Source of the DNA: a virus
Taxonomy: Duplodnaviria > Heunggongvirae > Uroviricota > Caudoviricetes
Length of the DNA stretch: 12,850 bases
Reading direction: 5' to 3' (one strand)
Virus record (IMG/VR): IMGVR_UViG_2684622618_000017
Part shown: in pieces, positions 1 to 12,850 of the stretch
How the letters are laid out: each line of letters begins with the position of its first letter
Numbering within the stretch: position 1 is the stretch's first letter
Program-made: the position numbers and the translations under genes
The notes under the pieces: generated by a model
Databases searched by the model: none
Told to the model about the DNA's origin: nothing
Seen by the model: only the letters and a program-made list of their open reading frames with translations

Positions 1-32
1 TTCTGATTAGCCAGGTAACACAGTGTTATGAC

Positions 33-59
33 AGCCCGCCGGTTCAGGCGGGCTTTTTT
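33..59 (+). terminator. Predicted rho-independent terminator (GC stem gcccgcc / ggcgggc, loop ggttca, then T6)
   Basis: Perfect 7-bp GC-rich inverted repeat followed by tttttt, directly after a TGA at 4-6 that may end an upstream gene. Confidence 0.6.
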
Positions 60-64
60 GTGGG

Positions 65-3008
65 GTGAATATGGCAGTAAAGATTTCAGGTGTACTGAAA
101 GACGGCACAGGAAAACCGGTAGAGAACTGCACCATTCAACTGAAAGCCAGACGTAACAGCGCCACGGTGGTGGTGAACACGGTGGCCTCTGAAAATCCGG
201 ATGAAGCCGGTCGTTACAGCATGGACGTTGAGTACGGTCAGTACAGCGTNNNNNNNNNNNNNNNNNNNNNNNNNNNNNNNNNNNNNNNNNNNNNNNNNNT
301 CACATGCCGGGACCATCACCGTGTATGAAGATTCTCAACCCGGTACGCTGAATGATTTTCTTGGTGCCATGACTGAGGATGATGTCCGTCCGGAGGCACT
401 GCGCCGTTTTGAGCTGATGGTGGAAGAGGTGGCGCGTAACGCGTCCGCGGTGGCACAGAACACGGCAGCCGCGAAGAAGTCAGCCAGCGATGCCAGCACA
501 TCAGCCCGTGAGGCGGCAACCCATGCGACTGATGCTGCGGACTCAGCACGCGCAGCCAGCACGTCAGCCGGACAGGCCGCGTCGTCGGCTCAGTCAGCGT
601 CTTCCAGCGCAGGAACGGCATCAACAAAGGCTACTGAAGCATCAAAAAGTGCTGCCGCTGCAGAGTCCTCAAAAAGCGCGGCGGCTACCAGTGCCGGTGC
701 GGCGAAAACGTCAGAAACGAATGCGGCAGTGTCACAACAATCAGCCGCCACTTCTGCATCCACCGCGACCACGAAAGCGTCAGAAGCTGCCTCCTCAGCC
801 AGGGATGCGTCGGCTTCAAAAGAGGCGGCAAAATCATCAGAAACGAGCGCAGCCTCGAGCGCCAGTAGTGCAGCCTCCTCGGCAACGGCGGCAGGCAATT
901 CCGCGAAGGCGGCCAAAACGTCTGAGACAAACGCTAAGTCCTCTGAAACGGCAGCAGAACAGAGTGCCTCCGCAGCAGCAGGCTCAAAAACAGCGGCTGC
1001 ATTATCTGCCAGTGCCGCGTCAACAAGTGCCGGGCAGGCCTCAGCCAGTGCCACCGCCGCCGGAAAATCGGCAGAAAGTGCCGCATCGTCTGCTTCAACA
1101 GCCACAACGAAGGCTGGCGAAGCCACTGAACAGGCCAGCGCAGCAGCGAGTTCTGCTTCCGCAGCGAAGACATCCGAAACGAACGCGAAAGCGTCGGAAA
1201 CCAGCGCAGAATCCTCAAAAACGGCTGCCGCATCGTCAGCCAGTTCGGCGGCGTCATCGGCATCATCTGCGTCTGCTTCAAAAGATGAGGCGACCAGACA
1301 AGCGTCAGCAGCGAAGAGCAGCGCCACGACGGCATCCACGAAGGCGACAGAGGCAGCTGGTAGTGCGACGGCAGCAGCTCAGAGCAAAAGTACGGCGGAA
1401 TCTGCAGCAACGCGCGCTGAGACAGCGGCAAAACGGGCAGAGGATATTGCATCCGCCGTGGCGCTTGAGGATGCGAGCACGACGAAAAAGGGGATAGTAC
1501 AGCTCAGCAGTGCGACTAACAGCACTTCCGAGTCACTGGCGGCAACGCCAAAAGCCGTTAAGGCCGCGTATGAGCTGGCTAACGGGAAATACACCGCACA
1601 GGATGCAACGACAGCACAGAAAGGGATAGTTCAGCTTAGCAACGCGACCAACAGCACATCTGAAATGCTGGCGGCAACGCCAAAGTCGGTAAAGGCAGCC
1701 TATGACCTTGCTAACGGGAAATATACTGCTCAGGACGCTACGACAGCACAAAAAGGAATTGTCCAGCTCAGTAGTGCAACCAACAGCGCATCTGAAACGC
1801 TTGCCGCGACACCGAAAGCAGTGAAAGCAGCTAATGATAATGCGAATGGTCGGGTACCTTCTGCCCGTAAGGTGAATGGTAAGGCGCTTTCATCGGATAT
1901 AACACTGACGCCGAAAGATATTGGTACGCTTAACTCAACAACAATGTCATTCAGCGGTGGTGCTGGTTGGTTCAAATTAGCAACGGTAACCATGCCACAG
2001 GCGAGTTCTGTTGTTTCAATTACGTTGATTGGTGGCGCGGGATTTAACGTGGGGTCACCTCAACAGGCAGGTATATCTGAACTTGTTTTGCGTGCAGGTA
2101 ATGGTAATCCGAAGGGGATTACTGGTGCTTTATGGCAGCGCACATCGACAGGGTTTACAAATTTTGCCTGGGTCAATACATCTGGTGATACTTACGATAT
2201 TTACGTTGCAATCGGAAATTATGCGACTGGTGTAAATATTCAATGGGATTATACCAGTAATGCCAGCGTGACGATTCATACGTCACCAGCATATTCTGCT
2301 AATAAGCCGGAAGGGTTAACGGACGGTACAGTTTATTCACTCTATACGCCATCAGAGCAGTTTTATCCGCCTGGCGCACCAATCCCGTGGCCATCAGATA
2401 CCGTTCCGTCTGGCTATGCCCTGATGCAGGGGCAGACTTTTGACAAATCTGCATACCCGAAACTTGCAGCCGCTTATCCGTCAGGCGTGATCCCTGATAT
2501 GCGTGGCTGGACGATTAAGGGCAAACCTGCCAGTGGTCGGGCCGTATTGTCTCAGGAACAGGACGGCATTAAATCGCACACCCACAGCGCCAGCGCATCC
2601 AGTACGGATTTGGGGACGAAAACCACATCGTCGTTTGATTACGGCACTAAATCCACGAATAACACCGGGGCGCACACGCACAGTGTGAGCGGTACAGCCG
2701 CAAGTGCCGGAAACCATACTCATAGTGTCACAGGCGCATCAGCAGTCAGCCAGTGGTCACAAAATGGGTCAGTACATAAGGTAGTGTCTGCGGCCAGTGT
2801 GAATACAAGTGCTGCAGGAGCGCACACTCATAGTGTCAGCGGCACAGCTGCATCTGCAGGTGCTCACGCACATACTGTCGGTATTGGTGCTCATACGCAC
2901 TCTGTTGCGATTGGCTCACATGGACACACCATCACCGTTAACGCTGCGGGTAACGCGGAAAACACTGTCAAAAACATCGCATTTAACTACATTGTGAGGC
3001 TTGCATAA
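65..3008 (+). CDS. stf: Side tail fibre protein, lambda Stf / Rac StfR-like; interrupted by N-run 250-299, which shifts the apparent frame
   Basis: N-terminus [17 protein letters not shown]...[12 protein letters not shown] and ...[20 protein letters not shown] match the lambda/Rac Stf N-terminus from memory. Long Ala/Ser/Thr-rich low-complexity region, three tandem 44-aa [15 protein letters not shown]-type repeats, His-rich GAHTHS repeats and a C-terminal [11 protein letters not shown] as in lambda Stf. Track ORFs 65..328 and 201..3008 are one gene split by the non-length-preserving gap. Confidence 0.88.
250..299. other. Run of 50 N (assembly gap or mask) inside stf; not length-preserving
   Basis: Flanking codons are in different frames. 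By comparison with lambda Stf about 28 nt would be expected here. Confidence 0.9.
1488..1851 (+). repeat. About 2.75 tandem copies of a 132-bp (44-aa) repeat inside stf
   Basis: [44 protein letters not shown] repeated with few substitutions at about 1488, 1620 and 1752; the same motif is shared by lambda Stf and P2 gpH. Confidence 0.8.
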
Positions 3009-3875
3009 TGGCATTCAGAATGAGTGAACAACCACGGACCATAAAAATTTATAATCTGCTGACCGGAACTAATGAATTTATTGGTGAAGGTGACGCATAT
3101 ATTCCGCCTCATACAGGTCTGCCAGCAAACAGTACCTATATTGCACCGCCAGATATTCCGGCTGGCTTCGTGGCTGTTTTCAACAGTGATGAGTCATCGT
3201 GGCATCTCGTTGAAGATCATCGGGGTAAAACGGTTTATGACGTGGCTTCCGGCGACGCGTTATTTATTTCTGAACTCGGCTCATTACCGGAAAATGTTAC
3301 CTGGTTATCGCCGGAAGGGGAGTTTCAGAAGTGGAACGGCACAGCCTGGGTGAAAGATGCAGAAGCAGAAAAACTGTTCCGGATCCGGGAGGCGGAAGAA
3401 ACAAAAAACAGCCTGATGCAGGTAGCCAGTGAGCATATTGCGCCACTTCAGGATGCNNNNNNNNNNNNNNNNNNNNNNNNNNNNNNNNNNNNNNNNNNNN
3501 NNNNNNCATCGGGGTAAAACGGTTTATGACGTGGCTTCCGGCGACGCGTTATTTATTTCTGAACTCGGTCCGTTACCGGAAAATGTTACCTGGTTGTCGC
3601 CGGATGGAGAGTGTCAGAAGTGGAACGGCACATCCTGGGCGAAAGATGCAGAAGCAGAAAAACTGTTTCGGGTACGGGAGGCAGAAGAAACAAAAAACAG
3701 CCTGATGCAGGTAGCCAGTGAGCATATTGCGCCACTTCAGGATGCCGTAGATTTGGATATTGCGACGGAGGAAGAGGCATCGTTACTGGCTGCATGGAAG
3801 ACATATCGGGTATTGTTGAATCGTGTTGATACAACAGTAGCAGCGGATGTTGAGTGGCCAGTCGCCCCACAATAA
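3008..3875 (+). CDS. tfa: Tail fibre assembly protein, lambda Tfa-like; interrupted by N-run 3457-3506 with duplicated flanks
   Basis: [34 protein letters not shown]... and C-terminal ...[27 protein letters not shown] match lambda Tfa from memory. ATG overlaps the stf stop (TAATG at 3006-3010). Confidence 0.85.
3218..3745 (+). repeat. Direct repeat: 3218-3456 and 3507-3745 (239 bp each, roughly 13 mismatches) flanking the gap
   Basis: Both copies start catcggggtaaaacggtttatgacgtggc and end gcgccacttcaggatgc; they differ at scattered positions, some changing amino acids (for example [16 protein letters not shown] versus [16 protein letters not shown]). Confidence 0.85.
3457..3506. other. Run of 50 N (assembly gap or mask) inside tfa
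   Basis: N-run flanked by a 239-bp direct repeat at about 94-95% identity. Confidence 0.9.
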
Positions 3876-3883
3876 AAAGAAAA

Positions 3884-3909
3884 AGCCATCGACAGAAATA
3901 TCGATGGCT
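3884..3909. terminator. Bidirectional rho-independent terminator between convergent tfa and the acetyltransferase gene
   Basis: Inverted repeat agccatcga / tcgatggct with an 8-nt loop, A-tract upstream and T-rich sequence downstream; on the - strand the hairpin is followed by ttttcttttt. Confidence 0.7.
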
Positions 3910-3918
3910 TTATGTACT

Positions 3919-4491
3919 CTATTTATACAATACAACACCACTCTTTTTAGTTATATATGTGCAGTTTGATGGTATATCTTTATTTATAAAAGACATTGCA
4001 CCTATTTTTACATTATCCCCAATTTTACGTGATAATCCAATGATGCAACAATTAGCTCCGATATCAACGTTACTACCAATTTTTACTCTTGAACTAGGCA
4101 TATCACCATCTATCTGTCCAATGGTAGTATTCTGTCGTAATACCAGATTTTCACCCGCATCAACAGCAAAATGAACAACAATTCCAGCATGATGGGGAAT
4201 TGTCAACCCTTTTCCAATATTTGCGCCCAATCCTATTTCACAACCAAACTTGTTAATTATTTTACTGTTTAACTTTTTGGCTGCTTTCTTATGTAATTTA
4301 TTACCATTAATATACATTTCGTTAGCCAACCGCCACCAGAAAAGGAAATTCCGGTTACGCTGCTTTTTCTCTCTTAAAAGCCTCCAGATATCCATACGTT
4401 TCCGCCGAATTACTTCATGTTTCCAGAAGTTTTTTAAATTAGTAGAGTTTCCAAATAAAACAAAGTGAATTGCCATTAAGTAAGATAGCAC
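3919..4491 (-). CDS. Hexapeptide-repeat O-acetyltransferase, WcaB/CysE (serine acetyltransferase)-like; AT-rich moron
   Basis: Left-handed beta-helix hexapeptide motifs (IGKGLTIPHHAGIVVH..., IGSNVDIGANCCIIG..., IGDNVKIGAMSFI) and an N-terminal region resembling the WcaB family. GTG at 4491 has a strong SD (aaggag, 6-nt spacer); the upstream ATG at 4524 lacks an SD. Roughly 30% GC against roughly 50-55% for the neighbours. Confidence 0.75.
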   Translation of the reverse strand: MLSYLMAIHFVLFGNSTNLKNFWKHEVIRRKRMDIWRLLREKKQRNRNFLFWWRLANEMYINGNKLHKKAAKKLNSKIINKFGCEIGLGANIGKGLTIPHHAGIVVHFAVDAGENLVLRQNTTIGQIDGDMPSSRVKIGSNVDIGANCCIIGLSRKIGDNVKIGAMSFINKDIPSNCTYITKKSGVVLYK

Positions 4492-4542
4492 GATAATCTC
4501 CTTAATTATTATTTCAGACCACACATGTTATAAGGTTAAGAG

Positions 4543-4571
4543 ATTATAAAATCCTGTTATTTGTTATTCAA
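4543..4571 (-). promoter_or_regulatory. Sigma70-like promoter for the acetyltransferase gene: -35 TTGAAT, 17-bp spacer, -10 TATAAT
   Basis: On the - strand: TTGAAT (plus 4566-4571), 17 bp, perfect TATAAT (plus 4543-4548), about 45 nt upstream of the GTG start. Confidence 0.55.
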
Positions 4572-4604
4572 AAACAATTTTCTGAGAAGGACATACAACA
4601 GCAA

Positions 4605-4638
4605 GTCGCCAGTCACCTTCATCAGGAAATTGGCGACA
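4605..4638. other. Imperfect inverted repeat downstream of U (gtcgcca ... tggcgac)
   Basis: 7-bp arms with a roughly 20-nt loop and no clear T-tract; a weak terminator candidate at best. Confidence 0.2.
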
Positions 4639-4647
4639 TACGTTAAA

Positions 4648-5136
4648 TCAGAGCAGCCCCTTAACTGAGCTGGCCGCGCTATTAAGGGATGATGTCACCT
4701 TATCTTTGAAGCCGGACAGCATATCGCTGAACGATGAGGATTGCAGGCGCTCCCGCAAATCCTCATCACAGCGTTCAAGAGTCAGTGAAAATTCTATCTT
4801 TTTCGCCTTACCGTAGCGATCAAACTCGGAGCGGGTCGTATTCGTTCCGGTCAGGACATACATGCCGTAAATCTGCCCGACGCCATCAATCAAAGGCCAA
4901 GGACGTCCTGTATATGCCTGCGTGGTCAACAACGACAGCGACACTTCGCCACCAGTAATCTCAGGATAAAGAACACCAGAAAGAACGATGCGATCATCAC
5001 CTGCACCGATATACTGCCAGCTTGCTGAACGGTTAACGCGTTCATTTTTCACATGTCGCCAGCTTTTGTTTTGCTGTAACTGCTGATGCGGCAACGTGCG
5101 CAGCTCAAAAACAAACATGCCGTAGATCATCATCAT
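4648..5136 (-). CDS. U: P2-like tail protein gpU
   Basis: MMMIYGMFVFELRTLPHQQLQ...WQYIGAGDDRIVLSGVLYPEITGG resembles P2 gpU from memory. Start chosen at the ATG at 5136 (SD gaggag with 8-nt spacer); the track start at 5142 is only 2 nt from the SD. Confidence 0.8.
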   Translation of the reverse strand: MMMIYGMFVFELRTLPHQQLQQNKSWRHVKNERVNRSASWQYIGAGDDRIVLSGVLYPEITGGEVSLSLLTTQAYTGRPWPLIDGVGQIYGMYVLTGTNTTRSEFDRYGKAKKIEFSLTLERCDEDLRERLQSSSFSDMLSGFKDKVTSSLNSAASSVKGLL

Positions 5137-5148
5137 GGCCATGACTCC

Positions 5149-7961
5149 TCAATCTTTATCGTAAAAACTGCCACGCCTGGCACGGGCGCGCCGTTCCATT
5201 TCTGCCCTGACCATTTCGCCGACCAGTTTCGCCAGTTCGCGGGGATTCTGCGTAACAACGTTATGCAGATGAACATGAATTTCACCGCCAAATCCGGAGG
5301 CAACAGGCTCCCGGTTACGGGAAGTTGCAGGAACTGATGCCACTGGCGATCGTATGGCCTCCACCACCGGGCGGGAGCTGGCCGCAACAACAGGGACCAG
5401 CGCCGGAGGCAGCGGAGCCGGGACCACGGGTGTGATATTAATTGCGGGGGCAGGCTTACTGACCTGCGCAATCTTCCGCTCCTGCCACTCCCCACGAACA
5501 GCAAGTGCGCGGGGCAGGTTCTTAAAGACAATATCGCCGGGGCCAATGCGTTTTTTTGTCTCATCAACCAGCTTACCTGTGTTATCAGCAATTTTGCTGA
5601 GTCTGCGTAGCGTGCCGGTATTGCTGTCTGTGAGAGGTTTGTTGTCTTTGGGTTTATCATCTCCGGTGCCATTGCTATTTCCCGCAGACTTCGGCGGATT
5701 GATTTTCGCAATGTCTCCCTGAAACAGAGCAACCTTGTCCTGAAGAATGGCCGCACGTTGTGCGTCTTCGATTTTCTTGCGCGCCCTTTCCGCTTCATCC
5801 GGAAGCACACCGAGTTTTTCAAGTATCCACGCCAGCGTATCCAGCAACATTTTTGCAGGCGTCAGAACAAGCTGTAACGCACCACCAAGAACGTTACCGA
5901 ATACCTCGCCAGCACTGGTACATTTATCCAGCGTTTCCTTGCTGGACTCCATCGGTGACAGCAGCGATTTAAACCAGTTAAACACCTGGCTGAACCGCTT
6001 CCGATTACGTCAAAAACAGGGCCAAACCGTTCAAAGGTGTCGCGCAACGGGGTCAGCCTTTCCATAATCCCGCTGAACACCCCGGCAAAGAAAGCCCTGA
6101 TAGGATCCCAGTATTTCCAGATAAGAACGGCAGCTCCGGCAAGCGCAGCCACGATAAGACCAACCGGACTGAACAACGCCCCGATAACGCCTCCCAGTAA
6201 AGAAACGGAACCCGTCACCATTCCCCATAGCGCAGGTAACACCCTGACGACATTCATTGACCGGGTAAGAATGTCAAAACCAAGACGCAGGGTGGCCAGC
6301 TTCCCGTAAAGCACCCCAATAACCAGCGACAACGAGCCAATCGTTGCAGTCATTGCCAGCAACGCACCGCCTGCTATCAGTAGCTGGCGCGTCAGTACCG
6401 GATGGGCCTGCGCCAGCGAGGTGATTTTTTCAAGCACCCGCGTGAGCCACTGCGTGACAGAACGCAGCGGACCGTCAACCAGATCACTGATGCGAATACG
6501 AAGACCTTCCCATGCGCTGTCGAGATTTTTCAGGTCCCCATCAAGATTATCAGCCATTACTTTTGCGACGCGATCGGCCTCTCCCCTTGCCCCCTGCAAT
6601 TCTCTGGTCAGTTTTTGCAGCTCTCCTGAACCAGCCGCCGCAACAAGCGTCTGCAAACCAACGAACGCCTCTTCTCCGGCGATGTCCTTGAAGAAGGAGA
6701 CCTGGTCCACCTGTCCGTATTTTTGTGTCGCCTTATAGAGATCAAGCAGCACATCCTCCATCGGGCGCATTTTGCCTCTGGCGTCAGCAACTGACACCCC
6801 CAGCTCTTTCAGTGCATCAGCCGCAGCTTTTGGCGGTGATGCAAGGCGGGACAGACTTGCGCGCATGGCCGTGCCAGCATCGCTTCCGCGAAGACCATTA
6901 TTGGCAAGCATCCCGGCCATGGCCGCCGCTTCTTCAAGACTGATACCAAGTTTTGCGGCAACCGGACCGGTATACTTCATGGTTTCGCCCAGCGCGCGTA
7001 AATCAGTATTGGTCCGGGTAAATGCTGCTGTCAGCGTATCGCCCACCCGGTCCATTTGATCGGCTGTCAGGTTGAACTGTGTGAGGATATTGGAGCCTAT
7101 ATCAGCCGTCTCGCCGAGTTCGACGCCACCTGCCAGCGCCATATTAAGAACACCGGGCAATGCGGCCTGAATGGCCTGCGGAGTAAAACCAGCCATTGCC
7201 AGAAAGCTCTGCCCACTGGCGGCATCACTCGCAGTAAACTGTGTTTCAGCAAGTTTTAACGCCTGCTCACGCAGCGCCTTAAACTGCGGGCTGTTTTTGT
7301 CGATTCGCGTCAGTGCCTGAACGCGGGACATCTCTTTGCCGAACCCGATCGCAGGCTGCAAAAAACGCCCGGCAGCATAGCCGCCCGCCGCTGCCGCACC
7401 AATTGCCAGCGCACCACCTGTTTTCAGTTTTCCCGCGGTTTCCTGCGCGTGCGAATACCGCTCACGCGCCTGCGTTACACGCGCAAGCGCCTGCCGTTCG
7501 CGTTCAAGCTGGTTGTTGTATTGTTCGGTGCGTCTGATGGCCTGCTGAATGGTGTTATCGCTGCCTGTCAGGGAAATGCCGTGGCGTTTCAGCTCTCCGC
7601 CAAGTTCCCTCATTTTCTGAATTTCCCGTGTGCGCGATTCATTCAGGCGTTCAAGCCGGGTGCTTAACTGCTGCATCAGCTTTTGTTGTTTTTCGCTGAG
7701 CACTGTACCCGTGCGTTGTAACTGATTAAGGGCGTTAAGCTGGCGTCGTGCTTTCACGATGCCAGCATCCGCTTTACTGACAGCGTCGCGGGCGCGCTCA
7801 AATGATCGCGCCTGACGCTCGAGATTTTTGATCGCCCCCTGCGTTCGCTGGATGGAGTCACCAAACTGCCCCATCAGGCGGCGTGCGTTTTCGGCAGGTC
7901 GGGTCAGCCTGTCAACGGCGCTGAAAGCGACCCGGATATCAAGAGTCTTCATTGTCTGCAT
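5149..7961 (-). CDS. T: P2-like tail tape measure protein gpT; reading frame disrupted near 5985-6005 (frameshift mutation or sequence error)
   Basis: ORF 5862..7988 (long coiled-coil/Ala-Gly-rich tape-measure-like protein) ends in an implausible Cys/Trp/Arg-rich tail, while the overlapping ORF 5149..5985 in another frame continues with plausible sequence (FNWFKSLLSPMESSKETLDK...GSFYDKD). Start placed at the ATG at 7961 or 7952; the track start at 7988 is GTG. Confidence 0.75.
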
Positions 7962-8468
7962 TCCCGCTGCGAAGTGCCGCCCGCTCACGCCAGCTAACCA
8001 CTTCGCCGGGCGTCATCATGAAGATTTCGGCGGGCGACCAGTTAAAAATAACGGCAATATCTGCCACAAAGTCTTCTATGTGCTCAAAGCACACAACCGT
8101 GATCAGGCTTCCGTCGCCTGTTCGTTCTTCCCGCCAGAGTCCGCACCGCTCAAAAAATTTACGGCAACCACACATAACTGAATAAAGTCACGGGATGCCA
8201 TTTTTTTGATCGTCACTTCATCCAGTCGCGGTGATGTCACGCGTGACAGCAGCGTAAACATGGATTCCGCTTTCAGATTCAGCACATCAGACAGCGACAA
8301 ATCTCGCAGAGATCCAGCCTGCTCAATAGCCCCGGTGATCTCCACATACGTGATTTTTTCGCCGCCTCGCTCAATTGGTTGGGTAAGTTTTACACCACGC
8401 TCACTGGTTTCTTTCACAGTGTCAGTAACTACCGTGTTTTCGGTATCGATGTTTTTCGTCTCTTTCAT
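7939..8468 (-). CDS. E': gpE+E' fusion made by programmed -1 translational frameshift
   Basis: The -1 frame downstream of the slippery site is open to 7939 (FFERCGLWREERTGDGSLITVVCFEHIEDF...), matching track ORF 7939..8175; this is the arrangement known for P2 E/E'. Confidence 0.65.
8103..8468 (-). CDS. E: P2-like tail protein gpE
   Basis: Position between the tube gene and tape measure gene; good SD (aaggag) 6 nt upstream of the ATG at 8468; the frame contains the T6G slippery site near its 3' end. Confidence 0.75.
   Translation of the reverse strand: MKETKNIDTENTVVTDTVKETSERGVKLTQPIERGGEKITYVEITGAIEQAGSLRDLSLSDVLNLKAESMFTLLSRVTSPRLDEVTIKKMASRDFIQLCVVAVNFLSGADSGGKNEQATEA
8151..8157 (-). 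promoter_or_regulatory. Slippery heptamer T TTT TTG (mRNA sense) for the E/E' -1 frameshift
   Basis: Zero-frame codons AAT TTT TTG (N F L) read on the - strand across plus 8151-8159. Confidence 0.65.
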
Positions 8469-8522
8469 CAGGAAACTCCTTTCAGTCAGAGGCGACGCAC
8501 TGCGCCGCCTGCATATTACTTA

Positions 8523-9035
8523 TCAGCCAAGCCCAAGCGCGGAACGGATGCGATCGGGCACAATGTCCTTGCCGTCCTTCCGGTAAATGAAGTTCAGCAG
8601 GTCAATCTCCCACAACGGGCGATCGTTAACACTCAGCTTGTAGTAGGTGTTTTTAATGGCGTAAGTGTGTGATGTGGCTTCGCCCTGTTTGGCTTCCCCC
8701 ATATCAATTTCCGTCACACGTCCGCGCATTTCGACTTCATACAGGTCGCTTTCATCATCGGTGTAGTATTCCCCCGCAAAACGCAGTAGCGTGCCGTCAA
8801 TCGTGCCGCCATACTTCAGGAACAGCTCACGAACTGCGCCCCCCATGACAAAGCTCGCATCAAGCGCGGAGTCGTCCAGGCCGAGGTCAATACTTACCGC
8901 ACCCATCATGCCACCACCCCGGTAGCTGTCGGTTTTGCGCGTCAGTTTAGGCAGGGTGACGGACGTCACCTTACCCACTTCGTTTTCACCATCCACAAAC
9001 AGCGTAAAAAAGCGAAGATGTTTTGGTACAGCCAT
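8523..9035 (-). CDS. FII: P2-like tail tube protein FII
   Basis: MAVPKHLRFFTLFVDGENEVGKVTSVTLPKLTRKTDSYRGGGMMGAVSIDLGLDD... resembles P2 FII; start overlaps the FI stop (TGATG). Confidence 0.85.
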   Translation of the reverse strand: MAVPKHLRFFTLFVDGENEVGKVTSVTLPKLTRKTDSYRGGGMMGAVSIDLGLDDSALDASFVMGGAVRELFLKYGGTIDGTLLRFAGEYYTDDESDLYEVEMRGRVTEIDMGEAKQGEATSHTYAIKNTYYKLSVNDRPLWEIDLLNFIYRKDGKDIVPDRIRSALGLG

Positions 9036-10219
9036 CAGGCACCTCCCAGCACCGCAAATGCGGGACCAAAGAATTCATCAGTAAACGACTGGTAAAGCTC
9101 CATGTCTTCCAGCGGAGGAACGGGCGTATATTTGTAGCGAATACGCACACGCCCCTGACGTAAATTCGTGGTGCTGTTATCCTCGATGTCATACCAGCAC
9201 TCCGCGCCAATCAGTTTCCCGGCAGTAACCAGTGAATCCAGTTTTGCCCTGATGGCACTGATAACATCCTTCACGTTCGCAGGTGTCAGTGGACTGTCGA
9301 TGGTTTCAAACTGCGCTTCCGCAATTGAATCAGCCAGCACCTGTGCGGTTCGGGTATACACCTCAAAGATGTAGGCGTTCGTTTCCGGTGTGCGGTTGCC
9401 CCAGAAGCGGAACCCGTTGCGACGAATAATGGTCGTGATTTCTTTGTTGTTGAGGCTGTTGGCATCACTGTCTTCGGCCTGCAACGACCAGAACACATGC
9501 CTCGACATCCCAAGCACATTTTTAACCGGAACGTTGGACAGCGATTTGTGCCAGCCCTGCTCATGGTCAATGTACGCACGAAGGCCGCACGCATAAGCAG
9601 GCGCGGGGAACGTTTCGTTTTTGCCACTTTTCAGGTTGTAGGCGATGAAGTCAGGCCATAAGAGCATCACCTCACGTTCGTTGAATTTCTGGCGGTAGGT
9701 AATCGCCTCAGCCATCGTGTTACAACCATGACATGTGGCATACACAAACGCGCGCAGTTTACCCGCAATCACGCACAGGGATTTTGTTACCGCCTCCGTG
9801 TCCAGCTCCGGCGCGGCCAGAATACGCGGACGGTATCCGATGCTTTCATCCTGCTCTGCAACAAGCAGCGCATACATCCCCGTATAGCTGCCGTCAGATT
9901 CAGAACCACCGATAACCAGTTGATCCTGCGTCTTACCGCCTTCTTCTTTGTGTTCAGCCACGCGAACGACGATCACTTTTGTGCTCACCTGGTCTGCGAT
10001 AGCCTTAAGCGCACGATAAAGCGTCCCCGTAGTCCCGCATTTTCCCAGCACGTCATTGACGCGGGTCAGCAGTGTGGGCTTGTTCAGCGGGAACAGCTCC
10101 GCGTCCGCATCATCTGCCGTTGCCACGATACCGATAACACTGGAATCAACATCATTAATCGCTGTTACCAGGTCGGTACTTTCCGTAACACGGGCACCAT
10201 GAAAACGAGTTTCACTCAT
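9035..10219 (-). CDS. FI: P2-like contractile tail sheath protein FI
   Basis: 394 aa; motifs ...FPLNKP...GTLYRALKAIADQ...KLRAFVYATCHGC...WPDF...DHEQGWHKSLSNV...GFRFWGNRT...YTRTAQVLADS...YKYTPVPPLEDM match P2 FI from memory. Confidence 0.9.
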   Translation of the reverse strand: MSETRFHGARVTESTDLVTAINDVDSSVIGIVATADDADAELFPLNKPTLLTRVNDVLGKCGTTGTLYRALKAIADQVSTKVIVVRVAEHKEEGGKTQDQLVIGGSESDGSYTGMYALLVAEQDESIGYRPRILAAPELDTEAVTKSLCVIAGKLRAFVYATCHGCNTMAEAITYRQKFNEREVMLLWPDFIAYNLKSGKNETFPAPAYACGLRAYIDHEQGWHKSLSNVPVKNVLGMSRHVFWSLQAEDSDANSLNNKEITTIIRRNGFRFWGNRTPETNAYIFEVYTRTAQVLADSIAEAQFETIDSPLTPANVKDVISAIRAKLDSLVTAGKLIGAECWYDIEDNSTTNLRQGRVRIRYKYTPVPPLEDMELYQSFTDEFFGPAFAVLGGA

Positions 10220-10376
10220 AGCTTCAGCCCCTTGTATCCGTTAAATGATTCGGCAACAATCATCACCCACCACGCGCGTAATCTCACCCCTGCGCCGTTC
10301 TCCCGCCACGGCGACAACAAAAAGCAGTAACCCCCTCCGCACGCACATGCGACCATGCCGCACAGGGAGGGAACAG

Positions 10377-10643
10377 ATGACCGACACCACCATGCAATTG
10401 CTCAGTCAGGGCACAGACCACGTGAAAGTGCCGGATTTTGATATTCTCGCGGAGGGTAAAACGCTGTCAGGCGTGGCAGAGCGCCTGATGAGCCTGTCAC
10501 TGACCGACAACCGGGGATTTGAGGCGGACCAGCTCACCATCACGCTGGATGATGCAGATGGTCAGTTGCAGCTACCGCCACGGGGCGCGCGCCTGACGGT
10601 TCTCATTGGCTGGAAAGGAGAACCGCTGACAGAAAAAGGCACT
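10377..10643 (+). pseudogene. D: 5' fragment (about 89 codons) of P2-like tail protein gpD (Phage_GPD / VgrG-like), truncated by IS30
   Basis: MTDTTMQLLSQGTDHVKVPDFDILAEGKTLSGVAERLMSLSLTDNRGFEADQLTITLDDADGQLQLPPRGARLTVLIGWKG carries the conserved LTDNRGFEADQL motif; SD gggaggg upstream; the ORF runs directly into the IS30 inverted repeat at 10644. Confidence 0.8.
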
Positions 10644-10669
10644 TGTAGATTCAATCTGTCAATGCAACA
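10644..10669. repeat. IS30 terminal inverted repeat (right end)
   Basis: 23 of 26 positions match the reverse complement of 11802-11827. Confidence 0.85.
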
Positions 10670-11765
10670 CCCCTTTCAATTATCTCTTTCGGTGTTTTGA
10701 ACTTCAGTGTCTTTCTCGGTCTGTTGTTTAGCTGAGCAGCAACCAGATCTTCATGTTGAGTATATTGGGCAAGACATGTCTTTTTAGGAAAGTACTGCCG
10801 AATTAGCCCATTTGTGTTCTCATTTGTTCCCCGCTGCCAAGGACTCTGAGGATCGCAGAAGTAAACTTTAACGCCGGTGCTGACAGTAAATTCTAGATGT
10901 CTGGCCAGTTCCATTCCTCTGTCCCATGTCAGTGATTTTCTGAGTTCTGACGGTAAACTCAGGAATTTGTCGGTAAGAGCCTGATTTACTGAGACAGAAT
11001 CTTTGCCCCTGAGTCTGAGGATGATCGTATAACGTGATTTTCGGTCTACAAGTGTGGCTATATGAGAGTTTTTTGTACCTGAGACTAAATCGCCCTCCCA
11101 ATGCCCTAGAGAGCGTCTGNNNNNNNNNNNNNNNNNNNNNNNNNNNNNNNNNNNNNNNNNNNNNNNNNNNNNNNGGCTACGAAAGTACAGCGTTTTATAA
11201 ATTGTCTCAGGTGATATTCGCAGCGTTTTTTGACGTGGTTTTGTTCGCCTTAACCATCCTGATATTTGCTCTGGAGACCATTTCATCTCCAGCTTTTCCA
11301 GAACAAGCTTTCGCAATGGTAAATTTTGATCCAGTAAGCACGGTTTTGGCCTTTTCGCCATTCTGTTGGCTCGGTTATTAGCATCAACAGCTTTGTAATA
11401 GCGTCTGCCCCGATTACGCNNNNNNNNNNNNNNNNNNNNNNNNNNNNNNNNNNNNNNNNNNNNNNNNNNCGATTACGCTGAACTTCACGTGAGATCGTCG
11501 AAGGACTGCGATTCAGCGCAGTAGCTATCGCACGAATGCTCATTTTGGCTGACAAACCAGCTCGTATCTCCTCGCGCTCAGACAGTGTCAGGTGAGCTAC
11601 AGCCCGCTTACGCTCATGGGGTTTTATGCCGCCAGTATCCCTTAACATAGTGAAGATCGTTCCGGGTTTTGAACCCAGGATATTCGCTATTTCACTGAAG
11701 CCTGTTCCGTTCTTCCATAGTTCAAAAACAGAGGCTTTTTCCTCTGCTGTAAATGTTCGTCTCAT
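10651..11765 (-). CDS. insI: IS30 transposase (DDE), interrupted by N-runs 11120-11174 and 11420-11469
   Basis: MRRTFTAEEKASVFELWKNGTGFSEIANILGSKPGTIFTMLRDTGGIKPHERKRAVAHLTLSEREEIRAGLS... and ...HWEGDLVSGTKNSHIATLVDRKSRYTIILRLRGKDSVSVNQALTDKF...QSPWQRGTNENTNGLIRQYFPK match IS30 Tnp from memory. Confidence 0.9.
11120..11174. other. Run of 55 N inside the IS30 transposase gene
   Basis: Roughly 148 nt of coding sequence (about 50 codons between ...YFRS and RRSLGHWEGD...) are replaced by 55 N. Confidence 0.9.
11420..11469. other. Run of 50 N inside the IS30 transposase gene, flanked by a duplicated 9-mer
   Basis: cgattacgc occurs on both sides; the flanking codons (...REVQRNR / RNRGRRYY...) show no coding sequence is actually missing. 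Confidence 0.9.
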
Positions 11766-11801
11766 TCAAAAAAACTCCGCAACCCCATGTTTTCACATAA
11801 C

Positions 11802-11827
11802 TGTTGCGTTGACCAATTGAATCTACA
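11802..11827. repeat. IS30 terminal inverted repeat (left end)
   Basis: Pairs with 10644-10669. Confidence 0.85.
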
Positions 11828-11841
11828 GTGGTCTGTTTTAA

Positions 11842-11937
11842 TATTTCTATTTCTATTTCTATTTCTATTTCTATTTCTATTTCTATTTCTATTTCTATTT
11901 CTATTTCTATTTCTATTTCTATTTCTATTTCTATTTG
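11842..11937. repeat. Perfect hexanucleotide microsatellite (TATTTC)15 plus one degenerate unit
   Basis: 15 consecutive exact tatttc units (11842-11931) then tatttg; begins 14 bp from the IS30 end, in an AT-rich intergenic region upstream of the HNH gene. Confidence 0.95.
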
Positions 11938-12130
11938 TTGTGATTTTTTCTTTAGTTCATGTATTTCGATTTGTTTCTGAATTATCGGGGGTAGTGTCTT
12001 CCCTTTTCCCTGAGGCTTATCATGCAGTTATTTTCGCCATCTTGGTATTGTGGAAATACCGACATCCATAGCTTTGGTGAGCTCTGTTCAGGTGGCCAAA
12101 TTCAGAAAACCATTACGGAGGAAGAAGGCG

Positions 12131-12697
12131 ATGGCTAAACCAGCGCGAAGACGATGTAACCGTAAAAGAGAAGATTTAACTGTTAAAAGGATATTTGAGT
12201 TACTAAGTTTCGATAAATCTACCGGGGTATTTAGATGGAAAGTTCCCACTCAGGGAAGGATAGCATTAAATAGTGTTGCTGGAGCTTTTGATTCCAACGG
12301 TTATTCAATGATCATGATAGATGGGCGTAGATATAAAACTCACGTCTTAGTTTTTTACATAACTCATAATCGTTGGCCTGCTGGTCAAATTGACCACGTT
12401 AATGGAATTAGGACCGACAATAGGCCAGAAAATTTAAGAGAATGCCTGCCAATAGAAAATTCAAGAAATATAAGGATCCGAAAGAATAGCAAATCAGGTT
12501 GCAGAGGGGTTACTTGGCACAAACGACAGAAAAAATGGAATGTTAGGCTAGGATTCCATGGCAAGAGTAAACACTTCGGATGCTTTGATGATCTGGAGTT
12601 AGCGGTACTAGTTGCTGAAGAAGCCCGAGATAAGTATTACGGTGATTTTTCCGGCAACGAAAGGAGCACTTATGCGAATCTATCGAAGGAAATGTAA
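12131..12697 (+). CDS. HNH homing-endonuclease-like protein with C-terminal AP2-type DNA-binding domain
   Basis: HNH signature ...[37 protein letters not shown] and AP2-like [54 protein letters not shown] ggaggaag upstream of the ATG at 12131. About 38% GC. The first 9 residues MAKPARRRC equal the lambda NinG N-terminus as recalled. Confidence 0.75.
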
Positions 12698-12850
12698 ATG
12701 TTGCAATGAATGGTTTATACCAAAATATCAAAATCAATATTGGTGTAATGAGATTTGTGGAACCAAGATAGCACTCGAACGACGAAGTAAAGAACGCGAA
12801 AAAGCGGAAAAGGCAGAAAAGGCAGCAGAGAAGAAACGACGACGAGAGGA
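12672..12850 (+). CDS. ninG: NinG/Rap-like protein, N-terminal part (runs off the window)
   Basis: [59 protein letters not shown] resembles the lambda NinG N-terminal zinc-ribbon region (…[28 protein letters not shown]…) from memory. SD aaggag 5 nt upstream; overlaps the 3' end of the HNH gene. Confidence 0.7.

Follow-up and report, generated by a model that had tools for sequence, protein, structure and literature searches.

The window, that is, the whole stretch of 12,850 nucleotides from the IMG/VR record IMGVR_UViG_2684622618_000017, is interrupted by four runs of N (250-299, 3457-3506, 11120-11174 and 11420-11469), and every stretch between these runs was searched against a set of 5,426 complete genomes of E. 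coli. The lengths of the N-runs are placeholders and hold no distance information. When they are measured against the Sakai genome, the 50 N of the first run stand for 28 bp, the 55 N of the third for 148 bp and the 50 N of the fourth for a 9-bp overlap.

The left part of the window carries the lom-stf-tfa segment of the lambda-like prophage Sp8, all on the plus strand. The first contig (1-249) begins within lom, of which it has the 3' end, and runs into the side tail fibre gene stf, whose ATG is at 71; it is 100% identical to both Sp8 and Sp4 of Sakai (19584-19832 of the fetched Sp8 locus, L008, and 17474-17722 of the fetched Sp4 locus, L005). The second contig begins with the rest of stf (300-3008; ECs_1650, 971 aa), again 100% identical to Sp8, and ends within the Sp8 tail fibre assembly gene tfa (3008-3456; ECs_1651), of which it has 449 of 582 nt, counted from the 5' end. 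This version of tfa, assigned from the identity to Sp8, the Pfam match and the graph analysis described below, is called allele A here. In the Sakai chromosome (NC_002695.2), 1-249 and 300-3456 correspond at 100% to 1649583-1649831 and 1649860-1653016 in Sp8, where lom is annotated as ECs_1649. Many finished O157:H7 genomes also match 300-3456 at 100%, in a lambdoid prophage with J, lom, the 971-aa side tail fibre gene and a 193-aa tfa. The Sakai region at 1.19-1.235 Mb was considered as the source of the left contig and rejected, because it is Sp4, whose fibre gene is short and of another kind; the left contig belongs to Sp8.

A chimeric join was first suspected at the N-run within stf (250-299). 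This was ruled out, since both pieces are 100% identical to Sp8 and collinear in it in Sakai and 86-24, with a real distance of 28 bp (19833-19860 of the fetched Sp8 locus). The suspicion arose from strain 2017C-4109, in which the sequence preceding the left contig has no more than 95.6% identity to 1-249, and the 100% match of 1-249 lies 465 kb away. The 50 N that stand in the window in place of the 28 real bases of Sp8 shift the frame, so that the ORF finder gives stf as 201-3008 and not from the ATG at 71. With regard to domains, Pfam detects phage_tail_N (PF08400), Phage_fiber_2 and Collar in stf. PF08400 is the lambdoid 'Prophage tail fibre N-terminal' domain, and Phage_fiber_2 is found as repeats in the stf protein. 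Three tandem 132-nt units, with 62-77% identity to the reference unit, occupy 1468-1863 in stf.

The second contig stops where a 62-bp block common to the Sp13 copy of tfa ends. In finished genomes, the Sp8 tfa continues past the base equivalent to 3456 with a T and then a different 3' end (…GATGCTGTAGATCTGGAAATCGC…), followed by Mn-catalase and ferritin-like genes, with the Mn-catalase gene at 1653269-1654159 in Sakai. In comparison with Sp8 of Sakai, the window is without the last 133 nt of ECs_1651 and without the Mn-catalase and ferritin-like genes.

On both sides of the N-run at 3457-3506 lies the same part of tfa. The stretches 3218-3456 and 3507-3745, both on the plus strand, form a gap-free alignment of 239 bp in which 13 positions differ (94.56% identity), which bears out the original prediction of 94-95%, and the pair was also recovered by a repeat finder (family D2). 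The last base of the left copy and the first base of the right copy adjoin the N-run directly. The local alignment score across this gap is 200 and that of the flanks of the other three gaps only 8-9; the match is far above chance. Both copies lie in the tfa reading frame and match the Pfam family Caudo_TAP, to which tail fibre assembly proteins of the lambda Tfa/P2 gpG type belong (PF02413; 64.5 bits for the left part and 138.7 bits for the right part, with a cut-off of 22.1). The 13 differences amount to six amino-acid changes in 79 codons and five synonymous codon changes. This pattern indicates two real tfa alleles rather than read errors, as had been claimed in the first place (two different alleles, not one sequence read twice). 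Each copy consists of 62 identical, 115 variable and 62 identical bases, an anatomy seen both in the alignment and in the graph at k = 63, and all 13 differences fall in the central 115. Both copies are partial, and the window has no complete tfa ORF directly 3' of the tail fibre gene.

To the right of this N-run, the block 3507-11119 is uninterrupted, and the N-run positions agree with the extent given for it earlier. It is 100% identical to 2604970-2612582 of Sakai (NC_002695.2), which belongs to Sp13, and to EDL933, 86-24 and hundreds more. Sp13 is reported to be the sole P2-like prophage of Sakai and to be without most morphogenetic genes (PMC2669165). The block begins on the plus strand with the last 369 nt of the Sp13 tfa remnant (3507-3875; ECs_5739, labelled tfaQ), and the right repeat copy is the Sp13 version, allele B. 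The next gene, on the minus strand, encodes a serine O-acetyltransferase according to the annotation of finished genomes (3919-4491; ECs_2638); its Hexapep match in Pfam is weak (24.1 bits, under the curated cut-off of 27). The Sp13 tail genes of P2 type follow on the same strand (4648-10219), as identified by annotation and Pfam, namely gpU (4648-5136), a frameshifted tape measure gene T (5149-7952), E (8103-8468), the tube gene FII (8523-9035) and the sheath gene FI (9035-10219). At the end of the block, on the plus strand, comparison with Sp13 and the graph place a gpD fragment cut by IS30 and the first part of the Sp13 copy of IS30 (10377-11119). In all of these features, from the truncated tfa to the IS30-cut D fragment, the window is the same as Sp13 of Sakai. 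The tape-measure gene is a pseudogene in Sakai (ECs_2640) and 86-24 and is intact, at 2808 bp, in E. coli 55989 and in O157:H7 LSU61. These matches to Sp8 and Sp13 also justify the labels that had been given to the two parts, a lambdoid stf/tfa and a P2-like module.

The two sides of Sp13 differ from those in the window. Upstream of the base equivalent to 3507, finished genomes have 164 bp of tfa, then IS629/IS1203, ParM and a replication gene, and no stf, whereas the window has stf. The Sp13 upstream region thus holds plasmid-partition and replication genes and no fibre gene, and the Sp13 tfa is truly 5'-truncated by IS629 in these genomes. Beyond IS30, Sp13 continues with its own genes and leuZ, whereas the window has genes for an HNH endonuclease and NinG. 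The contig at 11175-11419 (plus strand) is 100% identical to IS30 and represents its interior. The last one (11470-12850, plus strand) carries the end of IS30, a (TATTTC)15 array, the HNH endonuclease gene and the 5' part of ninG, and it is a flank of Sp17 type, not of Sp13. Its counterpart in Sakai is in Sp17 at 3.49 Mb on the opposite strand, and some O157:H7 genomes other than Sakai have the flank with the HNH endonuclease and NinG genes near 1.23 Mb. The Sp13 contig ends at 11119, exactly 62 bp into the sequence common to the Sp17 copy of IS30, and the two contigs after it overlap by 9 bp in Sakai coordinates despite the 50 N between them. A second mis-join via IS30, by which the Sp13 contig would have been coupled to the flank of a different IS30 copy, is probable from these comparisons. 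As for the hexanucleotide array just outside IS30 (11842-11931), Sp17 of Sakai has nine units there, a difference of 36 bp, and the number of units seems to vary among strains of O157:H7, as at a variable-number tandem repeat locus.

It is evident that the N-run at 3457-3506 connects places that are far from each other in the chromosome. In Sakai, it couples 1,653,016 in Sp8 to 2,604,970 in Sp13, 952 kb apart, and 86-24 has the loci of Sp8 and Sp13 type at 2.42 and 3.37 Mb. For CDC#03-98, the positions are 4.57 Mb (plus strand) and 4.11 Mb (minus strand), a separation of 0.46 Mb. The two tfa loci are thus separated by 0.46-0.95 Mb within the same finished genomes. They are in direct orientation in Sakai, 86-24, PA20 and most of the listed strains, and they are inverted relative to each other in some finished genomes, such as those of CDC#03-98 and strain 472. 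With the left contig 100% identical to Sp8 and the right one 100% identical to Sp13, these distances support the suggestion that contig ends from two tfa paralogues were joined into a chimera. The doubt that had been raised about the linkage of the lambdoid stf/tfa to the acetyltransferase and the P2-like module was also well placed, because every finished O157:H7 genome examined contradicts this linkage.

A further comparison is given by the junction itself. Since allele A extends to 3394 in the left contig and the right contig has Sp13-specific sequence from 3746, a true adjacency needs allele A, the shared 62-mer and the Sp13 3' end in succession. We therefore used a hybrid query of 372 bp built in this order, with the sequence downstream in Sp13 as its last part, which is the only junction compatible with adjacent contigs. 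No match of at least 99% to this junction was found in the 5,426 complete E. coli genomes, the best one being 97.0%. Against O157:H7 genomes, the query gave 96.5%, and this value equals the 13 differences between alleles A and B, which identifies these matches as the parental Sp13 allele.

The contig ends have a simple geometry in a de Bruijn graph. The contigs of such a graph end on shared (k-1)-mers, and paralogues yield two versions of the sequence between shared vertices. Four prophage loci of Sakai (Sp4, Sp8, Sp13 and Sp17) were turned into graphs at several values of k. At k = 63, branch vertices are located at 3395-3456, where the left contig ends, at 3507-3568, an out-branch vertex where the right contig starts, at 11058-11119, where the right contig ends, and at 1-62, where the window begins. 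The coincidence of vertices and contig ends was lost for the same four loci with k = 55, 61, 65 or 77. From this we conclude that the contigs came from a de Bruijn assembly at k = 63 and ended on shared (k-1)-mers. The contig ends on 62-base vertices also explain the length of the repeat, because 239 bp is 62 + 115 + 62 and follows from the graph geometry. The sequences themselves fit this closely: the tfa genes of Sp8 and Sp13 share an identical block of 85 bp at the start of the right contig, which begins 62 bases before the first mismatch, and past the end of the left contig the two genes differ already at the following base (equivalent to 3457). The gap pattern is the textbook case of contig-end overlap at repeat branch points, without any difference from it. 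The four-locus graph did not account for the contig ends at 249, 300, 11175, 11419 and 11470, which probably depend on other paralogues outside this graph. Position 1 of the window is an in-branch vertex at k = 63 where the sequences of Sp4 and Sp8 converge, so that the window probably starts at the start of a contig or scaffold, and it may be a whole small scaffold of repeat-bounded contigs.

Taken together, we consider with a probability of about 90% that the gap and the divergent 239-bp repeats are an assembly and scaffolding artefact in a draft genome of E. coli O157:H7. The lambdoid prophages of Sakai are reported to be so similar that the design of gene-specific probes for them is often impossible (PMC2669165). 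The draft genome would hold several paralogous tfa genes, and a de Bruijn assembler at k = 63 would have ended the contig of the Sp8 lom-stf-tfa segment with allele A and begun the contig of the Sp13 tfa 3' part with allele B. Both breaks would have occurred at 62-base vertices where the paths of the paralogues meet and part, and each contig would have kept its own version of the stretch between the vertices, giving the 239 bp. A scaffolder would then have put both contigs side by side with a fixed spacer of 50 N. We infer the program behind the join and its reason; most probably, reads or mates fitted both near-identical ends equally well and so misled it. Direct observation covers the identity of each contig with its locus, the distance between the loci, the absence of the junction and the position of contig ends on vertices at k = 63. 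The IS30 end of the Sp13 contig appears to have been joined by the same kind of scaffolding error.

Nevertheless, the scaffold looks plausible, because the order of fibre gene, tfa, acetyltransferase and inverted P2 tail genes exists in intact prophages. E. coli 55989 (NC_011748.1) and O157:H7 LSU61 (NZ_CP038336.1) have a tail fibre gene H, tfa and serine acetyltransferase, then U-T-E-FII-FI on the opposite strand, and LSU61 matches 3507-10635 of the window at 99.9%. On the other hand, the fibre genes of these two have an N-terminus of P2 type, their tfa is only 93.9-95.5% identical to that of the left contig, and the segment 1-1496 of the window has no counterpart in either of these two fetched relatives. 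The low identity of tfa indicates that the left contig is not from a prophage of the 55989/LSU61 type. The origin of the whole stf-tfa-acetyltransferase segment from one P2-like prophage was thus ruled out for the left contig, since the fibre gene and tfa together are 92-95.5% identical and 1-1496 is unmatched. The lambdoid PF08400 domain in stf and the unmatched 1-1496 agree with the interpretation as an artefact.

Some other features of these P2-like prophages can be mentioned. In Sp13, 55989 and LSU61, the block of acetyltransferase and U-T-E-FII-FI reads opposite to the fibre gene, tfa, D and ogr (3919-10700 in the window, 8110-15691 in the fetched 55989 locus, L001, and 9018-16588 in the fetched LSU61 locus, L002). 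In phage P2 itself, the fibre gene, tfa, D, ogr and U-T-E-FII-FI all read the same way. No convincing long inverted repeats were found around the opposite-strand tail block in the window. Moreover, some intact P2-like relatives have a gene for a 300-aa macro-domain protein between the tail fibre gene and tfa (7485-8387 of the LSU61 locus), and this insert is absent from 55989.

Among the alternatives to a scaffolding artefact, a real join is the least improbable, though we regard it as unlikely. It supposes that the Sp8 tfa recombined with the Sp13 tfa remnant by a crossover in the 62-bp identical block, which fused stf and tfa of allele A to the downstream genes of Sp13, and that the assembler placed allele B at the start of the right contig although this stretch belongs to the reciprocal junction. 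The shared block at 3395-3456 is one base shorter than k, so the graph at k = 63 is the same for the parental sequences and for an in-block recombinant, and it does not separate them across the 62-bp vertex. Moreover, large rearrangements flanked by prophages are real and frequent in O157:H7 (PMC8991562, citing Iguchi 2006), and the inverted loci of CDC#03-98 and strain 472 would make an inversion geometrically possible there. In Sakai, 86-24, PA20 and most of the listed strains, however, the direct orientation implies that such a join would delete about 950 kb of the chromosome. The required hybrid junction occurs in none of the 5,426 complete genomes, and hundreds of genomes have a parental Sp13 that agrees at 100% with the right contig as assembled (allele B, the 62-mer and what follows in Sp13). 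The other end of this 7.6-kb contig is also non-collinear, at IS30, so that two independent rearrangements would be needed. If the join were true, the recombinant would mark one endpoint of a rearrangement that spans about 0.5-1 Mb and involves a lambdoid and a P2-like prophage.

A true partial tandem duplication within one tfa, with its junction hidden by the N-run, is very improbable: its sole support is the presence of two direct copies 289 bases apart, whereas the copies differ by 5.4% in surroundings that other strains share at 100%, each copy agrees at 100% with a pre-existing locus of its own, their boundaries are contig ends and (k-1)-mer vertices with no biological landmark, the offsets of 289 (as written) and 239 (if directly abutted) are both out of frame, and no finished genome examined has a duplicated tfa in this context. 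The real duplication that the original prediction had left as an alternative thus finds hardly any place. Equally slight is the chance that a mixed culture or a contaminating strain supplied two variants of one locus which formed a bubble; a graph bubble does have the form of a variable stretch (here 115 bases) between two shared ones (62 each), whereas every finished O157:H7 genome examined has both alleles, at different loci, and Sp8 and Sp13 differ outside the shared blocks, with five mismatches in tfa upstream of the 85-bp block and 37 from the base equivalent to 3457 onward into the intergenic sequence. This strong divergence beyond the shared blocks argues that A and B are paralogues and not variants of one locus.

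Finally, the feature is not real biology, and both underlying loci are already known: the many near-identical tail-fibre genes of O157:H7 prophages and the degraded P2-like Sp13 have been described. The finding is therefore a matter of quality control only. Gene calls across the N-runs, such as the ORFs 3008-3517 and 3429-3875, are artefacts to be ignored, and the scaffold is unfit for calling a duplicated or frameshifted tfa. Nor should it serve as evidence of linkage between a lambdoid side tail fibre module and either a P2-like tail module or the acetyltransferase gene.

Follow-up and report, generated by a model that had tools for sequence, protein, structure and literature searches.

The window analyzed here, a stretch of 12,850 nucleotides of viral DNA, matches prophage Sp13 of E. 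coli O157:H7, which is shown to be a defective prophage of the P2 family with a P88-like backbone (Peduoviridae). The window is a scaffold with gaps of 50 N, and the contig bearing the gene under study spans positions 3507-11119. One intact ORF of 573 nt on the minus strand (3919-4491, GTG start) encodes a protein of 190 aa annotated as "serine O-acetyltransferase" (WP_000954203.1), corresponding to ECs2638 of Sp13. RefSeq O157 genomes carry an annotation for the same CDS of 573 nt, and the P1-like copy of the gene has ATG at the codon where the window allele has GTG. In Sp13 the acetyltransferase gene is intact, unlike the tape-measure gene and D, which are broken.

On one side, the gene converges with the 3' part of tfa, the equivalent of P2 gene G (3507-3875, plus strand; Pfam Caudo_TAP, 1.7e-40), which maps to the tfa of O55:H7 DEC5B (L003, 8606-8974); 43 nt separate the tfa stop at 3875 from the acetyltransferase stop at 3919. 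Positions 3008-3456, in a different contig of the scaffold, hold this tfa gene as well, and a true tfa duplication across 3008-3875 was rejected because both segments map to one tfa across the 50-N gap, with overlapping contig ends. On the other side lies gpU (4648-5142, minus strand), which closes the FI-FII-E-E'-T-U block; it is annotated as "phage tail protein", and its counterparts in homologous loci match Pfam Phage_P2_GpU. The sequence-only reading had set the acetyltransferase gene opposite in orientation to its flanks, which holds for tfa but not for gpU, T, E, FII and FI, all of which share its minus strand. That gpU and not FI adjoins the gene is explained by the FI-U block lying on the other strand in P88-like phages. 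An IS-mediated inversion in O157 placing gpU beside the gene was rejected, since the layout recurs in prophages that are intact and in two isolated phages, P88 and 500465-2.

The gene appears to carry its own expression signals. A Shine-Dalgarno motif read from the sequence, AAGGAG (4498-4503, minus strand), is separated by a 6-nt spacer from the GTG at 4491 and is kept in the P0007-type and DEC5B alleles, and a sigma-70-type promoter, TTGAAT-17-TATAAT (4543-4571, minus strand), agrees with the consensus at 10 of 12 positions. This near-consensus match, which had been singled out beforehand, is present, but its score alone is not above chance (4 sites of this type observed against 3.8 expected from shuffles). 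The promoter call is supported instead by the conservation of the stretch from promoter to start, as two alleles with 70% identity in their CDSs agree at 96% over positions 4492-4571 (promoter and 5'UTR). Behind the gene, an intrinsic terminator (3882-3911, minus strand; 13-bp stem, 4-nt loop, then TTCTTTTT) is 100% identical between these diverged alleles. It had been described as bidirectional; read on the plus strand, the hairpin runs into ATGTACTC, a terminator score is obtained only for the acetyltransferase strand, and function toward the plus strand is weak at best. We infer that the sigma-70 promoter would drive the gene from a start near position 4536, whatever the phage late operons do, and that the terminator would halt its transcript before antisense entry into tfa.

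The GC content is 34% over positions 3876-4647, compared to 49% in tfa, 50% in gpU and 53-56% in T, FI and FII, in agreement with the earlier description of a single gene with a strong Shine-Dalgarno motif and a GC content roughly 20 points lower than its surroundings. With a dN/dS of 0.11-0.15 (about 0.13), the CDS is, by this estimate, under purifying selection. Identity between alleles is 94-100% in the promoter, start, stop and terminator and 44-72% in the catalytic middle.

A variable slot next to tfa

The gene had been assigned to the Z/fun cargo slot of P2-like phages. In P2, fun(Z) lies directly after G on the opposite strand; likewise, the gene in the window comes next after tfa, the tail-fibre assembly gene, converges with it and has its own expression signals, and both genes are non-essential and variable among relatives. 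The far sides differ, as FI is the far neighbour of fun(Z), whereas neither the pF promoter nor the FI sheath gene was found on that side in the window, where the neighbour, on the P88-like backbone, is gpU on the same strand. The assignment thus stands for place and orientation relative to the tail-fibre gene and fails for the FI side. The two genes have no sequence relation, Fun(Z) being another kind of protein of 528 aa. In canonical P2-like prophages the interval from G to FI is itself occupied by a homologue with 67% identity (P0009), whose FI side is thus as in P2, and another with 71% identity (P0007) has the gpU-acetyltransferase-tfa layout of the window.

For the content of the slot, 80 viral contigs of IMG/VR were surveyed in which gpU is at least 99% identical, one of them without a usable gpU call. 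The acetyltransferase gene occupied it in 33, a heptosyltransferase-like GT9 gene with the same flanks in 7 (412 aa, 34% GC; the GT9 match is weak, 27 bits), and an invertase with a flipped fibre module in about 35, and 2 were near-empty, all of these counts being inflated by shared ancestry. Homology of all slot variants stops at position 4642, 6 nt past the gpU stop, with the GT9 variant reaching 4593; this gpU-proximal edge of the slot (4593-4642), within which lies an inverted repeat GTCGCCA...TGGCGAC, is present in the GT9 variant as well and absent from the invertase-type and empty variants. A macro-domain gene was found upstream of tfa in 11 of 32 loci of the acetyltransferase type and in none of 42 others, which may reflect shared ancestry.

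Its own promoter and terminator, its deviant GC content and its presence or absence among near-identical prophages make the gene a moron, as had been proposed, and recurrence at the same prophage position, suggested as a check, was found both in this survey and in the homologues P0007 and P0009. These results show that it is a moron of the lysogenic-conversion type, in the tail-fibre-side slot equivalent to that of fun(Z) in a P88-like prophage.

A different kind of cargo has to be weighed here. Hotspots of P2-family phages are rich in defence genes (PMC9122126, PMC13586616), and the P2 gene occupying this slot, fun(Z), blocks T5. Like the P2 hotspot cargo old, tin and fun, the enzyme could have an anti-phage or anti-competitor function apart from surface glycans, its substrate being a small molecule, a nucleotide-sugar that incoming phages use, a toxin, an antibiotic or some component of a phage, which it would acetylate. 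PADLOC-DB 2.0, however, yielded no family for the protein at E-values up to 1, and was also negative for the alternative cargo genes; no xenobiotic acetyltransferase model (CatB or Vat) figured among its NCBIfam matches. The word "acetyltransferase" does not occur in the main text of two P2/P4 hotspot papers.

Relatives, mobility and fibre linkage

At E-values of 1e-5 or below, 336 protein matches were obtained. The best homologues are phage- and plasmid-borne and not housekeeping cysE or lacA, the outcome that the sequence-only reading had named as its refutation. The tfa-acetyltransferase-gpU junction is present in 495 of 5,426 complete E. coli genomes (about 9%), including the O157:H7 lineage. 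Close copies reside on P1-like phage-plasmids; the P1-like JL22 shares 91-92% nucleotide identity with positions 1919-4490 of the window, which comprise the fibre tip, tfa and the acetyltransferase ORF. The gene is adjacent to and convergent with tfa in P2-like and P1-like phages, in phiNP and Hafnia yong2, and also in prophages of Gilliamella, Buttiauxella and Salmonella, and its identity tracks that of the adjacent tfa (rho 0.89, a correlation inflated by shared ancestry). These data show that acetyltransferase, fibre tip and the chaperone gene tfa move as one recombination unit between P2-like and P1-like phages. With gp37 of T4, which has OmpC and LPS as its receptors, the fibre tip shares 67% identity.

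Universal adjacency to tfa in the family was rejected, since only 5 of 84 homologues were adjacent to it when one genome per species was sampled, and the linkage is therefore claimed for the phage-borne subfamilies. Homologues without a nearby fibre occur on EAF/bfp plasmids, on IncFII-colicin plasmids and beside an integrase. Moreover, morons in general collect where the tail-fibre operon ends, so a gene found next to tfa need not be functionally tied to it.

In P1-like and P2-like phages alike the gene is inherited together with the fibre tip and tfa, and in P88-like phages it lies downstream of gpU in the same orientation; an enzyme of virion biology, acting for example on the fibre, its chaperone or an intermediate of assembly, could also account for this. 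However, in canonical P2-like prophages the gene is antisense to both neighbouring late operons, and its sigma-70 promoter and 34% GC also count against such a role. The gene is also dispensable, being absent from P88, 500465-2 and many prophages, it has relatives on plasmids and chromosomes where no phage genes are present, and in Sp13 it has outlasted the tape-measure and D genes. We consider a virion role quite improbable.

The chromosomal relatives are located in LPS-core loci of marine Pseudomonadales. In Halopseudomonas and Pseudomonas (41-46% identity) they are flanked by hldE-msbA-kinase on one side and by a NeuB/GNAT/GT28 nonulosonic-acid cluster on the other, and in Ca. Pelagadaptatus by hldE and an AT3-SGNH O-acyltransferase. 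On mobile elements, relatives also adjoin Abi genes, toxin-antitoxin pairs and integrases; this company, like the plasmid relatives without fibres, would fit the generic protective role raised above for P2 hotspot cargo. Against that role, the glycosyltransferase-like alternative cargo and the LPS loci of the chromosomal relatives both point to glycans, and we regard it as possible but unlikely.

The predicted enzyme

Among NCBIfam models, the protein matched EpsC (2e-21), CysE (5e-17) and WcaB (1e-14). As a single sequence it matched Pfam Hexapep at 2e-5 and 24.4 bits, below the gathering cut-off of 27, and most homologues have precomputed PF00132/PF14602 matches. Searched against the PDB, the family profile retrieved SATs at 4e-24 and LacA, Maa, LpxD and GlmU at 1e-13 to 1e-11, which places the family in the hexapeptide (left-handed beta-helix) acyltransferase superfamily. 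The protein is also a full-length member (2.9e-87) of PHROG 2154, a phage family with no functional annotation. Its maximal Kyte-Doolittle hydropathy (19-residue window) is 1.1, indicating a soluble protein with no membrane segment. The family alignment (A1) shows conservation of Glu85 and His100, residues of the catalytic type, and residues 101-134 form a divergent segment. An AlphaFold2 model built from a 35-sequence alignment reached a pLDDT of about 90 in the N-terminal helices and about 55 in the beta-helix, and with this model the best Foldseek matches in the PDB were again SATs (E 3e-3, TM about 0.5). As the model is weak over the beta-helix and these matches are weak as well, no substrate can be inferred from the structure, nor can it be read from the sequence. 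The profile and structure searches that had been suggested as checks thus agree, and they show the predicted product to be a soluble, acetyl-CoA-dependent O-acetyltransferase of the left-handed-beta-helix type and the SAT/WcaB clade, presumably trimeric.

RefSeq and phage annotations imply a genuine serine O-acetyltransferase, which as an auxiliary metabolic gene would boost O-acetylserine and cysteine or perturb CysK complexes. CysE enzymes are indeed the closest solved structures by both sequence and fold, and the catalytic His and acid are kept. On the other hand, the scores fall far below the CysE equivalog cut-offs (TIGR01172, 62.4 versus 210.65 bits; PRK11132, 36.6 versus 397). CysE has an N-terminal domain of about 140 residues and a C-terminal CysK-binding tail; the window protein, of 190 aa, is much shorter, its helical N-terminal domain covers residues 2-82 only in the model, and it has no counterparts of the long domain or the tail. 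Only the last helices and the beta-helix align, with profile positions 53-180 matching residues ~110-262 of CysE chains of 242-336 aa. The serine-binding residues of CysE (Asp157, Arg192 and His193, E. coli numbering) were sought in the window protein and not found: in alignment A1 and the PDB profile search, His100 aligns with CysE His158 and Pro99 takes the place of Asp157, and the positions of Arg192 and His193 fall within the least conserved, most variable loop of A1. These alignments show that the predicted catalytic His and acid are retained and that the serine-binding residues of CysE are lost. Judged from its residues and architecture, the gene product is not a cysteine-pathway enzyme, and the annotated activity is highly improbable.

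The resemblance to WcaB and EpsC is one of build, as these are short SAT-like hexapeptide enzymes of similar length with a small helical N-terminus. The motif acid-x-I...IG...I-x-H-H-x-G-I-V, which we take to be that of WcaB, is shared with the window protein. In contrast, the scores stay below the cut-offs for WcaB (54.4 and 55.8 bits versus 194.65 and 196) and for EpsC (76.2 bits versus 150), and the gene stands singly on mobile elements, outside any polysaccharide cluster, its neighbours being phage tail genes and not a colanic-acid or EPS gene cluster. The initial assignment to a WcaB/CysE family of cytoplasmic hexapeptide acetyltransferases is accordingly retained at the level of the SAT/WcaB clade and of solubility, and not at that of the CysE, WcaB or EpsC families.

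A comparison had also been drawn with NeuO of prophage CUS-3, which acts on the K1 capsule, and it holds in principle only, in that both would be hexapeptide-repeat O-acetyltransferases carried by prophages as lysogenic-conversion cargo. The comparison covered the NeuD/PglB/VioB model and a repeat search. That model was the sole one for a sialic-acid-cluster acetyltransferase among the NCBIfam matches (31 bits versus a cut-off of 161), and TRF found no repeat array in positions 3876-4647, and so none of the tandem heptanucleotides that mark phase variation in the 5' coding region of NeuO. As the gene is found in many serotypes and on P1-like plasmids, the K1 capsule cannot be its target.

A putative role at the cell surface

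Overall, the best explanation is that of an envelope-glycan O-acetyltransferase, carried for lysogenic conversion as a moron in a P88-like cargo slot and moving with fibre genes, to which we would give an even chance. The enzyme would O-acetylate a sugar of a cell-envelope glycan or of its cytoplasmic precursor, and our best guess for the acceptor is the LPS core or some other envelope glycan of wide occurrence. The altered surface, as read by tail fibres of the T4-gp37/Stf type and by other phages, might then result in receptor masking or superinfection exclusion, or in a serological change. The evidence for a glycan target is circumstantial and consists of the GT9 alternative cargo, the relatives in LPS loci and the co-inheritance with fibre tip and tfa. 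We know of no report of O-acetylation on either the E. coli LPS core or the O157 O-antigen. No functional study of any family member was found in the literature searched; the paper on JL22 states that the reason for carrying the acetyltransferase gene is unknown, and a paper on C. rodentium enters it as "fitness" cargo.

A more specific version of this envelope-glycan explanation is doubtful but can be entertained: the acetyltransferase and the GT9-like gene may be interchangeable "receptor-editing" modules between identical flanks, each linked to a fibre tip of the T4-gp37/Stf type and to tfa. The cassette would move among P2-, P1-, Mu- and lambda-type phages, and a new receptor specificity would bring with it the cognate edit of the LPS core that masks the receptor in the lysogen. 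If so, the conserved ends of the gene and its middle of 44-72% identity would be the mark of recombination that exchanges one acceptor specificity for another.

Whether a given phage, colicin or antibody still recognises a lysogen is determined by the prophage genes that edit its surface. Should the gene have no detectable effect, it would be one more uncharacterised moron. If, however, it acetylates the LPS core or another shared glycan, this would account for its being intact in a decaying prophage and would place a cytoplasmic, single-gene route of lysogenic conversion beside the gtr and oac systems, with a bearing on the prediction of host range in phage therapy and on the re-annotation of several hundred "serine acetyltransferase" proteins.

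An acetyltransferase gene in the decaying prophage Sp13

The region 3700-4800 of the window is 100% identical to many E. coli O157:H7 chromosomes, in which the ORF is labelled "serine O-acetyltransferase"; in strain Sakai it belongs to "prophage Sp13, P2-like", and the acetyltransferase (AT) gene is ECs_2638. Of 5,426 complete E. coli genomes, 495 have the junction of the tail-fibre assembly gene (tfa), the AT gene and gpU. Runs of 50-55 N (window 250-299, 3457-3506, 11120-11174 and 11420-11469) split the window into contigs, and the AT gene lies on that spanning 3507-11119. A tfa duplication at 3008-3875 was rejected as only apparent, because segments 3008-3456 and 3507-3875 both align to the single tfa of strain O55:H7 DEC5B, representing one gene with contig-end overlap across the N-run at 3457-3506. 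The left contig (300-3456) encodes a lambdoid Stf-type fibre with a long Ala/Ser-rich stretch (Pfam phage_tail_N, Phage_fiber_2 and Collar); this contig and the Sp13 contig may not be true neighbours. Within this fibre gene, a 132-nt repeat in 2.6 copies (1486-1831) corresponds to Phage_fiber_2 repeats. An Rfam IS009 (RF02111) match at 3640-3838 on the plus strand (191 bits, gathering cut-off 117) falls wholly within the 3' half of tfa.

The prophage is in decay (5149-7988 and 10245-11765), with the tape-measure gene, a pseudogene in Sakai, broken into two overlapping ORFs (5149-5985 and 5862-7988) and gpD truncated by an IS30 insertion. Despite this decay the AT gene is intact, and it is 100% identical across many O157 genomes. 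Beyond the IS30, a separate contig carries an ORF (12050-12697) whose product has HNH_3 and weak AP2 domains; just ahead of this ORF, the hexanucleotide TATTTC is perfectly repeated 15.8 times (11842-11936). This flank had no match to Sakai Sp13.

The AT ORF (3919-4491, minus strand, 573 nt in RefSeq) starts with GTG at 4491, a position coinciding with the RefSeq start and preceded at 6 nt by AAGGAG; in a P1-like copy this codon is ATG. As the sequence-only reading had stated, its GC content is low (34% over 3876-4647 vs 49-56% in the flanking phage genes). The promoter and ribosome-binding site that it proposed were located, the former by consensus scan as TTGAAT-17-TATAAT (4571-4543, minus strand), but promoter-like sites were not enriched (4 found vs 3.8 expected in shuffles), and the hexamers by themselves therefore prove little. 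The same scan called a minus-strand terminator (3911-3882), a 13-bp stem followed by TTCTTTTT, but none on the plus strand at that hairpin, so that its description as bidirectional finds no support. The dN/dS values of 0.11-0.15 against three diverged alleles identify the ORF as a constrained coding gene.

Nucleotide identity by segment between this allele and a 71%-identical one was 94-96% over the promoter, 5'UTR and first ~50 nt of the CDS (4441-4590) and 94-100% over the last ~70 nt and the terminator (3876-3990), vs 44-72% in the middle of the CDS (3991-4440), lowest over residues ~101-134, and 67% in gpU. In this mosaic the expression signals are conserved while the catalytic core that they enclose diverges, which suggests that the signals are strongly constrained or else that recombination has recurred at the ends of the gene.

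A cargo slot equivalent to fun(Z)

The gene had been described as opposite in orientation to its flanking structural genes, which is true of tfa (plus strand) only, because gpU, T, E/E', FII and FI all share its minus strand; gpD returns to the plus strand. The same layout occurs in the intact-looking O55:H7 prophage and in other E. coli prophages with the 71%-identical allele, and P88 and 500465-2, two isolated phages of the Peduoviridae, match the tail block at 94-97% identity, the strand arrangement being common to all; the layout is no O157 accident. In phage P2, the cargo gene fun(Z) lies directly after G, the tfa equivalent, on the opposite strand, in the same relation as the AT gene to tfa, and in canonical P2-like prophages a 67%-identical homologue (P0009) lies between G and FI, antisense to both. 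The proposed "Z/fun cargo locus" is therefore right in substance, with homologues recurring at the same prophage position. The AT gene is real and under constraint, an autonomous cargo in a slot equivalent to that of fun(Z).

What fills this slot was surveyed downstream of gpU in 80 IMG/VR viral-contig loci with gpU at least 99% identical (one without a usable gpU call). The AT gene occupied 33 loci, a 412-aa gene of 34% GC seven, and a Hin/Cin-type invertase with flipped fibre tip and tfa', as in P88, about 35; two were near-empty (253 and 458 bp), in five the sequence beyond gpU was too short for a judgement, and two lacked a downstream tfa. Homology among all slot types ends at window 4642, 6 nt beyond the gpU stop. 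The 412-aa gene (5592-6830 of locus L206) replaces window 3876-4592 with both flanks retained, namely window 4642-4593 and a tfa of 89% identity; its product scores 27.4 bits against Glyco_transf_9, a heptosyltransferase family with a gathering cut-off of 22, and weakly matches LPS heptosyltransferase I and RfaQ.

Two further small genes were observed in the region. In intact prophage versions, the fibre gene and tfa are separated by a gene for a 300-aa macro-domain protein of the ADP-ribose-binding type (7485-8387 in the O55:H7 DEC5B locus L003, 18687-19589 in the O157 PV15-279 locus L001); among gpU-anchored loci it occurred only alongside AT cargo (11/32 vs 0/42 others), and Gifsy-1 has a similar fibre and macro pair. 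In E. coli P88-like prophages with the 71% allele, a second small-enzyme cargo next to the AT gene encodes a class-I methyltransferase (6937-7605 of locus L168) and is flanked by a truncated and a full copy of tfa.

Protein class and distribution of relatives

The best NCBIfam models for the AT protein were EpsC (2e-21, 76 bits), CysE (5e-17, 62 bits) and WcaB (1e-14, 54 bits), all far below the curated cut-offs of 150 to 211 bits, and PHROG 2154, a family of unknown function, matched end to end. A database search returned 336 relatives, nearly all unnamed or called "serine acetyltransferase"; a 35-sequence alignment gave the family motifs WWRLA, H-H-x-G-I-V, RQNTTIG, IGDNVxIGA and GAMSF. That the product is a true serine acetyltransferase is most unlikely. 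Serine acetyltransferases (SATs) are its best solved relatives by profile (4e-24), Foldseek gave weak SAT matches with an AlphaFold model confident in the helical N-terminus only, and His100 and Glu85 align with the catalytic His and Asp of CysE. However, Pro99 replaces the serine-binding Asp next to that His, the Arg-His pair that binds the carboxylate of serine in CysE maps to the loop that varies most within the family, and only the last helices and beta-helix align with CysE chains (242-336 aa), whose large N-terminal domain and C-terminal tail have no counterpart. By these sequence features the protein is an SAT-clade LbH acetyltransferase and not CysE, and likely an active enzyme of the SAT/WcaB clade. 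The cytoplasmic WcaB/CysE-family assignment made earlier holds at clade level, with no membrane segment found (maximum Kyte-Doolittle hydropathy over 19 residues, 1.1), but not at the level of the CysE or WcaB scores.

P1-like phage-plasmids carry copies 88-91% identical. In one, JL22, whose invertible fibre segment has two convergent chaperone genes, the AT gene is situated between these, and fibre tip, tfa and AT ORF share 91-92% nucleotide identity with window 1919-4490, the homology stopping exactly at the start codon. Distant relatives (35-44%) in Citrobacter phage phiNP and Hafnia phage yong2 are convergent with tfa, as are those of Gilliamella, Buttiauxella and Salmonella prophages. Identities of AT and adjacent tfa correlate (rho 0.89, 65 unique pairs, which are not independent). 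The AT gene is mobile together with fibre tip and tfa. In one-genome-per-species sampling, however, only 5/84 relatives were tfa-adjacent. A virion-related role is very unlikely.

Other relatives adjoin an Abi gene at the int or cos end of P2-like phages, hok and chromosomal copA at a prophage end, or an integrase with a toxin-antitoxin pair, and EPEC bfp plasmids and an IncFII/colicin plasmid also carry them. A protective function unrelated to glycans is fairly unlikely; PADLOC gave no match for the AT or alternative cargo proteins. In Halopseudomonas and Pseudomonas a relative lies between hldE-msbA-kinase and a NeuB/GNAT/GT28/cytidylyltransferase-aminotransferase cluster, and in Ca. Pelagadaptatus between hldE and an AT3-SGNH O-acyltransferase; these sites are LPS-core and nonulosonic-acid loci.

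A putative editor of envelope glycans

We infer, at about even probability, that the AT protein would O-acetylate an envelope glycan or its precursor, by which phage receptors or surface antigens would be edited. Four lines lead to this reading: the clade to which the enzyme belongs, the GT9-like gene that takes the place of the AT gene between shared flanks, the relatives in LPS loci, and the linkage to a fibre tip that has 67% identity to T4 gp37. The receptors of T4 gp37 are OmpC and LPS. The remaining probability, beyond this reading and its three rivals, is reserved for readings not considered.

No functional study of the gene was found in the literature searched. The JL22 paper states the reason for its presence as unknown (PMC9603915), a study of C. 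rodentium prophages lists it as "fitness" cargo (PMC6456863), and the main texts of the P2/P4 hotspot papers do not mention an acetyltransferase (PMC9122126, PMC13586616). The sequence-only observation was essentially right, except that one flank is oriented otherwise than described and that the terminator is not supported as bidirectional, and its interpretation was largely right too, the function being one that we too infer. The AT gene is an uncharacterised prophage-borne acetyltransferase moron of a known kind, and its cassette-like linkage to fibre specificity, together with a glycosyltransferase-like alternative cargo, makes it a good experimental target.

Follow-up and report, generated by a model that had tools for sequence, protein, structure and literature searches.

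Genes and features of the window

The window (i.e., the whole 12,850-nt stretch of viral DNA that was analyzed) is a scaffold with four runs of N, at 250-299, 3457-3506, 11120-11174, and 11420-11469. All of them lie outside a core at 3507-11119, which carries a tail module of P2 type. From position 3507 onwards the features are as follows.

3507-3875, + strand: 3' portion of a tail-fibre assembly gene of Sp13 (tfaQ in Sakai); PF02413 (Caudo_TAP); the Sakai annotation maps to 3459-3875
3919-4524, - strand: cargo gene (moron), hexapeptide-repeat serine O-acetyltransferase; weak Hexapep Pfam match, RefSeq name "serine O-acetyltransferase"
4648-5142, - strand: gpU tail protein; PF06995 (E = 1.5e-38); 99.4% identical to P88 U and 46% to P2 U
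5149-7952, - strand: gpT tape-measure pseudogene; PF10145; aligned to P88 T, and a pseudogene in the Sakai annotation
to 7939, - strand: E' extension of gpE; the E' frame matches PF06528 (Phage_P2_GpE) and the P88 E' sequence
8103-8468, - strand: gpE; 98% identical to P88 E
8523-9035, - strand: FII tail tube protein; PF04985 (E = 1.3e-47); 99.4% identical to P88 FII
9035-10219, - strand: FI tail sheath protein; PF04984, PF22671, and PF17482; 96.7% identical to P88 FI and 45% to P2 FI
10220-10376, no strand: putative divergent control region, 157 bp; sequence identical to the gap of P88
10377-10643, + strand: 5' fragment of gpD (baseplate hub), codons 1-89 of 366; 97.8% identical to residues 1-89 of P88 D and 59% to P2 D
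10644-11827, - strand: IS30 element with transposase, disrupting D; HTH_38 and rve domains, "IS30" in the Sakai annotation, terminal repeats read directly

The sheath and tube set of the P2 family (Peduoviridae), FI, FII, E/E', T, and U, is complete and in order, and all of these genes lie on the - strand between 4648 and 10219, the leftward F transcription unit starting with FI and ending with gpU. Pfam supports the set through PF04984, PF22671, PF17482, PF04985, PF10109 (weak), PF06528, PF10145, and PF06995. The tail-module proteins are 91-99% identical to those of P88 (Xuanwuvirus), while the FI to U set is 32-46% identical to that of P2 (BLASTP), or 32-59% with D included. A slippery heptamer, TTTTTTG, at 8151-8157 (- strand) predicts a -1 frameshift from E into E'. 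The ATG of gpD, at 10377 on the + strand, diverges from FI, whose start is 157 bp away, and full-length P88 D matches PF05954. A first-pass annotation of this DNA had placed the genes in the same way, and both open reading frames and Pfam matches agree with it.

Two genes of the module are broken. The terminal repeat of the IS30 element, TGTAGATTCAAT, starts at 10644, exactly where the D fragment stops; D codons 89-115 remain past the element in Sakai Sp13, and the copy of IS30 in the window is interrupted by two of the N runs. Compared with P88, gpT has lost 1 nt at 5996/5997, which brings in a premature stop at amino acid 696 of 935, and a second lesion, an in-frame 3-nt deletion, occurs at 7249/7250. 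At the other end of the module, the tfaQ-type gene has lost its 5' end in the N run at 3457-3506. The acetyltransferase moron has a low GC content (0.35-0.38), and promoter and terminator scans gave it a sigma-70-like promoter of its own (4571-4543) and a terminator with a 13-bp stem (3911-3882). It fills the slot in which P88 has an invertible fibre segment and a DNA invertase.

Origin of the core and its flanks

The core proved to be a single unbroken stretch that shares 100% identity with prophage Sp13 of E. coli O157:H7 Sakai; the match, which begins at 3507, takes in the frameshift in T as well as the junction between D and IS30. An equivalent of the Sakai Sp13 locus is also present in EDL933. 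Outside the core (1-3456 and past about 11119), the sequence does not belong to Sp13 but consists of lambdoid prophage fragments connected by N runs. The chimeric nature of the scaffold explains why the whole window was not covered to 80% or more by any complete E. coli genome. For the genes at 201-3008 and 3008-3517, a reading as P2 H and G was rejected; the first is a side-tail-fibre gene of lambdoid type (PF08400) and the second a tfa gene, a pair that comes from another prophage and is joined through an N run. Since the flanking sequence derives from other prophages, the apparent "H-G" at 201-3517 falls outside the tail module. Sp13 has been described as a defective P2-like prophage without most morphogenetic genes (PMC2669165), and in Sakai the head genes, the baseplate genes V-W-J-I, the fibre gene H, and ogr are all absent. 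The first-pass annotation, which pointed to a decaying or remodelled cluster, was correct as to decay: IS30 truncates D, and a 1-nt deletion disrupts the T frame. This decay (IS30, frameshift, and missing genes) is real and already published, and it is a matter separate from the gene order.

With four N runs in the scaffold and flanks from other prophages, the gene arrangement of the window could have been produced by assembly or scaffolding. However, every N run is outside the core, the core is identical to a finished genome, and at least 80% of 3500-11000 is carried by 1,265 complete E. coli genomes; the core is therefore not an assembly artefact. We give practically no credence to this explanation of the arrangement, which is ruled out for the core and holds for the flanks. 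Alternatively, a remnant with tail genes and no head genes could have been kept as a working tailocin (R-type bacteriocin) cluster, and Xenorhabdus and Photorhabdus loci do occur among its relatives. A functional R-type tailocin would have complete and intact tail, baseplate, and fibre genes, whereas here T, the tape measure, carries a frameshift, the hub gene breaks off at codon 89 of D, and V-W-J-I, H, and ogr are missing from Sakai Sp13, making retention as a tailocin very improbable.

Orientation of FI and D among relatives

In P2, FI to U and D are co-oriented, and the stop codon of U overlaps the start of D on the same strand. The first-pass annotation drew this contrast with P2 correctly, and D does not follow U in the same orientation in the window, as it does in the F operon of P2 type. 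It also read the order as an inversion of the FI to U block relative to P2, and the P2 and P88 maps confirm that inverting FI-FII-E-E'-T-U would give exactly the observed order. On the map of P88, U-T-E'-E-FII-FI occupy one strand and a full-length, 366-aa D the other, with a 157-bp gap in between. Thirteen phage records, including P88 and phiSM, are colinear with the window over 4642-10644, and in P88, 500465-2, PhiR44_2, P884B11, and Citrobacter phiSM the DNA of this interval is 91-97% identical, with the same gene order. The divergent FI/D layout occurs in phiSM as in P88. Novemvirus phiT5282H and Senquatrovirus SEN4 have it too, unlike Dagavirus and P2, so that three genera of Peduoviridae (Xuanwuvirus, Novemvirus, and Senquatrovirus) have it in common. 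P88 forms plaques and has a contractile tail by electron microscopy (PMC5285337), SEN4/5 form plaques and show myovirus morphology by electron microscopy (PMC5261728), and phiSM is plaque-forming as well (PMC6456863).

The same layout was found throughout the wider set of relatives. Among 80 close viral contigs from IMG/VR, D is divergent from FI in 78 and the remaining two stop before D; the FI-D gap of the 78 is 156-157 bp, and D is full-length in 60 of them. All 39 bacterial species-level loci with an FI at least 55% identical are divergent, while all 40 loci with a D hit and an FI at most 51% identical are co-oriented, as in P2. In a neighbour-joining tree of FI, the divergent and co-oriented groups are reciprocally monophyletic, and the 41 divergent-type sequences that form the former group include that of the window. 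Of the 20 loci measured, 19 have an ATG-to-ATG gap of ~125-160 bp. In this P88-like clade, the FI to U block runs antiparallel to V-G and to D-ogr, and the window bears the marks of the clade, i.e., a divergent D across a short gap and an FI that groups with the other members. The pattern fits one ancient, fixed inversion that may have carried its own promoter, with "one inversion" taken from a distance tree of a single protein (FI), an estimate that phage recombination could blur.

The first-pass annotation had tied the inversion to remodelling and decay of the cluster. The inversion relative to P2 and the decay both stand, but the link between them does not, as the order is native in plaque-forming P88, SEN4/5, and phiSM. 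Its reading presupposed that no related phage family has D natively divergent from FI, and three genera do, as do all 39 species-level loci of the divergent group. A local inversion of FI to U in this prophage or a recent ancestor, in the course of decay, would account for an order that departs from P2 exactly as an inversion predicts, in a copy damaged by IS30 and a frameshift. Against it, intact plaque-forming relatives have an identical order and an identical 157-bp junction sequence, and the layout recurs in every close relative whose contig reaches D (78) and in each of the 39 more distant ones. Inverted repeats at the junctions, which the first-pass annotation suggested searching for, offered no help. 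A general scan found none pairing 4525-4647 with 10220-10376, and the longest in a direct test was 7 nt, a length reached in 80 of 200 shuffles. A recent local event is accordingly a very poor candidate. Programmed flipping of FI to U by a phage DNA invertase of the Gin/Cin type was also considered, since in P88 an invertase gene immediately adjoins the 3' end of U. That gene, however, adjoins a classical H'/G' fibre segment, its expected substrate, and the window has an acetyltransferase in the slot and no invertase. Of the marks of a Gin/Cin/Hin-type invertible segment (crossover repeats, an adjacent invertase, and both orientations), the FI to U block lacks flanking inverted repeats and has a single orientation in 117 relatives. 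We therefore rejected invertase-mediated flipping and assign it a negligible probability.

These results give us high confidence that the region is the sheath and tube module of a P88-like (Xuanwuvirus-type) prophage of the P2 family, specifically the defective Sp13 of E. coli O157:H7, and that its block order is native, having been inverted once long ago and fixed since. In the history we propose, a block comprising the pF promoter, FI, FII, E/E', T, and U would have inverted once, relative to the P2 order, and have been kept so in this branch of Peduoviridae. Transcription of D (which ogr follows in intact members) would therefore natively lead away from FI, the two genes being separated by a compact gap. 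The decay of Sp13 would be later and independent, with IS30 inserting at codon 89 of D and T losing one nucleotide.

The divergent arrangement itself is ordinary, i.e., the inherited order of a whole P2-like branch that includes P88 and its relatives. It was also already known, though this rests on annotated public genomes and not on published analysis; a text search of papers on P88, phiSM, and SEN4/5 and of surveys of P2-like phages found no mention of the inversion. The phiSM paper does mention a DNA-invertase gene, which is unrelated. A departure from the gene order of the type phage P2 should not be read as damage. Divergent FI/D is the norm for a large branch of the P2-like phages of Enterobacterales and offers a quick way to recognize its members.

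The FI-D gap and comparison with known systems

Late promoters that depend on Ogr/Delta combine a -10 hexamer and a -35 that is weak or missing with a TGT-N12-ACA dyad, whose centre lies ~55 nt upstream of where transcription begins. The FI-D gap contains an Ogr-type box, TCT-N12-ACA, at 10299-10316, with one mismatch (TCT/AGA) to this dyad; a perfect TGT-N12-ACA is absent from the gap both in the window and in P88. On the FI side of the box lies a -10-like GATGAT (ATCATC on the + strand, 10259-10264) and on the D side TGc-GACCAT, with its hexamer at 10351-10356. Both -10-like hexamers begin 44 nt from the box centre, although GACCAT is a weak -10 and would imply a leader of only ~14 nt. Across the clade, 27 of 29 loci have the box at 80.5-88.5 nt from the ATG of FI, and the corresponding distance at pF of P2 is ~83 nt. 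A scan of six offsets for nAnnAT hexamers located one towards FI in 23 of the 27 loci and one towards D in 25, with 44 as the usual offset from the box centre; the scores are inflated by choosing the best of six offsets, and the apparent conservation by kinship among the loci. Alignment of the gap across loci showed conserved blocks. A promoter scan found no canonical sigma-70 promoter in the gap, which is what late promoters that depend on an activator would show.

In P88, an Ogr_Delta homologue is encoded directly 3' of D. Sequence conservation and the analogy with P2 suggest that the Ogr homologue probably binds this box and that both divergent promoters are driven from it. The inverted block would have brought along its own Ogr-dependent late promoter, and one dyad-symmetric box would then probably serve pF leftward and a D promoter rightward. 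The fuller proposal for the P88-like clade is one that we hold with even confidence for and against, namely that the inversion set the pF box back-to-back with D and that a single dyad box activates both pF and a new D-ogr promoter with a conserved TGn extended -10, recreating the shared-box design of P2 pP/pO. If true, the model may also place ogr under its own positive control. The new point is modest: the inversion would have carried the pF promoter and apparently created a second bidirectional late promoter with a shared box. The gap offers a small, testable example of a regulatory architecture that survives, or is reused, after rearrangement.

Among the closest known counterparts of the module is that of P88, which is intact, with a full-length D followed by ogr, a whole T, and all head and baseplate genes; the copy in the window differs in its IS30-cut D and frameshifted T, and in having the acetyltransferase moron where the invertible fibre segment and invertase adjoin U in P88. 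The F operon of P2 (pF-FI-FII-E-E'-T-U-D, then ogr) contains homologous tail genes, and the P2 record annotates a -1 E/E' frameshift at the same TTTTTTG heptamer; D ends the operon in P2, whereas it is divergent from FI in the window. For the architecture of the gap, a close parallel is pP/pO of P2, which also has one dyad box midway in a short divergent gap and, to either side, a -10-like hexamer 44-45 nt from the box centre. In the P2 record, pO and pP are annotated with a single activator site that lies 55-56 nt from either transcription start. That architecture is experimentally annotated and serves head genes, whereas the FI-D counterpart of the P88-like clade is predicted from sequence.

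Gene order in the tail module

The layout of the tail module was determined from an ORF map and Pfam scans of the window, which placed its genes as follows.

4648-5142, - strand, gpU
5149-7952, - strand, T (tape measure), in two overlapping frames
8103-8468, - strand, E, with an E' extension to 7939
8523-9035, - strand, FII
9035-10219, - strand, FI
10377-10643, + strand, D fragment of 89 codons

The first-pass annotation, made from the sequence alone, had reported gpD on the + strand, divergent from FI on the - strand. Both analyses confirmed this and its gene placement, with exactly 157 bp between the FI and D starts. The slippery heptamer of E/E' (TTTTTTG, 8151-8157) was intact. Since FI, FII, E, E', T, U, and D of phage P2 all share a strand and the D start overlaps the stop of U, whereas D is divergent in the window, the contrast with P2 is real. 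The tail proteins showed 91-99% identity to those of phage P88 but merely 32-59% to those of P2, and the D fragment was 97.8% identical to residues 1-89 of P88 gpD compared with 59% for P2 gpD.

Beside gpU lies a gene for a hexapeptide-repeat serine O-acetyltransferase (within 3882-4571, - strand; GC 0.35-0.38). Considering its low GC content and its own promoter (sigma-70-like, TTGAAT-17-TATAAT, 4571-4543) and terminator (13-bp stem, 3911-3882), it is a typical moron. The slot that it occupies, between the fibre-assembly gene and U, holds an invertible fibre segment and an invertase in P88 and fun(Z) in P2. The acetyltransferase gene also adjoins tfa in the unrelated phages JL22 and Ro157c2YLVW.

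Spread and origin of the divergent arrangement

Thirteen phage records matched 4642-10644, 11 of them as a single colinear piece and two with the match broken only by an IS100-family (IS21-like) insertion. The best studied of these is P88 (Xuanwuvirus, Peduoviridae), whose map reads V-W-J-I-H-G (+), inverted fibre segment, DNA invertase, U-T-E'-E-FII-FI (-), a 157-bp gap identical in sequence to that of the window, and a full-length D (+) of 366 aa. P88 is a plaque former with a burst size of ~65, and electron microscopy shows its tail to be contractile (PMC5285337); plaques are likewise formed by phiSM, a phage of Citrobacter rodentium (PMC6456863), and by SEN4/5 (PMC5261728). Among 80 IMG/VR relatives close to the window FI, 78 carried D divergent from and upstream of FI with a gap of 156-157 bp (D being full-length in 60 of the 78), and the other two contigs stopped before D.

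We also searched bacterial genomes, one for each species, with an alignment of FI and classed the loci by tblastn. D was divergent in all 39 loci whose FI was at least 55% identical to that of the window, and co-oriented in all 40 at 51% identity or less; one further locus (FI 50% identical), on a short contig that ends before any D, is outside the 40. The divergent loci occurred in Salmonella, Citrobacter, Enterobacter, Kosakonia, Symbiopectobacterium, Mixta, Trabulsiella, Erwinia, Klebsiella, Brenneria, Raoultella, Pantoea, Pectobacterium, Yokenella, Providencia, Photorhabdus, Morganella, Xenorhabdus, Dryocola, and Chania. Of the isolated phages, Novemvirus phiT5282H (FI 75% identical) and Senquatrovirus SEN4 (56%) had the divergent layout, and Dagavirus (48%) and P2 (45%) the co-oriented one. 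A neighbour-joining tree built from FI separated the two classes into reciprocally monophyletic groups.

Relative to P2, the order in the window is indeed an inversion of FI..U, as the first-pass annotation had proposed. That annotation also tied the inversion to a decaying or remodelled tail cluster; the two facts are unrelated, since intact relatives have the same junction and the divergent clade is a related family in which D is natively divergent from FI. The identical junction in intact relatives likewise excludes a recent local inversion of the FI-U block, and the two junctions share no inverted repeats beyond chance: the longest match, 7 nt, was also reached in 80 of 200 shuffles. A programmed flip of FI-U by an invertase is not supported, considering that a single orientation was seen across 117 relatives, that the window has the acetyltransferase moron in the slot and no invertase, and that in P88 the invertase lies next to an ordinary H'/G' fibre segment. 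Finally, the arrangement is no assembly artefact: the core (3507-11119) matched prophage Sp13 of E. coli O157:H7 Sakai, annotated as 'P2-like phage', at 100% identity, and at least 80% of 3500-11000 was found in 1,265 complete E. coli genomes. The inversion is an old, clade-defining, and functional gene order, for which one ancient event, fixed in the ancestor of the branch, is the simplest reading. Both the locus and its arrangement could already be found in public genomes with annotation and in the published studies of Sp13, P88, phiSM, and SEN4/5; explicit discussion of the inversion was not found in the papers searched on P88, phiSM, SEN4/5, and P2-like phages.

Decay of this copy and structure of the flanks

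The truncation of D and the frame disruption of T, read earlier as decay, were borne out. D ends where an IS30 terminal repeat begins (10644), and T, compared with the P88 gene, has a 1-nt deletion at 5996/5997 that leads to a stop at residue 696 of 935. With T and D broken and baseplate genes missing, a working tailocin is excluded. Besides its inactivating deletion, T carries an in-frame 3-nt deletion at 7249/7250 relative to P88, and no other gene in the module is as poorly conserved (N-terminal part 91% identical, neighbours 97-99%). In Sakai Sp13, D codons 89-115 persist beyond IS30 (17309-17383 of the Sakai sequence, L001) while the rest of D and ogr are missing, so D was first split by simple IS30 insertion and its 3' part was deleted later. 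Going by Sakai, the module would be expected to have IS629 upstream of tfaQ and, at its other end, D codons 89-115 and then the leuZ-side end of the prophage. The window also lacks ogr, in contrast to P88. Comparison with P88 showed that Sp13 has kept the early/replication arm and the U-to-D' segment, and Sp13 has been described as a defective P2-like prophage without most morphogenetic genes (PMC2669165).

The window contains four N runs of 50-55 nt each (250-299, 3457-3506, 11120-11174, and 11420-11469), and the sequences that flank the last three are colinear with no single genome. Positions 1-3456 are 100% identical to a lambdoid lom-stf-tfa region elsewhere in O157 genomes, 11700-12850 match the IS30-HNH endonuclease-NinG region of another prophage, of Sp17 type, and the second N run has a tfa copy on each side, the two being different (94.6% identity over 239 bp). 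Since, moreover, no complete genome covers the whole window, it looks like a scaffold, or like contigs strung together, with breaks at the repeats tfa and IS30. ORFs span N runs at 201-3008, 3008-3517, and 10651-11361; the first (+) was considered as P2 gpH and rejected, being a lambda-type side tail fibre (PF08400). Just beyond the right end of IS30, at 11842-11936, the hexanucleotide TATTTC is repeated in tandem 15.8 times without a mismatch. The ORF at 12050-12697 (+), beside a NinG-type gene, combines an HNH_3 endonuclease domain with an AP2 DNA-binding domain and belongs to the lambdoid-prophage flank, outside the tail module.

A candidate bidirectional promoter between FI and D

A TGT-N12-ACA/AGA dyad, resembling the site of the P2-family Ogr/Delta activators, was found clade-wide 80.5-88.5 nt upstream of the FI ATG (27 of 29 loci); the annotated activator site of P2 pF, the late promoter ahead of FI, is centred ~83 nt from its FI ATG. 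The window's Ogr-type box lies at 10299-10316, and that of P88 at 33255-33272. Hexamers were scanned at six offsets in loci that are related to one another, and the best offset was kept. On the FI side, a -10-like hexamer (GATGAT in the window, GATTAT or GAATAT elsewhere) is conserved and begins 44 nt away from the centre of the box, which would put the box at about -55; on the D side, an nAnnAT hexamer (GACCAT in the window, AATCAT or AACTAT elsewhere) begins at this same 44-nt offset. The D-side hexamer is preceded in many members by TGn (extended -10) and a conserved GCGCGCG block; in the window it is weak, and the implied leader is just ~14 nt. The GCGCGCG-rich block (10272-10350) is conserved clade-wide between the box and the D-side hexamer, beside the conserved TGn, and may reflect the composition of the spacer, bind a second protein, or be prone to form Z-DNA.

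Since an Ogr_Delta homologue directly follows D in intact members, the rightward unit would be D-ogr. The P88 copy, a zinc-finger gene directly 3' of D (34476-34634, +, of P88, L002; PF04606, E = 3.9e-14), is 41% identical to P2 Ogr and unannotated in GenBank record KP063541; thus, the inverted clade has retained the linkage of D and ogr seen in P2. The inverted unit, in turn, would have brought its own promoter along.

The divergent portal/scaffold (Q|O) gap of P88 (154 bp, 14152-14305 of L002) has the same design as the FI|D gap, with one same-type box, TCT-N12-ACA then ACAAAAGC, at 14216; the start codons on its two sides are 73.5 and 81.5 nt away.

From the conserved box, the mirrored hexamers, and the precedent of P2 pO/pP, we infer a second bidirectional late promoter with a shared box in the FI|D gap, and this putative pF/pD promoter is the sole mildly new element here. 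In the P2 record, a single 'activator binding site; pO, pP promoters' is annotated at 3057-3087, divergent transcription starts at 3016 and 3127, 55-56 nt either side of the shared site, and our scan placed the pO/pP hexamers at offsets of 44-45.

Follow-up and report, generated by a model that had tools for sequence, protein, structure and literature searches.

A hexanucleotide repeat beside IS30 is the E. coli O157:H7 typing marker VNTR-9 and probably arose within an IS3-family orfA remnant

We identified a perfect TATTTC repeat near the right end of the window (the whole stretch of 12,850 nucleotides analysed here) as a known MLVA marker of E. coli O157:H7, VNTR-9 (also designated Vhec4, TR1 or O157-9), which is located in the defective lambdoid prophage Sp17. 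The array is polymorphic among isolates, occurs with the same flanks in sequences that lack IS30, and is bordered on both sides by sequence homologous to an IS3-family orfA. It is best explained as a near-neutral, slippage-prone hexanucleotide microsatellite in IS-derived junk DNA (probability about 0.85), and the alignment of its flanks makes it very probable that the marker was born by expansion of Glu-Ile codons in the leucine zipper of this orfA. As a discovery the tract matters little, since it was already known; its origin in the orfA zipper was not found stated in the MLVA literature examined and is a modestly new element. The features of the locus are listed below by window coordinates and strand, with the basis of each assignment in brackets.

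10644-11827, minus strand: IS30, with the transposase gene on the minus strand and the IRL adjoining the array (Pfam HTH_38 on 11283-11765, genome annotations, segment mapping)
11585-11615, plus strand: PulseNet VNTR-9 reverse primer site, inside IS30 (exact single match; primer from PMC3321953, Table A1)
11693-11712, plus strand: Noller TR1 primer site, inside IS30 (exact single match; primer from PMC2246123, Table 2)
11828-12105, minus strand: decayed IS3-family (IS911-like) left-end remnant, consisting of an IRL fragment and an orfA pseudogene (blastn, alignment, translation, BLASTP, tblastn)
11842-11936, no strand: VNTR-9/Vhec4/TR1/O157-9 array, (TATTTC)15 plus TATTT (Tandem Repeats Finder, regular-expression count, shuffles, minus-strand translation)
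12009-12028, minus strand: the other Noller TR1 primer site (exact single match; primer from PMC2246123, Table 2)
12120-12146, minus strand: PulseNet VNTR-9 forward primer site, across the HNH start codon (exact single match; primer from PMC3321953, Table A1)
12131-12697, plus strand: HNH endonuclease gene, equivalent to ECs_3504 (Pfam HNH_3, E 5.6e-11; phrog_99; Sakai annotation)
12672-12850, plus strand: 5' part of ninG, equivalent to ECs_3503, running off the window (Pfam NinG, Sakai annotation)

Identity of the repeat with VNTR-9

Tandem Repeats Finder described the segment 11842-11936 as a repeat of period 6 with 15.8 copies, 100% matches, no indels and the consensus TATTTC, and a regular-expression count gave 15 full units at 11842-11931 followed by a partial TATTT. 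A three-unit TATTTC probe had 13 matches in the window and none in 200 dinucleotide-preserving shuffles. The array is non-coding and has an A+T content of 83%; its minus strand is (GAAATA)n, which translates as (Glu-Ile)n in the frame of the orfA remnant. An earlier note on this DNA had placed the perfect 15-unit repeat at 11828-11940. The 15 perfect units were confirmed, and these coordinates also take in a 14-bp spacer and four bases past the array. The note correctly located the array 14 bp from the end of IS30 (IS30 ends at 11827 and the array starts at 11842) and upstream of the HNH and ninG genes (HNH at 12131-12697, Pfam HNH_3; ninG from 12672, Pfam NinG), the distance from the array to the HNH start being 194 bp.

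When positions 11700-12700 were used as a megablast query against 5,426 complete E. coli genomes, O157:H7 genomes matched at 99.9-100%. In strain Sakai the match was 100%; the region is annotated there as "prophage Sp17; lambda-like phage", and the array is flanked by a partial IS30 (ECs_3505) on one side and by the endonuclease gene ECs_3504 on the other. EDL933 also matched at 100% and had the same arrangement of IS30 fragment, array and HNH/ninG side. The TR1 and PulseNet VNTR-9 primer pairs are both convergent in the window and bracket the array, and in Sakai and EDL933 the published primers map to this locus and to no different one. Primers and synonymy were taken from later open-access papers (PMC2246123, PMC3321953 and PMC3768571). 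The locus was named Vhec4 (Lindstedt 2003), TR1 (Noller 2003) and O157-9 (Keys 2005); the equivalence of these names with VNTR-9 is given in Table 1 of PMC3321953 and Table 1 of PMC3768571, and the former paper places the locus at Z3935/Z3936. The TR1 primers of Noller are listed together with the repeat unit AAATAG (PMC2246123, Table 2). Reverse-complementing TATTTC gives GAAATA, of which AAATAG is a rotation, and the published unit therefore agrees with that in the window. The exact bracketing primers, the shared unit and the position in Sp17 together identify the tract as the standard O157:H7 MLVA locus, a routine PulseNet/MLVA marker for O157:H7 since 2003 whose usefulness comes from its variability. 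The earlier note had not recognised the tract as a standard MLVA marker.

Copy-number variation of the array

The array spans 5-22 units in complete E. coli genomes and 4-16 units in IMG/VR contigs. Places matched by the 1001-bp query were 959, 965, 1001, 1037 or 1043 bp long, i.e., they differed in steps of 6. A second query, which began at the IS30 boundary, was compared with 31 evenly sampled genomes; the alignment starts (1, 15, 21, 27 and so on up to 75) corresponded to 5 to at least 15 units, and the commonest count in this sample was 9-10 units. Direct counts gave 15 units in the window, 9 in Sakai, 10 in EDL933, 17 in phage SH2026Stx1 and 7 in phage AU6Stx1. The O111:H8 strain 99.1145 had 13 units and a chicken isolate had 5; in O103 strain RM8385, variant units came after 8 regular ones. 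Z1830, Z1831 and Z1832, O157:H7 genomes from UK cattle that are nearly identical to one another, contained 21, 22 and 21 units, respectively. Alleles of 15 units, as in the window, were present in finished genomes, among them those of TW14359 and strains 108, 122 and 123, which gave 100% one-piece matches. The array was also found in each of the 35 IMG/VR contigs that contained the right flank, with 4-16 pure units and, in some contigs, single variant units (TGTTTC, CATTTC, TACTTC or TAATTC).

These counts may be compared with the published range for VNTR-9, which is 6-23 repeats in 15 alleles, with a diversity index of 0.90 that is the highest of the panel (PMC3321953). During serial passage, Vhec4 changed at a rate of 1.3e-4 mutations per generation, and repeat changes across the loci of that study involved complete units and were ascribed by its authors to slipped-strand mispairing (PMC3777172). 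The literature and the whole-unit changes point to slippage as the probable mechanism of unit change. Hypervariability of the slipped-strand type, which the earlier note had suggested, is thus borne out by unit numbers that differ among isolates and change in serial passage (PMC3777172), and its proposed comparison across isolates revealed a variable and not an invariant repeat number.

No unexpanded copy of the surrounding IS remnant was detected: every flank-carrying copy, in the 35 IMG/VR contigs and in all sampled genomes, had at least 4 pure units. Given this minimum in every copy examined, it is possible that some constraint retains an array. When a 20-mer of the right flank was searched for in GTDB species representatives, only six matches were obtained, all in unrelated MAGs and none accompanied by the array, and these look like chance matches.

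An IS3-family orfA remnant around the array

A sensitive blastn comparison of the IS30-free intergenic region with phages revealed that both array flanks are ~73% identical to IS911 of Shigella phages Sf6 and SfII. In the alignment, IS911 has CCTTTTTTAA-TATTTC-ATTCTC-CATTTC-AATGCGTTGTAG at the site homologous to the array, and its minus strand there, CGC ATT GAA ATG GAG AAT GAA ATA TTA AAA AAG, encodes the leucine-zipper end of OrfA. The sequence A AAA AAG that follows the zipper end is the programmed -1 frameshift site (A6G) of IS911. The minus-strand translation of the window reads ...TKAMDVGISTIPRWRK*LHDKPQGKGKTLPPIIQKQIEIHELKKKSQQ(IE)nILKQT, the asterisk marking the in-frame stop, and its part KAMDVGISTIPRWRK*LHDKPQGKGKTLPPIIQKQIEIHELKKKSQQ(IE)nILKQT was compared with IS911 OrfA; in intact phages, the translation of the remnant continues ...TTFLMSYSLNN. 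The conceptual orfA remnant was 53% identical to IS911 OrfA over 75 amino acids (BLASTP, E 3e-20), and annotated IS3-family transposases were matched in >2,000 plasmid records with up to 60% identity (tblastn, E 1e-16). The 80-aa conceptual translation had no Pfam transposase HTH match, and the IS3 assignment is therefore based on similarity in pairwise and tblastn comparisons. The searches turned up no intact parent IS above 60% amino-acid identity.

The orfA homologue occupies the position expected for an IS3-family element relative to the terminal inverted repeat, and part of the IRL survives as CTCTGTTCAGGTGGCCAAATTCAG at ~12084-12105 (aligned to IS911). The N-terminal HTH region of the remnant is largely deleted, a gap of ~98 columns relative to IS911 removes the start of orfA, and an in-frame stop (TAA) is present. 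The 14-bp spacer between IS30 and the array (11828-11841) holds a mutated A6G frameshift site, TTAAAACAG, whose slippery sequence is now AAAACAG. The orfB gene is absent from the window; intact phages retain a short orfB fragment, which IS30 has cut off in O157:H7. An intact orfA/orfB pair with an A6G -1 frameshift site was not found in the window, and the deleted start, the in-frame TAA, the mutated slippery site and the missing orfB indicate a dead remnant that is not able to transpose.

Close to its right end, the array of two IMG/VR contigs (L037 and L043) included a CATTTC unit, identical to the IS911 hexamer at the homologous position (Glu-Met codons). This unit could be a relic of the ancestral sequence, or the product of a point mutation that matches IS911 by coincidence.

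Insertion of IS30 and proposed origin of the array

The end sequence of IS30 at 11827 is identical to that in Sakai and EDL933. The Stx1-converting phages SH2026Stx1 and AU6Stx1 contain the same array and the same 14-bp left spacer without IS30, as do prophages of O111:H8, O103 and the chicken isolate. Past the spacer, the IS30-free copies continue ...GACATCAGGAATGTG where O157:H7 has IS30. Of the IMG/VR contigs with the array, 32 of 35 were IS30-free. The suggestion that the tract is a slippage product stimulated by the neighbouring IS is refuted by the presence of the same array and flanks in IS30-free Stx1 phages, non-O157 prophages and these 32 contigs. Because the array with the same flanks exists without IS30, we infer that IS30 inserted beside a pre-existing array in the O157:H7 Sp17 lineage, i.e., that the array came first and IS30 later.

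One primer of TR1 and one of the PulseNet VNTR-9 pair lie inside IS30, and neither pair would therefore amplify this array from Stx1 phages or non-O157 STEC. A null-allele frequency of 31.7% was reported for the VNTR-9 locus (PMC3321953), and the primer inside IS30 could contribute to these frequent null alleles.

We propose the following origin for the marker. The imperfectly 6-periodic zipper codons (in IS911, ATT GAA ATG GAG AAT GAA ATA) would have given rise to a few perfect GAAATA units, and these Glu-Ile units would then have expanded by slippage just upstream of the former A6G site. Whole 6-bp units would be gained and lost by slipped-strand mispairing, at roughly 1e-4 per generation. 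The insertion of IS30 at a distance of 14 bp would be a later event of the O157:H7 Sp17 lineage, and this IS30 copy serves the standard MLVA primers as one anchor. An array of this kind in an IS3-family pseudogene would be a clear example of a bacterial VNTR derived from a cryptically periodic coiled-coil coding segment. We also infer that the array is close to neutral.

Neighbouring genes

Ordinary lambdoid ninF/ninG junction sequence begins at 12114, just past the IRL of the remnant, and matches over 12114-12159. The HNH ORF shares its opening 9 codons with NinG (MAKPARRRC, the same as in NinG of phage HK544), and ninG restarts at 12672 with a different N-terminus (MRIYRRKCK...); the NinG of Sakai is 90% identical to that of HK544. 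From the sequence, a homing-type HNH gene appears to have been inserted at the 5' end of ninG while sparing the gene itself.

An ORF of 590 amino acids, absent from the window, lies between ninE and the IS remnant in phage SH2026Stx1 (1400-3172, minus strand) and also in L003, L005 and L006, which are IS30-free. This ORF and the dead orfA point in the same direction, and in intact phages the ORF starts ~310 bp from the array. Neither Pfam nor PADLOC gave a match to this gene, and its sole match was phrog_9230, whose function is unassigned in PHROG. In the O111:H8 strain 99.1145 the gene is split into two ORFs.

Possible functions of the array

An array that is hypervariable, A+T-rich and non-coding, and that is kept in every copy of the locus examined, might be a contingency (phase-variation) locus. 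In such a locus the unit number would alter regulatory spacing or phasing and so tune HNH/ninG or, in intact phages, where the array lies between divergently oriented genes, the 590-aa gene. Across many E. coli serotypes, the examined copies in Stx1 and lambdoid prophages all retain at least 4 units. We nevertheless regard this function as improbable. A consensus scan, which is crude and gives a weak result, detected no sigma-70-like site in 11600-12300 and none in 3000-3900 of the IS30-free phage SH2026Stx1, as compared with averages of 2.1 and 3.5 promoter-like sites in shuffled sequences of the two regions. None of the six rotations of the unit fits the -10-like pattern TAnnnT on either strand (TATTTC or GAAATA), and the array, which is 24-130 bp long across copies, is too long for the space between -35 and -10. 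The helix turns by ~200 degrees with each unit, yet odd and even unit counts were both common among the 31 sampled genomes and the 35 IMG/VR contigs. In addition, the O157:H7 copy lies in a defective prophage beside a truncated IS30, and no phenotype is reported in the MLVA literature examined.

Transcription of the nin region in lambdoid phages starts at PR and depends on N antitermination. HNH and ninG, read in this way, need no promoter of their own, which further argues against a contingency function. The earlier idea that the repeat tunes promoter geometry or expression of HNH/ninG is thus unsupported: the crude scan found no sigma-70-like site, the unit offers no TAnnnT, and the array is too long and lies 194 bp away inside an IS pseudogene. 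Terminator scans of the window and of the IS30-free phage context gave only one weak terminator-like hairpin, in two overlapping reports at 11987-12002/12003, and an Rfam search of the whole window at the gathering threshold had no match at the array locus.

A broader version, which we consider just as doubtful, is that the array, being A+T-rich and variable in length, serves for example as a spacer or as a tract to which nucleoid proteins bind, and modulates nin-Q transcription or the 590-aa gene (phrog_9230). If this were true, changes in unit number could shift the timing of late-gene or Shiga-toxin expression, and a standard typing marker would be a phage contingency locus.

It is very unlikely that the array encodes a variable peptide through the small plus-strand ORF MSYHVVEKLFSEYDIRNVVVCFN(IS)nVCCGFFFSSCISICF. 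In favour of such a peptide, a 6-bp unit never shifts the reading frame, intact phages have the ORF open, PGAP annotates it as a hypothetical protein in some non-O157 genomes (L004 and L005), and the locus is listed by Jenke et al. as "inside ORF Z3935/Z3936". Against it, the ORF runs antisense to a transposase pseudogene that is recognisable as such and accounts for the sequence, has no Shine-Dalgarno-like sequence before its ATG, is omitted from most annotations and loses its start to IS30 in O157:H7. This (Ile-Ser)n ORF, of which the window contains a truncated version (11828-11980), was rejected as spurious, with no PHROG family and no ribosome-binding site.

Assembly and other features of the window

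The window is a scaffolded draft. Two runs of N inside IS30 (11120-11174 and 11420-11469) are scaffold gaps: 55 N stand in for 148 bp of IS30, and the segments on either side of the 50 N have a 9-bp overlap in Sakai. Segment 11470-11827 agrees exactly with IS30 as truncated in Sp17 but not with the IS30 copy associated with gpD. Positions 9600-12850 were present in one piece in none of the 5,426 complete E. coli genomes, and in strain 10671 a distance of ~1 Mb separates the P2-like gpD::IS30 junction from the IS30-VNTR junction, the two being distinct loci inverted relative to each other. The adjacency of gpD::IS30 and the VNTR in the window (junction 10643/10644) is probably a scaffolding join through IS30 and less likely a rare ~1-Mb inversion between inverted IS30 copies. 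Either reading leaves the array and its right flank unaffected.

A draft with N gaps in IS30, and an adjacency seen in no finished genome, could suggest that the tract or its length is itself a product of mis-assembly, as the earlier note had allowed. The chance of this is very small. Finished genomes, some with 15-unit alleles, contain an identical array with identical flanks on both sides, and the locus has been PCR-amplified and sized in several independent MLVA studies. The tract is therefore real, with the exact count of 15 resting on the draft scaffold. More generally, short-read scaffolds near this locus can be mis-joined through IS30.

Several additional features were observed in the P2-like part of the window. 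The Rfam family IS009 (RF02111) matched 3640-3838 on the plus strand with 191 bits (gathering score 117), inside the tail-fibre-assembly region of the P2-like prophage, where it overlaps a Caudo_TAP ORF (3429-3875). A 132-bp tandem repeat (1486-1831, plus strand, 2.6 copies, 78% matches) is present inside a 935-aa tail-fibre gene (201-3008) and corresponds to the Phage_fiber_2 repeats of Pfam. The tape-measure region (5149-7988, minus strand) consists of two overlapping ORFs, one at 5862-7988 with a PhageMin_Tail domain and one at 5149-5985 with no family, and the homologous gene in strain 10671 is annotated as frameshifted. The split or frameshifted tape-measure gene suggests that the P2-like prophage is likely defective, consistent with the interruption of gpD by IS30.

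Comparison with known systems

The simple-sequence contingency loci of Haemophilus and Neisseria resemble this array in slipped-strand mispairing and in a reversible, hypervariable copy number. However, the repeats in those loci lie between -35 and -10 or in a reading frame whose shift turns a gene off, whereas here the 6-bp unit leaves the frame unchanged, the length of the array far exceeds that of a core-promoter spacer, and no gene is known to be switched.

OrfA of IS911 and of the IS3 family has an HTH and a leucine zipper and is associated with the A6G site. The flanks of the array are homologous to orfA (53% at the amino-acid level) and to part of the IRL, and the array occupies the zipper codons that adjoin the slippery site. 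In contrast to IS911, the remnant has lost its start, gained a stop, changed A6G to AAAACAG, and had its orfB reduced or cut off.

The window shares with VNTR-9 the unit, the primer sites and the position in Sp17 between the IS30 fragment and ECs_3504, and its 15 units fall within the published range of 6-23. The array itself shows no difference; the IS30 side differs, being joined across scaffold gaps to the P2-like gpD::IS30 locus. Other MLVA loci of O157:H7, namely VNTR-3, -17, -19, -25, -37 and O157-10, are likewise hexanucleotide repeats that gain and lose whole units at 1e-5 to 1e-3 per generation and share its typing scheme (PMC3777172, PMC3321953). They differ from VNTR-9 in unit sequence and location, several being inside annotated ORFs or on pO157, and O157-10 mutates approximately tenfold faster than VNTR-9.

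Follow-up and report, generated by a model that had tools for sequence, protein, structure and literature searches.

In the window (the whole 12,850-nucleotide stretch analysed, an IMG/VR virus record assigned to the Caudoviricetes), the first codons of ninG head a gene for an HNH endonuclease with an AP2-like domain, and ninG itself restarts inside the end of that gene. Likely, this is a free-standing HNH-AP2 homing-type endonuclease gene that stands in frame with the ninG start and has been spread by recombination among lambdoid prophages. Most of the endonuclease gene belongs to a foreign AT-rich cassette of 596 bp (12160–12755; this and all features of the pair described below lie on the plus strand), which replaces nt 30–93 of a lambda-type ninG, leaves a full-length ninG behind it, and is nearly invariant in diverged flanks and in several prophage backgrounds.

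The interrupted ninG and its borders

Uninterrupted ninF–ninG is found in many lambdoid phages, including lambda, 2B8 and HK544, which served as reference empty alleles. The sequence-only reading had pictured an endonuclease gene inserted at the 5′ end of ninG and pointed to alignment with lambda-type nin regions as the way to its borders and to an uninterrupted allele, and both were indeed located. Identity to lambda stops after ninG nt 29 (12159) and resumes at nt 94 (12756); these boundaries were set by local blastn and by eye (global MAFFT against the empty sites scattered the left homology), and the extent of the cassette is also marked by its GC content and by its near-invariance in 53 haplotypes. 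The impression of an AT-rich segment held as well: GC content falls from 52% in the lambda-type island on the left to 39% in the HNH body and 28% in the following ninG 5′ end, and returns to 49% in the remaining ninG, the same value as in lambda ninG. Owing to these steps across the boundaries, the HNH body and the ninG 5′ end next to it look like one imported AT-rich block.

The comparison with an empty site is clearest for the ETEC1730 prophage, in which the gene order ninB-ninE-ninF-[HNH]-ninG-ninH-ninI-Q is lambda-like apart from the cassette. Its flanks match those of lambda by 96.2% on the left (up to ninG nt 29) and 98.8% on the right (from nt 94), with 596 bp in place of 64 bp; hence, genomes that are otherwise nearly the same differ at this site by the presence of the cassette. 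An empty site with the window's own left flank, sought with a synthetic query of that flank joined to lambda ninG, was found in no complete E. coli genome.

The lambda-type island at the left border (12114–12159) comprises the last bases of ninF, the ninG Shine–Dalgarno sequence (GGAGGA, 12117–12122, 9 nt upstream of the HNH ATG) and ninG codons 1–9 plus 2 nt. Its 42 nt from 12118 to 12159 are 95–98% identical to the ninF-end/ninG-start of lambda, 2B8 and HK544, and the island is now the translation start of the HNH gene. The first nine residues of the HNH ORF, MAKPARRRC, had been taken for the exact N-terminus of lambda NinG. This is literally true of HK544, whose NinG starts identically, whereas lambda and 2B8 NinG are annotated with one extra Met, the upstream ATG of which is missing in the window; the kinship of the underlying DNA stands in all three cases. 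No ATG, GTG or TTG is present in frame between 12134 and the first conserved residues of the HNH protein. The opposite case, an ancestral separate HNH gene without the shared start, was looked for in the form of a differently started copy, and no such copy turned up in any collection searched.

Exactly at the ninG/HNH junction there is an imperfect 20-nt direct repeat (12149–12189), AGACGATGTAACCGTAAAAG then AGAAGATTTAACTGTTAAAAG, with a TRF score of 54. Its ungapped match of 15/20 was reached in 2 of 300 shuffles, which is of marginal significance; the repeat may be a trace of the joining event.

At the other end of the HNH gene, a NinG-like frame had been seen to restart at 12672 behind a Shine–Dalgarno sequence embedded in the last HNH codons, and homology confirms this frame as ninG. 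The sequence AAGGAG (12661–12666, read directly within the 3′ end of the HNH ORF) precedes the ninG ATG by 5 nt, and the two ORFs overlap by 26 nt. The 59 residues of the restarted ORF that fall inside the window match Pfam NinG (PF05766) with 33 bits against a cutoff of 25.4; in identical loci, the full-length gene encodes 200–203 aa (203 aa in strain 3384). Its first 28 residues (12672–12755) are diverged: after the split of ninG at nt 29/30, the next 64 nt of the lambda-type gene are replaced by a version matching lambda in 56 of 97 aligned columns (58%). Still, four cysteines are kept there (CKCC...CNEIC versus CKNDEC...CSPEC in lambda). From 12756 onward, the sequence is the lambda-type ninG/rap remainder, identical to 2B8 ninG at 93 of 94 positions and ending at the window edge (12850).

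Thus, ninG codons 1–9 exist in two copies, a lambda-type one heading the HNH gene and a diverged one heading ninG. This arrangement bears on the sequence-only proposal that the endonuclease took over the ninG start while ninG acquired a new one: the takeover is borne out by the grafted N-terminus, whereas the second half needs rewording, as the diverged ninG 5′ copy was imported with the nuclease gene.

The N-terminal cysteine motif of NinG occurs in at least three allele types among lambdoid phages, namely CKNDEC of lambda, CKIC of Stx2 phages and CKCC of the cassette. In these types, the DNA is diverged locally, with the other ninG sequence 90–99% alike (12672–12755 compared with positions 5486–5600 of locus L125 and 433–526 of locus L004).

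The HNH-AP2 protein and its relatives

The HNH ORF (12131–12697; ATG at 12131–12133, TAA at 12695–12697) encodes a protein of 188 aa with a chimeric N-terminus and a C-terminal tail running into the restarted ninG. Its HNH_3 (His-Me finger) core covers residues 68–107 (12332–12451) and is detected by Pfam (PF13392) with 42.7 bits against a cutoff of 24.8 (E 4e-11). The catalytic residues of the D-H ... N ... N pattern, D88, H89, N101 and N110, are invariant in a family alignment of 12 sequences. Residues 123–171 (12497–12643) resemble an AP2 DNA-binding domain, the Pfam match of which (PF00847, 22.1 bits, E 1.9e-4) is below the curated threshold of 33.3.

In an AlphaFold model built from 12 homologues (mean pLDDT 86), the AP2-like region forms three strands (127–130, 135–142 and 145–152) and a helix (155–173), a block predicted with pLDDT of 90–97. 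Foldseek superposes this region on AtERF1 (1gcc) with an rmsd of 1.3 Å over 51 columns (TM by target 0.68, probability 1.00) and on WRI1 (7wq5) with 1.5 Å over 53 columns (probability 1.00), the E-values of these two matches being only 0.03–0.1. The best PDB match of the whole chain is the homing endonuclease I-HmuI (1u3e), with a probability of 0.98 but an E-value of 7.5e-3 and a TM-score of 0.38; every Foldseek E-value obtained for the HNH protein exceeds 0.001. The division into an HNH and an AP2 domain past MAKPARRRC, as first read from the translation, is retained, with HNH_3 above its cutoff and AP2 below it, and with an AP2-like fold in the model.

Compared with the HNH protein, the other family members start 10–15 residues later and finish about 10 residues earlier. 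Since its relatives start only at that distance, the N-terminus of the protein is seen as a graft from ninG.

An undamaged ORF is present at 55 of 56 loci, and one copy is frameshifted. Distinct substitutions amount to about 12 nonsynonymous and 11 synonymous ones, and rare variants alter invariant residues (N101S, P83T). Two cassette copies are disrupted by IS elements. These are independent insertions of IS3-family (IS1203-like) elements (L009, 4826–6039; L123, 4050–5263), located within the HNH ORF (CP032808) and between HNH and ninG (PK8241). Two candidate variant architectures, P0003 and a PK8241 match of 85% coverage, were rejected, both being IS3-family insertions of this kind. The idea that the protein is an HNH partner of terminase was also rejected, since the location and the subfamily are wrong for it and the gene is situated in the nin operon.

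The nearest relatives of the protein are only 41–47% identical and are found in unrelated phages (T5-like ones, a T7-like contig next to endonuclease I, and others), a scattered distribution that would be expected for a mobile gene. No copy of 47–98% identity, or with a different N-terminus, was present in a set of 5.8 billion proteins, 50,697 phage records, the GTDB species genomes or IMG/VR; the GTDB species genomes yielded only a 39% match from Planctomycetota. Likewise, searches for the diverged ninG 5′ end without the HNH gene (distant blastn, tblastn, a degenerate DNA pattern in IMG/VR and a protein search) returned nothing other than the cassette. Hence, a donor, be it the nuclease gene with its native N-terminus or the donor ninG, was not found in any collection searched.

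The Stx2a phage WGPS4 (O157) carries a second, unrelated HNH_3 endonuclease gene, 38% identical to the present one, just after its dnaB analogue (L125, 542–1153). Lambdoid phages of Shiga toxin-producing E. coli (STEC) thus carry more than one homing-type HNH gene.

Genomic setting, spread and rival explanations

Positions 11766–12850 of the window represent DNA of the E. coli O157:H7 type; they show 100% identity to EDL933, to Sakai and to hundreds of further STEC chromosomes. Both ORFs have been annotated in these genomes, as "HNH endonuclease" (WP_001108081.1; Sakai ECs_3504) and "recombination protein NinG" (Sakai ECs_3503). The Sakai copy of the pair resides in the defective lambda-like prophage Sp17, a remnant without the early regulatory region, for which reason the HNH gene of the window, lying in a decayed prophage of the Sp17 type, is probably silent. 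The same pair is also situated 5′ of ninH-Q-stx1 in the Stx1-converting phages SH2026Stx1 and AU6Stx1.

The position of ninF in the window is occupied by a small ORF of 38 aa (12022–12138, MQLFSP...EEEGDG*), a hypothetical protein in SH2026Stx1, of which only the last few codons (EEEGDG*) derive from ninF. The left flank of approximately 180 bp (11937–12118) was found in 519 E. coli genomes and hardly ever apart from the cassette, which itself is present in 538. Farther to the left, between the end of an IS30 element and the 38-aa ORF, there is a perfect hexamer array, (TATTTC) × 15.8 (11842–11936). It varies between strains in a VNTR-like manner, the matched span being 1085 bp in the window, 1055 bp in EDL933 and strain 3384, and 1049 bp in Sakai.

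The full-length IS30 (approximately 10607–11827, considered together with regions 10245–10700 and 9035–10219) truncates a P2-type gpD and links P2-like tail genes to the Sp17-type nin fragment; its transposase ORF (10651–11765, minus strand) is interrupted by N masks only. The HNH gene of Sakai and strain 3384 is accompanied by an incomplete IS30 whose neighbours differ from those in the window. The join of P2-like tail genes, truncated gpD, IS30 and nin genes was found in no complete E. coli genome (best coverage 63%), and it represents either an IS30-mediated rearrangement or an assembly join. Four masked runs of about 50 N (250–299, 3457–3506, 11120–11174 and 11420–11469) lie in the window, none of them touching the HNH/ninG pair.

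Beyond the window, the cassette was detected at 571 places in 538 of the 5426 complete E. coli genomes (no more than three places per genome), always at 95% identity or higher, as well as in 59 IMG/VR contigs; lambda-like ninG is very common, with 3852 genomes matching the query. Among 53 distinct haplotypes, the cassette has two left contexts. In 35 of these haplotypes, including the window, ninF is replaced by other DNA (the hexamer repeat and the 38-aa ORF keeping only the last ninF codons), and in the other 18 the cassette follows an intact ninF, which is of several allele types. Mean pairwise diversity is 0.2–0.6% within 12118–12756, versus 2–8% in the remaining ninG and 9% in ninF. Common polymorphisms resume 3 nt to the left of the ATG and 8 nt to the right of the cassette, and a module switch follows ninG at about 13281 (in window-equivalent coordinates). 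Such low diversity of the cassette in diverged backgrounds is the pattern expected of a recently moved element.

A serious rival to a self-spreading gene is a cassette that originated once and has since been moved passively, by homologous recombination alone. Under this explanation, which we consider unlikely on balance, the module would be the product of one illegitimate recombination event, with a nuclease that is inactive or plays no part; its transfer between lambdoid prophages would be due only to homologous recombination, general or Red-mediated, within the ninG body and the conserved ninF-end/ninG-start. Indeed, the same left fusion junction in all known copies implies that the ninG/HNH fusion arose once, and all copies may descend from one illegitimate joining event and have been moved later by ordinary homologous recombination. 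The high mosaicism of lambdoid nin regions, exemplified by the switch after ninG, fits such a history, and so do the failure to find a donor in the collections searched and a prevalence of approximately 10% despite abundant ninG targets. What speaks against passive carriage is the retention of the catalytic D-H...N...N residues and of an intact HNH ORF in all but one of the loci, along with a diversity that falls to roughly one-tenth right at the edges of the cassette in several backgrounds. Such a step is typical of an element transferred recently and repeatedly, and it would be hard to obtain from neutral hitch-hiking alone.

Quite improbable, in our view, is that the nuclease has been domesticated, either as a weapon of prophage exclusion or competition or as an AP2-type DNA-binding regulator, and cuts or binds competing lambdoid genomes rather than copying itself. 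Precedents are known both for marker exclusion by phage homing endonucleases (PMC2790892, PMC2988022) and for domestication of their DNA-binding domains (PMC10448857), and widespread STEC lineages, Stx1 phages among them, have kept the gene. At the same time, the gene of the window belongs to a decayed prophage, and the intact nuclease motif does not point to a purely regulatory role; exclusion and homing are, moreover, two outcomes of the same cut, which no observation made here separates. Finally, that the shared start is a coincidence of annotation or reading frame and the HNH gene has a start of its own is barely credible: an upstream in-frame GTG at 12050 does lead to a 215-aa call in some gene predictions, but the stretch from 12134 to the first conserved residues holds no in-frame start codon, the 18 intact-ninF haplotypes with entirely different upstream sequence keep the ATG, its 5′ context and MAKPARRRC, and chance cannot account for a DNA match of 42 bp to the ninG start.

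Proposed mechanism, known systems and significance

According to the favoured explanation, i.e., a homing-type gene spread by recombination, an I-HmuI-like HNH_3 plus AP2-type gene would have been joined in frame at codon 9/10 of a lambda-type ninG (rap), and the nuclease would be translated from the ninG ribosome-binding site and ATG in the rightward nin operon. Expression from this operon is suggested by the orientation of the gene, by the borrowed Shine–Dalgarno sequence and ATG, and by the absence of promoter-like sites in a promoter/terminator scan of 11700–12850. The same foreign AT-rich DNA would have brought the diverged ninG 5′ end with its own Shine–Dalgarno sequence; recombination of the latter with the resident ninG at nt 94 would have restored a full-length NinG, the translation of which is predicted to begin 26 nt before the nuclease stop codon.

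The nuclease would then nick or cut in or near the first ~100 nt of an uninterrupted lambda-type ninG in a co-resident lambdoid genome, and repair from the cassette-bearing allele would copy the cassette into the cut genome. The carrier would be immune, its putative site being split and the next 64 nt being only 58% identical. The activity of the nuclease, its target and a nuclease-driven rather than passive spread are inferred here from the known biology of the family, the presence/absence polymorphism and the diversity step. The restriction of the cassette to one-tenth of E. coli genomes, despite the very common lambda-like ninG, and the sub-threshold AP2 score are points against homing. So are the failure to find a donor in the collections searched, the probable silence of the gene in the window, the Foldseek E-values above 0.001, and the rare copies with altered invariant residues, a frameshift or an IS insertion.

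A more specific idea, which is offered tentatively and to which we would give somewhat less than even credence, is that of an active homing element wholly dependent on the ribosome-binding site and start codon of its target and carrying a recoded replacement 5′ end. If so, such start capture would be a compact route by which free-standing endonuclease genes could enter temperate-phage operons of closely packed, translationally coupled genes and cause no polar damage there, and the cassette might drive nin/Q/stx mosaicism in Shiga-toxin phages.

The combination of HNH and AP2 domains is a recognised homing endonuclease architecture (PMC10448857, PMC5714182), and free-standing genes of this class were described by Magnani et al. 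2004, as cited in PMC10448857. Like other phage HNH-AP2 genes, the gene of the cassette encodes an N-terminal HNH_3 followed by a C-terminal AP2-type domain in approximately 150–190 aa, belongs to a family scattered in unrelated phages, and displays presence/absence polymorphism between otherwise near-identical genomes. Unlike them, it has an N-terminus grafted from a host gene and a C-terminus that extends about 12 residues farther into the next gene, and it sits in the nin operon of temperate lambdoid phages, not in a virulent phage; its protein is, as noted, at most 47% identical to any other member (41–47%).

Intronless homing and marker exclusion of the T4 type (SegF, SegG, MobE; PMC2790892, PMC2988022) offer another parallel: a free-standing nuclease gene adjoins or lies inside a conserved gene, the DNA next to it is diverged, which is consistent with a protected or co-converted tract, and the nuclease-free allele is inferred to be cut and then repaired by recombination. 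For the T4 enzymes, cleavage and biased inheritance have been measured, whereas the cassette is known here from sequence; in contrast to them, its nuclease gene is without a translation start of its own.

A precedent for the fusion is gene 31 of the P22-like phage epsilon34, in which a putative HNH homing endonuclease continues the reading frame of the eaE N-terminus (PMC2629481). There, too, a homing-type HNH gene stands in frame with the first codons of a resident early gene of a lambdoid temperate phage, although it is another host gene and another HNH subfamily; a restored host gene was not described for epsilon34, whereas the cassette supplies an imported 5′ end that makes ninG complete again. 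As regards NinG/Rap of lambda (PF05766), the downstream ORF is likewise NinG, approximately 99% lambda/2B8-like from nt 94 and with the four N-terminal cysteines, and it differs in its first 28 residues, which represent the third (CKCC) allele type, and in the new Shine–Dalgarno sequence inside the HNH gene.

Overall, the free-standing HNH-AP2 class, the RefSeq annotation of both genes and the in-frame HNH fusion in epsilon34 are known already, and a description of the ninG fusion or of its duplicated 5′ end was not found in the literature. Conceptually, the cassette adds no novelty to the knowledge of phage homing endonucleases, being a well-resolved, ordinary example. Its value is that it shows, at the level of base pairs, how a nuclease gene of the homing type entered an operon of a temperate phage while the host gene was preserved; the empty site is phage lambda itself, which makes the prediction easily testable in a standard genetic system. 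In Stx1-converting phages, the cassette is located just upstream of Q and stx1; if the nuclease is active, it could promote the exchange of the toxin-regulating region between co-resident STEC prophages.
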